This document shows positions 1 to 64,000 of a DNA stretch of 64,000 nt, in pieces (the first letter of the stretch is position 1; each line of letters starts with the position of its first letter). Position numbers and translations under genes: made by a program. Under the pieces are notes generated by a model that had not been told where the DNA came from, searched no databases, and saw nothing but the letters and a program-made list of their open reading frames with translations. Location of the stretch: the NCBI GenBank assembly GCA_963765575.1, contig CAVXWZ010000001.1, positions 192,001-256,000 on the forward strand, written 5' to 3'. The DNA comes from an uncultured cyanobacterium. GTDB lineage: Bacteria > Cyanobacteriota > Cyanobacteriia > PCC-6307 > Cyanobiaceae.

Positions 1-871
1 AGACGGTGAGGGCAAACTCCGCATCGTTGCGGATCAGGCCCGGCCACCACTGCTCCAGGGCGCGCAGGTAGAGGGGCAGCAGGAAGAAGGCCAGGCCGGC
101 GGTGAACAGGTTGAACACCACATGGCTGGCGGCGGTGCGGCGGGCGCTGAGGCTGGCTCCCAGGGCCGCCAGGATCGCGGTGATGGTGGTGCCCACATCC
201 ATGCCGATCACCAGGGCCAGCCCCTGGGGCAGGGCGATGGCGCCGGCTCCCAGGGCCGCCAGGGTGGTGGCCACGCCCGCCCCCGACGACTGGGTGATCA
301 CCGTGGTGAGCAGGCCGAGCAGCAGCAGCTGCAGGCGGCCGAGGAGGGTGCCGGCATCGAAGCGTGCCGGATCGAGCAGCAGGCCCTGGCCGGCCAGGGC
401 CTGCTGCAGGGCGGCGATGCCGGTGAACAACATGGCGAAGCCGGCCAGGGCCATGCCCAGCTGCGCCTGGCGTCCGCGGCCCAGCACACGCAGGCCGGCG
501 CCCAGCAGCAGCAGGGGCAGCATCAGCTGGCTGAGGTTGAGCTTGATGCCGAGCAGGGCCACCAGCCAGCCCAGGCCGGTGCTGCCGATGTTGGCCCCGA
601 AGATGATGCCCAGGGAGGCCTGGAAGCTGAGCAGGCCGGCACTCACGAATCCCACCGTGGCCACGGTGGTGGCCGAGGACGACTGCAGCAGCGCCGTCGC
701 CATGGCGCCGCTGCAGGCCCCGCTCCAGGGGGAGCGGGTGAAGCGCAGCAGGCCCTGGCGCAGCCTGCCGCCGGCGAGCTTGCGCAGCCCCTCGGTGAGC
801 AGCGACATGCCGAGCAGAAACAGGCCCAGGCCCCCGGCGGCGTTGAGCAGGGCACCACCGGCTGAGATCAT
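1..871 (-). CDS. Na+/Pi cotransporter family protein (3' end runs off window)
   Basis: Manual minus-strand translation (absent from ORF track): MISAGGALLNAAGGLGLFLLGM...LLQSSSATT...GANIGST...TQSSGAG...GMDVGTT, the twin QSSS-type repeats of the NptA/PnaS family. Confidence 0.9.
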   Translation of the reverse strand, partial: MISAGGALLNAAGGLGLFLLGMSLLTEGLRKLAGGRLRQGLLRFTRSPWSGACSGAMATALLQSSSATTVATVGFVSAGLLSFQASLGIIFGANIGSTGLGWLVALLGIKLNLSQLMLPLLLLGAGLRVLGRGRQAQLGMALAGFAMLFTGIAALQQALAGQGLLLDPARFDAGTLLGRLQLLLLGLLTTVITQSSGAGVATTLAALGAGAIALPQGLALVIGMDVGTTITAILAALGASLSARRTAASHVVFNLFTAGLAFFLLPLYLRALEQWWPGLIRNDAEFALTV

Positions 872-907
872 CGCGTGCGCTGCTGCGGACTCCCCAAGCC
901 TGGCTGC

Positions 908-1447
908 TCAGCCGTGGGCGGCCAGGGCAGGCAGCCGCGCCGAGGCTTGGCGGTCGTCCGGCAGCCGCTCGGTGCCGGCGATGGCGGCGGGGGTTTCGCG
1001 GCGGAAGCTGGTGAGGCGCTGACGGCCGGCGCCGAGTTCGGCGGCGAGCACGGCGCAGGCGCGCTCGGGCATGGTGTGATCGCCGCAGGTGAACACATCC
1101 ACGGCTGCATAGCCCGACTCGGGCCAGGTGTGGATGGAGATGTGGGATTCGGCCAGCAGGGCCAGCCCGGTGACGCCCTGGGGCTGGAAACGGTGGCTGA
1201 TGAGATTGAGCAGGGTGGCACCGGCCTGGCTGGCGGCGGCGGTGATGGTGTCCCTGAGGAAAGCCTGGTCATCGAGCCGACCTGGATCGCAGTCGTAGAG
1301 CTCGAGGATGCAGTGTTTGCCCACCGTGTTGGCGCCGGCTGGGAGGTCGCAGGCGGCTGGCGGAGGGTCGTTGTCGGTGATGTCGGTATCGGTGCTGGGA
1401 GCCCATCCAGGGTTGGGGTGCAGCGATGGCAGGGAGTGGTTCTTCAA
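908..1447 (-). CDS. speD: S-adenosylmethionine decarboxylase proenzyme
   Basis: [23 protein letters not shown] self-cleavage motif, DVFTCG; start uncertain (TTG 1447 or ATG 1486). Confidence 0.92.
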
Positions 1448-1584
1448 AGGCTCAGAGGCACAGCCTTTCAACTTACGGCCTGCCATCGCAAACCGAGTGC
1501 GATCTGCATCCCACCATCCGCTGGCAAGAACGGCCTCGGCGGCGTTTGATTGTGCGGGTCGACCCTTGCTCCACCCCTGGCGCC

Positions 1585-2694
1585 ATGGCCACCCCGTTCC
1601 CATCGGCTGCTGCCGGGTCCGTGCTGGTGCTCAACGCCGGCAGTTCCAGCATCAAGGCCTCCCTGCGGCAGCCCGGGGGTGGGCGCCTCTGGCAGGAGCA
1701 GCGGGCCTGGGACAGCAGCGCCGGTGTCCAGGCCCACGCCACCCTGCTGGAACAGTGGCTGGCGCCGGTGATCACGGCGGCCGATCCTGCCCCTGCCCTG
1801 GTGGCCCACCGCATCGTTCACGGTGGCGCCACCTTCACGCGCCCCACCCGCCTGAGTACGGACGTGGTGGAGCAGCTGCGGGCCCTGGTGCCGCTGGCGC
1901 CGCTGCACAACGGTCCGGCCCTGCAGGCGATCGCCTGGCTGCAGGACTGGCTGCAGGCCTGCCCGACGGCGGACCTGGCGGCGATTCCCCAGTGGGCCTG
2001 CTTCGACACCGGCTTCCATGCCAGCCTGCCCTCCGCGGCCTTCACCTACGCCATTCCCGCCGACTGGCGCGAGCAGGGGCTGCGCCGTTACGGCTTCCAC
2101 GGTCTCAACCACCAGCACGTGGGCGAGACCGTGGCTGCTCTCCACCCCAGGGCCCGGCGGCTGATCAGCTGCCACCTGGGGGCCGGCTGCTCCCTCTGCG
2201 CCATCACCATCGCCTCCGAGGGCGCGGTCCGCAGCATCGACACCACCATGGGCTTCACACCGCTGGAGGGACTGGTGATGGCCAGCCGCAGCGGCAGTGT
2301 CGATCCCGGGCTGCTGCTGCACCTGCTGCGCCAGGGCATCAGCGCCGAGGATCTCGACCACAGCCTCAACCATGCCAGCGGCCTCAAGGGGCTGTCGGAG
2401 CTGAGCGGTGACATGCGCGAGCTGCGGGCCGCCGCTGGCCGTGGCCATGGCGGTGCCGTGCTGGCCATCGGCGTGTTCCGGCAGCGGCTGCTGCAGGGCA
2501 TCGGGGCCATGGCCGCCAGCCTCGGCGGTGTCGACGTCATCGCCCTGACCGGCGGCATCGGCGAACACGACGAGGTGCTGCTGGAGGAGCTGGGGGAGCG
2601 GCTCGATTGGCTGCGCCCGGTGCTCCTCACCCGGGTGCCGGCCGACGAAGAGGGGCTGATGGCCCGCCAGTGTCGGGCGGCCATGGCGGCTTGA
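1585..2694 (+). CDS. ackA: acetate kinase
   Basis: [50 protein letters not shown]. Confidence 0.93.
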
Positions 2695-2745
2695 TGTTCC
2701 CTTAACTCTGCCCGGTCAGGCTGAGTGGGCTCGTTTCAGGGTTTT

Positions 2746-3141
2746 ATGGCGGCTCCCACGGCTGATCAGCAGCTTCTGCACAGCATGCAGATGCTGACGC
2801 ACAACGGGTCCATCCTCGAACTGGAGCCCGGGGCGATGGTCTTTGAGGCCGGCGAACAGGGCGACTGTCTCTACGGGGTGTTGGAGGGATGTGTGCGGCT
2901 CACCTGGGGCGATGGCTCCGAAGCCGAAATCCTCGGGCCGGGCCGCTGCTTCGGCCAGGGCGCCCTGGTTCAGCCCGACCACCGGCGCTACGGCACCGCC
3001 ATGGCCAGCGAACCCACAAAGCTGGTGGTGATGCAGAGGCAGGGGATGCTGTTCGCTCTCGAACAGCTGCCGATGTTCGGCCTGCAGCTGCTGGAGTCCA
3101 CCGAGCGGCGGCTGCAGCACCTCAGATCGCTGGCGGCCTGA
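2746..3141 (+). CDS. cyclic nucleotide-binding domain protein (no HTH)
   Basis: VFEAGEQGDCLYGVLEG...LGPGRCFGQGAL...RYGTA. Confidence 0.8.
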   Translation: MAAPTADQQLLHSMQMLTHNGSILELEPGAMVFEAGEQGDCLYGVLEGCVRLTWGDGSEAEILGPGRCFGQGALVQPDHRRYGTAMASEPTKLVVMQRQGMLFALEQLPMFGLQLLESTERRLQHLRSLAA

Positions 3142-3169
3142 CGATCACCATCCCCTTGCGTCCCTTCCG

Positions 3170-3574
3170 ATGAACCAGCCCGAGGCCTTTGCCGCCATCA
3201 CCATCGCCGCCGTGGCCAGTGATGGCTCATTCGTGAGCGAAGAGGCCAGCCTGATCCGGGAGCAGCTGCTGCGGCGATCGCCCTACCGCTCGATGGAACC
3301 GCTGGACTTCGGCACGCTGTTCTCCGGGCTGCTGCATCGCCTGCGGGAGGTGGGTTCCCGGGCTCTGGTGCAGGAAGCTGCACCACTGCTGCAGCCCCCC
3401 CAGCGGGAAACCGCCTTTGCCCTGGCCGCCGAGCTGGTCCACTGCGACAGGCACGTGAGCGAGGCGGAACTGGCCTTCCTGGAGGACCTGGCTCAGCGCC
3501 TCGAACTGCCGGTGGAGCGCCGCCGTCAGATCCTCGAAGTGCTGGCGCTGCTCAACGCCGACTGCCTCAGCTGA
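3170..3574 (+). CDS. TerB family (tellurite-resistance-like) protein
   Basis: AVASDG...EE and VHCDRHVSEAELAFLEDLAQRLEL. Confidence 0.8.
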   Translation: MNQPEAFAAITIAAVASDGSFVSEEASLIREQLLRRSPYRSMEPLDFGTLFSGLLHRLREVGSRALVQEAAPLLQPPQRETAFALAAELVHCDRHVSEAELAFLEDLAQRLELPVERRRQILEVLALLNADCLS

Positions 3575-4784
3575 CCCCGCCGGGGATGAAGCGCCGTTCG
3601 TGCTGGGCGCCGGTGAGCATGCGGTTCCAGTAGAGCGCCGGCAGAATCTTGCGCTTCACGAACCACATGCTCCAGCGCTCCTTGGTGGGGTCGAGGGGGA
3701 AGGAGGGGGTGGCTTCGGCCTTGTAGTTGAACTCGGCCATGATCGCCTTGCCGTAGCCGGTGATCAGCGGGCAGCAGCTGTAGCCGTCGTAGGCCGCCGC
3801 CAGGGGCTGGTCGTCGAGCAGGGCCAGCAGGTTGGCCACCAGCACCGGTGCCTGGCCGCGCACGGCGGCAGCCGTCTTGGAGTTGGGCATGCCGCTCACA
3901 TCCCCAAGCGAGAACACGTTGGCGAAGCGCACATGCTGCAGGGAAAACTTGTCCACATCCACAAAACCCGCCCCGTTGGCCAGGCTGCTGCTCGCCACCA
4001 CCTCGGGGGCGGCCATCGGCGGGGTGACGTGCAGGAGGTTGTAGGGGATCACCTGCTCGCGGCTGCTCTCCCCCTCGCTCACCTGGAACACGGCCTCGCG
4101 GCTGTCGGGCCGCACGGCGGTGAGCACGTGGTTGTAACGGGCGTCGATGCCCTTGCGCTGCACCACCTCCCGCAGCGGCGCGGCGTAGACGGGAATGCCG
4201 AAGATGCCGGGGGTGGCGGTGGCGTAGATCACCTCGGCCTGCAGGCGTTTCGCCTTGAACACGTCGTCGGCGAGGTAGGCGATCTTCTGCGGGGCGCCGG
4301 GGCACTTGATCGGCATCGGCGCGCAGGTGAACACGGCGTTGCCACCCTCGAAGGCCTGGATCGCCTCCCAGGTGTAGGCGGCATGGTCCTTGCTGTAGTT
4401 GCTGCACACCCCGCCTTTGCCGAGGGCCTCGCTCAGCCCCTCGATCTTGTCCCAGCAGAGCTTGAGGCCGGCGGCCACGATCAGCACCTCGTAGCTGAGC
4501 TCCTCACCGCTGCTGGTGAGCACCCGGTTGTGCTCGGCATCGACGTGGGCGGCGCCGTCCTGGATCCAGTGCACGCCGGAGGGGATCAGGTCGGATTCGG
4601 CGCGACGGGTTTCCTCGAGGCTGAACACGCCACCGCCCACGAGCGTCCAACCGGGCTGGTAGTAGTGATCCCCGGAGGGCTCCAGGATCGCCACATCGAG
4701 GCTGTTGCGGGCCCGTTTGAGCTGGGCCGCCACGGTGATGCCGGCGGCACCGCCGCCGACGATCAGGATCTGGTGGTGAGCCAT
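3567..4784 (-). CDS. sqr: sulfide:quinone oxidoreductase (type II-like FAD oxidoreductase)
   Basis: IVGGGAAG, HYYQPGWTLVGGG, IKCPGAPQK, KTAAAVRGQAP, YSCCPL. Confidence 0.85.
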   Translation of the reverse strand: MAHHQILIVGGGAAGITVAAQLKRARNSLDVAILEPSGDHYYQPGWTLVGGGVFSLEETRRAESDLIPSGVHWIQDGAAHVDAEHNRVLTSSGEELSYEVLIVAAGLKLCWDKIEGLSEALGKGGVCSNYSKDHAAYTWEAIQAFEGGNAVFTCAPMPIKCPGAPQKIAYLADDVFKAKRLQAEVIYATATPGIFGIPVYAAPLREVVQRKGIDARYNHVLTAVRPDSREAVFQVSEGESSREQVIPYNLLHVTPPMAAPEVVASSSLANGAGFVDVDKFSLQHVRFANVFSLGDVSGMPNSKTAAAVRGQAPVLVANLLALLDDQPLAAAYDGYSCCPLITGYGKAIMAEFNYKAEATPSFPLDPTKERWSMWFVKRKILPALYWNRMLTGAQHERRFIPGGVS

Positions 4785-4888
4785 GGAGGCAGGACAGCCG
4801 GAGGTGCCCCTCCATTTCATCAGCCGCCGTCGCCGATTTCAGGGCCGTAGGCGATGGCGTGTTCGGATTGTTGGAATCCGGGGGGCCT

Positions 4889-5116
4889 TCAGGCGGCCGG
4901 TTGCTCGATTTCGCGCTTCAGCAGCACGTAGAGGTAATCGGGCGACTTGTAGCGCGTGGGCAGACATTTCTGCAGCAGACTCAGCCGCTCCCAGCAGACC
5001 GTGCGCTGAATCGCCTCAAAACTGCGGCCGTCGCGGATCAGCAGACGGAGGGCTTTGCAGTAGGTGGGGTAGCTCGCCTCCAGTTCCCCGATCGTGAGCT
5101 TGGCAGCAGCACCCAT
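4889..5116 (-). CDS. DUF3136 family cyanobacterial protein
   Basis: LTIGELEASYPTYCKALR...RTVCW...YKSPDYLY. Confidence 0.8.
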   Translation of the reverse strand: MGAAAKLTIGELEASYPTYCKALRLLIRDGRSFEAIQRTVCWERLSLLQKCLPTRYKSPDYLYVLLKREIEQPAA

Positions 5117-5293
5117 GGGCTTATCAGCAGCTTGTCATCCCAAACAATAGGAAGGCAGCATCGGGCCTCCCGTGTCGCTGGCCACCTGGGACCAGCCGCC
5201 GACACGAATCCTTACGCGCTTGGCCCAGGCCCGGCTCCGCCTCTGCCAGGCTGGCTCAGGTGCGGGAGCGGGATCCATGGCCCTCCAGTGGCG

Positions 5294-6376
5294 ATGACGG
5301 CCCCAGAACGTCCCCGGCAGCTGAAGCTGCGGCAGCCCGACGACTGGCACGCCCATCTGCGCGACGGGGCGATGCTGCAGGCCGTGGCCCCGGCCACGGC
5401 GGCCCAGTTTGCCCGGGCGATCGTGATGCCCAACCTGAAGCCGGCGATCACCAGCGTGGCGGCCGCCCGCGCCTACCGCCGGCGCATCCTTGAGGCCCTG
5501 CCCGACGGCTGCCCCTTCCAGCCGTTGATGACCGCCTACCTCACCGACACCATCGCGCCGGCCGAGGTGGAACGGGGCTTCGTCGAGGGTGCCTGGGTGG
5601 CCTGCAAGCTCTACCCCGCCGGCGCCACCACCAATTCGGCGGCGGGCGTCACCGCCATCGATGCGCTGACGCCGGTGCTGGCGGTGATGGAGCGCAGCGG
5701 CATGCCGCTGCTGATCCACGGCGAAGTGGTGGATCCGGAAGTGGACATCTTCGATCGGGAGGCGGTGTTCATCGAGCGCGTGCTGGCGCCGCTGCTGAAC
5801 CGCCACCCCGGCCTGAAGGTGGTGCTGGAGCACATCACCACCGCCGACGCGGTGGACTTCGTGCGCAGCGGACCAGCCACCCTGGCGGCCACCATCACCC
5901 CCCACCACCTGCACATCAACCGCAACGCCATGTTCAGCGGCGGTCTGCGGCCCGACTTCTATTGCCTGCCGGTGGCCAAACGCGAACTGCACCGCCTGGC
6001 CCTGCGCGCCGCCGCCACCTCCGGCAATCCCCGCTTCTTCCTCGGCACCGACACCGCCCCCCATGGCCGCGGCGCCAAGGAGTCGGCCTGCGGCTGTGCC
6101 GGCATCTTCAATGCTCCTTTCGCGATCGAGAGCTACGCGGCGGTGTTCGAGCAGGAGCAGGCCCTCGACCGCCTCGAGGGCTTCGCCAGTGAACATGGCC
6201 CCCGCTTCTACGGTCTGCCCCTCAATCCCGGTGCCATCACCCTGGTGCGCGAGCCGGTGACCGTGCCCGGGCGGCTGCACCTCAATGACGCCGCCGGCAC
6301 CGCCGTGGATCTGGTGCCCTTCCACGCCGGCGAAACCCTGCCCTGGCGGCTGGCATCGCCAGCTCCGGCCGAGTGA
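5294..6376 (+). CDS. pyrC: dihydroorotase
   Basis: PDDWHAHLRDG, KLYPAGATTNS, EHITT, YCLPVAK, GTDTAPH. Confidence 0.96.
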   Translation: MTAPERPRQLKLRQPDDWHAHLRDGAMLQAVAPATAAQFARAIVMPNLKPAITSVAAARAYRRRILEALPDGCPFQPLMTAYLTDTIAPAEVERGFVEGAWVACKLYPAGATTNSAAGVTAIDALTPVLAVMERSGMPLLIHGEVVDPEVDIFDREAVFIERVLAPLLNRHPGLKVVLEHITTADAVDFVRSGPATLAATITPHHLHINRNAMFSGGLRPDFYCLPVAKRELHRLALRAAATSGNPRFFLGTDTAPHGRGAKESACGCAGIFNAPFAIESYAAVFEQEQALDRLEGFASEHGPRFYGLPLNPGAITLVREPVTVPGRLHLNDAAGTAVDLVPFHAGETLPWRLASPAPAE

Positions 6377-6448
6377 TTACGAGGTATGTCGGGGGCTGCC
6401 GTGGCTGCGGCAACCTGCTTTAGCAACAACGTCAGGCTGCCCCCGGCG

Positions 6449-7954
6449 ATGGGCTTCTTCATTCAGCTCACCGAGGCCTTGGCCGACCGCCAGTCATTGC
6501 TGGTGACCGGACTCGACCCCAACCCCGAGATGCTGCAGAGCTGGGCCGCCCGCCGCGGCATGGCCAACCGCTCCTTCCTGAGCCAGGCGCGGCACTGGAT
6601 CAAGGCGGTGATCGAGGCCACCGCGCCCCATGTCTGCGCCTACAAGCCCAGCCTCGGCTTCTACCAGGCCCTGGGCCCGGTGGGGCTGGAGCTGCTGCTG
6701 GAGGTGCGCGAGCTGGTGCCGCCCGAGCTGCCGCTGATCGTGGACACCAAGCACGGCGACCTCAACTCCTCCTCTGCCCTCGCCCACTACCTGTTCCGGG
6801 AGCTGGCCGCCGATGCGGTCACCCTCTCCCCCCTGCCCGGCCAGGACATCGCCGCCCCCTTCCTGCTCTATCCCGGCAAGGCGGTGGTGATGACCTGCCA
6901 CAGCTCCAACCAGACGGCGCGCATCATCCAGCACTTCCCCAATGAGGAGGATCCGCTGTTTCTGCGCATCGTGCGCGAAACCCTGCTCTGGGGCACCCAG
7001 GACCAGCTGCTGCTGGAGGTGGGCACCAGCGACCCGGCGATCCTGGCCCGCGTGCGCCAGGTGGCCCCCGAGCGCTTCATCATCCTGCGCAGCCTCTGGG
7101 GAGAGGAGGAGAAGCTCGAATCGATGCTCCAGGCCGGCCTCACCAGCGCCGGTGACGGGCTGCTGCTGCCCCTGCCCCAGAACCTGCTGGTGGAGGACGA
7201 CATGGCCGAGCGCGCCGCGGCGCTCAAGGACCAGATCAACGGCATCCGCGACCGCTGGCTGGAGCGCCAGCAGGGCGGCGGCAGCTGTGATCTCTGGTTG
7301 GCCGGCACCCCGGCTGCCGTGCCCGGGGGGCTGGGGGCGCCGGTACCCGAGCCCATGGATCAGCTGATCCTCGATCTCTTCGACATCGGCTGCCTGCTGT
7401 TCGGCGAGTACGTGCAGGCCTCCGGGGCGGTGTTCAACTACTACGTGGATCTGCGCCAGATCATCTCCGATCCCAACCTCTTCCACCGGGTGCTGCATGC
7501 CTATGCGGGCTGCATGGGGGAGCTGATCTTCGATCGCATCGCCGGCATTCCCTACGGCTCCCTGCCCACCGCCACCGGCCTCTCGCTGCTGCTGCACAAG
7601 CCGCTGATCTATCCCCGCAAGGAGGTGAAGGCCCACGGCGCCCGCCGGCTGATCGAGGGCGACTTCGAGGAGGGCGATCTGGCGGTGGTGGTGGACGACA
7701 TCCTGATCACCGGCGGCAGCGTGCTGGAGGGCATCGCCAAGCTGGAGAGTTCCGGCCTGGTGGTGCACGACGTGGTGGTGTTCCTCGACCACGGCGGTGA
7801 CCACGACCGCCACGCCCGTGAGCGCCTGGCGGCGGCGGGCTACCGCTGCCATGCCGTGCTCGAGATCGAGCGCATCACCCGGGTGCTGCATCGCGCCGGA
7901 CGGCTCAGCGATGCCCAGGCCGCCACGCTGCGGCCCGGCCTGCCGCTCGGCTAG
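6449..7954 (+). CDS. pyrF/pyrE: bifunctional OMP decarboxylase / orotate phosphoribosyltransferase
   Basis: N-terminal GLDP, AYKP, DTKHGD; C-terminal YYVDLR, YPRKEVKAHG, VVVDDILITG. Confidence 0.9.
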   Translation: MGFFIQLTEALADRQSLLVTGLDPNPEMLQSWAARRGMANRSFLSQARHWIKAVIEATAPHVCAYKPSLGFYQALGPVGLELLLEVRELVPPELPLIVDTKHGDLNSSSALAHYLFRELAADAVTLSPLPGQDIAAPFLLYPGKAVVMTCHSSNQTARIIQHFPNEEDPLFLRIVRETLLWGTQDQLLLEVGTSDPAILARVRQVAPERFIILRSLWGEEEKLESMLQAGLTSAGDGLLLPLPQNLLVEDDMAERAAALKDQINGIRDRWLERQQGGGSCDLWLAGTPAAVPGGLGAPVPEPMDQLILDLFDIGCLLFGEYVQASGAVFNYYVDLRQIISDPNLFHRVLHAYAGCMGELIFDRIAGIPYGSLPTATGLSLLLHKPLIYPRKEVKAHGARRLIEGDFEEGDLAVVVDDILITGGSVLEGIAKLESSGLVVHDVVVFLDHGGDHDRHARERLAAAGYRCHAVLEIERITRVLHRAGRLSDAQAATLRPGLPLG

Positions 7955-7979
7955 AAACCCAGCATTCGCCGGCCACTGC

Positions 7980-10900
7980 GTGGAGCCCAGTTCGCGGGGG
8001 TCGATTTCCGACCCGTTCCTGCGCCGGCCGGTACTCACCGTGGTGGTGGCCCTGCTGGTGCTGCTGGCCGGTCTGGTGAGTCTGCCCGGGCTGCAGATCG
8101 AAAACCTGCCGGCGATCGCCCCGGGGCGCGTGTCGGTGAGTGCCAGCTATCCCGGTGCCAGCCCCGAGGTGGTGGAACAGGGGGTCACCTCCCTGCTGGA
8201 GAAGCAGCTCAACGGCCTCGACGGGCTCGACCAGATCCGCTCCACCAGCTCCGCCGGCAGCAGCAGCATCACCCTCAGCTTCGAGGGCGGTGATCCGGAG
8301 ATCAATCAGATCAACACCCAGAACGAGGCCGCCGTGGTGCAGCCACGGCTGCCGGGGCCGGTGTCGCGCTTCGGCGTGCGCGTGCGCCGCAGCTCCGACG
8401 ACCTGCTGATGGTGCTGAGCTTCAGCGCCGACCGCGACAGCTACGACGACATCTTTCTGAGCGGCTGGGTGGAACAGGTGGTGATCGACCGCCTCCAGCG
8501 CGTCTCCGGGGTGGGCGAAGCGCGCCTGTTCGGCGGCAGCCCCCTGGCCTTCCGGCTCTGGCTCGATCCTCGCCGCCTCGACCAGCTCGATCTCACCCTC
8601 GCCGACGTGCGCGACGCCCTGGAGGCCCAGAACGTGCTGGCGGCCCTGGGCCAGGTGGGCGAGGCCCCGGCCCCCGCCGACCAGATGCTGGCGCTGCCAC
8701 TGCGCATGGAGGGGCGGCTGCGCTCGGTCGCCGAGTTTGAGGGGCTACTGCTGGCCCGCGGGCCCGGCGGTGGTTTGGTGCGGCTCAAGGACGTGGGCCG
8801 CGTGACCCTGGGCAGCGAGGACTACGGCTCGATCGCCACCAACCTCGACGGCCGCACTGCCGTGGCGATGGGCATCTTCCAGCGCGATGGCAGCAACGCC
8901 CTGGAGGTGAGCCGCGGCATCAGCGAGGCCCTCGACGAGCTCGGCCCTCGCATTCCCCCGGGGGTGGACCTGCAGGTGATCATCGATGAGGCCGAGACGG
9001 TGCGCCAGAGCATCGATCGCACCCTGGCGGGGCTGCGCGATGCGGTGCTGCTGGTGTTCTTCGCCCTGCTGCTGGGGCTGGGCAACAGCCGCCTGGCCCT
9101 GATCTCCGCCCTGGCGGTGCCGGTGGCGCTGGTGGGTGCGCTCACCGTGCTGCGCCTCAGCGGCAGCTCGATCAACACCCTCACCCTGTTCGGCATGGTG
9201 CTGGCCACCGGCCTGGTGGTGGACGACGCCATCGTTGTCAGCGAGGACATCGGTCGCCGTCTGGAGCGGGGCCAGCCGCCCCTGGTGGCGGCGCGGGAGG
9301 CGATGGCGGAACTGGGTGGTGCCGTGATCGCCACCTCCCTGGTGCTGGTGGCGGTGTTCCTGCCCGTGCTCACCCTGCAGGGCAGCACCGGACGGCTCTA
9401 CGCGCCGATCGGCCTGACGATCGGCGCCACGATCCTCTTCTCCACCTTCAATGCGCTCACCTTCACGCCGGTGGCCGCCAGCCGGCTGCTGAGCAACGAA
9501 CAGCGGGAGCCCCGCTGGTTGCTGCGCCTGATCGATCCACCCCGCCGCGCCCTGGAGGCCCTCGAGGGGCCCTACGACCGCTGGCTCACCAGGGCGCTGG
9601 CCTGGCGCCGCCGGGTGGTGGCGGTGCTGCTGGTGGGTCTGCTGCTCACGGGCTGGGCCTACCAGCAGCGCCCCAAGGCCTTCATCCCCCAGGAGGACGG
9701 CAGCCAGCTGCGCGGGGTGGTGGTGCTGCCCGACGGCATGGCCCTGGCGCGCACCCAGGCGGTGATGGACCAGGTGCGGGAGCTGGTGCAGCAGGAGCCG
9801 GCGATCGTGACCGGCAACTTCTATGCCGGCCGCTCCTTCGGCGACAGCAGTCCCAGCAAGGGCATCTTCTTCCTGCGCTTGCAGCCGATCGGTGATCGGC
9901 CCGAGGGCGATCAGAGCCCGGCGGCCATCGCCGGCCGGCTGAACGCCCAGCTGGCCGGCGCCATCGATGACGCCCAGGTGGTGGTGATCGAGGCGCCCAC
10001 GGTGCGCGGCTTCGGCAGCGAGGGGGGCATCGAGTTTGATCTGCTCGACACCAGTGGCGGCCAGCTCAGCCTCAGTGAGTTCCAGCAGGCCGTGCAGGCC
10101 TTCATCGGCGCCGCCCAGGAGACCGGCGCCTTCGAGCGGGTGGGGACCCGCTTCAGCGCCGATGCCCCGCTGCTGCAGCTGGAGCCCGATCGGCTGCAGC
10201 TGGCGTCGCTCGGGGTGGAGCTCGATGAGGTGGTGGATGTGCTGGGGGCCAGCTTCGGCAGCGAGTATGTGAACGACAGCTTCGAAGGCGACCGCATCCG
10301 CCGCGTGATCGTGCAGCTCGAGGGGGCCGATCGTCGCGACACGGCGGATGTGCTGGCCCTGCGGGTGCGCAACCGTGACGGCCGCCTGATTCCCCTCTCC
10401 CAGCTGGTGCGGGTGCGCGAGGGTACCGGCCCCACCGTGATCAACCGCACCCGTCTGGTGCGCTCGATTGCGGTGCGGGCCCAGCCCCTGGCCGGCGTCA
10501 GCACCGGCCAGGCGATGGAGCGGCTGCAGCAGGTGCGCCGCGAGCTCGGCAGCCAGCTCACTGACCTGGAATGGACCGGTCTGGCGCGGGAGGAGGCCCG
10601 CTCCGGGGGCGCCAACGAGCGGGTGTTCCTGCTGGCGGTGGTGGTGATGGTGCTGGTGCTGGCCGCCCTCTACGAGAACTTCATCGATCCCATGATCATC
10701 CTGATCACCGTGCCGCTGGGGCTGCTGGGGGGGATCGCCGGGCTGGCGCTGCGCGATCTGCCGCTCGACGTCTATGGCCGCATGGGCCTGCTGGTGCTGG
10801 TGAGCCTGGCCGCCAAGAACGGCATCCTGATCGTGGAATTCGCCAACCAGCGCCTGGCCGCCGGCATGCCCCTGGAGCCGGCGATCCATGGCGCCGCCGT

Positions 10901-11120
10901 GGCCCGCCTGCGGCCGATCCTGCTCACGGCGATCTCGTCGCTGGCCGGCTTCCTGCCGCTGGTGTTCGCCAGCGGTGTGGGCGCGGTGAGCCGGCGCAGC
11001 ATCGGCACCGTGGTGTTCTCCGGCCTGTTGATGGCCACGGTGCTGAGCCTGTTCGTGGTGCCGGTGGTGTACCGGATCGTCAAGGGCTGGGAGCTGCGCT
11101 GGAAGGGCCGGCGCGGGTAG
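7980..11120 (+). CDS. RND efflux permease (AcrB/HAE1 family)
   Basis: FLRRPV, YPGASPEVVE, GLVVDDAIVV, KNGILIVEFA, RLRPILLT; GTG start at 7980. Confidence 0.95.
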   Translation: MEPSSRGSISDPFLRRPVLTVVVALLVLLAGLVSLPGLQIENLPAIAPGRVSVSASYPGASPEVVEQGVTSLLEKQLNGLDGLDQIRSTSSAGSSSITLSFEGGDPEINQINTQNEAAVVQPRLPGPVSRFGVRVRRSSDDLLMVLSFSADRDSYDDIFLSGWVEQVVIDRLQRVSGVGEARLFGGSPLAFRLWLDPRRLDQLDLTLADVRDALEAQNVLAALGQVGEAPAPADQMLALPLRMEGRLRSVAEFEGLLLARGPGGGLVRLKDVGRVTLGSEDYGSIATNLDGRTAVAMGIFQRDGSNALEVSRGISEALDELGPRIPPGVDLQVIIDEAETVRQSIDRTLAGLRDAVLLVFFALLLGLGNSRLALISALAVPVALVGALTVLRLSGSSINTLTLFGMVLATGLVVDDAIVVSEDIGRRLERGQPPLVAAREAMAELGGAVIATSLVLVAVFLPVLTLQGSTGRLYAPIGLTIGATILFSTFNALTFTPVAASRLLSNEQREPRWLLRLIDPPRRALEALEGPYDRWLTRALAWRRRVVAVLLVGLLLTGWAYQQRPKAFIPQEDGSQLRGVVVLPDGMALARTQAVMDQVRELVQQEPAIVTGNFYAGRSFGDSSPSKGIFFLRLQPIGDRPEGDQSPAAIAGRLNAQLAGAIDDAQVVVIEAPTVRGFGSEGGIEFDLLDTSGGQLSLSEFQQAVQAFIGAAQETGAFERVGTRFSADAPLLQLEPDRLQLASLGVELDEVVDVLGASFGSEYVNDSFEGDRIRRVIVQLEGADRRDTADVLALRVRNRDGRLIPLSQLVRVREGTGPTVINRTRLVRSIAVRAQPLAGVSTGQAMERLQQVRRELGSQLTDLEWTGLAREEARSGGANERVFLLAVVVMVLVLAALYENFIDPMIILITVPLGLLGGIAGLALRDLPLDVYGRMGLLVLVSLAAKNGILIVEFANQRLAAGMPLEPAIHGAAVARLRPILLTAISSLAGFLPLVFASGVGAVSRRSIGTVVFSGLLMATVLSLFVVPVVYRIVKGWELRWKGRRG

Positions 11121-11136
11121 GCCCTGCGCATCCGGC

Positions 11137-11370
11137 TCACTCCCAGCGGAGCTCGCCTGTGGTGATCTTTGCCACCACCAGCTCCTGGTAAACGCTCAGC
11201 TCCTGCGGGGTGATCTTTCCATCCGCCCAGGCCTGGGCCTTGAAGAGCTCCACCTCACCCCGGCTCAGCACGCCGTCGGCAATGGCCCGCTCCAGGGTGG
11301 CTCTGAGTTTGGCTAGGTCGTTCAGCTCTTCTTGGGTGGGTGGCTGGGTATTCGGGTGGTTGATGTCCAT
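11137..11370 (-). CDS. small hypothetical protein (77 aa)
   Basis: MDINHPNTQP...AIADGVLSRGE...WADGKITPQE, two ADGxxxxxE repeats. Confidence 0.65.
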   Translation of the reverse strand: MDINHPNTQPPTQEELNDLAKLRATLERAIADGVLSRGEVELFKAQAWADGKITPQELSVYQELVVAKITTGELRWE

Positions 11371-11371
11371 T

Positions 11372-11407
11372 TTGAATCGGTTTAATCCGTTGAATTGGTT
11401 GAATCGG
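11372..11407. repeat. 4 x 9-bp imperfect AT-rich tandem repeat
   Basis: ttgaatcgg tttaatccg ttgaattgg ttgaatcgg, abutting the ATG at 11370. Confidence 0.8.
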
Positions 11408-11755
11408 CTCTCAGGGCCAATCGAGGTGTTTTGAACCATCGCCATTGTGCCGGGTGGCTCTATCTGTGCATCCAATTGTGCTCATTCTCTGCATCGCTTT
11501 GACGTCCGGGGCCAACTGATCGGACCTGCCCGCAACCGATGGCAGCGTTCCGCCCCGTGCGAGGGGATAGTGGGTTCCTCAGCCTTCCTGATTTCTGTTG
11601 GCATCGTCAATCGAGACGTCGGAGTTGGGGAGAATGGTCTTGCGTGTTGCCGATCAGCACAGTTACAACCGCGCGTGCAGATGCGCGTTTGCGAGTTGCA
11701 GCGGATCAGACGATCAGTCCCCAACTGCCACAACCATCAGCAGGTTGAAGGGTGT

Positions 11756-12721
11756 TCAGCCTGAGCCAAAGGCCACCTCGCACGCGGCATTGAGCAGCTG
11801 CGCTTCGGCTTGGCTCTGGGGAACCCGGCCGTCCAGGGTGCCCTGCCGGCAGTCGGCCGTCATCTCCACCACACCCGATCCGGTGTCCACGGCAAAGGTG
11901 ACTGCATCGTTGTTCACCGGCTCCACACTTGTGTAGTAGAGCTCGTAGCTGGTGTCCGGCACCTCGATGTACGTCACCTGATTGCTGATGGCGTCGTCCA
12001 CGGCGTCCGTGATGATCGCCGCCGAGGCCACGGCAGCAATGCCCACCCCGGGTCGCCACCACGGCCAGCTGCTGACGCCTCCGTACCACCCGTAATTCCA
12101 CGGGCGGGCATAGCCCCAGCCCGGCCGGGCCCAGCCCGACCAGGTGTTGTCCCAGCGGTTGTCGACACGGTCGCCGCGTACGTCCGTGCGGTCCGACACG
12201 CGGTCGCTGCGTTGGTCCTGGCGGTTCGTGCCGCGGTCGGTGCGGTTGTCCTGGCGGATGTCGGTGCGGTCGGTGCGCTCACCCTGGCGGCCGCTGCGCT
12301 GGTCGGTGCGTTGGCCCTGCCGGTTCCCGGCCTGGTCCTGGCGGCCCTGCTGGCGGGTCGTGGCGTTCTGGCTGCGCTGCGTTTGGCGTGTGCCGCTGGC
12401 GGCGGGCTTGCTGCCGTTGCTGAAGCCACCGGCTGGTTTGCTGCTGCCCCGGTAGGCACTGCCGCCGTTGCTGTAGCTGGCGAAACCGGTGCGGCCGCTG
12501 CCACTGGACCTGGAACCGCTGCTGCGGCCGTAGCTGCGGCCACCGCCGCTGCGGCCACCGCCGCTGCGGCCACCGCCGCCGCGGCCACGGGCAACCAGGG
12601 CTGGCTCCGGAGCCGCCGCTGGTTCGGCGGCTGGACTTCCTGAGGCCAGCAGGGGCAGGGGGGGCAGGGCCAGGGAAAGGCTGAGGGCAGCGAGGGTGCC
12701 CAGCCGGATTGGACGGTTCAT
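11756..12721 (-). CDS. secreted Gly/Arg/Gln-rich low-complexity protein with small C-terminal domain
   Basis: Signal peptide, GGGRS repeats, R/Q/D repeats, Trp-rich segment, C-terminal domain with 2 Cys; ATGA overlap with upstream gene. Confidence 0.8.
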   Translation of the reverse strand: MNRPIRLGTLAALSLSLALPPLPLLASGSPAAEPAAAPEPALVARGRGGGGRSGGGRSGGGRSYGRSSGSRSSGSGRTGFASYSNGGSAYRGSSKPAGGFSNGSKPAASGTRQTQRSQNATTRQQGRQDQAGNRQGQRTDQRSGRQGERTDRTDIRQDNRTDRGTNRQDQRSDRVSDRTDVRGDRVDNRWDNTWSGWARPGWGYARPWNYGWYGGVSSWPWWRPGVGIAAVASAAIITDAVDDAISNQVTYIEVPDTSYELYYTSVEPVNNDAVTFAVDTGSGVVEMTADCRQGTLDGRVPQSQAEAQLLNAACEVAFGSG

Positions 12722-13218
12722 TGGTCCAGCGCCTCCTTCAGCCGGGTGCAGCCGTCGTCGAAGCAGGCGATCTCGGTGCGGCCGTTGCTGCCGAAGCTCA
12801 GGGCCATCCGGTCACGGCCCGCCAGGGCCGGCCCCCCTTCCTCCCGCACGCTGTTGAGGTAGTTGGGGTTGATCACGCAGAAGGCGCGGTTGTTGAAGCA
12901 GAGCTCGTTGGTGGAGAAGCGGATGGAGGCATTGCGCACCGGCCCCCAGGTGTCGGTGGTGGGGTTTAGGGCCTCGATCCGCACATAGGGCTCATCGAAC
13001 ACCCGGTACACGAGGGTGCGGTTACCCACCCGGTGCCGGTATTCGGTCGCCTCGCCCACATCCACGGCCTCCACGACGCAGGGCACGGGTGCCATGCGCT
13101 GGATGCTGCAGGTGGTGTTGAGGGAGTAGAGGGGCTGGGCGCCGGCCGCCCTGGGCAGGGCCACGGCGCCGAGCGAGACGGCGGAGCCGAGCAGCGCCAG
13201 CAAGCGGAGCGGAGTCAT
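12718..13218 (-). CDS. secreted hypothetical protein
   Basis: Signal peptide ending AGA-Q, six Cys, stop coupled to downstream start. Confidence 0.75.
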   Translation of the reverse strand: MTPLRLLALLGSAVSLGAVALPRAAGAQPLYSLNTTCSIQRMAPVPCVVEAVDVGEATEYRHRVGNRTLVYRVFDEPYVRIEALNPTTDTWGPVRNASIRFSTNELCFNNRAFCVINPNYLNSVREEGGPALAGRDRMALSFGSNGRTEIACFDDGCTRLKEALDQ

Positions 13219-13362
13219 GGCGTTGAGAAGAGACAACCTGGCGAAGCGTCATAGAGCCGCAGCTTCACTCTGTGCACCAACTGTGCACCGGCGCCGGTCC
13301 GCTCGCTGGACGGTCATCTTTCCTCACAGCCAGCCGTAGCGGCGGGCCTGGGCCCGCCGGCG

Positions 13363-14094
13363 TCAGTCGCCTCCCTTGCTGCCACCGCTCTCGTCGTCAT
13401 GGCTGTCACCCACCCTGAACCGCCCGATCAGCAGCCCCAGCACGATGGCCAGGTAGCTGTTGCCGGCAACCGCCAGGGCAATGCTCACCATCTGCGCCGC
13501 CGGCGTGACCGGCAGAATGTCGCCATAGCCGGTGGTGGTGAGGGAGACGAAGGCGAAGTAGTTCAGCTTCACGAAATCGAGCTTCCACACCGGCTCCAGA
13601 CCGTCGGGCCCGGCCGGGGTCAGGTCGACGCCTGTGAAACTGCCGGGTGCCACGGTTTCCACGGCCGCGCTCAGAAAGCCGCCGGAGAGGCCCAGCATCA
13701 GGTAGCCGGCCAGGGCGCCGCTCAGCACGGCCTGATCCACCCTGCGCTCCTCACCCAGCTGGCGGATCAGGCGCTGGGCGCTCCAGAGGCTGAACAGGGC
13801 CCAGAGCACCACCACCGGCACACCGGTGCCGCGCAGCTCCAACGGGGTGAGCAGCCAGAGCCCGCCGACGGCCAGGGTGGCGATGCCCGTGGCCCGGTAG
13901 AGCCGCCGGTGGACGGTGCCCCTGCGGCTCCGGTCGCCGCCTCCCCCCAGGGCCCTCAGCATCATCCCCCCCAGGGCCAGATAGCCGGGGGAGGCCAGCA
14001 GGTTCCAGGGATCGGGCAGGGTGAAGATGCCGAGCAGCGTCACGCAGCCGCCCAGCAGCAGTCGGTAGTGGTGCTGCCGCGAGCGGCTGGCCAT
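13363..14094 (-). CDS. potassium channel family protein (Ion_trans_2)
   Basis: YFAFVSLTTTGYGDILP selectivity filter; multiple TM segments. Confidence 0.88.
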   Translation of the reverse strand: MASRSRQHHYRLLLGGCVTLLGIFTLPDPWNLLASPGYLALGGMMLRALGGGGDRSRRGTVHRRLYRATGIATLAVGGLWLLTPLELRGTGVPVVVLWALFSLWSAQRLIRQLGEERRVDQAVLSGALAGYLMLGLSGGFLSAAVETVAPGSFTGVDLTPAGPDGLEPVWKLDFVKLNYFAFVSLTTTGYGDILPVTPAAQMVSIALAVAGNSYLAIVLGLLIGRFRVGDSHDDESGGSKGGD

Positions 14095-14099
14095 CGCCC

Positions 14100-14850
14100 T
14101 CAGGTCTCCAGCTGGCAGTTGACGCTGAACTCGAACGGCACAGCCGCCGCCGGCAGCGCGAGCAGATGGCTGACGCTGGCCGCAAGATCGTCGGGCTGGG
14201 TCATGGCCTCATGGGGCATGGCCGTGACGGCGGCGGCCATGGCGGTGTTCACCCAGCTGGGGCAGATGGCCGTCACGCGGATGCCGTCGTCCCAGCCCTC
14301 GTTGCGCATCGCCTGGCAGAGGGCCAGCAGGGCGAATTTGCTCACGGCGTAGGCGGCCAGCCGCCCCTTCACCCGCTTGCCGCTCATCGACACCAGCGTC
14401 AGCACCCGTCCGTCGCCACTGGCCGTCAGCTGGGGCCAGGCGGCCCGGCTCAGCCGCCAGGGGCCCATCAGGTTCACCTCCAGCACCCGGGCGATCTCCG
14501 CCTCCTCGCCGTCGGCGTACTGCAGGCCCACCCGCGAGAACACCCCGGCGCAGTGCACCACGGCATCGACGCCGCCCCAGCGCTCGCTGGTGGCCTGCAC
14601 CCAGGCTGCGCGGGCCCCGGGGATCGGTGTCGCCGGCGCTGGCCTCGTAGGGCTGGATCAGCAGCCGCTCCGCTGACTGGCTGGTGAGCCCCGTGGCGCC
14701 TGGCCCTGCGACCAGGGCGGCCGGGTCCCGCACCCCCGCGCTCACCCTGTGGCCATCGGCCAGCAGGCGCTCGGTGATGGCGCGGCCGATGCCGCGGCTG
14801 GCGCCGCTCACCATCACTGTGCGGGGGGCAGCGCCCATGGTGTCGCTCAT
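14100..14850 (-). CDS. SDR oxidoreductase, frameshifted near 14610
   Basis: N-terminal SGASRGIG lies in the frame of ORF 14209-15654; C-terminal HCAG, VNLMG, YAVSK lie in the frame of ORF 14100-14600. Confidence 0.85.
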
Positions 14851-15641
14851 GGCTGCGGGCATGGCGGCGGTGGGCTGGGGGTGTCGGCGCTGTGCCGATC
14901 TGGAGGCCTGACGATCTCGGATGGCCGGTAGCGATGCAGGGCATGGATCGGCCGCTCCAGGGTGGCATCCACGCCGCTGAAGCTCACCACCAGCTCGCCG
15001 TCCACCCAGGCCGGATCCAGGCGCTCGGCCCGCAGGGGGCTGCCGCCCTCGAGGGGATGGAGCAGACAGAGGTCGTCCAGCAGTGGCAGGCCGTCGGCGC
15101 TGAGCAGGGGCAGCGGCTGCAGCCGCCCGGCCTCCCGCGAGCACTGCCAGAAGGCCCGCACCCGCACATCGAAGATGGTGTTGTGGCGGCTGTTGTGCAG
15201 CCGGAGCACCAGGCAGTCGCGGCCATCCACGGATTCGATCACGGCCCGCGGCGCGAAGGCCACGCTGTGGGGCGTGCGGGCGAAACGGGAGAAGGCCAGG
15301 CCGGCGATCAGGGCCACCAGGATCAGGCCGCTGAGGGCCTCGATGGTGGTCACCACGTGCACCCAGAGGCTCTCGGGGTGGAGCGAGCCGTAGCCGATCG
15401 TGGCCATCGTCTCCACCGACAGGAAGAAGGCCTGCAGGGCCAGGGGGAGCGCCTCGCTGAGGCCGCCGATGCCGCCTGGATCCAGCAGGTAGAGGCCGGC
15501 GAAGAGCAGATGGATGAGCAGATACACGGCCGTGACCAGCGCCAGGAAGCGCCCCCAGCTGAGCTCGATCAGGAGCAGGTAGGGCTGCCGCCAGGTGGTG
15601 CCCCGCGGCGGCGGGGCCGGTGTGGAGGGCTGCGCACTCAT
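14847..15641 (-). CDS. inward-rectifier K+ channel (KirBac-like)
   Basis: AFFLSVETMATIGYG, FSRFAR, cytoplasmic beta domain. Confidence 0.87.
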   Translation of the reverse strand: MSAQPSTPAPPPRGTTWRQPYLLLIELSWGRFLALVTAVYLLIHLLFAGLYLLDPGGIGGLSEALPLALQAFFLSVETMATIGYGSLHPESLWVHVVTTIEALSGLILVALIAGLAFSRFARTPHSVAFAPRAVIESVDGRDCLVLRLHNSRHNTIFDVRVRAFWQCSREAGRLQPLPLLSADGLPLLDDLCLLHPLEGGSPLRAERLDPAWVDGELVVSFSGVDATLERPIHALHRYRPSEIVRPPDRHSADTPSPPPPCPQP

Positions 15642-17296
15642 GGCTCGCCCGCACCCCGCCAGCGCTGGCGCACCGCCGCGGCCGTGGCGGCCACCGCGCT
15701 CGCCGGGGTCACGGCGATGGCCCGTTCGCGCTCGGCGGCATTGAGGGGCTCATCCCAGCCGCGCTGCAGCCCCAGCACCGTGAGATCGGCATCGGAGGGG
15801 TCGCGGCCGCTGCCCTGGCGCCGCTCGATGCGCTGGCGCAGCAGCTCCCGGGGGGCGCTGAACTCCAGGATCAGCAGCGGCACCCCGGCCGCCGCGGCCA
15901 CCGCCGCCATGGCGGCGCGATCGCGGTGGCGCAGGAAGCAGGCATCGACGATCACCGTGAAGCCCGCCCCCAGCACCTCCCGGGCCAGGGCCGGCAGCCG
16001 CAGGCCGAACAGCTCCCGGCTGATCGCCGGGTCGTAGGGGTCGCCCTGGCGATCAGCAACGGCGGGGATGCCCCAGAGGCCGAACAGCCGTTTGCGTTCC
16101 ACGTCGGAGCGCAGGCGAATCGCCCCCAGGGCAGCGGCCAAGGGGCCGCTGTGGTGCGACTTGCCGCTGCCCGAGAGCCCATGGCAGATCAGCAGGGCCC
16201 GCGGCGCCGGCGCGATGCTGGCCTCCGCCAGGGCCAGGTAGGCCGCCACCGGGCCAGCGGCGCTGCCATCGCCGCTGAGGGCGGCCACCTTGGCGCGCAC
16301 CAGCGCCCTGTAGCTCACATACCAGGGCCACAGGGCCAGTCCGGCGTAGTCGCCGCTGCACTCCAGCCAATGGTTGAGCAGCCGCATGCCCAGGGCCGGA
16401 TGGCCGCGCTGCTGCAGGTCCATCACCAGGAAGGCCATGTCGCTGAGGACATCGATCCAGCGCAGTGCGGGGTTGAATTCGAGGCAGTCGAACACCTCGA
16501 TCCGGCCCCCGCGCAGCAGCATGTTGCCGAGGTGCAGATCGCCGTGGCACTCCCGCACCCGACCCTGCTCCAGCCGCTGACGGAGCAGCGGTTCGAGCCG
16601 CGCAAAGGCGGCGGTGTTCCAGGTGTGCAGTCGCTCCAGCCGCCGCTGCAGGGACGCGGCGGCCCGCTCCCGCAGGCAGTCGACGTTCGCCTCCACCGGC
16701 TGGCGCACCGCCGCCGCCGTGCCCCAGGGCCCGTGGGCCGGGGCGACGGCGGCGGCGGCGTGGAAGCGGGCCAGGGTTTGCGCCAGCGCCTCGATCTGCT
16801 CGGCGCCCAGCTCGGAGCGGTCGAGGGCGGCCGGCAGCAGGGCCCGCTGGGGAAACTGGCGCATGCACACCGCCACCTCCACCAGCTGTGCTTCGGCACC
16901 GCTGCCTGGCTCAAGGATCTGCGCGTCGCTGAGCTCCTCCGGCAGCGTCCGCAGCCGCAGCCCCTCGCCCGTGCCCACCACCGCCGCCAGGCCCAGATAG
17001 AGATCCTGCACCAGGCGCCGGTTGAGGCGCAGTTCCTCACGGCAGTCGCGCAGCCGCAGCTCCAGGGAGGAGAAATCGACAAACCCCAGATCCACGGGCT
17101 TGCGGATCTTGTAGGCGATCGGGCCCGTGAGCAGCACCCAGGAGATGTGGGTCTCCAACACCTCCACCGTGTCCACGGGGTGGTTGTAGGCCTGGGGACG
17201 CCGCAGGGCATCGATCAGCGCGCAGGCCTCGCTCAACCGCTCACCGCTGATCGCCTGGGGGAATCCAAGCAGATCTGCAACGATTCGGCGCTGCAC
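15638..17296 (-). CDS. APH-like kinase / AAA_33 P-loop fusion protein
   Basis: ETHISWVLL, ECHGDLHLGN, FDCLEFN; C-terminal GLSGSGKS, SDVERKRL; start uncertain. Confidence 0.9.
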   Translation of the reverse strand: MQRRIVADLLGFPQAISGERLSEACALIDALRRPQAYNHPVDTVEVLETHISWVLLTGPIAYKIRKPVDLGFVDFSSLELRLRDCREELRLNRRLVQDLYLGLAAVVGTGEGLRLRTLPEELSDAQILEPGSGAEAQLVEVAVCMRQFPQRALLPAALDRSELGAEQIEALAQTLARFHAAAAVAPAHGPWGTAAAVRQPVEANVDCLRERAAASLQRRLERLHTWNTAAFARLEPLLRQRLEQGRVRECHGDLHLGNMLLRGGRIEVFDCLEFNPALRWIDVLSDMAFLVMDLQQRGHPALGMRLLNHWLECSGDYAGLALWPWYVSYRALVRAKVAALSGDGSAAGPVAAYLALAEASIAPAPRALLICHGLSGSGKSHHSGPLAAALGAIRLRSDVERKRLFGLWGIPAVADRQGDPYDPAISRELFGLRLPALAREVLGAGFTVIVDACFLRHRDRAAMAAVAAAAGVPLLILEFSAPRELLRQRIERRQGSGRDPSDADLTVLGLQRGWDEPLNAAERERAIAVTPASAVAATAAAVRQRWRGAGEP

Positions 17297-17320
17297 GGTG
17301 CCGACCTGGCTATGTAGAAG

Positions 17321-17338
17321 CAGTAATCCTTGCTACTG
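17321..17338. promoter_or_regulatory. putative NtcA-type box
   Basis: CAGTA-atccttgc-TACTG (GTA-N8-TAC) between divergent genes. Confidence 0.4.
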
Positions 17339-17340
17339 GC

Positions 17341-17895
17341 ATGGGGCGTGTCGTTCGCTGGGGGCTGGGCCTCCTGCTGGTTGGGGTGCTGTTGATCGCC
17401 GGCCTGGTGCTGCTGCCCATCGGCGAGTGGTTGCCGGGCGGCACCGTGGGCGATGTGCCCACCTCCCAGGTGGTCAATGGCACCGCCTTCAACCGCCTGT
17501 TTCCGCCGGCCGAGACCGGCGAGCAGCTGGTGTTCACCCAGGAGAAGCGGGGCTTCAGCCAGGCCCGGCTGAAGCAGGGCGACGCCACCCTGGCCCTGCT
17601 GGCCATCGCCGACACCGTCACCGCGCCGGAGGCCCGAGACAAGTTCAGCGCCAGCGCCGAGCGCATCCAGGGTTGGCCGCTGGTGGAGCAGGGACCCCAG
17701 GCCAGCGCCCTGCTGGTGGCCGAGCGCTTCCAGGTGAAGGTGATCGGCCAGGGGGCCGGGCTGGATGTGGGCCAGCGCCATGAGCTCCTGGGTGCCTTCG
17801 ATCTGCAGGGCCTGGCGGCCCTGCAGGCCCCGGCCCTGCCCCAGCGTCAGGCCCGCGCCGGCCGTGCCCTGCAGTCCGCCGCGGGGGCCGCATGA
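17341..17895 (+). CDS. hypothetical membrane-anchored protein
   Basis: N-terminal TM, FNRLFP, FTQEKRGF; ATGA-coupled to next gene. Confidence 0.75.
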   Translation: MGRVVRWGLGLLLVGVLLIAGLVLLPIGEWLPGGTVGDVPTSQVVNGTAFNRLFPPAETGEQLVFTQEKRGFSQARLKQGDATLALLAIADTVTAPEARDKFSASAERIQGWPLVEQGPQASALLVAERFQVKVIGQGAGLDVGQRHELLGAFDLQGLAALQAPALPQRQARAGRALQSAAGAA

Positions 17896-18779
17896 GCGCC
17901 ACCGTTCTGGAGCGACTGGAGCGCCTGCCCCGGCGCAACCTCACCGTGCTGGCCCTCAAGGGCATCGGCACCCTGGTGCCGGGGAACTGGCAGAACGTCA
18001 CCTCCGCCGACGCCCTGATCAGCGAGGTGATGGGCAGCGACGACCGCAATCTGATCGCCCAGGTGCGGGCCCGGGCCGATGTGCTCAGCCGTGCCCGCCA
18101 TGAGGGCTACGGGCGGGCGCTGAGCCTCTACGACGCCGTGGACCGCTCCCAGCGCGCCGGCGGCGGCCTGCGGCTGCTGGCCAATATCGGCGGGGGCCTG
18201 CCGCTGCTGCGGCGGGTGGCCGACCTGACGCCGTCCACCGACACCCTGCAGGCGGCGGATCTGGGCCTCAAGGTGACCGCCGAGCTGCTGGCCTTCACCC
18301 AGGTGAACGGCCTGCCGGGGGACAGCTTCACCGACTTCGCCGCCGCCCTGGCGGAGTACGGCAGTGAGGCCCGGGTGCGGATGGCGGCGCTGGTGTGCTT
18401 CGACGCCCTGCTGCCCCTGGGCGACCGGGGGCTGGAGCGGCTCGATGGGCTGCTTGGGCAGGTGGGCCAGGGCGACCTGCGCCAGCTGCCCGGCTACGCC
18501 GGCATGGCGGCGCTGATTCCGGGCCGGGGGGATGAGGCCCACCTCAACTTCATCCGCCGCGGGGTGGACACCTGGCTGGGCTGGGCCGGCGGCTTCGTGG
18601 GCGGCCTCGGGCTCACCGGCCAGAAGGCCGTGCAGGCCCTGGAGACCACCCTCGGCCCCTGGCAGGGGCGTTTCGAGCAGCTGGCCACCTTCCTCGACGT
18701 CTTCACCGACACCTACCGCCACACCGGCACCCAGGCCGTGGCGCGCCGGTTGGTGGAGCGGGCGGTGGCTGAGATCTGA
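17892..18779 (+). CDS. hypothetical protein
   Basis: 295-aa ORF with host-like codon use, coupled to upstream gene. Confidence 0.8.
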   Translation: MSATVLERLERLPRRNLTVLALKGIGTLVPGNWQNVTSADALISEVMGSDDRNLIAQVRARADVLSRARHEGYGRALSLYDAVDRSQRAGGGLRLLANIGGGLPLLRRVADLTPSTDTLQAADLGLKVTAELLAFTQVNGLPGDSFTDFAAALAEYGSEARVRMAALVCFDALLPLGDRGLERLDGLLGQVGQGDLRQLPGYAGMAALIPGRGDEAHLNFIRRGVDTWLGWAGGFVGGLGLTGQKAVQALETTLGPWQGRFEQLATFLDVFTDTYRHTGTQAVARRLVERAVAEI

Positions 18780-18787
18780 GCCCGCCG

Positions 18788-20148
<1,361 letters not shown>

Positions 20149-20243
20149 TCACGCAATCCGAAACATGGACGTTTCCTGACAGCCCTGCCGCAGGGACGCT
20201 GCCGGCGCCTTGTCTGGGCTCGGTCACCCCCCTGTGCTGCACG

Positions 20244-20729
20244 ATGCCCATGCTCCGCCCTGCCGTCTCCGCCACCACCCTGGCGGCGGCGCTCTGCGCT
20301 CTGCTCACCCCCGGCCAGGTCTGGGCCGCCTCCTGCACGCCTCTGCAGGCCGTCGGTGGTGGCACCGCCGTGAGCAAGACCATCCAGCTCGATGGTCCGC
20401 TGGTCTTCCCCTTCGGCCGCACCAACTTCAACACCGATTTCGCGGTGACCGAGCGCCACGGGACGTATCGCATCCTGTTCGAGTCCACCTCCGACAAGCC
20501 CGGTCCCTATCCGATCGAGGCCTATCTCAAGTTCAGCGACGGCACCAACCTGCAGGTGGTGGACGAGACGCTCAACGCCACCCCTGGCCAGAAGAAAGAG
20601 TTCGGACCCTTCAGCCCACCGGCAGGGAAGCTGGTGACGCAAGTGAATGTGAAGGTGGGTTCCGGCCTCAACGCCAACGCCACCGGGTTCAGCTACACGA
20701 TCTCCGTGAAGGGTTGCGATGAGCCCTGA
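20244..20729 (+). CDS. secreted hypothetical beta-rich protein
   Basis: Signal peptide (VWA-A), Cys near both ends; stop abuts the chlB stop. Confidence 0.75.
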   Translation: MPMLRPAVSATTLAAALCALLTPGQVWAASCTPLQAVGGGTAVSKTIQLDGPLVFPFGRTNFNTDFAVTERHGTYRILFESTSDKPGPYPIEAYLKFSDGTNLQVVDETLNATPGQKKEFGPFSPPAGKLVTQVNVKVGSGLNANATGFSYTISVKGCDEP

Positions 20730-22403
20730 TCAGCCGCTGAGCTGGGCCTTGGCGTCGTAGAGCGTTTCGGCGTCGATGCTGGCCAGGCCGCGGTCCCGTG
20801 CGAAGGCCTCCGTATTGCGCCGCACCTTGCTGCGCACGAAGAAGGGAATCTTGTGCAGCTCGGCCTCGCCGTCCGCTGTCCAGCTCAGCTCCCCGGCCGC
20901 CCCGGCCACCCCCGCCTTCACGGTTGCGGTCTCCGGCGTCGTCGCTGTCAGGGTCTGCGCCGCAGTGGTCTGCGCCGCAGTGGTCGCTGCCGCAGTGGTC
21001 GCTGCCGGCCCGGGGGCGCCCTCACCCAGGTGGCTGCGGTGGCCCTCCACGAATTCGAAGTCGTGGCGGAACATGCCGATCAGGTGCTCCTCCAGCCCCA
21101 TCATCAGCGGGTGCACCCAGGTGTCGAAGATCACGTTCGCCCCCTCCCAGCCCATCTGGGGGCTGTAGCGGGCCGGCACGTCCTGCACGTGCAGCGGTGC
21201 ACTGATCACCGCGCAGGGGAGGCCCAGGCGCTTGGCGCTGTGGCGCTCCATCTGGGTGCCCAGCACCAGCTCCGGCGCTGCGGCCGCCATGGCCTCCTCC
21301 ACCGCCAGGTAGTCGTCGCTGATCAGGGCCTCGAGCCCCAGCTCCGCCGCCGCGGCGCGCACCTCGCGGGCCTGCTCGCGGCTGTAGGTGCCCAGGCCCA
21401 CCACCACAAAGCCCAGCTCGCGGCTGGCGATGCGGGCGGCGGCCACCGCATGGCTGGCATCGCCGAAGATGAACACCCGCTTGCCGGTGAGGTAGGTGGA
21501 GTCCACGGAACGCGAATACCAGGGCAGACGTGAGCGCTGCTCCGCCGCGCACTCCCCATTGGGGCCCGGCACCAGTTCGGCGGGCAGCTCCAGGGTCAGG
21601 ATCCCGTGCAGCTCGCGCAGGAAGGCGGCGGTGGCGCCGATGCCGATCGGCACCGTGGACACCACCGGCGTGCCGAAGCTGCGCTCCAGCCAACTGCACA
21701 CCGGCCCCGCCACCTCCGGCACCAGGCAGAGATTGGCGTCGGCTGCCGGCAGCCGCTGCAGATCGGCCGGCCGGGCCCCCAAAGGCGCCACCACGGCCAC
21801 ATCGATGCCGTGCTGGTCGAGCAGAGCGGTGATCTCGCGCACATCGTCGCGACCGCGGAAGCCGAGCAGGGAGGGCCCCAGCAGATTCACCCGCGGCCGG
21901 CGGCCCTCGGCGCGCCAACGGCCGGGATCGGGCTTCGGCGTGCCGGGCGGTGGCAGCTGCCCTTTGAGCAGCCCGCGCACCAGTTGGTAGAGGGTTTCGG
22001 CCGCCCCCCAATTTTCCTTTTTGGAGTAGGCGGGCAGATCGAGGCTCACCACCGGCACGCCGCCCAGGTCCATGCCGTTGGCCAGGGCGCCGGGCTGGTC
22101 CTGGATCAGCTCGGCGGTGCAGCTCTCGCCCACCAGCAGGGCTTCGGGAGCGAAGCGCTCCACCGCCTCGGCGATCGTGCGCTTCACCAGCTCGGCGGTG
22201 TCACCGCCCAGGTCGCGGGCCTGGAAGGTGGTGTAGGTGACGGGCGGCCGGCGGTCGCGCCGCTCGATCATCGTGAACAGCAGGTCGGCGTAGGTGTCGC
22301 CCTGGGGGGCATGCAGCACGTAGTGCACCCCTTCCATGGAGGCGGCGATGCGCAGGGCGCCCACATGGGGCGGGCCTTCGTAGGTCCAGAGGGTGAGATC
22401 CAT
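20730..22403 (-). CDS. chlB: DPOR subunit B
   Basis: [25 protein letters not shown]-terminal PCP_red domain ([15 protein letters not shown]). Confidence 0.97.
20953..21007. repeat. ~3.7 x 15-bp in-frame tandem repeat in the ChlB linker
   Basis: gtctgcgccgcagtg x2, gtcgctgccgcagtg, gtcgctgccg; encodes [17 protein letters not shown]. Confidence 0.85.
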
Positions 22404-22444
22404 CGGGGCTGGAGAGGGGGCGGTGAGGAGGTGGCCGGGGTGAA

Positions 22445-23830
<1,386 letters not shown>

Positions 23831-25885
23831 TCAGGCACGGTCGGGGTCGTCCAGCCGCAGGTCGAGCGAGCACAGCCCCGGCTCCAGCGACCGCCAGGCT
23901 GGCCCCAGCGGCGTCTGGATCGGGGTGGGCGTCTGGGGCTGCCAGCGGGCGTCGGCGCTGTGGAACCGCCACTGGGCCAGCGGCAACCAGCCCGCCGCCG
24001 CCGCCGCCGGCTCAGGGCCGAGCAGCTGCAGCACCAGGGGCAGATGGGGCTCCAGGCCCGGATGCAGGCACGGGTAGAGCCGGTGGTGCCGGTAGCGCAC
24101 CGCCAGGGGGCCAGCGGCGAGGGGCAGGGGGCGGCCGTTGAGCAGCAGCCGGCAGCGCCCGCGCAGGGCCGCGCTGCTGCGCACCTCCAGGCGCTGCAGT
24201 GAGGCATCCACGAAGCGGCTGGTGAAGCCCCCCTCCCGCGGCGTGTCGCAGATCAGGGGCCAGGGTTCCAGGGCCGGCAGCAGGCTCAGCTGCTCCTGGG
24301 GATCCTCCCCCTGCCACTCCAGCAGGGGCGGAAAGCGCCAGCGCCAGATCGCCTGGAACGGTTGGGCCGCAAGCGGCAGCCCGGCGGCGCTGAGATCGGC
24401 CAGCACCAGCTCCAGGTCGTCCCAGAGGGGGCCGGGCAGCAGCAGGCGGTCGTGCAGCTCCGCCCCCCAGGGACGCAGCTGCGCCGGCCGTCGCTCGGGA
24501 TCGAGCAGCATCGCCGCCAGCGATGACCAGAGCAGGGCGATGGCCGCGGTCCACTGGGGATCGGGCAGGGTTTCCAGCGCCCGGAACTCGATCAGCCCCA
24601 GACAGCCGGCCGGGATGCCCGGATTCCAGAACTTGTCGAGGCTGATCTCGCAGCGGTGGTTGTTGCCGGCGCGATCGGCGTGCAGGTGGCGCAAGGTCTC
24701 GCCGATCAACTGGCGCTGATCGCCAGCCCCGAGCCGCTCCAGGAAGCGGTAGGCGAGCTCCAGGTCGAAGAGGCTGCCGAGGGCCTCATCGGGCCGCGGC
24801 GCCTGGGAGGCCGGCCCCACGCCGGCGCCGCAGAACAGGTAACTGAGGCTGGGATGGTGCTGGAAGTAGCGCAGCACCCCCACCAGCCAGGCCGGCCGGC
24901 TGAAGAAGGGGTGGCGCTCCAGGCTGGGACCGCCCCAGAGCAGGTGGTTGCCGCCGCCGGTGCCCTGCTGGGCACCATCGGCGCCGGCCTTCCAGCTGCG
25001 CAGCCCCACCTCCGCCGCCGCCCCATCCAGCAGCCCGATCCAGTGCTGGTATTCGCTCCAGCCGGCGCAGACCGGCAGGTTGATCTCCAGCACCCCCGGA
25101 TCGGCGACCAGCCCCAGCACCTGCCAACCTTCGGCGGCATCCACCGGCAACAGCCCGCTGAATTCCGGCGCCGCCAGATCGCGGCCCCGGGCCTGGTCGC
25201 TGATGGCTTGCAGCACCAGCTCGGTGGGCCGGCGCTCCAGGGGCGGCAGGAAGATCCCCCAGCCGCTGGCGTCGATTTCCAGCGCCAGCAGCTGGCAGGG
25301 GACGCCGGCGGGGAAGTGCTCCAGGGGCAGGCGCAGCCCGGCGGGACCCGGGGCCAGCGTCAGCTGGCGCTCCTCGGCAGCCAGGGCCCAGGGGCTGCTG
25401 CTCCACTGCTCCCCATCCCAGGTGAGCGGTACGGCCCACACCAGCCGTTGCGGATCGAGGGGGTCCTGCAGGCGGGTGGCGTGCAGGGGCACCCCCAGGG
25501 TTTGCCCAAGCCCCTGCAGCCAGGCGTCGGCCGCGGCTGCCGCCAGGGGCTGCCCCTGGCCGGGGGGCAGGGGCCAGGGGGCGATCGGCTGGCCGCCCTC
25601 ACCGGTGACCAGGCGCAGGGCCCAGCGGGGGTTGACCTCCCCCTCATAGCGCTTGCCGCTGCAGTAGATCAGCGTGCTGCCGGGCCAGGTGCGTCGCTGG
25701 ATCGCCGCGGCCATGGCGCGGGCGATGGGCAGCTTGGTGGGGCCATCGGCGGCCACGCTCCACTCCGCACCCTGCGGCTCAATCGGCACATAGGTGGGTT
25801 CACCCCCCAGGGTGAGTTCGATGCCCTCCTGCCGAAGCCGCGACTCAGCCCTGGCGGCGGCCGCCTCCATGGAGTTTTGCTTCAT
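23831..25885 (-). CDS. DUF2126 putative amidoligase family protein
   Basis: LTLGGEPTYV, DPGVLEINLP, GTGGGNH, HPSLSYLF, SQAPRPDE, GLIEFRA. Confidence 0.85.
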   Translation of the reverse strand: MKQNSMEAAAARAESRLRQEGIELTLGGEPTYVPIEPQGAEWSVAADGPTKLPIARAMAAAIQRRTWPGSTLIYCSGKRYEGEVNPRWALRLVTGEGGQPIAPWPLPPGQGQPLAAAAADAWLQGLGQTLGVPLHATRLQDPLDPQRLVWAVPLTWDGEQWSSSPWALAAEERQLTLAPGPAGLRLPLEHFPAGVPCQLLALEIDASGWGIFLPPLERRPTELVLQAISDQARGRDLAAPEFSGLLPVDAAEGWQVLGLVADPGVLEINLPVCAGWSEYQHWIGLLDGAAAEVGLRSWKAGADGAQQGTGGGNHLLWGGPSLERHPFFSRPAWLVGVLRYFQHHPSLSYLFCGAGVGPASQAPRPDEALGSLFDLELAYRFLERLGAGDQRQLIGETLRHLHADRAGNNHRCEISLDKFWNPGIPAGCLGLIEFRALETLPDPQWTAAIALLWSSLAAMLLDPERRPAQLRPWGAELHDRLLLPGPLWDDLELVLADLSAAGLPLAAQPFQAIWRWRFPPLLEWQGEDPQEQLSLLPALEPWPLICDTPREGGFTSRFVDASLQRLEVRSSAALRGRCRLLLNGRPLPLAAGPLAVRYRHHRLYPCLHPGLEPHLPLVLQLLGPEPAAAAAGWLPLAQWRFHSADARWQPQTPTPIQTPLGPAWRSLEPGLCSLDLRLDDPDRA

Positions 25886-26006
25886 CCGGGCTGGCTGACC
25901 CCTTGGTGTGGGCCTTCGCGTGCGGACCCATGCTGCCTGTCAATGGTTGGTTTAATACCGCAACGGTCCGGAGCATCGGATCTCGATCGCCTGGCCCCCT
26001 CGCTGG

Positions 26007-27125
26007 ATGCTGCCCCCAACCTGGCGCCGGCGCCGTCCCCCCTCCACCCGTGTGACCCGTCCCTGGCGGGCTCCCCTGGCCCTGGCCGTGGTGGTCAACC
26101 TGGCGGCGCTGGGCTATCGCCTCACCGAGGGCTGGGACTGGGGGGATTGCTACTGGATGGTGGCGATCACCTTGAGCACCATCGGTTACGGCGAGGTGTA
26201 TCCGCTCTCGACCGCCGGCCGGTTGGTCACCGCCCTGCTGATTCTGGGGGGCCTGGTGGTGGTTCAGATCAGCATTCAGGGGGTGCTGGGTCTGAGCGAA
26301 TCGGGCTATTTCAGGCGCCTGCGGGAGCGCCGTTTCCTTCGCTGGTTGAACACCATGCAAGACCACGTGATTCTCTGCGGCTATGGCCGCATCGGCCGGG
26401 AGATCGCCCAGCAGGTGGCCCGCGAGGGGGTGGAACTGCTGGTGGTGGAGACCGATCCCCAGCAGCGCGAGGCCGCCGAACAGGAGGGACTGCCCGTGCT
26501 CTCGGCCGATGCCACCCTCGATGAAACCCTGGTGGAGGCGGGCATCCACCGCTGTCGCTCGCTGGTGGTGGCGCTGTCGAGCAACGCCGCCAATCTGTAT
26601 GTGGTGCTCAGCGCCCGGGGCCTGGCTCCGCGCTGCCGGCTGGTGGCCCGTTCCGACAGTGACGAGGCGGAGCGGAAGCTGCGGCTGGCGGGGGCCGATG
26701 AGGTGGTGAGCCCGTATGTCAGCGGTGGCCGCATGATGGCGGCCACGGCCCTGCGGCCCCTGGCCGTCACCTTCATGGACCTGCTCTCGGGCAGTGACTG
26801 TGAGGTGGAGGAATTCCGCCTCAGCCCCGATCCTGCCGACCTGGGCCGGCTCATGGGCATGACCCTGGGGGATCTGGAGCTGGGTCGCCGCACCGGTGCC
26901 CTGGTACTGGCGGTACGCCAGCCCCAGCGCGAGGCGGAGGCTGGCCGCCAGTACCGGGGTACCACCTACCGGTTGCCGGATCAGGATCTGGTGGCCAACC
27001 CCGGCCGCGAGCAGACGCTCGAACCGGGGCAGCTGCTGGTGGTGATGGGCAGCAAAGCGCAGCTGGAGCTGGTCAGCGACCTGCTGGGGCCGGCGCTCAA
27101 GAGCGTCGACCACATGTCGAATTAG
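26007..27125 (+). CDS. K+ channel with RCK (TrkA-N/C) domains
   Basis: TLSTIGYGE filter; HVILCGYGRIG Rossmann motif. Confidence 0.9.
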   Translation: MLPPTWRRRRPPSTRVTRPWRAPLALAVVVNLAALGYRLTEGWDWGDCYWMVAITLSTIGYGEVYPLSTAGRLVTALLILGGLVVVQISIQGVLGLSESGYFRRLRERRFLRWLNTMQDHVILCGYGRIGREIAQQVAREGVELLVVETDPQQREAAEQEGLPVLSADATLDETLVEAGIHRCRSLVVALSSNAANLYVVLSARGLAPRCRLVARSDSDEAERKLRLAGADEVVSPYVSGGRMMAATALRPLAVTFMDLLSGSDCEVEEFRLSPDPADLGRLMGMTLGDLELGRRTGALVLAVRQPQREAEAGRQYRGTTYRLPDQDLVANPGREQTLEPGQLLVVMGSKAQLELVSDLLGPALKSVDHMSN

Positions 27126-27154
27126 GGCCTCCCGTCAGGGCCGGCGGCCGCAGC

Positions 27155-27706
27155 TCAGGAGTCGGCTTCCTCGAGGATCTGGCGCTTGAGTTCGATCTGG
27201 TAGCCGTCGGTCATGGCGTCGAGGGCCTCCGCCTCCTGGTCGTCCACCTGCAGCGCCTCGGCCAGCACCAGGTCGGGCACCTGGGTGGCGCCCACGGCGG
27301 TGAGCGCCATGCCCAGCGAGGCGCTGTCGCGGTGCCAGATCGAGGCGGCCTCGGCCAGTTTCGTGAGCGTGTCATCGCCCACCCCCTCTCCACTGCGCTG
27401 GGCGATGGCCGCCGCCAGCCGCCGGTCGTCGAAGACGGCTGCGGCCGCCAGGTGGGCGGCATGCAGGGCGCCCAGGCTGTAGAGCGCTTCGGAGCGCAGG
27501 GTCACCAGGCTCTTGCCCAGGGCCCGCTCGCGCACCTCCTGCCACGGCACCGACGGGGTGGCCTCATTGCCGGCGGCCGGTCCGCCATCGAGTTCCCCCA
27601 GGGCCGGCAGCTTGCGGCTGCCCACCGCGAGCTCGCCCCTGGCCTGGGGGTCGAGCCGATCCCCCACCCGCCGCAGCCAGCGCCCGATGCCCCTGCGTAG
27701 TGCCAT
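27155..27706 (-). CDS. hypothetical protein
   Basis: ATG 27706 gives a 183-aa ORF filling the gap between genes. Confidence 0.6.
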   Translation of the reverse strand: MALRRGIGRWLRRVGDRLDPQARGELAVGSRKLPALGELDGGPAAGNEATPSVPWQEVRERALGKSLVTLRSEALYSLGALHAAHLAAAAVFDDRRLAAAIAQRSGEGVGDDTLTKLAEAASIWHRDSASLGMALTAVGATQVPDLVLAEALQVDDQEAEALDAMTDGYQIELKRQILEEADS

Positions 27707-27743
27707 CTCTGCCGCGTTGCTACTGCCCCCACTGTGGCCCCGA

Positions 27744-28868
27744 TCAGGCCTCGCTGTCGCTGAAGCGAGCGCGGATGGCCGCCACCTCGCTGCGCCGCCG
27801 TCCGAGGGCCGCCACGCAAGCGCCGTCCAGCTTGCCGAGGGCCACCAGACGCTCCAGCTCACCGAGGGCGGCCTCCAGGCTCCAGGGCCGCTTGTAGGGC
27901 CGCTGGCTGGTGAGGGCGTCGAGCACGTCGGCCACGGCGATGATGCGCGCCTCCAGGCTGATCTCGCTGTTCTTCAGTCCGCGGGGATAGCCCGAGCCGT
28001 CGAGGCATTCGTGGTGGTCGGCCACCACATTGCGCATCATCGCCGCCTCCTGCCGCTGCTCCAGATCGAAGTCGCCGATCAGCTTCTCCAGCACCTCCAC
28101 ACCCATGCGCACGTGGCTCTCCATCTGCCGGCGCTCCTCGTCGTCCAGCTGGCCGGGCTTGAGCAGCACGTCGTCGGGGATGCCGATCTTGCCGATGTCG
28201 TGGAGCGGCGCGAAGAGCTGGAGGTGTTCCACGAAGTCATCGCTGAGGCCGTGGCTGGTCTGCAGCTCCTCGCCGATCAGGCGCGCGTAGTGGGCCATGC
28301 GTTCAAGGTGACCGCCGGTCTCGAAGTCGCGCAGGTTGGCGAACTCCCGGGCCACCTGGGCCGAGGAGACGATCGAGCGCACCAGGTTGCGCTCCTGGCT
28401 GAGGGTGAGGTTGATCAGCGTGGCGAACAGCTGCAGGCTGCTCTGCACCGTGGCCGTGAAGGCCGCCGGCGCCATGGAGTCGAAGAACAGGAAACCGATC
28501 AGGCCGCCCCCGTGCAGCAGCGGCACGGTGAAGGAGGAGCGGTAGCCCTGCTCCAGCAGCCAGCGGGAATGGGGGCTGTCGCCCGTGACCGCGTCCGGGA
28601 TGTCATCAATCACCCGGCTGTCGCCGCTGTGGGCCAGGCGGCTCAGCGAGGGGCTCTCGGCCAGGGGCCAGGCGTAGGCCGTGATCGGCGTGCCGCAGCG
28701 GCTGCTGTTCACGAAGGTGTGCAGCAGGTCGTCGCGCTGGTCGTAGAGGGCGCAGGCGATCCGGTCCACCGCCGGCACCACCGCCAGCAACTGGCCATGG
28801 AGCTCCCGCAGCCGGGCCGCGAGGCTGCCGGTGCTGGCGTCAGTGTGGTGTGGTTGAAGCGGGACCAT
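27744..28868 (-). CDS. GAF + HD-GYP phosphodiesterase
   Basis: ETGGHLERM, LHDIGKIGIPD, HHECLDGSGYP, ADVLDALTSQRPYK; N-terminal GAF. Confidence 0.9.
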   Translation of the reverse strand: MVPLQPHHTDASTGSLAARLRELHGQLLAVVPAVDRIACALYDQRDDLLHTFVNSSRCGTPITAYAWPLAESPSLSRLAHSGDSRVIDDIPDAVTGDSPHSRWLLEQGYRSSFTVPLLHGGGLIGFLFFDSMAPAAFTATVQSSLQLFATLINLTLSQERNLVRSIVSSAQVAREFANLRDFETGGHLERMAHYARLIGEELQTSHGLSDDFVEHLQLFAPLHDIGKIGIPDDVLLKPGQLDDEERRQMESHVRMGVEVLEKLIGDFDLEQRQEAAMMRNVVADHHECLDGSGYPRGLKNSEISLEARIIAVADVLDALTSQRPYKRPWSLEAALGELERLVALGKLDGACVAALGRRRSEVAAIRARFSDSEA

Positions 28869-28937
28869 TCCCTTGGCTGGTGGCCGCAGACCCCTCCATG
28901 ATCGGATCCCGCCGGTCGCCCCGCTCGGATCTCGCCG

Positions 28938-30086
28938 TCAGCCCGGGCCGCCCAGCTGAATCGGCAGACCGTGGCGGAGGCTGATCAGCTTGGAGGTGAT
29001 CACGGCCTGGCCGGGCGCCACGCCACTCAGCACTGGATAGCGGTTGTTCTGCAGCGGGCCCAGCTGCACCGGCACCTGGAGGGCGAAGCGGCTGTCGGGC
29101 GGCAGGCCGCGCAGGGCTTCGAGATCCACCTGGCCGGGGCTGCGCTCCAGGTCGGCCAGGCTGCCGGGCACGAACACGAACGCCTGGCCAGACTGCTGGG
29201 TGACGGCTTGAAAGGGCACCGAGAGTTGACTCCGCTCCTCCAGCAGCAGCCTGGTGAGGCTGCGTTGACCGCTCAACAGGCGGCCGCCGGGGTTGTCGAA
29301 TTCGGCCTTGGCCAGCAGGAACTGGCTGGCGCCGTCGATCAGCGGATCCACCGAGCCCAGGCGGCCGCGGGCCAGCACCGCCTCGCTCTGCGGATCGAGC
29401 AGCACCACGGCCTGGCCGGGGCGCACGCGCGCGGCGTAGATGGCCGGCACCTCCAGGCGGGCCTGGAGGCGGTCGTTGCGCACGATGCTCGTGAACGGTT
29501 CATTGGCCTCGACCACATCCCCCACCTTCACCTGCAGGTCGGCCACCAGGCCGGTGATCGGGGCGCGCACGGTGCGGAAGGCCAGGTCGGCCTCGCTGGC
29601 CTGCAGTTGCTCGCGGGAGGCCACGGCCCTGAGGCGAAACTGATCGCGCTGCTCGGCGCTCACGGCACCCTGCTCGGCGAGGAAGCTGTAGCGCTCGGCG
29701 TTGATCTGATCGGTGCGGGCCTGGGCGCGAAGGCGGGCCACATCGGCGCCGGCCTGCACCTGGTCGAGCACGAGCACCATCTCGCCGGCGCGCACCGCCT
29801 TGCCCTGGCTCACGCGCAGCTCCCGCACGCGACCGTCGACCTGGGAGGACAGCTGCACCTCCTCGACCGCCTCCAGGGTGCTGATCGTGTCGACGCTGCT
29901 GCTGAAGGGGCTGGCGGAGACGGTTTCGGTGTTGACACTCAGCGGCGGCGCGGCCGGCCTGCCACCGCCCTGCGGGCGGCAGCCGATCAGCATCGGCAGG
30001 GTGATCAGGGCCGCAGCGGCCAGGCCGAGCCGCCGCCGCAGGCGCAAGCGGCGTGATCGCCCAACCGTCATCCCCTCAGCTGCCAT
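28938..30086 (-). CDS. RND efflux periplasmic adaptor (MFP)
   Basis: LIGC lipobox-like segment, lipoyl halves, VRAPITG. Confidence 0.9.
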   Translation of the reverse strand: MAAEGMTVGRSRRLRLRRRLGLAAAALITLPMLIGCRPQGGGRPAAPPLSVNTETVSASPFSSSVDTISTLEAVEEVQLSSQVDGRVRELRVSQGKAVRAGEMVLVLDQVQAGADVARLRAQARTDQINAERYSFLAEQGAVSAEQRDQFRLRAVASREQLQASEADLAFRTVRAPITGLVADLQVKVGDVVEANEPFTSIVRNDRLQARLEVPAIYAARVRPGQAVVLLDPQSEAVLARGRLGSVDPLIDGASQFLLAKAEFDNPGGRLLSGQRSLTRLLLEERSQLSVPFQAVTQQSGQAFVFVPGSLADLERSPGQVDLEALRGLPPDSRFALQVPVQLGPLQNNRYPVLSGVAPGQAVITSKLISLRHGLPIQLGGPG

Positions 30087-30211
30087 GGAGGTTGGAGCTC
30101 AGGTCGCAGCGTAGGTGCCGCACTCCTCAGGGTGCTGGCGTGCCCCCACCACGATCCCCGTGATGGACCCGGCCCCCATGGGGCACGGTTCAAGCCGGTG
30201 TGACGCGACGC

Positions 30212-32713
30212 CTAGCTGCGTCGGGAGATGCGCCGGTAGCGCCGCAGCAGTGTGGGCTGCTGGCCGAACAGCTGGTAGGCCAGCAGCTTCACCTGATCCT
30301 CCACGAGGAACCACAGCAGCGAATAGCCCCACACCACGAGCGCCCAGCCCCAGCCGATGGGCTCCATGAACACTCCGTAGACCGCCAGGAGGGTGGCGAC
30401 CAGCTGGGTCCCGATCACGGCGAACAGCAGCGGCCGGGCCGGCCGGACCGACCAGAACGGGCCCACCGTGCGGGCGACGAAGACCGTGAGATGGCCGGCG
30501 ACCGAGAGCTTGAGGTAGAGCAGGGTCTGGATGAATTGCCGCGGCTGTGGAACCACCACCTCCGCCAGATAGAGGAGCCCGAAGGTGGCGACCACGCCCG
30601 TCAGCCCCACAATGGTGGCCACCCCCAGCACCAGGGGCATCTTCCAGCGCACGGGCCGAGGCTGCCAGCGGCTGCGGTCATAGGCGATCGAGAGGATGGC
30701 GCCGTCGTTGAGAAGGGCCAGCAGCAGGATCATCAACTCCGAGAGGGGATAGAAGTCGAAGACGAGGATCGAGACCGTCATGAACACCAGCACCCGGATC
30801 GTCTCAGCGATGCGGTAGATCGCGTAATGGGTCATGCGCTGGAAGATGCGGCGGCTCTCCCGGATCGCTTCGACAACCACGCTGAGACCTGGCGTGAGCA
30901 GCACGATGTCGGCGGCGCTGCGGGCGGCGTCAGTGGCCCCGGACACGGCGATGCCCGCATCGGCGCGCTTCAGTGCCGGTGCGTCGTTGACCCCGTCACC
31001 GGTCATGCCGACAAGGTGACCGCCGCGCTGCAGCAGCTCCACGATTCGGTACTTGTGCTCGGGAAACACCTCGGCGAAGCCGCTGGCCCGCTCGATCCGC
31101 TGGATGGGATCACCGGGCGGGACAGAGGGGCTGTCCCCGATCGCCTCGGCAGCCAGGATGGATGGGCCCAGGCCGAGCTGGCCCGCCATCTCCCGGGCGA
31201 TCGCCACCTGATCGCCGGTGATCAGCTTGGTGCTGATCCCCAGCTTCTCCAGCTCCTGAAGGGTTGCCAGGCTGTCCTCGCGGGGTGGATCAAATAGCGG
31301 CAGCACGCCGAGGAAGCGCCAGGTCGCTTCCGCATCGGCTTCGGCGACCGCCAGGGAGCGGAACCCGCGGGCGGCGAAGGCCTGAACGGCGCGGCCCACC
31401 TCCTCCTGAACATCGACTGCATTGGCAGACATCGCCAGCAGCACCTGGGGGGCTCCCTTGCTCACCTGGAAGCGGCGGCCCGCCCCATCCACCACCGAGG
31501 CCTCCGTTCGCTTGCGAACCGGATCAAAGGGGTGGAACTGTTCGATGCGCAGGCCGTCCTGGGCTCGGGCCTGGGACGCCTTCAGCACCGCCGCGTCGAT
31601 CGGATCGCGATCCTCGGCCCGGGAGGCCAGGGCTGCGCAGCTGATCAGATGCTCCTCGGTGCATCCGGGCACGCAGAAGGGGGTGCCGAGGGTGAGGCGG
31701 TTCTGGGTGAGTGTGCCGGTCTTGTCGGAGCAGAGGATGTCGATTCCGGCCAGCTCCTCGATGGCGGCGAGCCGCGTCACCACCGCGCGCCGGCGGGCCA
31801 GCCGTTCGGCCCCCACGGCCAGGGTCACGGAGAGCACGGTGGGCATGGCCACAGGGATTGAGGCGACGCAGAGCACCAGGGCAAAGCGCAGCGTCTGCAC
31901 CATGCCGTCACCCCGGAACAGGGCCACCAGCAGGATCACGCTGATCAGCAGCAGGGCCAGCACGATCAGGTAGTCACCGATCTTGAGCACGGCCTGCTGG
32001 AAGTGGCTCACCGGCGCCGGGGCTTCCACCAGTCGGGCCGTGCGGGCGAAGAAGGTGTGGGAGCCGGTGGCGTAGACCAGGGCATCGGCCTCGCCGCGGC
32101 GCAGGATCGACCCTGAGAGCACCGGATCGCCCCCCTGCCGCTCCACCGGCAGCGACTCGCCGGTGAGGGGAGACTGATCGACCTCGATCGCGTCCCCCGA
32201 GAGCAGGCGGCAGTCGGCCGGGGCGATGTCGCCGATGCGCAGCCGGATCACATCGCCGGGCACCAGGTCCCGCGAGGGGACCACCACCCAGCTCCCGTCC
32301 CGCAACACCAGGGCCTCCAGGGCCAGCTGGTCCTGGAGGGCAGCGATTTCGTTGCCCGCCTTGAACTCTTCCCAGAAGCCCACCAGGGCGTTGGCGCCGA
32401 GCAGCACGAGGATCAGCGCCAGATCGTTCCAGTCGCGCAGCAGGGCCGAGAGCAGGGCCGCCAGCTCGATCATCCAGGCGATCGGACTCCACAGATGGCC
32501 CAGCAGCAGCCGCCATGGCGCCACGGTGCGGCGGGGCAGCTCGTTGGGACCCCAGCGCCCCAGCCGCCGGGCGGCCTCCAGGGAGCTGAGACCCTGGGGG
32601 CCGGTGCTCAGCCTTTGGATCAGATCCGCCAGCGCCAGGGTGGCCAGGTCAGCGTCGGGCCGCTCCTGCGGCTTTGCGGCAGGCGAAGCCCGGCTGCGGG
32701 GCGCGGAGGGCAT
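30212..32713 (-). CDS. P3A-type proton-efflux P-type ATPase
   Basis: TGES, CSDKTGTLTQN, SIPVAMP, MTGDGVNDAPALK, YRIAETI, LNDG. Confidence 0.92.
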   Translation of the reverse strand: MPSAPRSRASPAAKPQERPDADLATLALADLIQRLSTGPQGLSSLEAARRLGRWGPNELPRRTVAPWRLLLGHLWSPIAWMIELAALLSALLRDWNDLALILVLLGANALVGFWEEFKAGNEIAALQDQLALEALVLRDGSWVVVPSRDLVPGDVIRLRIGDIAPADCRLLSGDAIEVDQSPLTGESLPVERQGGDPVLSGSILRRGEADALVYATGSHTFFARTARLVEAPAPVSHFQQAVLKIGDYLIVLALLLISVILLVALFRGDGMVQTLRFALVLCVASIPVAMPTVLSVTLAVGAERLARRRAVVTRLAAIEELAGIDILCSDKTGTLTQNRLTLGTPFCVPGCTEEHLISCAALASRAEDRDPIDAAVLKASQARAQDGLRIEQFHPFDPVRKRTEASVVDGAGRRFQVSKGAPQVLLAMSANAVDVQEEVGRAVQAFAARGFRSLAVAEADAEATWRFLGVLPLFDPPREDSLATLQELEKLGISTKLITGDQVAIAREMAGQLGLGPSILAAEAIGDSPSVPPGDPIQRIERASGFAEVFPEHKYRIVELLQRGGHLVGMTGDGVNDAPALKRADAGIAVSGATDAARSAADIVLLTPGLSVVVEAIRESRRIFQRMTHYAIYRIAETIRVLVFMTVSILVFDFYPLSELMILLLALLNDGAILSIAYDRSRWQPRPVRWKMPLVLGVATIVGLTGVVATFGLLYLAEVVVPQPRQFIQTLLYLKLSVAGHLTVFVARTVGPFWSVRPARPLLFAVIGTQLVATLLAVYGVFMEPIGWGWALVVWGYSLLWFLVEDQVKLLAYQLFGQQPTLLRRYRRISRRS

Positions 32714-32773
32714 GGACTTCGGCAGGTCCAGGAATCATGCAGGCGGCCAGCGGCCCTGCTCGCGCTCGGGTGT

Positions 32774-33205
32774 TCAGATGTAGAACATCTGCAGCGGCTG
32801 GGCCCGGGCCTGGCGCTCCTCGAGCAGCTGCTTGAGGGTGGTGGCGCTCAGGAGCCTGGCGCGGGCCTGCTCCAGCTCGCACTCCAGGGTGGCGATAACG
32901 CTGAATTCCGGGGTGGAACGATCACCCTGACGCTGCCCATGTGCACTCCGCTGCAGGCAGGCGATCACCTCCGCCACGGTGATCTCGGCGGCGGGCCGGG
33001 CCAGCTGGTAGCCGCCGTGGGGGCCGCGGCTGCTGCGCAGCACCCCGGCCTTGCGCAGGCTGGTGAGCAGCTGCTCCAGGTAGCGGTCGGGGATGCCCTG
33101 GCGCCGGCAGATCTCGCCCACCTGGAGGGTGTGGCCCTGGGCCTGCACCGCGGCGAGCTCGATCAGGGCCACCAGGGCGTATTCGCTCTTGGCGCTGAAG
33201 GTCAT
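32774..33205 (-). CDS. Rrf2 family transcriptional regulator
   Basis: SAKSEYAL, YLEQLL, SSRGPHGGYQLAR; lacks the IscR three-Cys cluster motif. Confidence 0.9.
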   Translation of the reverse strand: MTFSAKSEYALVALIELAAVQAQGHTLQVGEICRRQGIPDRYLEQLLTSLRKAGVLRSSRGPHGGYQLARPAAEITVAEVIACLQRSAHGQRQGDRSTPEFSVIATLECELEQARARLLSATTLKQLLEERQARAQPLQMFYI

Positions 33206-33352
33206 GGGCCCGCCGCCGGCCATCGCCGTCCCATCTTCTCAGCTGAACCCCGGTGGGCGGGTCGGGATTTTCTGGCGGGCGGGCCAGCGGCCGCTGGCGG
33301 CGCACCCAGGGATCCATCCATGGGAGGGTGAGTCCAGAGATCGACTGACCCC

Positions 33353-33799
33353 GTGCGCGCCGCCCTGGTGATCCTGCTGGTGATGGTGGCGCTGACGCTC
33401 TGCCTCAATCCCCGGCAAGCGGATTTCGCCTGGTTCCTGCGCCTGCGTCGCCCCGGCTGGCTCAGCTTTGAACCAGTGATCCCCCTGATCTGGTTGCTGA
33501 TCTACGGCTGTTTCTTCGTGTCGGCTCTGCTGGTGTGGAGGGCGAGCGGCCGTTGGGACCTGATGGCGGGCTACCTGCTGCTGCTGGTGCTGGTGCAGAG
33601 CTACACCTGGGTGATCTGTCGCACGCGCCGGCTGCGCCCCGGCACCGTTGTGGGTTTCCTCGGCTGGGTGTGGGGCATCGCTCTCACGATCGTGGTGGCC
33701 CGCGTGAGCGAACCAGGCTGGTTGCTTCTGATTCCCTATCTCCTCTGGAGCCCGGTGGGTACCTTCGTGACCTGGCAGATGCAGCGCCTCAACCGCTGA
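33353..33799 (+). CDS. TspO/MBR family protein
   Basis: WFLRLRRPGW, LLIPYLLWSP, multiple TM. Confidence 0.85.
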   Translation: MRAALVILLVMVALTLCLNPRQADFAWFLRLRRPGWLSFEPVIPLIWLLIYGCFFVSALLVWRASGRWDLMAGYLLLLVLVQSYTWVICRTRRLRPGTVVGFLGWVWGIALTIVVARVSEPGWLLLIPYLLWSPVGTFVTWQMQRLNR

Positions 33800-33895
33800 G
33801 GCCGGGAGCGATCAGCGCCGTCACGCTTTCGCCAAGCTGGACGTGATCGCCAGGTCCGTTGATTGGCTATGATCCGCATGTTGATGAATTGAACC

Positions 33896-34264
33896 ATGCT
33901 GACTGGACAGGAACTTCTCGCCCGGGTCAAAGAGCTCGGCGACGCTTCGAAATCGGAGCTCGTGCGCGAATGCGGTTACGTGAGCACCAAGAAAGACGGC
34001 AGTGAGCGGCTCAACTTCACGGCCTTCTACGAAGCCCTGCTGGAAGCCAAGGGCGTCAGCCTTGGCGATGGTGGCGGGCAGGGGCGTGGCAAAGGTGGCC
34101 GCAAGCTGAGCTACGTCACCAAGGTGCAGTTCAACGGCAATCTGCTGGTGGGCAAGGCCTACACCGCCCAGCTCGGCCTGCAGCCCGGTGATGAATTCGA
34201 GATCAAGCTGGGTCGCAAACAGATCAAGCTGATCCCGATCGGCGGCACCGACGAGGAGGAGTGA
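33896..34264 (+). CDS. cyanobacterial AbrB-like regulator
   Basis: LTGQELL, CGYVS, FYEALLEAKG, NGNLLVGKAYT. Confidence 0.92.
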   Translation: MLTGQELLARVKELGDASKSELVRECGYVSTKKDGSERLNFTAFYEALLEAKGVSLGDGGGQGRGKGGRKLSYVTKVQFNGNLLVGKAYTAQLGLQPGDEFEIKLGRKQIKLIPIGGTDEEE

Positions 34265-34328
34265 TCCCCTGCATCCCGATCCCGATGAATGGGATGACCT
34301 GCCCGGGGATCGTGGGCTCTCCCTGCCC

Positions 34329-34454
34329 ATGCGCCTGTTGGCACTGTTGGGGGCGTTCGCTTTTGTGATGATCGGCCTCAGCAGTGTCGTGCCGCTGCTG
34401 AGGCCGCCGCCACCGCCACCGCTGCCGGGGCAGAACCGGGGCCCGATGGCCTGA
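34329..34454 (+). CDS. possible 41-aa single-TM microprotein
   Basis: MRLLALLGAFAFVMIGLSSVVPLLRPPPPPPLPGQNRGPMA; below ORF-track cutoff. Confidence 0.35.
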   Translation: MRLLALLGAFAFVMIGLSSVVPLLRPPPPPPLPGQNRGPMA

Positions 34455-34605
34455 GCTGGGGCGGCGCCCCTAGCCTGGGTGTGGCGCGCCGCGCTTCCCG
34501 AGATCCCCGCAACCGGTCAGACGCATCACCATCGGCATCCTTCTCAGCACTGTTTTCAACACCCGGCTCAATACCCTGCTGAGCTCCCTTGCGCCGCTGA
34601 TTTCG

Positions 34606-35430
34606 GTGCCGTCCCAGGTGTGTCCCTCGCTCACCTGCCCGGATCTTGAGCTGATCAGCCACGCCTGGGGCACACCGGCGCTGCTGCTCGACGCCCTGCT
34701 GGTGTTTGTGGTGATTCTGGCCCGGTATTTTCTGGCGGCTGGAGGATCCTGGTGGCTGCTGCGGCGCTGGAGCAGCAACGGCGCCCCAGCGCCATCCCCA
34801 CGCCAACGTCAGCGCTATGGCGAGGGGATCCGCCACGACATCCGGCTGTCGGTGTTGTCCGCCGCCGTGTTCGCGCTGTGTGCGGGCGCCGTGCTGGGGT
34901 TGCAGGCCCATGGCCTCACCCGTCTGTACGCCAGGCCTGATGCCTACGGCTGGTGGTTCATCGTGGTGAGCTATCTGGCGGTGCTGGTGCTGCAGGACAC
35001 CGTGTTCTATGCCACCCATCGCCTCTTTCACCATCCAGCGCTCTACCGCTGGTGCCACCACGGCCATCACCGCTCAGTCCATCCCACCCCCTGGACCTCC
35101 TTCGCCTTCGATCCCCCCGAGGCCCTGGTGCAGGCCCTGTTCCTGGTGCTGGTGGTGGTGCTGCTGCCGCTGCACCTGATCACCCTGCTGGCGGTGTTGA
35201 GCACCATGACGGTGTGGGCGATCGTGAACCATGTGGACCTCGACGATCTGCCGCGCCGCTTCCCCCACCATCTCTTTGGTCGCTGGCTGATTGGCCCGGC
35301 CCACCACAACCTGCACCACCAGCACCCGGACCGGCATTTCGGCCTCTACTTCACCTTCTGGGACTGGTGCTGCGGCACCGAGGATCCCGACTACGCCAGC
35401 GGTCTGCGGCGCGAGTCGACCGCTACTTGA
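34606..35430 (+). CDS. sterol desaturase / fatty acid hydroxylase family protein
   Basis: HRLFH, HHGHH, HHNLHH His boxes; start uncertain. Confidence 0.88.
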   Translation: MPSQVCPSLTCPDLELISHAWGTPALLLDALLVFVVILARYFLAAGGSWWLLRRWSSNGAPAPSPRQRQRYGEGIRHDIRLSVLSAAVFALCAGAVLGLQAHGLTRLYARPDAYGWWFIVVSYLAVLVLQDTVFYATHRLFHHPALYRWCHHGHHRSVHPTPWTSFAFDPPEALVQALFLVLVVVLLPLHLITLLAVLSTMTVWAIVNHVDLDDLPRRFPHHLFGRWLIGPAHHNLHHQHPDRHFGLYFTFWDWCCGTEDPDYASGLRRESTAT

Positions 35431-36109
35431 GCAGCTCCGGAAAGCTGGAGCGGAACTGCTGCAGCTTGGGCAGATCGTGGATCACCACATAGGGATGGCG
35501 CGGATTGCGGCGCACGAAATCCTGGTGGTAGGGCTCGGCGGGGAAAAAGCTGTCGCTGGCTTCGATCGTGGTGACGATCGGCTGCGCAAAGCTGCCGCTG
35601 GCCCCGAGCTGTTCGATGTAGGCGCGGGCCAGCTGCTGCAGCTGCGGGTCGGCGGTGAAGATCGCCGAGCGGTACTGCTCGCCCACGTCGGGGCCCTGGC
35701 GGTTGAGCTGGGTGGGGTCGTGGGCCACGGCAAAGAACACCTTCAGCAATTCCCCGTAGCTCACCTCAGCGGGGTCGTAGGTGATGCGGATGCCCTCGGC
35801 ATGGCCGCTGCGGCCCGTGCTCACCTGGGTGTAGTTGGCCGTCTCCCGGCTGCCGCCCGCGTAGCCCGTCTGCACCCGGCTGACGCCGCGAATCTCCTCG
35901 AAGATCGCCTCCAGCCCCCAGAAGCAGCCGCCGGCCAGCAGGGCGGTGCGCTCGGCGCCGGGCTGGCGGCCGGGATCGAGGGCCGGGTCGGGGAGCTCCG
36001 CGGCCCGGGCTGAGGCCCCGGGCGGGGGCAGCGGGTTGTGGCGCAGCACCGGCAGGGCCAGCAGTCCGGCCGCGGCGGCCAGCAGCGGAAGCAGCAGCTT
36101 GGGGCGCAT
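35423..36109 (-). CDS. msrA: peptide-methionine (S)-S-oxide reductase with signal peptide
   Basis: GGCFWG, GHAE, HDPT, QYRS, AEPYHQ. Confidence 0.93.
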   Translation of the reverse strand: MRPKLLLPLLAAAAGLLALPVLRHNPLPPPGASARAAELPDPALDPGRQPGAERTALLAGGCFWGLEAIFEEIRGVSRVQTGYAGGSRETANYTQVSTGRSGHAEGIRITYDPAEVSYGELLKVFFAVAHDPTQLNRQGPDVGEQYRSAIFTADPQLQQLARAYIEQLGASGSFAQPIVTTIEASDSFFPAEPYHQDFVRRNPRHPYVVIHDLPKLQQFRSSFPELLK

Positions 36110-36172
36110 GGTGAGGGGGCGCGTCTGCCTGTTCTACCGGCGGGCTGGCCGGATGGATGGCCGGGGTGGGGA

Positions 36173-37858
36173 TCAGGCCGCCGGCGCCACCCGCTCCAGG
36201 GCCTCCAGCCTGGAGCCCACCACCTCCACGGCCGGGTGGGCATCGAGCCCGAGGCGGTGCAGGCGGGCGACCTGGAGGGGATCGCGGGCGGCGATCCACA
36301 CCCGCCGCTGCTGGCGAGCGGCGTCCTGGCAGATCGCCTCGATCGCCAGTGAGGCGGTGACGCCCAGATGGGTGACGTTGGCGAAATCCAGAATCAAGGT
36401 GCCGTAGGCGCTGCTGCCGGTGAGCAGCTGGGTGAGGTAGCGGCTGGAGCCGAAACTCAGCGGTCCGGCGAAGGACAGCAGCAGCACGTCCTGGCCACCC
36501 CGATCCAGCAGCTCCTGCTCCAGGGGGCTGAGCTCGCCTGTGGGTGCGGCGCCGCCGCGCAGCTGGCGGCTGGTGCGGGCCAGGGCCTCGGCCTGGCCCT
36601 GGATGGTGAGCACATTGGCCACGAACACGCCGATCACCACGGCGGTGACCAGATCCCAGAACACCGTGAGCAGCAGCACCAGCCACATCAGGCCGGCGGT
36701 GCGCCAGGAGAGCAGCGGAGCCCGGGCGATGAAGGCCCAGTCGATGATCTCGATGCCCACGTGCAGCAGGATCCCGGCCAGCACCGCCAGCGGAATCGGG
36801 CTGGCCAGCCCGCCGGCTCCGAGGGTGAGCAGCAGCAGCACCAGGCTGTGGATCATCCCCGAGAGCGGCGTGCGGCCACCGGCCTGCACGTTGGTGACGG
36901 TGCGCATCGTGGCGCCGGCGCCCGGCAGGCCCCCCAGCAGGGCGGTGGCCATGTTGCCGATGCCCTGGCCGATCAGTTCCCGGTCGGACCTGTGCTGGGT
37001 GCGGGTGATGTTGTCGGCCACCAGGGAGGTGAGCAGGGAGTCGATCGAACCCAGCACCCCGAGGGTGAAGGCGTAGCCGCCGAGCAGGCGCAGGTCGTTG
37101 AAGGCCAGCTGGGGCCAGCGCAGGCTGGGCAGGCCCTGGGGGATGGCGCCGAGCCGGGGCAGGGCGGCGGCGGGCAGCAGCAGGCTGAGCAGGGTGAGCG
37201 CCAGCAGGGCCACCAGTGGGGCCGGCAGCAGGGTGCTCCAGCGGCGCGGGTAGAGGCGCACCAGGGCGAAGCTGGCGGCACCGAAGGCCAGGGCCCAGGC
37301 GCTCATCTGCCCCAGCGCCCCGGGCAGCGCCAGCAGGATCTGGGGCACCGAGCCCCGCAGGCTCAGACCCAGCAGGGCCGGCACCTGCAGCACCACGATG
37401 ATCGTGCCGATGCCGGACATGAAGCCGGAGATCACCGAGTAGGGCATCAGGGTGATGTATTGCCCCAGGCGCAGCACCCCGAACAGCACCTGCAAGCCGC
37501 CGGCCAGCAGGGCCACGGTGAAGGCCATCGCCAGCCCCGCCTCGGCGCCGTAGCGGGCGCCCAGCAGGGTGATGATGCCGGCCATGATCACGGTCATGGG
37601 CCCGGTGGGACCGGACACCTGGGCCGGCGTGCCACCCAGCGGTGCGGCGATCAGTCCGAGCACGATCGCGCCCCACAGGCCGGCGATGGCCCCGGCGCCG
37701 GAGGCCACACCGAAGGCCAGGGCCAGGGGCAGCGCCACCACGGCGGTGGTGACCCCGCCGCTGAGGTCGCCGCGCCAGTGCTCCAGCAGGGTTCGCCGCC
37801 AGGTGCGGCTGGTTTTCAGGCTGCGCGCCTGGGGCGGCTCACGGAAAGGGGAACGCAT
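36173..37858 (-). CDS. SulP/BicA family anion transporter with STAS domain
   Basis: GDLSGG, ALPLALAFG, SGPTGPM, DSLLTSLVAD, GATMRT. Confidence 0.92.
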   Translation of the reverse strand: MRSPFREPPQARSLKTSRTWRRTLLEHWRGDLSGGVTTAVVALPLALAFGVASGAGAIAGLWGAIVLGLIAAPLGGTPAQVSGPTGPMTVIMAGIITLLGARYGAEAGLAMAFTVALLAGGLQVLFGVLRLGQYITLMPYSVISGFMSGIGTIIVVLQVPALLGLSLRGSVPQILLALPGALGQMSAWALAFGAASFALVRLYPRRWSTLLPAPLVALLALTLLSLLLPAAALPRLGAIPQGLPSLRWPQLAFNDLRLLGGYAFTLGVLGSIDSLLTSLVADNITRTQHRSDRELIGQGIGNMATALLGGLPGAGATMRTVTNVQAGGRTPLSGMIHSLVLLLLTLGAGGLASPIPLAVLAGILLHVGIEIIDWAFIARAPLLSWRTAGLMWLVLLLTVFWDLVTAVVIGVFVANVLTIQGQAEALARTSRQLRGGAAPTGELSPLEQELLDRGGQDVLLLSFAGPLSFGSSRYLTQLLTGSSAYGTLILDFANVTHLGVTASLAIEAICQDAARQQRRVWIAARDPLQVARLHRLGLDAHPAVEVVGSRLEALERVAPAA

Positions 37859-37920
37859 GCCGCGGGCACGACCTCAGGACGCCCACCATCGATAGGTGCG
37901 CGGGGCGCCGCTGCCAACCA

Positions 37921-38562
37921 ATGACGAACCGCGCCAGCGGCGCCAAGCCGCAGCCCCGGGGCGCCAGGGTGGGAGGCAGAGCCTTATCCCCCTCCAGAAC
38001 CGTGGCCGCCGTCGTCCCCGCCACCGCCGTCGAGGTGCTGCACTTCTGGTTTGCGCAGACCACCCCCCAGCAGTGGTTCGTGAAGGATCGGGCCTTCGAT
38101 GCCTTGGTGCGCGACCAGTTCATCGCCCTCACCCGCCAGGCCCTGGCCAGCGATCTGGGCGCCTGGGGCGCTACGGCGGCCGACGGCCTGGCGCTGGTGC
38201 TGGTGCTGGATCAGTTCCCCCGCCAGATCTGGCGCGACACGGCGATGGCCTTCGCCGGCGATGGCCAGGCCCTGGCCTTGAGCCAGGCGGCGCTGGAGCA
38301 GGGCTGGGTGGACAGCGAACCGCAGCAGGCGCGGCGGCAGTTTTGGTTGATGCCGCTGATGCACAGCGAGGATCTGGCCGTGCAGGAGGCGGCGATACCG
38401 CTGTTTGAGCGCTTCTGCGATCCCCGCAGCGCCGACTTCGCCCGCCGCCACCGGGATGTGATCGCCCGCTTCGGGCGCTTCCCCCACCGCAACGCCGTGC
38501 TGGGGCGGGTGTCGGGCGCCGAGGAACTGGCCTTCCTGCAGACCCCCAGCTCGCGTTTCTGA
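37921..38562 (+). CDS. DUF924 family protein
   Basis: VLHFWF, LDQFPR, MPLMHSE, RFGRFPHRN; true start may be GTG 38002. Confidence 0.9.
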   Translation: MTNRASGAKPQPRGARVGGRALSPSRTVAAVVPATAVEVLHFWFAQTTPQQWFVKDRAFDALVRDQFIALTRQALASDLGAWGATAADGLALVLVLDQFPRQIWRDTAMAFAGDGQALALSQAALEQGWVDSEPQQARRQFWLMPLMHSEDLAVQEAAIPLFERFCDPRSADFARRHRDVIARFGRFPHRNAVLGRVSGAEELAFLQTPSSRF

Positions 38563-38639
38563 GCCCAGGGGCTCCGCAGCCAGCAGCCAGCAGCCTGTTG
38601 CCCGGTCCTGGTGATCAGGACGCACGGGCGTCTGCGCGG

Positions 38640-39068
38640 TCAGGAACTGACGGTTCGCCCCGCCAGCCAGCGGCGCGTGAGGCTGAAGCTGGCTGACATC
38701 AGCACCAGGCCAAGGAGCAGGGTGCTGAGCAGCACACCGAGACTTTGGGCGCGATGTCCCTGCTGCAGGGTCATGGTGAGCTGCAGCATCCAGGAGGAGA
38801 AGGTGGTGAGCGAGCCGCAGAAGCCGATGCCGGCCCACAGGAAGACCCGCTGATGCCGGGGCGGAAGTGCCAGCACCAGGCCCATCAGCAGGCAGCCGAG
38901 CATGTTGGCGGCGAAATCCCCCTCGATCACGCCGCGCAGGCCACCGCTGAGCCGCTCGCCCAGCAGCTCGCAACCCCAGCGGGTCAGGGCCCCCGGGATG
39001 GCTCCGAGGGCCACCAGGGTGAGATCGCGCACCTCCCGGCGCAGCAGGCCAAGGGATGGAGCGGTCAT
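38640..39068 (-). CDS. crcB: fluoride channel Fluc/CrcB
   Basis: GAIPGALTR, ANMLGC, GFCGSLTTFSSW. Confidence 0.88.
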   Translation of the reverse strand: MTAPSLGLLRREVRDLTLVALGAIPGALTRWGCELLGERLSGGLRGVIEGDFAANMLGCLLMGLVLALPPRHQRVFLWAGIGFCGSLTTFSSWMLQLTMTLQQGHRAQSLGVLLSTLLLGLVLMSASFSLTRRWLAGRTVSS

Positions 39069-39454
39069 GGGGCCGCGCCCAGCCAGAGGCCCGCCGCCAC
39101 TGCCAGCAGCCCGAACAGGACCGAGCCTCCGGCGAGCAGGCCGGCCTGCCACCAGTTCTTCTGCAGGAGCACGACGCGCCACTCGCCGATGAAGCTGGAG
39201 AGGGTGCTGAAGCTGCCAAGAAAGCCCGTTCCCAGCAGCAGCAGCAACCTCCTGGACGCCTCGCCGCAGCTCTGCTCCAGGGCCACGATCAGCCCCAGCG
39301 CGAAACAGGCGATCACGTTGATGCCGAACGTGCCCCAGTGTTTGCGGGGGAGCATGGGCTGGAGATGGTCCACCACCCGGAAGCGCAACCAGGCGGCGGG
39401 CACGGCGCCGATGGCGATCAGCAGCGCGTCTGCAGAGGGTGCCAATGTCGCCAA
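39065..39454 (-). CDS. crcB: fluoride channel Fluc/CrcB (second paralog)
   Basis: GTFGINVIAC, GFLGSFSTLSSF; start uncertain (TTG 39454 or 39508). Confidence 0.85.
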   Translation of the reverse strand: MATLAPSADALLIAIGAVPAAWLRFRVVDHLQPMLPRKHWGTFGINVIACFALGLIVALEQSCGEASRRLLLLLGTGFLGSFSTLSSFIGEWRVVLLQKNWWQAGLLAGGSVLFGLLAVAAGLWLGAAP

Positions 39455-39567
39455 CCCTGATCGCCTGCTCTGCCCACCCAGTGTGCTGAGCTTCGGTGGC
39501 AACGCCAACCGATTGGCGCGGCCACGCTGCTGCAGCCAGGCGCGCCTGGGCAGCCCCAGAGCCCGAC

Positions 39568-40443
39568 CTAGAGCCGGCTCAACGCCGCATCCAGGCCCTC
39601 AGTGACAGCCGCCAGAAAGGGCAGATCGAGCGTGTCGATGGTGTCGCTCATCAGGTGGTAATTGGGATTGCGCATGAAGGAGGTGTCGGTGACCATCACG
39701 GCGTCGTAACCGGCATCCCAGAAGGGGCTGTGATCGGAGAGGCGTACATCGGGGATGGCGCGGCCGCCATCGGGCACCGGCAGCACCTTGGTCTTGACGT
39801 GCTGTCCCATGGGCCTGGCCAGCTGGGGCAGGGTGAGGGCGGCAGCGGCGTTGCCCACCACGGCGATGAAGTCGCCGACATCGCCATAGATCCGGCGCAA
39901 GGCCGGCAGCGGATAGTCCTGGGTGGGGCTGGTGTAACCGAGCATCTCCAGACTCACCATCAGCCGCAGCTGCAGGCCGGCCTGCCGGAGTTCCCGGGCC
40001 AGGGCCTTGCTGCCGAGCATGCCCCACTCCTCCTGATCGAAGGCCACCAGCCACACGGGCCGCCGCGGTGGTGACTGCCGCCAGCGGCTGGCCAGCTCCA
40101 GCAGGGCGGCGACACCGGTGGCGTTGTCGTCGGCGCCGATCGAGTGCAGGGGGCCGTCGTAGTGGGCGCCGATGAGCAGCGGCTCGAGCTCGGGGTGCTG
40201 GCCGGGGAGCTTGAGGACCAGGTTGGTGCCGGCCTCGAGGCCTTCCTGGAAGGGGTGCTCCTCCACCTCCCCCACGGCTTCGAGCTGATCATGGATGAAG
40301 GCGCGCACACTCATCAGACCCAGCCGGTCCCACTGGGCGTGGCGGGGCCGGGCGAGTTGCTCGAGGTGGCTGAGCAGGCGCTGCTGAAGGGTTTGGATCA
40401 AACGGGTGGTTGGGGTGAGTGTGTGGTGCTGAGGGGCCGCCAT
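39568..40443 (-). CDS. M28 family peptidase
   Basis: GAHYD, GADDNATG, FDQEE, SDH, NPNYH. Confidence 0.9.
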   Translation of the reverse strand: MAAPQHHTLTPTTRLIQTLQQRLLSHLEQLARPRHAQWDRLGLMSVRAFIHDQLEAVGEVEEHPFQEGLEAGTNLVLKLPGQHPELEPLLIGAHYDGPLHSIGADDNATGVAALLELASRWRQSPPRRPVWLVAFDQEEWGMLGSKALARELRQAGLQLRLMVSLEMLGYTSPTQDYPLPALRRIYGDVGDFIAVVGNAAAALTLPQLARPMGQHVKTKVLPVPDGGRAIPDVRLSDHSPFWDAGYDAVMVTDTSFMRNPNYHLMSDTIDTLDLPFLAAVTEGLDAALSRL

Positions 40444-40582
40444 GGCCTGGCCATCGCCCCAGGTCGGGGCGCTGCCTCGTGTGGGCGAGCGTTGTGGCGG
40501 CTCGGAGCGCTCCTGCCCCCTTACAAGGTGAGCCAGGAACCAGGCGCTCCGAACGGCACCCGTGCCTGCCGCGACTGAGTGC

Positions 40583-40894
40583 TCAGCCCGCGCCAGCCGC
40601 CATGAACCGCACCGGCCCGGGGTAGGTCGCCAGCTGGGCCACCGCCAGGGCATGGCGGGCCTCGATCGGTAACTCCGCCCATCCCTCATCCAGCAGGGCC
40701 CGGCGCAGCACGGCGGGCTGCAGAGTGAAGTCAGGCCGCCCCAGGGCTTGCTTGATCACCAGCTCCCACAGGCTGGCGACGCTGAACACCGGGGTATTGA
40801 GCGGGTCTTCCAGCATCGGCGCCAGACCGGCGGGCAGCCGCTGGGGTGATCCCATCGCCCACACCAGCAGGTGTGTGTCCAGCAGCAGATGCAT
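40583..40894 (-). pseudogene. vapC: PIN/VapC toxin with internal deletion
   Basis: LLLDTH, SVASLWE; HRDPFDR segment absent, AVAQL runs straight into ATYPGPV. Confidence 0.8.
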
Positions 40895-40902
40895 GGCGCT
40901 GC

Positions 40903-41162
40903 TCAGTGGTGGTGCCGGGAACCTTCGAACAGATCCGCGATCTCGCCGGCGGCCATCCGATCGAAGTCGTCGGGCACCTGGCACTGGCCCTGCAGCAGGC
41001 CCAGGCGTCGTCGCGGCGCCGGTGCGGAGCTGGGGTCATCCAGGGCGGTGACGCGCACCATCGGCCGGCCGGCCTTGCAGATCACGAACCCCTCCCCCCC
41101 GCCGCCTCTTCCACCAGGCGGGAGAGGTGCGTCTTGGCTTCGTGCATGTTCACCTGACGCAT
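40903..41162 (-). CDS. Phd/YefM antitoxin, one G missing in a G7 run
   Basis: MRQVNMHEAKTHLSRLVEEA / FVICKAGRPMVRV...PDDFD; frameshift at 41094-41100. Confidence 0.85.
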
Positions 41163-41191
41163 GGCCGGCAGCCCAGGATGGCCTCGCTCAG

Positions 41192-41205
41192 CTTAGTCGA
41201 CCAAG
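41192..41205. promoter_or_regulatory. putative TA operator overlapping a -10-like TAAGCT
   Basis: Imperfect palindrome CTTAGTCGACCAAG 30 bp upstream of the antitoxin ATG. Confidence 0.5.
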
Positions 41206-41416
41206 TCTTGGCCTCCGCAAGGCGTTGTGCCTGGCCGTGCCTCAGGCCGGGGAGGGTGCAGGCGTCCGGGAGCGCCTTCGATCGCAGCGATCCCAGGCTC
41301 GGCGTCGAGCACTCCGAGATCTCCCGCTGTCCCCTACCGCTGCAGCCGGGGAGCAGCTGCCATGTCGATCAACGACCAAGGGAGAATTCAGCCGGGCCTC
41401 CTGGAGGACATGCGCA

Positions 41417-41596
41417 TCAGCCCCCAAGCTTGCGATCCAGCAACTGCGTGATCACGTAGACACCGATAAACATCGGCAGGTAGGCAATCCACATGTTGGG
41501 AAGGTTCAGCTCTGAATTGTTGATCAGAACCAGCCCGCCGTAGCTGATGACCCCATAGATCAAGGCTCTGCGCAACGGTCCGGCAATCTTCTTCAC
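41417..41596 (-). CDS. 59-aa two-TM small membrane protein
   Basis: MKKIAGPLRRALIYGVISYGGLVLINNSELNLPNMWIAYLPMFIGVYVITQLLDRKLGG; GTG start; below ORF-track cutoff. Confidence 0.75.
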   Translation of the reverse strand: MKKIAGPLRRALIYGVISYGGLVLINNSELNLPNMWIAYLPMFIGVYVITQLLDRKLGG

Positions 41597-41688
41597 GGGA
41601 AATTCACCACTGGCGTCACTTCATCCTATCGGCGGTAGAACGATGAAGCCCCGGACAACTCTTCCTGGGCGCCCGGTCGGGGCCGAAC

Positions 41689-42726
41689 TCAGGCTTGAGC
41701 GTGCCTGGCGTTCTGTCGCTGCTCCGGCAGCGGCACCAGGCGCTGGGCGGCCCGATCCCAGAGCAGATAGCGCGCGCAGGGCAGCATGTCGCCCAACTTG
41801 AGGGTGGGCACATCACGCAGCAGGTGGGCGTTGGCCAGGTGCGCGGCGCGGAGGCGGTAGTTGGGAATGCGCTCGGAGAGATGGTGGATGTTGTGATAGC
41901 CGATGTCGGCGGTGAACCAGCGCAGCAGTGCCGGCATCTGCAGGTAACTGGTGCCTTCGAGGGCACCCTTGACGTTGCTCCAGCCCTCGGTGGGATGGGC
42001 GTAGGTTGCGCCAAAGATGTGCTGCACGAAGAAGATCCAGATGAAGAACATCGCCGCGAAGGCCAGCGTCACGCCGTAGATCCCCAGCACGACTCCGTAG
42101 CCCCACGCCTGGCCGGCGAAGGCCAGAATTGTGATCAAACAGACACTGTTCAGCAGCTGCTCCCAGAACTGGGCCGTGCGGGGGAGGGCCCGGGCCCGCA
42201 GGGCCGCCGTGATCTCCTGCAGCAGCTCCAGCCGCGGCTTGATGGCCAGATAGAAGAAACCACCGGGTAGGGCCATCAGCGGATGGCGCAGCAGCGCATA
42301 CATCCGCTGCTGCTTTGCGTCGAGCTGGGCAAATTCGTCTGTGGAAAGGAAGTCGGCCACACCCCGATAGCGCTCCCAATCACCATTGGTGCGGTGGTGG
42401 AAGGCGTGATCCGCCGACCAAGCCTGTTGGGGAATGGCGTTGATCAGCCCCAGCAGGAAGCCGCCGATCCGGTTCAGTCGGGGGCTGCGAAACAGCGACA
42501 GATGGCCGCAGTCGTGCATCAGCGAGAAGCAGCGCAGGGCGAACAGCACCATCAGCACCATGATCAGGGGCAGGGCCCAGATGGCCTGCTGGGCGGCCTG
42601 GATCGCCAGCGCCCAGAGCAGCAGGTAGGGCCCAACGGCGCTGAGGATCTGCAGGGCGCCGCGCCGATTGCTGCTGCGGGTGTAGGGAGCCAGAACGAAG
42701 TCGGCCCGCCGGTGGGCGGTGGTCAT
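41689..42726 (-). CDS. membrane fatty acid desaturase
   Basis: HDCGH, HAFHH, HNIHH boxes. Confidence 0.9.
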   Translation of the reverse strand: MTTAHRRADFVLAPYTRSSNRRGALQILSAVGPYLLLWALAIQAAQQAIWALPLIMVLMVLFALRCFSLMHDCGHLSLFRSPRLNRIGGFLLGLINAIPQQAWSADHAFHHRTNGDWERYRGVADFLSTDEFAQLDAKQQRMYALLRHPLMALPGGFFYLAIKPRLELLQEITAALRARALPRTAQFWEQLLNSVCLITILAFAGQAWGYGVVLGIYGVTLAFAAMFFIWIFFVQHIFGATYAHPTEGWSNVKGALEGTSYLQMPALLRWFTADIGYHNIHHLSERIPNYRLRAAHLANAHLLRDVPTLKLGDMLPCARYLLWDRAAQRLVPLPEQRQNARHAQA

Positions 42727-42898
42727 GCAGGGGGACGAGGGGGGATGGAGAGGGTGCCCGCTCACCGTTCCCTCCAGGGTGTGGATCGCTGGAACTGGTC
42801 ACGCCATTCTGGACTGCAGCAGCCAGGTGCGGCGACCCGAGCGCCTCAGCGACAGCACCAGCCACACCCCGAGCACGTTCCCATGCCCGCCCGAGCCG

Positions 42899-43324
42899 AT
42901 GACCCTTGAAGTTGCCCTGGCGATGCTCCATCGCCAGGGCCGCTGGCTGATGCAGCTGCGCGACGACATCGACGGCATCGTGGCGCCGGGGTGCTGGGGG
43001 CTGTTCGGCGGCCACCTTGATCCCGGTGAAACCCCGGAGCAGGCCCTGCGGCGCGAACTGCTGGAGGAGATCGCCTGGCAGCCGGAGCAGGTGGGCACGG
43101 CGCTGCAGCAGCCCACCCACCGGCGCCTGGCCCATGTGTTCGTGGTGGAGCTCACGGTGCCCCTGGATCAACTGCAGCTGCTGGAGGGGCAGGACATGGC
43201 CCTGGTGTCCGGCTCAGAGCTGCTCAGTGGCGCCATCTGGAGCACCCGGCTGCAGCAGCACCGCCCCCTGGCCGAAGGTCTGGCGGAGTTGATGCGGCTG
43301 CTCGGCGGGGTGCTGAGCCCCTGA
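42899..43324 (+). CDS. NUDIX hydrolase
   Basis: GGHLDPGETPEQALRRELLEEI. Confidence 0.92.
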   Translation: MTLEVALAMLHRQGRWLMQLRDDIDGIVAPGCWGLFGGHLDPGETPEQALRRELLEEIAWQPEQVGTALQQPTHRRLAHVFVVELTVPLDQLQLLEGQDMALVSGSELLSGAIWSTRLQQHRPLAEGLAELMRLLGGVLSP

Positions 43325-43329
43325 CGCCT

Positions 43330-43605
43330 TCACCGCCAGAGCCACCAGCGGCGCCACCAGCGCTTGCGCGCCGGGGCGCGGTGGCTGCCGTCGCAGAGGG
43401 GGTAGCGCCGCGACCGGCCGCAGCCGCACATCTGCAGCGTGGCCGGTGCGCTCAGCCGCAGTTCGTAGGACACCCGGCCGCTGCCCAGGTGGGCGCCATC
43501 ACAGAGCCAGCCGTGGCGGCTGAGGCCGCAGCTGCAGAGCTGGTGCACGCCGGCGGGCAGATCCAGGGCCCGTGGGCCGGCAGCCGGGGGATCGGACTCG
43601 GGCAT
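43330..43605 (-). CDS. double CDGSH iron-sulfur domain protein
   Basis: CSCGLSRHGWLCDGAH and CGCGRSRRYPLCDGSH. Confidence 0.88.
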   Translation of the reverse strand: MPESDPPAAGPRALDLPAGVHQLCSCGLSRHGWLCDGAHLGSGRVSYELRLSAPATLQMCGCGRSRRYPLCDGSHRAPARKRWWRRWWLWR

Positions 43606-43709
43606 CGCCGCTCCGGGCACAGGGGTTGGCCACACCACACTCTGGTGCCGCCCGTCCCCAGCTGAGCCAGTCCGTTACTGCCGCTTCGGTGCAGGTGCAC
43701 ACTGCACCG

Positions 43710-44354
43710 ATGCCCAGGGGCGCCCTACTGCATCTGGCCCTGCTGCTGGGGCTCACGGCACCGGTGGGTTGCGCCGCCCAGCCCCAGCGCGCCACCGTGC
43801 TCTCGATCGGTGATGGCGACACCATCCGCGTGCGCCAGGGCGGCCGGCGCATCACCGTGCGGCTGGCCTGCATCGACGCTCCGGAACTGGCCCAGCAGCC
43901 CCACGGCCAGCGGGCGAGGGACTATCTGCAACTGCGCGTGCCCGTGGGCACTTCGGTGCGGCTGGAGGTGAAAACCACCGACCGCTACGGGCGCACCGTG
44001 GCCGAGGTGATCACCGGCACCAACATCAACCTGGCGATGGTGGAGGACGGCCAGGGCTTCGCCTATCGCCGTTACCTGGGCGGCTGCGCTGGGCAGGAGT
44101 ACCTGGATGCCGAATTCAGGGCCAGCCGGCGGCGCCACGGCGTCTGGCAGGTGCCAGGCGGGATCACCCGCCCGTGGGACTTCCGGCGGGCTCGGCGCTC
44201 CGCCCCCATCCCGGACGGCACCACCCCTGGCGGCCGCCGCTACAGCTGCCGAGAGATCGGCTCCTATGCCCGCGCCCAGCAACTTCTGGGGCAGGGCCAC
44301 AGTTATCTCGATGGCAATGGTGATGGTGTGGCCTGCGAAAGCCTGCGGCGCTGA
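43710..44354 (+). CDS. secreted thermonuclease (SNase) with Excalibur Ca-binding domain
   Basis: DGDT, RLACIDAPE, DRYGR; C-terminal C...LDGNGDGVAC. Confidence 0.9.
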   Translation: MPRGALLHLALLLGLTAPVGCAAQPQRATVLSIGDGDTIRVRQGGRRITVRLACIDAPELAQQPHGQRARDYLQLRVPVGTSVRLEVKTTDRYGRTVAEVITGTNINLAMVEDGQGFAYRRYLGGCAGQEYLDAEFRASRRRHGVWQVPGGITRPWDFRRARRSAPIPDGTTPGGRRYSCREIGSYARAQQLLGQGHSYLDGNGDGVACESLRR

Positions 44355-44411
44355 ACGCAGGCAGGCAGCCCCTGCCCTGTCTGGCTCCTGCTTGGAGCCC
44401 AGATTTTGGAG

Positions 44412-44635
44412 TCAGACCATCCCCAGGGTCTTCGCCTTGCAGTAGCCCGCCCCAACCTTGATCCAGCGTGAATCGCAGGGCTTGCCAGTAGTGGACTTCA
44501 CCGCGTCATTGCCGGAAAGCGCGGGAATCCCCTGTTGCGCCAATGCGGCGGCAGCGGCTACTAGCCCTGGCAGGGCCAGAAGGCAGTGGGCAGAAGGCAG
44601 TAGGGAGTAGGCAGAACCAGGGTCAGCTTCGGCAC
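44412..44635 (-). pseudogene. degraded paralog of the 47289-47549 gene
   Basis: Same MPKLTLVL start and GKPCDSxWxxVGAGYCKxKTLG end; frameshift in the signal peptide; middle segment missing. Confidence 0.75.
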
Positions 44636-44766
44636 CGAGCCAATCATCAACCCATCCCGCCCTCGGCATTGGTGATCGGTGTTGGTGATCGGCAGGATCA
44701 CTTGGAGGCCAACCCTGGCGGCCGGAACGCCCTTTTCCGGGCGGGGCGGTGTTGAGTCAGGCGGCT

Positions 44767-44806
44767 GCCGGATGTAAGCAGCGCGCAGCAGCTGCTTACA
44801 TCCGGC
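44767..44806. terminator. perfect 16-bp inverted repeat, 8-nt loop (possible terminator or 3' stabiliser)
   Basis: gccggatgtaagcagc / gctgcttacatccggc; contains the stop of 44796-45041; no U-tract. Confidence 0.5.
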
Positions 44807-45041
44807 CGGCTTTGATGCCCTTCTCCACCTGTTCGATTGCCTCCTCAATCAACTCGATGGCCTTGCCACGGTGGCCACCCTTGCCCGTGTTGGCCTCCTC
44901 AAGATTCTCCTTGGCTTCGTTGAGGTTGACCAAGGCCGCCTTCATCTTGGGCTGATTGGCCTGGGCGGGCAACGGCACCATCAAGGCCGCAGCGGTGGTG
45001 ATGGCGGCCAGTGGCAGGGTGGCGAGGAGGCTGCGTTTCAT
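44796..45041 (-). CDS. small secreted helical-hairpin protein
   Basis: Signal peptide AQA-N, QPKMKAAL...KGGHRGKAIELI. Confidence 0.8.
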   Translation of the reverse strand: MKRSLLATLPLAAITTAAALMVPLPAQANQPKMKAALVNLNEAKENLEEANTGKGGHRGKAIELIEEAIEQVEKGIKAGRM

Positions 45042-45449
45042 TCTGTCGATGAAGCTGACTTGTGAATTTTACAGGTGCCCTGAGGCCTCAGCATCGATTC
45101 GTCCATCCCGAACACCGCGTGGCCACCGTGCATCAGCAGCCACGGCCCCCGCAGCGATCCCGATGCAAGGCGATACCCCCCTGATCTCGGCAGCCACGTG
45201 GGGCTCTGGTGGTGGTTTGATCCTGAGCGGCTGTCAGCTGTTGTCCACGAACGGCTGATCGATTCCATCAGCAAGGTGCAGGTGACCGCCTCTGGTCAGA
45301 TCACCATGGCCGACGTGCGGGCCCGACCCCATGGAATGGATCGGTTTGGACCCCGTGGTTGGGTCGACAACGTGGGCCGGAAGGAACACCAGCAGAAGCA
45401 GCAGGCCTGCTTGGCGGAGGAGTGCAGCGCCCAGATCTTGACGTTGGGA

Positions 45450-45725
45450 TTAGTTGAAGGGCAGTTCGCCACCAGGCCTGAAGTCACCCTGACCATCAGG
45501 GCCTGCCATCACAGACTCGTCATACTTATTGAGAGTTTTGGCGGCTCGCTTGGCTTGTTTTTCAGACTTGTATCTTGTGCTCAGGGTTTGACCAGTCTTG
45601 GTGTTTGTAACAGTGTAATGACCACCCACGAACTGGGCTGTCTTTTCAGCCTTCCATTCGGCAAGGGCTGGGGAGGCGGCAAAACTCAGCATCAGAGATG
45701 CCGTAACAGCAGTGAGTGTCTTCAT
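45450..45725 (-). CDS. small secreted basic protein, C-terminal GPDGxGDFxPGG motif (paralog 1)
   Basis: Signal peptide ALA-E; motif shared with neighbouring gene. Confidence 0.8.
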   Translation of the reverse strand: MKTLTAVTASLMLSFAASPALAEWKAEKTAQFVGGHYTVTNTKTGQTLSTRYKSEKQAKRAAKTLNKYDESVMAGPDGQGDFRPGGELPFN

Positions 45726-45792
45726 TCTGGATACTCTGTATGGAGTGTCAGTGAGGGAATTGAGAAGAAGAGCTGAATGAGCGTCTTTGATG

Positions 45793-46104
45793 TCACTTGG
45801 GCAGTGGTCCACCGGGGATGAAATCGCCCTCGCCGTCGGGACCTGCCATCACGCCTTTTTCAATAGCGTTCATTTTTCCTGCAGCTTTGGCTGCTTTCTT
45901 GCGATTTTTCTGATTCAATTCTACTTTATCCGTCCCGTTTGTAATTCCGTAGCGTGTCTTGTTGCTGGAAAGATCCTTGTATTCATAGGAGCTCCAGAGC
46001 GCGTGTGCAGGCAACACGCTGAAAATCACCCAGGCGATGGAGGCCAGTGCTACAGCAGTTGAGCGAGCCCATGGGCCCTTGAGATGGACGACAGGATGGG
46101 CCAT
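45793..46104 (-). CDS. small secreted basic protein, C-terminal GPDGxGDFxPGG motif (paralog 2)
   Basis: Signal peptide AHA-L; start uncertain (46104 or 46143). Confidence 0.75.
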   Translation of the reverse strand: MAHPVVHLKGPWARSTAVALASIAWVIFSVLPAHALWSSYEYKDLSSNKTRYGITNGTDKVELNQKNRKKAAKAAGKMNAIEKGVMAGPDGEGDFIPGGPLPK

Positions 46105-46245
46105 GGCAACAGGAGATTGACTCTTCCCAGATATCACTAGCATAGGCCATTCAGGTTTGCCAGGATTTTGGCAATACGCAAAGAAGGTGGGGCAGAGGAT
46201 TGGGGGCGGAAGATGCCACCGGCTTGCTGCTCACAGTGCCACCCA

Positions 46246-46809
46246 TCAGGGATTCAGTCGCTCCTCGTGCCAGCCGCGGTCTTGTCTCCAGCGACGTCGC
46301 TGGTGCGGATGATCCCTCAGCTCCAGCAACTCCACCTGGGCAAGCTCAATGCGCAGCAGCTGGAAATGCTCGGGCTGCGGGGTTTCGTCGGCAAGCTCGA
46401 CCGGGAAATCCTCAGAGGCATCAAAGGCTGCTCCCGGTTCGGGCCAGCCCCAGAGCGCACGGCCTGAAGGGGTGAGCTGGTGCCAGTGCCGTTGGCGCTC
46501 CTCCCTGCCCACGTCCGTGGGCAAGGTCAGAACGTTTCCGCGCAGGCGAAACTGACAGCGGGCTTTGGGCAGCAGCCAGCACAGTTCGACGGCGGGCTGC
46601 TGTTGGAGCTCAGCCGTTTTCGTGCTGCGGCCGTCGGTGAGCAGATCCAACGCGGCGCCAGCGACCCAGCCGCGGAACACCAGGGTGCGCACCCGTGGGC
46701 TGCCATCGGGGGCGACGGTGGCGAGCTGCAGCCAGCGGGCCGCTGGCGAGCGGCCTTCGCGTTTGCGAGCCCCGCGAAGCAACGATCGCCATGGCGGCAG
46801 CGCCGTCAC
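46246..46809 (-). CDS. pyridoxamine 5'-phosphate oxidase-like FMN-binding protein
   Basis: LQLATV, PRVRTLVFRG, TDGRSTK, QFRLRG, C-terminal LNP. Confidence 0.85.
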   Translation of the reverse strand: MTALPPWRSLLRGARKREGRSPAARWLQLATVAPDGSPRVRTLVFRGWVAGAALDLLTDGRSTKTAELQQQPAVELCWLLPKARCQFRLRGNVLTLPTDVGREERQRHWHQLTPSGRALWGWPEPGAAFDASEDFPVELADETPQPEHFQLLRIELAQVELLELRDHPHQRRRWRQDRGWHEERLNP

Positions 46810-47051
46810 GTCGCCTGCGCTTGGCGTTGCTTGACGGCAATGGCCCCTGCGGCGATGGCGGCAAGGCCCAGGGCGCCGGAGGCGGCCAGAAACACCAGCG
46901 TTTGCAGGGCCAGCAGGAGCAATCCAAGCGCCGAAGCCGCCTTGATCTGGACCCGCGCCTTGATCAGCAGGGTGATCAGCAGCAGCACGGTGGCCTGCAG
47001 GCCGGCGATCTTCGCTGCGGTGAGCGGGCAGCAGGGAGTGAGCACGGGCAT
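46806..47051 (-). CDS. small hydrophobic membrane protein
   Basis: Very hydrophobic; stop overlaps GTG of next gene (GTGA). Confidence 0.5.
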   Translation of the reverse strand: MPVLTPCCPLTAAKIAGLQATVLLLITLLIKARVQIKAASALGLLLLALQTLVFLAASGALGLAAIAAGAIAVKQRQAQAT

Positions 47052-47288
47052 CGAGGAGAAGCGAGCCCCAATCCTGTCGAAGCTGACGACCTGTTGAGTC
47101 CGGTCGGTCAAAACCAAGCTGCTGCCGGTGCCCAATGGCCGCCGCGCCATCCGCGGTGGGCGCCTCTGCGATCACTGCCCATCGGCGATGACGCCGGGAT
47201 GGTCACCGTTACCTTCGTCGCAACAGCAGTTGGCGCCGAATCCAGATCTCCCCCAGGTGAACCGCTGCAGGGATCAGCTGTGCTGAAG

Positions 47289-47549
47289 TCAGAAGATTCC
47301 CAGGGTCTTCTTCTTGCAGTAGCCCGCCCCAACGTTCATCCAGCCCGAATCACAGGGCTTGCCGTTGGTGGGCTTCACCTCGTAATAGATCGGTGAATTG
47401 CAATGCTGCTTGAGGTCGTTCACATAACCCAGCGGACACTCGTCGTAGCCGGGGAGCTTGGGGATCCGCTTCTGAGCCAGTGCGGCGCCAGGAATCAGCG
47501 CTGGAAGGGTCAGAAGGCCGGCGGCCAGTACGAGGGTCAGCTTGGGCAC
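47289..47549 (-). CDS. small secreted 4-Cys protein
   Basis: Signal peptide ALA-Q; CPLGY...C...C...YC. Confidence 0.8.
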   Translation of the reverse strand: MPKLTLVLAAGLLTLPALIPGAALAQKRIPKLPGYDECPLGYVNDLKQHCNSPIYYEVKPTNGKPCDSGWMNVGAGYCKKKTLGIF

Positions 47550-47732
47550 TGGATCAGCAATTCAGTGGGGAGATCTTAGGCGTTGCCCATCGTCGCCACC
47601 ACTGGCTGGCCAGCCCTCGTTGCTGGGAGCGCCCTTCCCAGGGCTTGTGTGCTGTCTGGGGTCTACATCACACCTGCGAGCAGGAGTGGAATCTGGCCTG
47701 GTGAACAGGGGCCTTACCCACCAGAACGGATC

Positions 47733-48749
47733 TCAGCCCCCGAGCACTTCTGGCCCCTCGGGGCAGATCAGATCAGCGGCCTTGCGGGCATCGCTGAGCA
47801 CCTGCAGCAGCACGCGGGGCGATTCACGCAGCAGCTCCACCCAGTGGCCCAGATAGGCGGCGTGATTGGCCATGGCACTGCCGATCTCGAGCCGATCGCC
47901 CAGCAGCACCGCCCCCAGCTCGGCCACCAGCTCCTCACGGGCATAGGCCCTGCCGCCATCGCCGCCCTCGCCCATGCCGCCGGAAAGATCCCTGGCCAGC
48001 CGGGAGCTGTGGCCGGAGGAGTGGATCGCCTCATGGGCCCAGGTGGCATAGAGGGCCGCCGCTGAATGGAAGGCGGAGCGATCCGGTAGCCGGATGCGAT
48101 CGGGCACCGGCAGATAACAGGCCCGATCGCCCCCGAAGTGCACCGGCACCGGCCAGCAACTGAGGACGGCCTCAGCCGCCGCCAGCCGCTCGGGCTCGGG
48201 CCGCTGGATTACCCCCTCGGCCTGGCGGCGCTTCTGGATAAGCCCCTCCAGCGCCTCGCCCTCCAGATCGGCGGCATTGAAGACCGCCACCGGCCGGTAG
48301 CTCACCCAGCGGCGTCCAGCCGCAGCGACTTCTTCGCCAGCACCCCCACTCCCGCCCGTACCAGCCGCATCGGCCGGAGCCTCCTCGGCCAACGGGGCTT
48401 CGCCACGCTGATGCACCTGGGGCCGCAGCACGTGCACGGCCTTGCTCCCCTTGCGGGGGAAGATCCCGAGCGCCTTGGCCTCGGCAAAGCCGCACCAATA
48501 GGGCAGGGCTGAAGCGCGCAGGTGCATGCCCAGGGTGAGCAGCACCGGATTGGCACCGCGGTAGCGACGGCCGGAGAGCAGGTTGACGTGGTGCCCGCCA
48601 GCGGCGGCATCCCACTCGCGCCGCCAGGGGGTGGTACCCGCCTCCAGCAAGGCGACCAGGGAGGCCACCAGCTTCTCTTCTGGCGAGACCTTGGGGCCGG
48701 GAGTGCCTTTCGGTGTGGAGGTGGATCGTGATGTGGAAGCAACAGCCAC
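47733..48749 (-). CDS. ardC: ArdC family ssDNA-binding antirestriction protein
   Basis: PWRREW, YRGANP, RKGSKA, VFNAAD, HEAIHSSGH, YAREELVAELGA; GTG 48749 preferred over TTG 48794. Confidence 0.9.
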   Translation of the reverse strand: MAVASTSRSTSTPKGTPGPKVSPEEKLVASLVALLEAGTTPWRREWDAAAGGHHVNLLSGRRYRGANPVLLTLGMHLRASALPYWCGFAEAKALGIFPRKGSKAVHVLRPQVHQRGEAPLAEEAPADAAGTGGSGGAGEEVAAAGRRWVSYRPVAVFNAADLEGEALEGLIQKRRQAEGVIQRPEPERLAAAEAVLSCWPVPVHFGGDRACYLPVPDRIRLPDRSAFHSAAALYATWAHEAIHSSGHSSRLARDLSGGMGEGGDGGRAYAREELVAELGAVLLGDRLEIGSAMANHAAYLGHWVELLRESPRVLLQVLSDARKAADLICPEGPEVLGG

Positions 48750-48778
48750 GGGTGGAGAGCGCAGGACCGCAAGCGCCA

Positions 48779-48885
48779 GCGCGGCCAGCGACAAGGGCCG
48801 GCCGCAGCGCTCACAGAAACCAATGCCCCCAGGTGTCCCATCTCCTGCGGCGGGCCGGCTGGCGCCAGCCCTTGCGCGGCCGCGC
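48779..48885. promoter_or_regulatory. branched hairpin upstream of ardC (candidate ssDNA promoter)
   Basis: Outer stem gcgcggcc-a-gcg-a-caagggc / gcccttg-cgc-ggccgcgc, inner ccgcag/ctgcgg, side palindrome gctggcgccagc. Confidence 0.55.
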
Positions 48886-49039
48886 AGGCTGAGGACTCCT
48901 GCGCGATACCACGCAGAACAGGAGATCGAATTCAGGGGGATAGCTCCGCAGGCTGGCTCTGCAGGAAACTCACCGGTTAAGAGGTCGATCAGCAGGAGAG
49001 GCCTGCTTGGTGATCGCGTCAGGGAAACGGCCTATCTGA

Positions 49040-49760
49040 TCAACCGCACAGAAGCGGCAAGTTGTTCAGCAACCGACGACGTTCTTCCCAATCTGGGAGG
49101 TGAGAATCCAGCAGGGCAATGAACTCCTCGCCATGCCTCGGCACGCGTAGATGGGCAAGCTCATGGAGGACGATATAATCAAGGCAGTCCTTTGGCTTCT
49201 GAGCCAGCTGAGTATTCAGGCGGATATTCCTTGATTTCGGATTACAGCTCCCCCATTGACGGGTCATCGCCTGAACAAAGAGTCGTTCGCCTGCACGTTC
49301 AGCTGTTGCTCCCATTTCTCGATCAGGATCGCAGCTTCCTTTCTGAGCTCATCGCGGTACCAGGCAGCGAGAATGCTCTGCCGCTTCTCTGCTGTTGCGC
49401 CTGGATCGAATAAACAGCACCAGTGTGTCTGGGATGCACTTCGATCCTGGGAGCCGCGTTCACTTCCTGGATCTGCAGCAGTAATCGGCGACCCCAGAGA
49501 TGATGGGATTCCCGTTCCACGACCTGCCTGGGGCTTTCCCTCTGCTGGCCGTCAAGCCGGGACTGTTGCTTACGAATCCAGCTGAGCTTGCCAATGGCAT
49601 AGGCCCTCACATGGTCTGGGCTCATCCGCTCCGGCGCTGAGATACGCACGGAGCCATGGGGTGGCACCACCGAAAGGTGCAGGTGCTTGATCGGCTTCAC
49701 GGTGACCTCCACCGACAAGGACCCGATCACAAGCTGATGGCTGGGAAAGGCCAGGGTCAT
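49040..49760 (-). CDS. YgjP/DUF45 (M48-like) metal-dependent hydrolase, frameshifted
   Basis: KPIKHLHLSV...ISAP; WGSC, YIVLHELAH; TGATG overlap with hsdR stop. Confidence 0.88.
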
Positions 49761-52700
49761 CAGTATTCAGGCTGGGCCACGAGGATGGGGAACAGGCGCT
49801 CCACTTCTGCGGGGTCTTGCAGCACACCGAAGAGAGCCGCCTTGATCAGCTGCTCTTTGGCCTGGACACCACGCCAGCCATCGGGCCTGACCTGGCGAAC
49901 GGTGCTGTCGATGCGGAGCGCCAGCTCCAGATTGCCATTCAGGTTGTTCCAGAGTGCTCGTTTCCCAGGCGTATCCAGTTCGGTTGGCGTGTTGTCGTCT
50001 TGTCTGCTGGTTGAGCTGGCGAGCCAAATCGGCAACACGACGAAGGTACTCCTCGTAGGCCTCAGCCTGTTGTTTGCGGAAGTGGATGATTTCAGCAAGA
50101 ACCTGCGACATACGGTCGTAGAAGGCCGGATCATTGGCCCGCTCGCTGATGATCGTGCGGCGGATGTTGTTTTCGATTGTTTCGGCCACAGCCTTGCGGT
50201 TGCGAGGCCCCCTTGCCAAACTGCTGTCTGAATGGCTTCTGCAACGCCGGTCTTGATGATCAGCTCCAGCAGGCCGATGTCGTCAAAAGCTGAGATCTTT
50301 CTCGGCAGATCAGCCTCTATGTAGGAGTCAATCAGATAGCGCATGTCGGCCTCGTAGGCCTTGAGATCGAGGTTTTCGCCCGCCGCAAGGCGAATCACCT
50401 GCCTCCACTCCAGTGCCTTGTCCCGCTGTCGGGTGATCCGGTTGGCTTCTGAGGCGGAGTATCCCGCCTCTGAAAGCTCATTGGCCAAGGCTGCATAGGC
50501 CCGGGTGAGCTCGGCCACGGCCTTGTAGTAAGCCATCCGCAGGGGTTCACGCTCCTGCAGATCGTCCGGACACTCCGTGTTGCCGCAGAAGTGATGCAGA
50601 ACAGCCAGCTCATCCATCGGAGGCGGCACGGGCTCGGCGAGCAATGCCTCCTGCTCCAGGGCTTCCTCCAGCCGCTGCTTCGCCTTGGTGAGCCGGTCCT
50701 GGAGAAGCACATCGGGATCAGCCCCGCCTGCTGAGCGGTCCAGCTCATCGGTGGAGTACACGGCAATGGCGTTCTCGACTTTCTTGAACAGGTCTTTGTA
50801 ATCAACGATGCAGCCATAGGGCTTGTCGTCGCCATCGAGGCGATTGGTGCGGCAGATGGCCTGGAAGAGGCCGTGATCCTGCATCGACTTGTCGATGTAG
50901 AGCACACTGCAGGAGGGGGCATCGAAGCCGGTGAGGAGCTTGTCGACCACGATCAGCAGCTTCATCTGAGCCGGCTGATGTGATGAAGCATTGCTTGGCC
51001 TGCTCCTCATAGGCCTCGGTGCGGGTCATTCCCGGCTGGGCGGCAATGCCATCGAGAAGGGTGGTGTAGGTGTTGTAGATGAACTGCTTATCGGTTTCGG
51101 TGTTGGCACCCACTTCTTCCCTGGTCACGTCTGCTGCCTTGGGGTCATAGGAGGTGATCACGGCACATTTGCCCTTGAGTTCGCTCTGGTTGAACAGCTC
51201 GAAGTAGCGGCAGGCCTCGTAGATACTGGAGGCCACCAGGATGGCATTACCGCGCTGACTGGCCAAGCGGGGTTGCACGGAAAAGTCGAAGAGCACATCG
51301 GCCACGATCCGGTTCATCCGTGCCTTGGAGCTCAGCACGTTCTGCAGCGTTCCCCACTGACGCTTGAGCTCGCGTTGTTGCCAGGGATTGAGGCCGCCGT
51401 CTTGGCATCAAACCACTGGTCCACCTTCGTCCTGGGAGCTGAGGCGTTGATCGATGTCACGGGCTTCGTAGACCAGATCGAGCACCACCTGGTCTGCCAC
51501 GCCTTCGCTGAACTTGTAGGTATGGATGTAGCCGCCGAAGACCTCCAGGCTGGTGGCTTTGTCCTTCTTGAGGAGGGGAGTGCCGGTGAAGCCAATGAAG
51601 ACGGCATCGGGCAGCAGCGCCTTCATGACCCGGTGCAGCTTGCCGCTCTGGGTGCGGTGGCACTCGTCGACAAAGATGAACAGCTCACCGACGGCCGGGC
51701 TGGGTTGCGCCTGGAGCTGCTCGAGGAAGGCCTCGAAGTCGTCGACGCCGCGCACACCGAACTTGTGGACCAGGGAGCAGAGCAGCCGGGGTGTGGGCTG
51801 GCCCAGGGCCTGCATCAGATCCCGGCCGCTGCTGCTGCGCTGGATGGTTTCGCCCGCACCACCGAATACACCTTCGATCTGCTTGTCGAGCTCATCGCGG
51901 TCGGTGATGACGCACGACCCGGGCATTGGGGTTGTTGGCAAGGATCCAGCGGGCCAGCAGCACCATCACGATGCTCTTGCCGCTGCCCTGGGTGTGCCAG
52001 ATGATGCCGCCACGGCGCTCATGCACATGCTGCTGAGCGGCCTTGATGCCGAAGTATTGATGCACCCGGGGCAGCTTCTTGATGCCGGCATCGAAGAGAA
52101 CGAAGTCACGCAGCAGCTCGATCAGCCGTTCCTTGCGGCAGATCTTGATCAGGTACTTGTCGAGCTTGGGGCGGCTGTTGTCGGCTTCGTCTTCCTTCCA
52201 GGTGAGGAAGTATTTCTCCGGTGTGAGGATGGCGCCATAGCGCAGGCCCTCGGAGTCATTGCCGGCAAACACCAACTGGTTGGTGGCAAAGAACCAGGCG
52301 TTGAACTCGGGTTGCTGGTTGGAGAGGTTCTGGCGGATGCCATCACCGATGCTCACCCGGCTGCGCTTGAGCTCGATCACGCCGACGGCAATGCCGTTCA
52401 CGTAGAGCACCAGGTCAGGGCGGCGCTCCTTGGGGCCCTTCAGGGTGACCTCTTCGGCAATGGCGAAATCGTTGGCGTCGGGTGTGTGCCAGTCGATCAG
52501 GGCCACGGTGCTGGTGGGTTGATCAGCGGCAGCCTTCACCTGCACCCCATAGCGCAGCAGGGAGTAGACCCTGCGGTTGGCCTCATACAGCCCCACCTGG
52601 CTGATGTCGGCAGCCATCCGGAGCTGATAGAGGGCTCCGCTGATCTCCGAGGGGCTGTAGCCGCGACGCTGGAGGTAGCCGCTGAGGATCTCCTCCTCGA

Positions 52701-52809
52701 TGTTGCTGTTGCCAGCGCGGTCTTTCCAATCGCCCAGGTAGCGATAGTTCAGTTCCTCATGGAACAGCTTGACGATGCGGTTCTGGGTGACCCGTTCCGG
52801 CGTGCTCAT
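49760..52809 (-). CDS. hsdR: type I restriction subunit R, several frameshifts
   Basis: RPDLVLYVNG..IELK, HTQGSGKS, DECH, GFTGTP, LLTGFDAP, QAICRTNR across successive frames. Confidence 0.93.
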
Positions 52810-52976
52810 GCAGCAGCTGGGGGCTGCGGGGCATCAGGCCCCTGCAGCTGGGCCTTGCCGTCCTGCCAGGTCACCACGTACTGGCCAAGACGGCGCTTGC
52901 GCTCCAGCTCGGCGGCCACGGCCTGCTGGAGCGCCACGAGGATCTGCTGATCACTGGGGGAGAGGGCGGGAGTCAT
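52806..52976 (-). CDS. 56-aa protein coupled to the zeta-toxin-like gene and hsdR
   Basis: MTPALSPSDQQILVALQQAVAAELERKRRLGQYVVTWQDGKAQLQGPDAPQPPAAA; ATGA overlaps at both ends. Confidence 0.75.
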   Translation of the reverse strand: MTPALSPSDQQILVALQQAVAAELERKRRLGQYVVTWQDGKAQLQGPDAPQPPAAA

Positions 52977-53305
52977 CGGGCGAGCTCCAGGAGCTGGGCA
53001 TAGAGCGAGGGATCGAGAATGACGCGCTCGGCTCCGCTCTGGGAGAAGATCGGCGCCGGGTTGGGTCCGCCGTTCATGTTGCAGAGCACGTGGTTCACCG
53101 CTGGGGCGTAGGCGTTGAGCAGTAGCTGGAGGCTACGGGGAAAGCGGCGCCGCAGCACGGTTTCCGGCACGTTGTGCCCACCGTGGGCCACCCGCTCGGC
53201 CACGCGCAGGATCGAAAGCTCCAGGGAGGGGAGGGCGAGATAGATCAGCTCCACCCGCCAGCCGCAGGAGCGCAGGCGGTGGATGAGCGGCGGACAGGTA
53301 GCCGG
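52973..53305 (-). pseudogene. C-terminal half of a zeta-toxin-like P-loop kinase
   Basis: GWRVELIYLAL...RVAERVAHGGHNVPE...RRF; no Walker A and no own start. Confidence 0.8.
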
Positions 53306-54420
53306 TGCCGGTGCCGAGGCGTTCGATGTACTGGGTGAGGTAGAGGGGTTCGGCAAGCAGGGGATTGGCGGGGATGGAGCCATGGGGCTCGGCGTAGCTG
53401 GGCGAGGCTGAGGGAGGGTGGCAGGTTGCCGGGGTTCCACACCTCCACGCGATCGGCGAACACCATCACCTGCACGGAGCCGTTGCTGGTGTAATCGCGG
53501 TGGGCGACGGCGTTCACGATCGCCTCGCGGATCACTTCAGGCGGGATCTCGTAGGCGGCGGGGGCCTGGGTGGAGGCGGCGCGGGTGCCGACGGCAAAGC
53601 TGAGGCGGGCGAGCACGAAATCCACCGCCTGATCCACCAGCTCGAACACGGTGCCCTTGAACACCTGATAGGAGGGGATCGGCTTGGCCACGGCCGTGCC
53701 GTGGAAGTGGGCGGCCTTTACCTCGCTGCTGAGCAGGAAGCGCTGGGGCTGACGCCCGAAAAGGAGCACGGCGGCATTCACGGGCTGGCCGTTGTCGATC
53801 AGGTTGAGGTGGCTGAGCAGCTCGCCGGGAGAGGCGTTGGGCGGCAGGGGGAAGCCGCGCACCTGGCGGGCCCGGTCGATGAACCAGGCCATGCGCACGG
53901 CATCGAGATCCGCGAGGGAGGCCTGGGGGCAGGGGGAGGCGTCGAAGGGGCCGCTGCGGATCAGCTGGCGATCCTCGAGCCATTGCACCAGGGCGGCATA
54001 GAGGCCGGCGATCAACTCGGCGGTGGTGGCGAAGCGGCGCCGCACCAGGGAGGCCTCGGCCTGGCGGATCAGGGCGAGCATGCGCGGATCGCGGCTGGTG
54101 TCGTCGGCGGCCTTGAGAAAGATCAGGCGGGTCTTGCCGCGGTCGCCGGCCCGCTGGAATTCCCGCTCAGTTGGGGAGAGGCCTTCGGCATCGACGCTGC
54201 CGTACTCACTGCCGAAGAGGCCCACGTAGATCTCGCACCGGGCCACCAGATGCAGGTAGAGATCATCGGCGCGGCGGTCGCTGGCGGGGAGGTCCTCGAA
54301 AAGCACCGGCTCGAAGAAGCGCCGCAGCAAGGGATCTCCCTGGAGGAAGTCACGCAGGGCCAGCCGTTCGGTCGCGAACTCCTTCTGCACGCTGCTGAGA
54401 AAGATCGCGTGGAGGGTCAT
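53300..54420 (-). pseudogene. DUF4062 + HATPase_c_4 (RecG C-terminal-like) protein, 3'-truncated
   Basis: IFLSSVQKEF..ER, REAIVNAVAHRDY, DRVEVWNPG, then (after an extra base near 53391) SIPANPLLA..YIERLGTGT. Confidence 0.8.
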
Positions 54421-56387
54421 GGAGCCAATGGCTCAAGGCTGAGGATCTCCCGCTCCACATAGGCCCGGAAGGCGGACGGCGAGGTGAAACAGCGGAACCC
54501 GGCGGCGCTGGCCAGGGCCAGGGTGGCGGGCTCTTCGTTGAGCAGCACGGCCACGGGCTGGCTGAGCTCCTCCTGGATGCCGGCGGGCCAGGCCAGGTCG
54601 AACACGGCGCGCTGCTCGCCGGTGGCCGGATCGGCGAAGTCGTAGGCGAGGGTGCCAAGGGGGAGGGACTGATCACCCATCCAGGCATTGAGACGGATCA
54701 GCTCGGCTTCTTCCTCCTCGCTGGTGATGCCGCCCACGGTTTCAGTGGCTGGATGAGGCACAGCGGCCGCGGGGCCGGACAGCCAGCGGGTGTCGCCATG
54801 GAGCAGCTCCTCCAGCCGGGCGTTCACTTCGGCTGCCAGCAGGGCCTTACGGGCCTCCAGGAAAGAGCGGAAGTTCTCGAGCTTCCAGAGCTCGGGATCC
54901 GGCGGGATCCACTGGGAGGCAAGGGCGCCGGGATGGGCAGCCTCGATCTCGGGGAAGTACGCCTCCGGCAGGCGATCGAGGATCTTGATGTTGGTGTCTT
55001 TGGTGAGGAAGCAGAAGTTGGCCAGGGCGTTGACCTCCGGTCTGCGGTACCCGGCCTTGTAGAGCTGGGCCTTCGGGAAGATGTGATGCACCTCCAGGCG
55101 GCTCATCTTGCCGAGCATGCCGGCCTTGAGCGGCAGTCCGGTGCCCCAGTCGCGGGCCTCGCCCATGCGGGTGAGCAGATAGAGCACGGGGTAGAAGCGG
55201 GCGCCGAGGCTCCAGCCGGTGAAGTGCCCGGGTTCAACCCGCAGCCCGCCATGCCAGAGGCGCAGCTGCTCCAGCAGGCGCTCCAGCCCGGCGCCTTCGC
55301 CTTCGAGGGCAGCGAGATCCTGATCGATGAAGGATTCGGTGGAGCCTGAGAAGCGACCCCACATGCCGGCCTGCACGAACCAGAACAGCAGCCGGTCGCG
55401 CTCCACCTCATCCATGGGGCCGCTGCGCTGATCGAGGTAGCGAACCATCACGGGGATGCCGAACCGCCCGAAGAACACCTGGTCGTGATCGAGGCCGAGA
55501 CGGCCGGCGATCAGGTTGAGGCAGGTGTCGATGTGCCTGGTGGCGCGCTTGAGGGCGTCCTGGATTTCGGGGGTGCTCTTGTCGTGCAGATAGAGGAACT
55601 TGGCCTCGCCGGTGAGCACCGTGTTCACCGAGCGCAGCAGCCAGTCGAGGTTGAAGCTGTAGCCGTGATCGCTCCACTCCTTGAGCTTGGCCTTCATCGC
55701 ATCACGGCCCTCCGGCCAGTCGGCGCAGATCTTGGCGAGGGCCAGGTCGCCCTTGGAGAGCTTGGTGCCGCCACTGTTGACGCGGTTGAAGATGTCCACC
55801 ACCACGTCGAGGGTCTTGTCGGCGCCGGTGACTTCTTCGATGTGGAGGTCAATCTCTCTGATGCCGAGGAGACTGGCTGAGATACGGCTGATGAATACTC
55901 TGACCTGGCGGCCAGCTGCCAATGCGCTCTATCCGCAACTCAAGGCTTCGATCAGCTGCTCGATGGCCGGCCTGCCCATGACTCAGCAGGTTGTCACATC
56001 GATCCAGAGGGGATCGTCCTTCATCTTCACCGGCTGGTAGAAGGCAAAAACCTCCTCTCCGAGATGGAAGCGGAGGCCGGTGAAGGCCTGGGCATTGCCA
56101 TCGAAGAACTTGGGAGGCTTGCCGCGCACCACGCCATAGAGGGAGGTCATGCGCTGCTGGCCATCGAGCAGCAGCTTCACCACACCAGCCGCCAGCGGGC
56201 CATCACCGCGATGGGTGGCGGTATGCGACTCTGTGGCCCAGACCAGCAGGCCGCCAACGGGATGGCGTTTGTAGAGCGAATCGAACAGCCCGCGCACCTG
56301 ATCGCGATTCCAGACGTAGCCCCGCTGGAACTCGGGCAGGGCCATGTGGCCGCTGTCGATGTGGTCGAGGATGGTGGAGATCTTCAT
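54417..56387 (-). CDS. DUF262 + HNH (GmrSD-like) endonuclease, frameshifted near 55900-55990
   Basis: PEFQRGYVW, DGQQR, FNRVNSGG, HHIFP...NALANF...N. Confidence 0.87.
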
Positions 56388-57619
56388 GTCAGGCGGATCT
56401 TGCCGGTGAGGAGCTGTTGCATCATTCCTTGCTTGAGTGCACGATCTTTCTCGAGCCTTGAGCTTCAATGCGTCCAGCTCGGCATCCATTTCGGTAAGGA
56501 CTGCTGGCGATGGCATTTTGCTCGGTCGATTGATGGAACTGAATCTCAATCCGCTGAACGTCTTCTGTGATTGAAAGTGTTGACTAGTATCCTGCTGGCC
56601 GCATAGCTTGACAATGGCCTGCTGATGCGTCTAGCCAGTGAAATAAAGGTAAATTCGATCGACTAGGATCGCTGCTGGACGTATTCCAGTATTGCCTAGC
56701 TGTGCTGATTCACGTACTGCCAGGCTGCACTTTGCCAACGAGGCGACGATGCCGACATGATAGCTCGCCGGCGAAATCGTCTGCGGCGCAGCTCGTTAGC
56801 CGCTAAATCGACAGTCTTCGGCTGTAGTCGTCGGAAGATAAATTCGTCGCTTCGTCATGTCCGATTAGAAACCCATGGGATATCCCCTGCGAAATGTCGT
56901 CTGTCGCTAGTTGGCTTGGAGTGCCTCCGATTTAGCATTTTCTGCGACATCTCCCCAACCTCTTCACCTCCCACTCCCCCTCAAACCCCGGCAGCCGCCG
57001 CTTGCCGGTGAGCAGCTCCTGCATGGCGGCCTGCTTGATGTTCCGCTTCTTTGTGATCAGATTGATCAAGGTCGCTCGAGCAGCGAATCCACATCGCTTA
57101 GCGCCATCAGCTATTGAGCTCTGTTCCTTCGTGATTGGGGTGCGACGTATTGCGGCATCTTCGAAAAACTCTGTATTCACAAGTGAGTCTGGCTTACTGC
57201 CATCGTCAATGCTCACGAGAATGCGGTTTCAGGTTGCAGGATGCTAGAACAGATATTTCGGAGTTAGCTGCGATATCGTAATGCGCATACCCGTGTGGTT
57301 GACCGCGTAGCTATTCTCCGCTTCCACGAACTAGGCCTTGAGCTAACGGCGTTCGACCACTGGGAAGTCGCTCATCACCGTCAGAACAGTCACCTTCGCG
57401 TGCAGGCCTGAAGTCGCATCTGTGAATCACTGGCGGCACACTTCCCGCCAGTTGCAATGATACTTGGAGTTCACGCATCATATGCTTCCGTATCAGCAGA
57501 TGAATTGCTCGTGTGCTCTTCCACTAGCGACAAACGCAAGCTCTGCGAGGAGCTTCAACATCCCAATCCTCCGGGATCACCCCCACCTCCGTCTGCTTGT
57601 AGCCCGGCTTCAGTTCCAT
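56384..57619 (-). CDS. hsdS: type I specificity subunit with heavily indel-corrupted TRDs
   Basis: GYKQTEVGVIPEDW, central KQAAMQELLTGKRRLPGFEGEW, C-terminal KQGMMQQLLTGKIRL. Confidence 0.88.
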
Positions 57620-60019
57620 GCGAACCCCATCCGCTCCAGGTGCCCGGCCACCCGCGCCTCTAGTTCCTCCACTCGTGCGCTGATCGCCGGTAGGGCCTCG
57701 CCGTAGCGCTCGCCCAGCTGTTTGAGGCGGCTGGTGAGGGCCTGGCTCACCCGTTCCACTTCGGCGGCCACCGCCTGCTCCAGGCTGGCCAGCCATTTGC
57801 CCTGCACCACCAGCTCGCGCACCTCGGCTTCCGTGAGGCTGTCGTAGCGGCCGTAGGCCTGGTCGTCGAGCTCGGCTTCGGCGGCCTTGAGGGCCTTCTT
57901 GGTGGCGGCCTCCTCGTCGCTCAGCTCCAGCCATTCCCGCAGCACGGCCAACTCCTCAGCGGCTTCGGGATCCTTCCTGATCTCCTTGATGCGGGCGTTC
58001 ACGGCGGCCTTGTTGACCTTGTCCAGCTCGCTGAAGGCGCCCTCCTCGCCGCCGTGCTCCTCCTCCAGCTCCGCCAGGCGGCTGCTGGCCTCCTCCAGCT
58101 GGGCGCGCAGGGCCTCGATCATCTCCAGATCACCGGCAAACAGCTGCCGCACCAGCAGCTCCTTGGGCACCAGGTCGCAGGCCCAGCCCTTGTCTTTGGT
58201 CTTGCCCTTCTTGTCGGTCTCCAGCACCCGGTAGGGCTCGGCGCGCCAGCCCTCGGCGCTGATCGCATACACGTCGTCCTGCATCGTCTCGGCCCACTGG
58301 TCGAGCAGCAGCTGGTACACGGCGTAGGCATCGATCAGGGGCTGGCCCTGGTAGTGGGCCAGCAGGCCCTCGCTCAGCTCGCGGATCACCGCCTTGGGGT
58401 GGCAGCCCGGCTCCAGGGCCAGCAGCTGGGCTGCCGCCTGCTGCCGCCAGGCCGCAAAGTGCTCGGCCATCCCCGCCAGGAAGCCGGCGAACTGGGGATG
58501 GGCGGTGATCGTGGCCTTCAGCTCCGCCGGCGGCACCGCCAGCTCCAGATAGCCGGGCCGCAGCGGCCGGAACAGGGCCTCGCGCAGCTGCGGGCACACC
58601 TGCCAGTAGGCCTCCAGGGCGTCGATGTCGCGCTCGGGGATGCCGCCGCGCAGGTGGGCCTCGATGTCCTGCAGGTCTTCCGCTTCGCTGAACTGTCGAT
58701 GTAGCGGGGCAGGTTGAGGTTGTAGTCGTGCCCGGCGATCTCCTCGTTGCGCACGAAGCGCGAATAGCCGGGCACCTCCAACTGGCGGGTGAACACATCC
58801 ACGATCTTGTGGATGTCGCGCTCGCGCAGGCGGTTCTTGGGGCCGTCCTTGATGAAGCCCTTGCTGGCATCCACCAGGAAGATGCCCTCGCGGCTGCCGG
58901 CGTCGCGCTTGTCGATCACCACGATGCAGGCGGGGATGCCGGTGCCATAGAAGAGGTTGGCCGGCAGGCCGATGATGCCCTTGATCAGCCCCCGCTGGAT
59001 CAGGTTCTTGCGGATCTCGGCTTCGGCGTTGCCGCGGAACAGCACGCCGTGGGGAAGGATGCAGCTGCCCCGGCCCGTGCTCTTGAGCGTGCGCACGATG
59101 TGCAGCAGGTAGGCATAGTCGCCCTGCTTGCTGGGCGGCATGCCAAAGCCCTCGAAGCTGCCGTAGTACTTCGTCGGCATCGAGGCCTGTGCTCCAGCGT
59201 TTGTCGGAGAAGGGCGGATTGGCGACCACGAAGTCGAACTGTTTGAGCTGATCGCCCTCCGTCAGCTTCGGGTCTGCAATGGTGTTCCCCTGCCAGATCG
59301 TGGCGGTGGGGTTGCCGTGCAGGATCATGTTCATCCGCGCCAGGCCGCTGGTGGCCGCATCCTTCTCCTGGCCGTAGAGCGTTACCGGCGTGCGCGCCTG
59401 GGCGGCCACTTTCAGCAGCAGCGAGCCAGATCCGCAGGTGGGGTCGCAGACCGTGGTGTCGGCGGAGGTGGCTTCCTTGTCGATCTCCAGCACCTGGGCC
59501 TTGATGCGGCTCACCTCAGCTGGCGTGTAGAACTGCCCTTTGCTCTTGCCGCTTTCGCTGGCGAAGTGGCGCATCAGGTATTCGTAGGCATCGCCGAGGA
59601 TGTCGTCGTCGTCAGCCCGGTTGCGTGAGAAGTTGAGCTCCGGCTTCTCGAAGATGGCGATCAGGTTGGTGAGCCGCTCCACCAGCTCCTTGCCGCTGCC
59701 GAGCTTGGCCTGGTCGTTGAAGTCGGGAAAGTCGCTCTGGCTGAGCTGCTGGTTGGCCGCCACCAGCGGGGCGATGATCTTCTTGTTGATGTCATCGCCG
59801 ATCTCCGCCTTGCCCTTGAGGGCCACCATGTCGGCAAAGCCGGCATCCCTCGGGGATCACCAGCGGCGCATAGGGCTGGCCGGCGTACTTGTCGCTGATG
59901 TACTTGAGGAACAGCAGCACCAGCACATAGTCCTTGTACTGGCTGGCATCCATGCCGCCGCGCAGTTCATCGCAGCTGGCCCAGAGGCTCGAATACAGCT
60001 CGGATTTACGGATCGCCAT
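57610..60019 (-). CDS. hsdM: type I methyltransferase subunit, frameshifted
   Basis: LWASCDELRGGMDAS, GQFYTP, DPTCGSG, NPPF, LPHGVLFRG. Confidence 0.93.
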
Positions 60020-60022
60020 GGT

Positions 60023-61872
60023 TCAGGCGGCCTCCCCTTGGGCGCTGGCCAGCAGGGCTGGGGGGATGTCCTCCAGCCAGCCCTGCTGTGACAGCTGCTC
60101 CAGCCGGCGGCTCAGTTCTTGGACCTCCAGGCTCAGGGCCACGCTCTCCTGCTCCAGGGCCTCGGCCCGATGGAGCTCGCTGGGGTGGGGGATCACGACG
60201 GGCAGGCTCTTCACTTCGCCCATGGGCAGAAAGGCCACTGCTGTTCCCTGACCTGCCTTATTCAACAGGGTCTGTCCCACGGCACTGCGGAGATACTGCA
60301 CCAGGGCGGCTGGGGTGAGCGGGGCATTGGGCCGCAGGCGGACCACGCAGAATGCCTGGCCGGGCACTGTGGGGTGCTGGAGGTCCTGAACCACGGCCAC
60401 CTTGCCGAGGCCGCCCTTGATCGACAAGAGCACATCTCCCGGCTCCAGCAGCTGCTGTCGTCCCTTGGCCAAGGCAGCCTCCGGCAGCCGGATCCGCTTG
60501 GAGCCTTGGCGGAGCTGGCCGGAGTCGTCAATGTCGCCCGGGAGTGACCTCCCGAACCTCGATGCCGTCGTCCTCCTGGCGGCCAAGGGAGGCCACAGGC
60601 CTTTTGATCTCGGCCAGATCACCCAGGTGCATCGTTGTCCGTGATTCCAGATAGCGCTGCAACATCCGGTCTTCTTCTGTGAGGAAGTAGCGGCTCACCT
60701 GGAAACTGAAGCCGTTTGCCTCCAGTTCCTCGGCCGGGATCAGACGGGCACATGAGCCTTCACCTCTCAGTTGAGGAGTTGGGCGAGTTCCTTGCACCCG
60801 GTTGGATTCCAGCTCTGCTTTGTATTTCTAGCCTTCGTCGGGGTTAGCAGATCGTGGGCCGAAATCATCTGAATGGGAGCGCCAACAGCGCGATCCTGCT
60901 TGAGGACCAACAGCAATCCCTCGAGGTTGGTTCCTGCATGGGCCCCAGAAGGCAGGGAAATCACGGCATCCAGCCAATTCTTCTTCAATAACTCCTCGCG
61001 GAAGTACTCCAGATCTTTGGAAGTCCGAAAGCCAATTCCTGGAGACATCAGGGCATAGGTGGTGCCACTGCAGCGCTGATGGGCGGCAAAAACCCTTCGC
61101 GCTTCGCTGTCTCTGATTGCCGAGGGGCAGTCGAGCGGTGATGGCGGCAGCCAAGGGTCGTCGATCAGCAGTTCACGCGTTCGCGCTCCCCAGGGTGGGG
61201 CGGCGATGGCAACAGGCCATTGGTCCTGATCCGCGATGGACTGCAGTTTCACCTCTTGCGGATAGAGGCTGAGCAATCCCAGAACCCAATGAGCCTGCGA
61301 CGGATTTGCTGAACTCAACAGCAGACCATGGTCCATCCCCAGGAAAGGGGCTGCTGCCACTCCCATGGGGAAGAGGCAGGCCACTGGAGCCCAGGATGAA
61401 TGGCCAGCAGGGCTTCCCAGAAGCCGCCCATGGAAGCAGAGCATTCCAGCTCCCCACCATGCCGATCGCTGGCTTTCAGCTCCGAGATCGCTTCGATCAC
61501 GGCCTTGCACTGCAAGCGGTCACCACTGTTCAACGCTCTCCCGACTGGCAACAGGGTGCTCCTGAGTCGCTCAAGAGATTCAGGCCCGAGTCGATCCGTC
61601 GCTGCTCCTGGAGGCCAAGACATTGCGGAACGTTCAGCGATGGTCTTATGGATGGAGTTCCATTCATTTGCGTTAGCCAAGCTGCGCATGGAATCGAAGT
61701 AACCGACTAGATCCCCATCGGAAGCTGGAACCCAGCGGGCCCAGAGCAGCACATCCAGCACGGCCTCCAGGGCCTGATCTGCAGGAAGGGCGCCTCGGAG
61801 CTCATCGCAGGCCTCCCAGATCGGCTTCTCAACGCTGGCCCGGCTGATTGCATTCGACGTCATGGTGGCCAT
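60023..61872 (-). CDS. degenerate HsdM-like methyltransferase fused to one HsdS-like TRD (about 3 frameshifts)
   Basis: IWEACDELRG, APPW at motif IV, FREELL..LDAVISLP, EELEANGFSFQVSRY, LGDLAEI, LEPGDVLLSIKG.LGKVAVV. Confidence 0.8.
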
Positions 61873-62132
61873 CAGTAGCGGTTGAAGCTGTCGAAGTCGT
61901 AGGCCGTGACCAAGGCGCCGCCGCACTCGACGACGATCACGCCGCCCTTGTCCATGGCCCTGATCAGCTCCTTGCGCTCGCGATCAAGCGCCTCCAGGAC
62001 CGTGCGGATCTGCTTGCGACCCAGCACCAGCTTGTCCCCATGGGGGATGCCGTGCTGTTGCGCGAGCTCGACGGTGGCTTCGCGGATGCCGCGCTGGGAG
62101 ACCCGAGCGCCGTAGTGGTTGGTTTTGGCCAT
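61872..62132 (-). CDS. DUF4258-like small protein (86 aa)
   Basis: TNHYGARVSQRGI...VIVVE..ALVTAY; AGGAGG RBS; TGATG coupling to next gene. Confidence 0.75.
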   Translation of the reverse strand: MAKTNHYGARVSQRGIREATVELAQQHGIPHGDKLVLGRKQIRTVLEALDRERKELIRAMDKGGVIVVECGGALVTAYDFDSFNRY

Positions 62133-62156
62133 GCCCCTCCTGGGCTTGATATGCAG

Positions 62157-62213
62157 AGCATGGCAGGCAGCGAAGACCATGTCAAGTATCTGCAAACATG
62201 TCAGACACTGACA
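62157..62213 (-). promoter_or_regulatory. sigma70-type promoter with TGACA operator repeats
   Basis: TTGACA (62185-62180)-17 bp-CATGCT (62162-62157) preceded by TGn; TGACATG x2; TGTCAG-N3-CTGACA. Confidence 0.6.
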
Positions 62214-62479
62214 ACAATGGGTGGCACCGTTTAATGTTTGGCGGAGGGCTGCTTCCGGCTTTTGGAGGGCCTGGCGATCAACGCCCTGCTTGTGCCACTA
62301 GAAGGCGAGACCGCTCTCAAGCGGCCCAACTGCGATGTAGTCGCGCGGGCCTGAATCCAGAGGCCCATGGGGTGATGGGAGCTGTGCGCTGGATCAGCCC
62401 CAGTTGGCTGGCGAGCGCCACCTTGGCGCCGATGGAGCCCAACGGACGATCAGGAAGGAACAAACCATCGGCCACATGG

Positions 62480-63751
62480 CCCGCCCTCAGCTCGGCAAGC
62501 CCTGCCGCACATAAGCGCACCGGCCTTGGGAGCTTGCGCACGCGGCCCTGCTCAACCAAACGCAGGCACCAGCGCTTGACCTCGGCTTTGGAGAACATCG
62601 AGCTGACCTCTGCCAATGCGTCGAGGCTGCAGGGGCTGCTCCAGGCAGCGCAGCACCAGGTCGTCGACAAAGGTGGCCAGTCAGCGGCAGGGGCATGATC
62701 CGATGGCTGCTGGGTGGGGAGGTGGCTCTATGAGGGCCGGCTCCAGCAGGGATCCCTGCTCCATCTCCGCCGGCGCTGTGGCGGGGCAGGAGCTGTGGTT
62801 GAGCAGCTCCGTTTCGCGGAGCAGAGCCTGGAGGGCTTCGGGTGTCTCCGGGTTGGGCCACGGCCGGGCGCCGATCTCCGCCAAGGCGGCCAGGCCAGCG
62901 CCGCCGCGTGGATCGCTGAGCACATGCAGCGGGCAGAACTGCAGCTTCTGCAGCTGCTCCGTGGCGCCGGCCCAGGTGCCGCCTTCCCCCTTGGCGGAGC
63001 TCACCACCAAGGCGGCATCGGCCAAGGCATAGATCAGCTTGTTGCGGGCCATGGCGCGCCACACCAGGAAGCGGGCGCTGGGGGTATCGCTGGAGAGCAA
63101 CAACAGACGGCCTTCCACCAGGGCCTGGCGCCAGATGGGCCGGGCACTGACCTTCTCCAGGCTGTCGGCCACCACGCCAATGGCGTGGCCTCCAGCGGCA
63201 AGGCTGCCCAACATGGCGGTTTCATCGACACCCTTGGCGGCGCCGGAGGCGATCACAACACCGGCTGCAGCCGCCAGCGCGCCCACTGCCTCGGCCTGCC
63301 TGAGCAGCGGCTGCGGTGTGCTGCGCGATCCCACCACGGCCAGGGCGGGGGCGCTGAGCAACTCAAGGTTGCCGCAGGCATAGAGCAGTGGCGGAGCGGC
63401 GTGCTTGAGGCGCTGCTTGAACCGACGGGGGTAGGCGGAGTCGGCACGACCGACCACGCTGATCGAGCGGTTGGCCCAGTGCTCCACCGCCTGGCTGAGC
63501 TGAAAGCCACGGGAGAGAAGGCGGTCGAGGCGCTCCGCCGCAAATTCGCTCGACAGGGAGCCCAGCAGCGACTCGCGGGAGCCATTGATCAGATCAGAGG
63601 GTTGATGCTGCTTTTTGTGCAGGACTGCAGCCAGCTGGGCGTATTCCACCGCCGTGAGCACAGGATCCTTGCCACTGCCCTTGCCGCCCTCCTGCAGGAG
63701 CGGGGAGGTGAGCAGCAGCACGGCCTGGGTGTTGGCGGATGGGGCGGTCAT
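62480..63751 (-). CDS. DprA/Smf family protein (RqlI-like) with frameshifted C-terminal wHTH
   Basis: YPRRF, PPLLY, AVVGSR, SGAAKGVD, AMARN, GGTWAGA; tail VKRW..RLVEQGRVRK in another frame; 3' end approximate. Confidence 0.85.
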
Positions 63752-63772
63752 CAGGGCTGAGGGGGCAGGGGC

Positions 63773-64000
63773 TCAGTCGCCCTGACCGCTCTGGGCCAGG
63801 GCCAGGGGGAACACCGGGCCAGAGCCATGCTCGCGCAGCAGCCAGGCCGCCACGGTGAAGGTCCAGCGGGAATCGACCATGTCGTCGATCAGCAGGCAGG
63901 GGCCCGTGGGGATGGGCTCGCGCACGACCAGGCTGCCGTCGAGGTTGCGGGCCTGCTGGCTGCTGTTCGCCATGTCCTTCTGCTCAGCCGTGTCGCAGCA
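63773..64000 (-). CDS. C-terminal PRTase domain, probably of a RecQ-like helicase (RqlH-like); 5' part outside window
   Basis: EQKDMANSSQQARN, LLIDDMVDSRWT, VFPLALA; followed by DprA. Confidence 0.75.
   Translation of the reverse strand, partial: CCDTAEQKDMANSSQQARNLDGSLVVREPIPTGPCLLIDDMVDSRWTFTVAAWLLREHGSGPVFPLALAQSGQGD

Follow-up and report, generated by a model that had tools for sequence, protein, structure and literature searches.

The window, that is, the whole stretch of 64,000 nucleotides that was analysed, carries on its minus strand a type I RM operon with two further genes at its head. The first of them (61872..62132, −) encodes a DUF4258-like protein of 86 aa with a long inserted helix at residues 39–61. 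H6, R10 and the SQRGI, VVE and LVTAY stretches, by which the original prediction had described it, were all present in the frame read from 62132 to 61872. Its TGA overlaps the ATG of the second gene at 61874–61870, so that the TGATG coupling was found as described. This second gene (60023..61872, −) encodes a fusion of a pseudo-methyltransferase with a TRD, which is 616 aa long in an intact homologue. It ends at 60023, and the ATG of hsdM lies at 60019, in agreement with the 3 bp interval reported before. hsdM itself (57610..60019, −), with which the downstream type I operon begins, has intact motifs and is frameshifted in the assembly. The remaining operon, with approximate limits of 49323..57620 (−), contains hsdS, GmrSD/DUF262, DUF4062, small P-loop, hsdR and YgjP/M48 peptidase genes, all of them fragmented by indels. 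In front of the small gene, on the same strand, a ribosome-binding site AGGAGG (62136..62141), a sigma70-type promoter (62157..62185) and a putative operator TGTCAG-TGT-CTGACA (62199..62213) were located.

The fusion gene was present in the window as four pieces. Pairwise alignment with G012, a genome of the same genus, placed single-base breaks near 61390, 60769 and 60537; the corresponding stretch of G012 is 97% identical at the DNA level and forms a single open frame of 616 aa. For every one of these indels, contigs of other public runs without it were found (X1 and X2 lack two of them, X6 the third). Single-base gaps against G012 numbered 7 in the hsdM region, the three breaks of the fusion gene included, and 10 in the hsdR region. 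Because the frame is open in G012, the indels are missing from the other contigs and the neighbouring genes are gapped as well, the three breaks are private to this assembly or strain and are most probably errors. The core genes of the two genomes were 76–80% identical, and the island was 91–97% identical. The island is thus far closer to G012 than the core genes are, indicating that the module moves.

The fusion protein and its degenerate methylase motifs

An HsdM-like N-terminus had been predicted for the fusion, and IWEACDELRG was present and aligned with the HsdM motif as stated. The degenerate motifs (61190..61455, −), namely GELECS (∼61455–61438), CLFPMG (∼61378–61361) and APPW (61201–61190), were also aligned with their proposed HsdM counterparts, and the adjacent hsdM was found to keep GQFYTP, DPTCGSG and NPPF. 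A search with the intact copy yielded 127 matches among 8000 candidates, and 121 sequences were taken. At least 600 aa were present in 110 of these 121, and all of the 110 had the same degenerate motifs. In a profile search of 1.84 billion representatives, a nominal 288 were obtained at E ≤ 1e-30, and most of the best 150 of them were 550–650 aa long.

Motif counts were obtained by aligning 140 family rows with four HsdM sequences. In motif I (DPxCGxG), the D was kept in 0/140 rows, the C in 1/140 and the last G in 17/140. In motif IV (NPPF), the N was kept in 6/140 rows, and the two prolines were kept in 114/140 and 112/140. Loss of the catalytic motifs is therefore family-wide, as expected from the earlier claim that this M-half-S fusion is catalytically dead. 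The same claim had been set against simple local decay, for which homologues should have kept NPPF/Y and an intact motif I; the homologues shared the degenerate motifs. The window clade has no acidic residue next to motif II. In distant members an acidic residue (E/D) beside motif II was found in 102/140 rows and D/N at motif III in 94/140, and because these are kept, distant members may bind SAM or a similar ligand.

The structure model of the fusion (pLDDT 81.6, pTM 0.78) consisted of an N-terminal helical domain and an HsdM fold, followed by one TRD and a 33-residue helix. Its top Foldseek matches were the type I methylases 7eew, 7vs4, 7vru, 3lkd and 5ybb, and an N6_Mtase match was obtained at E 3e-9. 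By pairwise comparison of 16 loci of the clade, dN/dS was 0.18 for the whole fusion gene and 0.19 for the methylase core, these being rough values since dS was near 1, saturated pairs were dropped and the pairs are not independent. For the small gene, a dN/dS of ∼0.11 was obtained from 15 loci of the clade. In an unrooted tree of the cores with long branches, 22 pseudo-M and 15 neighbouring HsdM sequences were split by one branch (98/96), which argues that the dead copies were not derived from the gene next door. The family-wide loss of catalytic motifs, together with purifying selection on both genes, speaks against local decay. Judged from its sequence, the fusion is a dedicated, catalytically dead HsdM lineage joined to half an HsdS. 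Neither protein was named as a system component by PADLOC or NCBIfam above generic MTase/S matches.

One HsdS-type TRD and a coiled tail had also been predicted, and both were recovered by Specificity_I matches in PADLOC, a match to Esub1 and a model helix at residues 564–596. The TRD (60188..60638, −) covers residues ∼413–562, and the C-terminal helix (60074..60187, −) corresponds to the HsdS conserved region and may serve as a dimerisation coil. The two TRDs and two conserved regions of an HsdS were not found, the fusion having one TRD and one helix. Esub1 was the best PDB sequence match of the TRD (E 9e-6). The TRD was the most conserved part of the fusion, with the lowest dN/dS (0.10), and hypervariability of the HsdS kind was not observed. 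Among four loci, the TRDs were 81–96% identical where the HsdS proteins were only 33–69% identical, and for this reason the TRD appears to behave as a reader of a fixed site and not as a restriction specificity.

The small protein and the distribution of the gene pair

The DUF4258 label proposed for the small protein stood for its relatives and not for the window protein itself. In a Pfam search the latter gave no DUF4258 match of its own; weak matches were found for 21 of 35 members at E ≤ 0.1 (best 1.1e-5), and one of them (L026) reached 24.3 bits against the DUF4258 cut-off of 25. The Atlas clusters nearest a distant member (0.94–0.95) had DUF4258 in 18–31% of their members, and an Atlas search with the window protein gave only unnamed clusters. 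Plasmid homologues in L046, L047 and L050 are called 'DUF4258 domain-containing' in RefSeq. In the 35 rows, H6 and R10 were at least 90% conserved and R14, T76 and Y78 were invariant, and this pattern of conserved His/Arg on the first helix plus a conserved terminal strand bore out the idea of a DUF4258-type partner. The model of the small protein (pTM 0.57) was dominated by the long helix. With this model, Foldseek gave 0 PDB matches at E ≤ 0.001, VIA-align a best Z of 3.5, on helices, and a viral structure library 0 matches; searching PDB sequences with a profile returned nothing beyond designed proteins and weak rows, and all four results were uninformative on the fold. No candidate for an RNA holder was listed.

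According to the available text of Gerdes 2025, DUF4258 is grouped with RelE/ParE and is called undescribed, and no tested member is given in PMC11980606. A preprint of 2026, as far as its available part shows, moves DUF4258 from RelE/ParE to the colicin-like BECR branch, in which the active site is formed by the first helix (His, Arg/Lys) and the last strand and the tested members mostly cut tRNA (bioRxiv 10.64898/2026.08.28.747851). The small protein is thus comparable to DUF4258/Ntox49 proteins in its N-terminal H..R..R helix and terminal TxY strand, and it differs, within what these two texts describe, in the inserted helix of variable length and in having a dead methylase as partner instead of one of MqsA type (PMC11980606; bioRxiv 10.64898/2026.08.28.747851). 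By its conserved residues, the small protein is likely to be an RNase, and it is predicted to be one of the colicin-like BECR kind. Most likely, it would be a toxic or growth-slowing RNase that is kept low by promoter control.

Loci were collected from scans of genomes, metagenomes and viral contigs (with the clade TRD as seed), plasmid searches and genome samples, a set biased to small cyanobacteria and Rhodobacteraceae-type bacteria. The 50 distinct loci counted below contain a whole or nearly whole fusion gene. Partial loci (L023, L025, L098, L100 and L101) and 3 duplicates were omitted, and L141, which encodes a different protein (842 aa, M plus two TRDs), was excluded. The small gene upstream of the fusion was intact in 37 of the 50 loci, partial in 5 and absent in 8. 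The co-occurrence elsewhere, on which the original prediction had made a conserved two-gene module depend, was thus observed. The next gene after the fusion was hsdM in 38 loci and hsdR in 2, and a further 8 loci had neither and 2 reached a contig edge, so that the predicted position at the head of type I RM operons holds for 40/50 loci across phyla. The hosts belong to Cyanobacteria, Obscuribacterales, Alpha-, Beta- and Gammaproteobacteria, Campylobacterota and Bacillota. The downstream RM families are unrelated (800-aa M, two-M NPPF/NPPY, EcoEI-like R-first, 508-aa M and 679-aa M). In three loci (L044, L050 and L140), no hsd genes follow the pair. A Swt1-HEPN gene comes after it on a Synechococcus elongatus plasmid. 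In L140 (genome G179), the pair heads an AAA_21/AAA_15 ATPase gene and a DUF4435 gene with AriA and AriB matches, an arrangement that is PARIS-like.

The module is rare among the sampled genomes. Full-length matches at E < 1e-100 were found in at least 3 of 400 other genomes of the phylum, in addition to G179 at 5e-65; these counts are floors, with 3 candidates scored per genome. The 79 matches at 1e-40 in the phylum sample were mostly ordinary HsdM. At 1e-75, two proteobacterial samples of 400 genomes each, one drawn from the phylum of G480 and one from the class of G481, gave no new match. Viral contigs contributed 1 locus, and no full-length fusion member was found in phage records.

The promoter palindrome and its candidate reader

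The palindrome at 62213–62199 had been overlooked in the first reading of this DNA. In the window, TTGACA (62185–62180) starts 13 bp after it and is followed, after 17 bp, by TGn-CATGCT (62162–62157). This conserved promoter was not listed by a generic promoter scan. An operator candidate considered earlier around the promoter, CTTGAyATG...CATATCAAG, was dropped as it was not conserved in the clade. The 6-3-6 palindrome occurs as a single copy in the whole genome, where its shorter cores were not depleted. Upstream of the −35 element, TGTCAG-N3-CTGACA was found in 19/19 clade loci, 14 perfect and 5 with one mismatch. TTGACA lay exactly 13 bp beyond the palindrome in 17/19 loci, and the three central bases and the 13 spacer bases were variable. 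When 301 genomes of the family were scanned, the pattern of palindrome plus TTGACA occurred in 4 of them, once each and always at the promoter of the module; the reversed pattern, as a control, gave 1 match in the same scan. Its conservation and position suggest that the palindrome is the operator of the module.

Outside the window clade, the sites, which were picked by eye, are palindromes either related to that of the clade or different from it, with three bases at the centre. A matrix made from the clade alone found the site in only 4/21 more distant loci at p < 0.05, as the site differs from clade to clade. Rhodobacteraceae-type loci mostly have a palindrome at 13 bp spacing as well. In other loci the palindrome lies over the −35 element (L026, L027 and L134), flanks it on both sides (L047), lies over the −10 element (L051 and L133) or stands downstream of it (L048 and L050). 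Across 29 loci from outside the window clade, palindromes with an odd centre scored above all 100 shuffles (z 3.2–5.6), in a sample of which ∼12/29 are kin of Rhodobacteraceae type and with two regions chosen after the promoter had been seen. Even spacers gave z of −0.3 to 2.1; those of 6, 8 and 10 had z of ∼2, with 2, 0 and 3 of 100 shuffles, respectively, reaching their score.

The type of site tracked the TRD tree, in a comparison where kin share labels: TCAG/GCAG sites fell in a 23-row group (85/90) and GTAC sites in a 6-row group (86/79). No clear site was seen in 6/35 loci (L044, L049, L108, L125, L135 and L136), and L046 has a KGS motif like that of the GTAC group, yet a site of TCAG type. 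Three loci without the DUF4258 gene (L029, L051 and L133) kept the site of their clade in 3/3 cases (p 0.002, 0.012 and 0.002), as scored with a matrix built from loci that bear the gene. Controls with cross-clade matrices gave p of 0.036, 0.15 and 0.65, of which the 0.036 belongs to L029 and is not clean. A perfect palindrome was still present in L048, where the small gene is absent. The small gene was found in 5/381 genomes, and the fusion was present in 4 of these 5. The exception, G441, has an intact DUF4258 gene followed by two other short genes and no fusion gene within 18 kb, and in this sole DUF4258-only locus no such site was seen upstream of the −35 element. Since the site stays without the DUF4258 gene and is unseen with that gene alone, the fusion, rather than the small protein, would be its reader.

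It is quite improbable that the small protein itself binds the palindrome and is the controller. The small gene comes first in the operon, like those of C proteins and RptR, and its product is basic with a long helix that, in the model, could dimerise. The retention of the site in L029, L051, L133 and L048 argues against this reading, as do the failure to see it upstream of the lone small gene in G441 and the fact that the relatives match DUF4258 and no DNA-binding family.

Proposed control of the module and related systems

From the evidence above we consider it likely that the fusion dimerises via its coil into an M2S1-shaped particle, which binds the promoter of the module and governs the expression of the small gene, the fusion gene and the genes downstream. 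The C-terminal coils of two copies would come together, and the assembly would resemble in shape a type I M2S1 methylase whose two TRDs are the same. This dimer would sit on the promoter palindrome (TGTCAG-N3-CTGACA in the window) and would, when bound, set the transcription of the DUF4258 RNase gene, the fusion gene and the defence genes behind them, mostly an hsd operon. The bound fusion probably represses, as suggested by the overlap of the site, in several clades, with the −35 or −10 element or with the region of the start. The fixed 13 bp distance upstream of the −35 element in the window clade could mean activation, and C proteins are described, in the available part of PMC12707154, as both activating and repressing. 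The proposed geometry fits, since an engineered HsdM-half-HsdS fusion forms a dimer that reads a palindrome and Esub1 is a half-S homodimer. The former, made from SauI CC398-1 by Bower et al. in 2018, reads ACCN5GGT and has the same domain order of M, one TRD and conserved-region helix. In contrast to the natural family, in which motif I and the catalytic Asn are gone and a long site lies at the module's promoter, it is described in the available text as an active methylase that restricts with HsdR (PMC6158711). Esub1 of Streptococcus pyogenes (8VSQ/8VSR) was proposed by its authors to be a transcription factor; as far as the accessible part of their report goes, it has no methylase domain, is encoded away from hsd genes and has no DUF4258 partner (PMC11754733).

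M domains add DNA affinity in type I enzymes. A further role of the fusion is likely, because a plain repressor leaves ∼400 residues of dead methylase (dN/dS ∼0.19) unexplained; a repressor could manage with a TRD dimer alone, as Esub1 may. One tentative explanation, which we hold to be possible rather than probable, is that the dead methylase dimer acts as a bait on its own promoter, and that Ocr or ArdA would strip it off and thereby induce the tRNase-type effector and the defence genes behind it (hsd, PARIS-like or HEPN). The whole dead methylase body would then be kept, as the entire M2S1 shape would matter. Gene regulation by ArdA has reportedly been described in a 2026 paper (PMC13300388). 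Ocr and ArdA are DNA mimics that evolved to block this very shape; the structures 7eew, 7bst and 7bto, in which they are bound to it, were among the fold matches of the fusion model, and the phage protein paratox occupies the DNA cleft of Esub1, according to the available text of PMC11754733. The simpler reason for the kept body, that the M domains would only add DNA affinity, is at present as good. A sensor of DNA mimics, as put forward in the original prediction, is compatible with promoter control and would then act via transcription.

Three other readings of the pair have to be weighed. That the fusion is a protein antitoxin and decoy, which holds the DUF4258 RNase and frees it when Ocr or ArdA bind, seems rather unlikely to us. 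The tight translational coupling of the two genes, the 37/50 loci with an intact DUF4258 gene and the finding that losses of one partner affect mainly the small gene (partial in 5 loci, absent in 8) are consistent with it. So is the 90–100% conservation of His6, Arg10, Arg14, Thr76 and Tyr78 at the places of the colicin-like active site given in the available part of the preprint. The pairs without hsd genes behind them (L044, L050 and L140) also fit, as does the AriA/AriB-like pair headed by the module in L140, PARIS being an Ocr sensor in the part of its preprint that was available. Against it, 8/50 fusion genes have no DUF4258 gene upstream, and the small gene of G441, which as a toxin should never occur intact without its partner, is intact with no fusion in 18 kb. 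Moreover, a mere decoy needs neither a conserved sequence-specific TRD nor an operator. Such holding of the RNase and control of the promoter can both occur, as the autoregulation of type II toxin-antitoxin systems illustrates; like these, the module consists of two coupled genes in one operon whose promoter contains a palindrome.

The alternative offered in the original prediction, a non-catalytic RM subunit that supplies the complex with an additional TRD or takes the place of one HsdM, is very improbable. It would account for hsdM or hsdR being next in 40/50 loci, and an active M-half-S fusion works with HsdR in the engineered case (PMC6158711, available text). However, the type I families found behind the fusion are unrelated to one another, some fusion genes have none behind them, the TRD is conserved and not variable, and the shorter cores of the site were not depleted in the genome. 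Hardly any weight can be given to local decay of a duplicated hsdM-hsdS pair. The window copy is frameshifted three times and the copy in G056 is decayed, as this reading would have it, but 110 full-length close homologues share the degenerate motifs, dN/dS is 0.18, the fusion is separate from the neighbouring HsdM in the tree, and the indels are private and also strike hsdM and hsdR. Promoter control by the fusion therefore remains the reading that we prefer.

Similar to RM controllers, the module has the head position in the operon and a conserved palindrome at its own promoter. RptR, a demonstrated repressor whose gene occupies the same position ahead of hsdM (PMC12255303), and the type II C proteins (PMC12707154) are also encoded first in RM or defence operons and bind palindromes of their own promoters. 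In the available text of these two sources, they are small helical proteins of another fold, with no dead methylase and no coupled RNase, whereas the inferred reader here is a 616-aa HsdM-TRD fusion and not a small HTH or four-helix controller. M.SsoII, M.Ecl18kI and M.EcoRII are m5C enzymes, and PrrC has an ABC-type ATPase sensor and release at the protein level. The three methylases resemble the module in that a methylase polypeptide controls its own operon (PMC12707154); as described in the available part of that paper, they are active type II enzymes with a separate repressor domain, whereas in this module the methylase is dead and its TRD would itself read the site. PrrC and PARIS are RM-linked effectors at the RNA level that fire on anti-restriction (PMC12707154; PARIS preprint, both as available in part). 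The module recalls PARIS by its position before the AriA/AriB-like pair in L140, but PARIS uses an ABC-type ATPase sensor and release at the protein level, so far as its preprint was available, and the trigger of the module is only hypothesised. The module would thus act like an RM controller, perhaps like a guardian, yet it belongs to none of those families.

No description of this architecture was found in the literature searched, mostly openly accessible main texts, and it was not mentioned in the main text of PMC13069673; the genes may be listed in the tables of gene neighbourhoods that accompany PMC12255303, PMC11980606, PMC13069673 and the BECR preprint. If promoter control by the fusion is true, this would be a natural restriction methylase turned into a transcription factor, a step that Bower et al., in the available text, discuss only as an evolutionary link. 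The module also gives a DUF4258 protein its first context next to RM that can be tested, and it may point to a new mode of sensing DNA mimics. Should stripping by Ocr or ArdA be the trigger, it would represent a transcriptional anti-restriction sensor built from the target enzyme itself. The named protein, the exact predicted operator and the clade-specific pairs of site and TRD make the proposal directly testable. The database labels 'N-6 DNA methylase' and 'subunit M/S', together with the DNA-methylation GO term, are probably wrong throughout the family.

Relation of the module to hsd genes

It was observed that the module had been largely lost or had decayed in two cases. At locus L019 (contig C175 of genome G026, positions 2524-2614), the fusion was reduced to its last 30 codons, which were followed by an intact hsdM, and at L018 (contig C7 of G056), the DUF4258 gene and the fusion gene were both decayed. 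The remnant in front of an intact hsdM, together with the decay in G056, indicated that the hsd operon can do without the module.

The module or its parts also occurred before genes other than hsd. At L140 (G179, contig C55, 4029-9315, minus strand), where hsd genes were absent, the DUF4258 gene and a fusion variant of 817 aa with a long C-terminal extension were followed by an AriA/AriB-like (PARIS-like) pair. On two cyanobacterial plasmids (L051, 4589-7958; L133, 5746-9170), the fusion was found without DUF4258, and was followed by a 65-aa ribbon-helix-like gene, with weak TacA1/CopG matches, and a tyrosine integrase.

Variants and replacements of the small gene

An intact DUF4258 gene without the fusion was found at L158 (G441, contig C1, 4564-5406, plus strand). 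It was TGATG-coupled to a 98-aa gene without known function, after which a 93-aa gene followed, and may represent a sub-clade paired with another partner. At L050 (5447-5950) and L047 (5914-6213), the small protein carried a longer or tandemly repeated version of its inserted helix, indicating that large length changes are tolerated there. At L135 (4573-5103), L136 (4813-5289) and L132 (4551-4820), other small genes with no Pfam family occupied the DUF4258 position, and the fusion genes behind them were distant members.

Other genes around the window module

Within the type I operon of the window, a GmrSD/DUF262 gene (54417-56549, minus strand), coding for a type IV-like nuclease, sits between hsdS and hsdR; such a gene was also found within the type I operons of L016 and L024. 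Also in this operon (52973-54420, minus strand) are a gene of DUF4062 + RecG-C-like type and a small P-loop gene resembling a zeta toxin. The alignment of genome G012 with the window matched on both sides of the DUF4062 gene, with no match across it.

Upstream of the module, a DprA-like gene (62681-63751, minus strand) gave a strong PsyrA match (E 1e-107), and 5' of it, extending to window position 64000, lies the terminal part of a gene whose product has a phosphoribosyltransferase-like motif. On these two features, a PsyrTA system is probably located directly upstream of the module. The type I operon is followed directly, on its own strand, by an ArdC-like anti-restriction gene (47733-48794, minus strand; ArdcN and zincin domains).

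The record title of contig CALRKZ020000002.1, which holds locus L022, names Mesorhizobium. This title is probably wrong, because the L022 promoter sequence was identical in G1283, which is assigned to the family that the window comes from.
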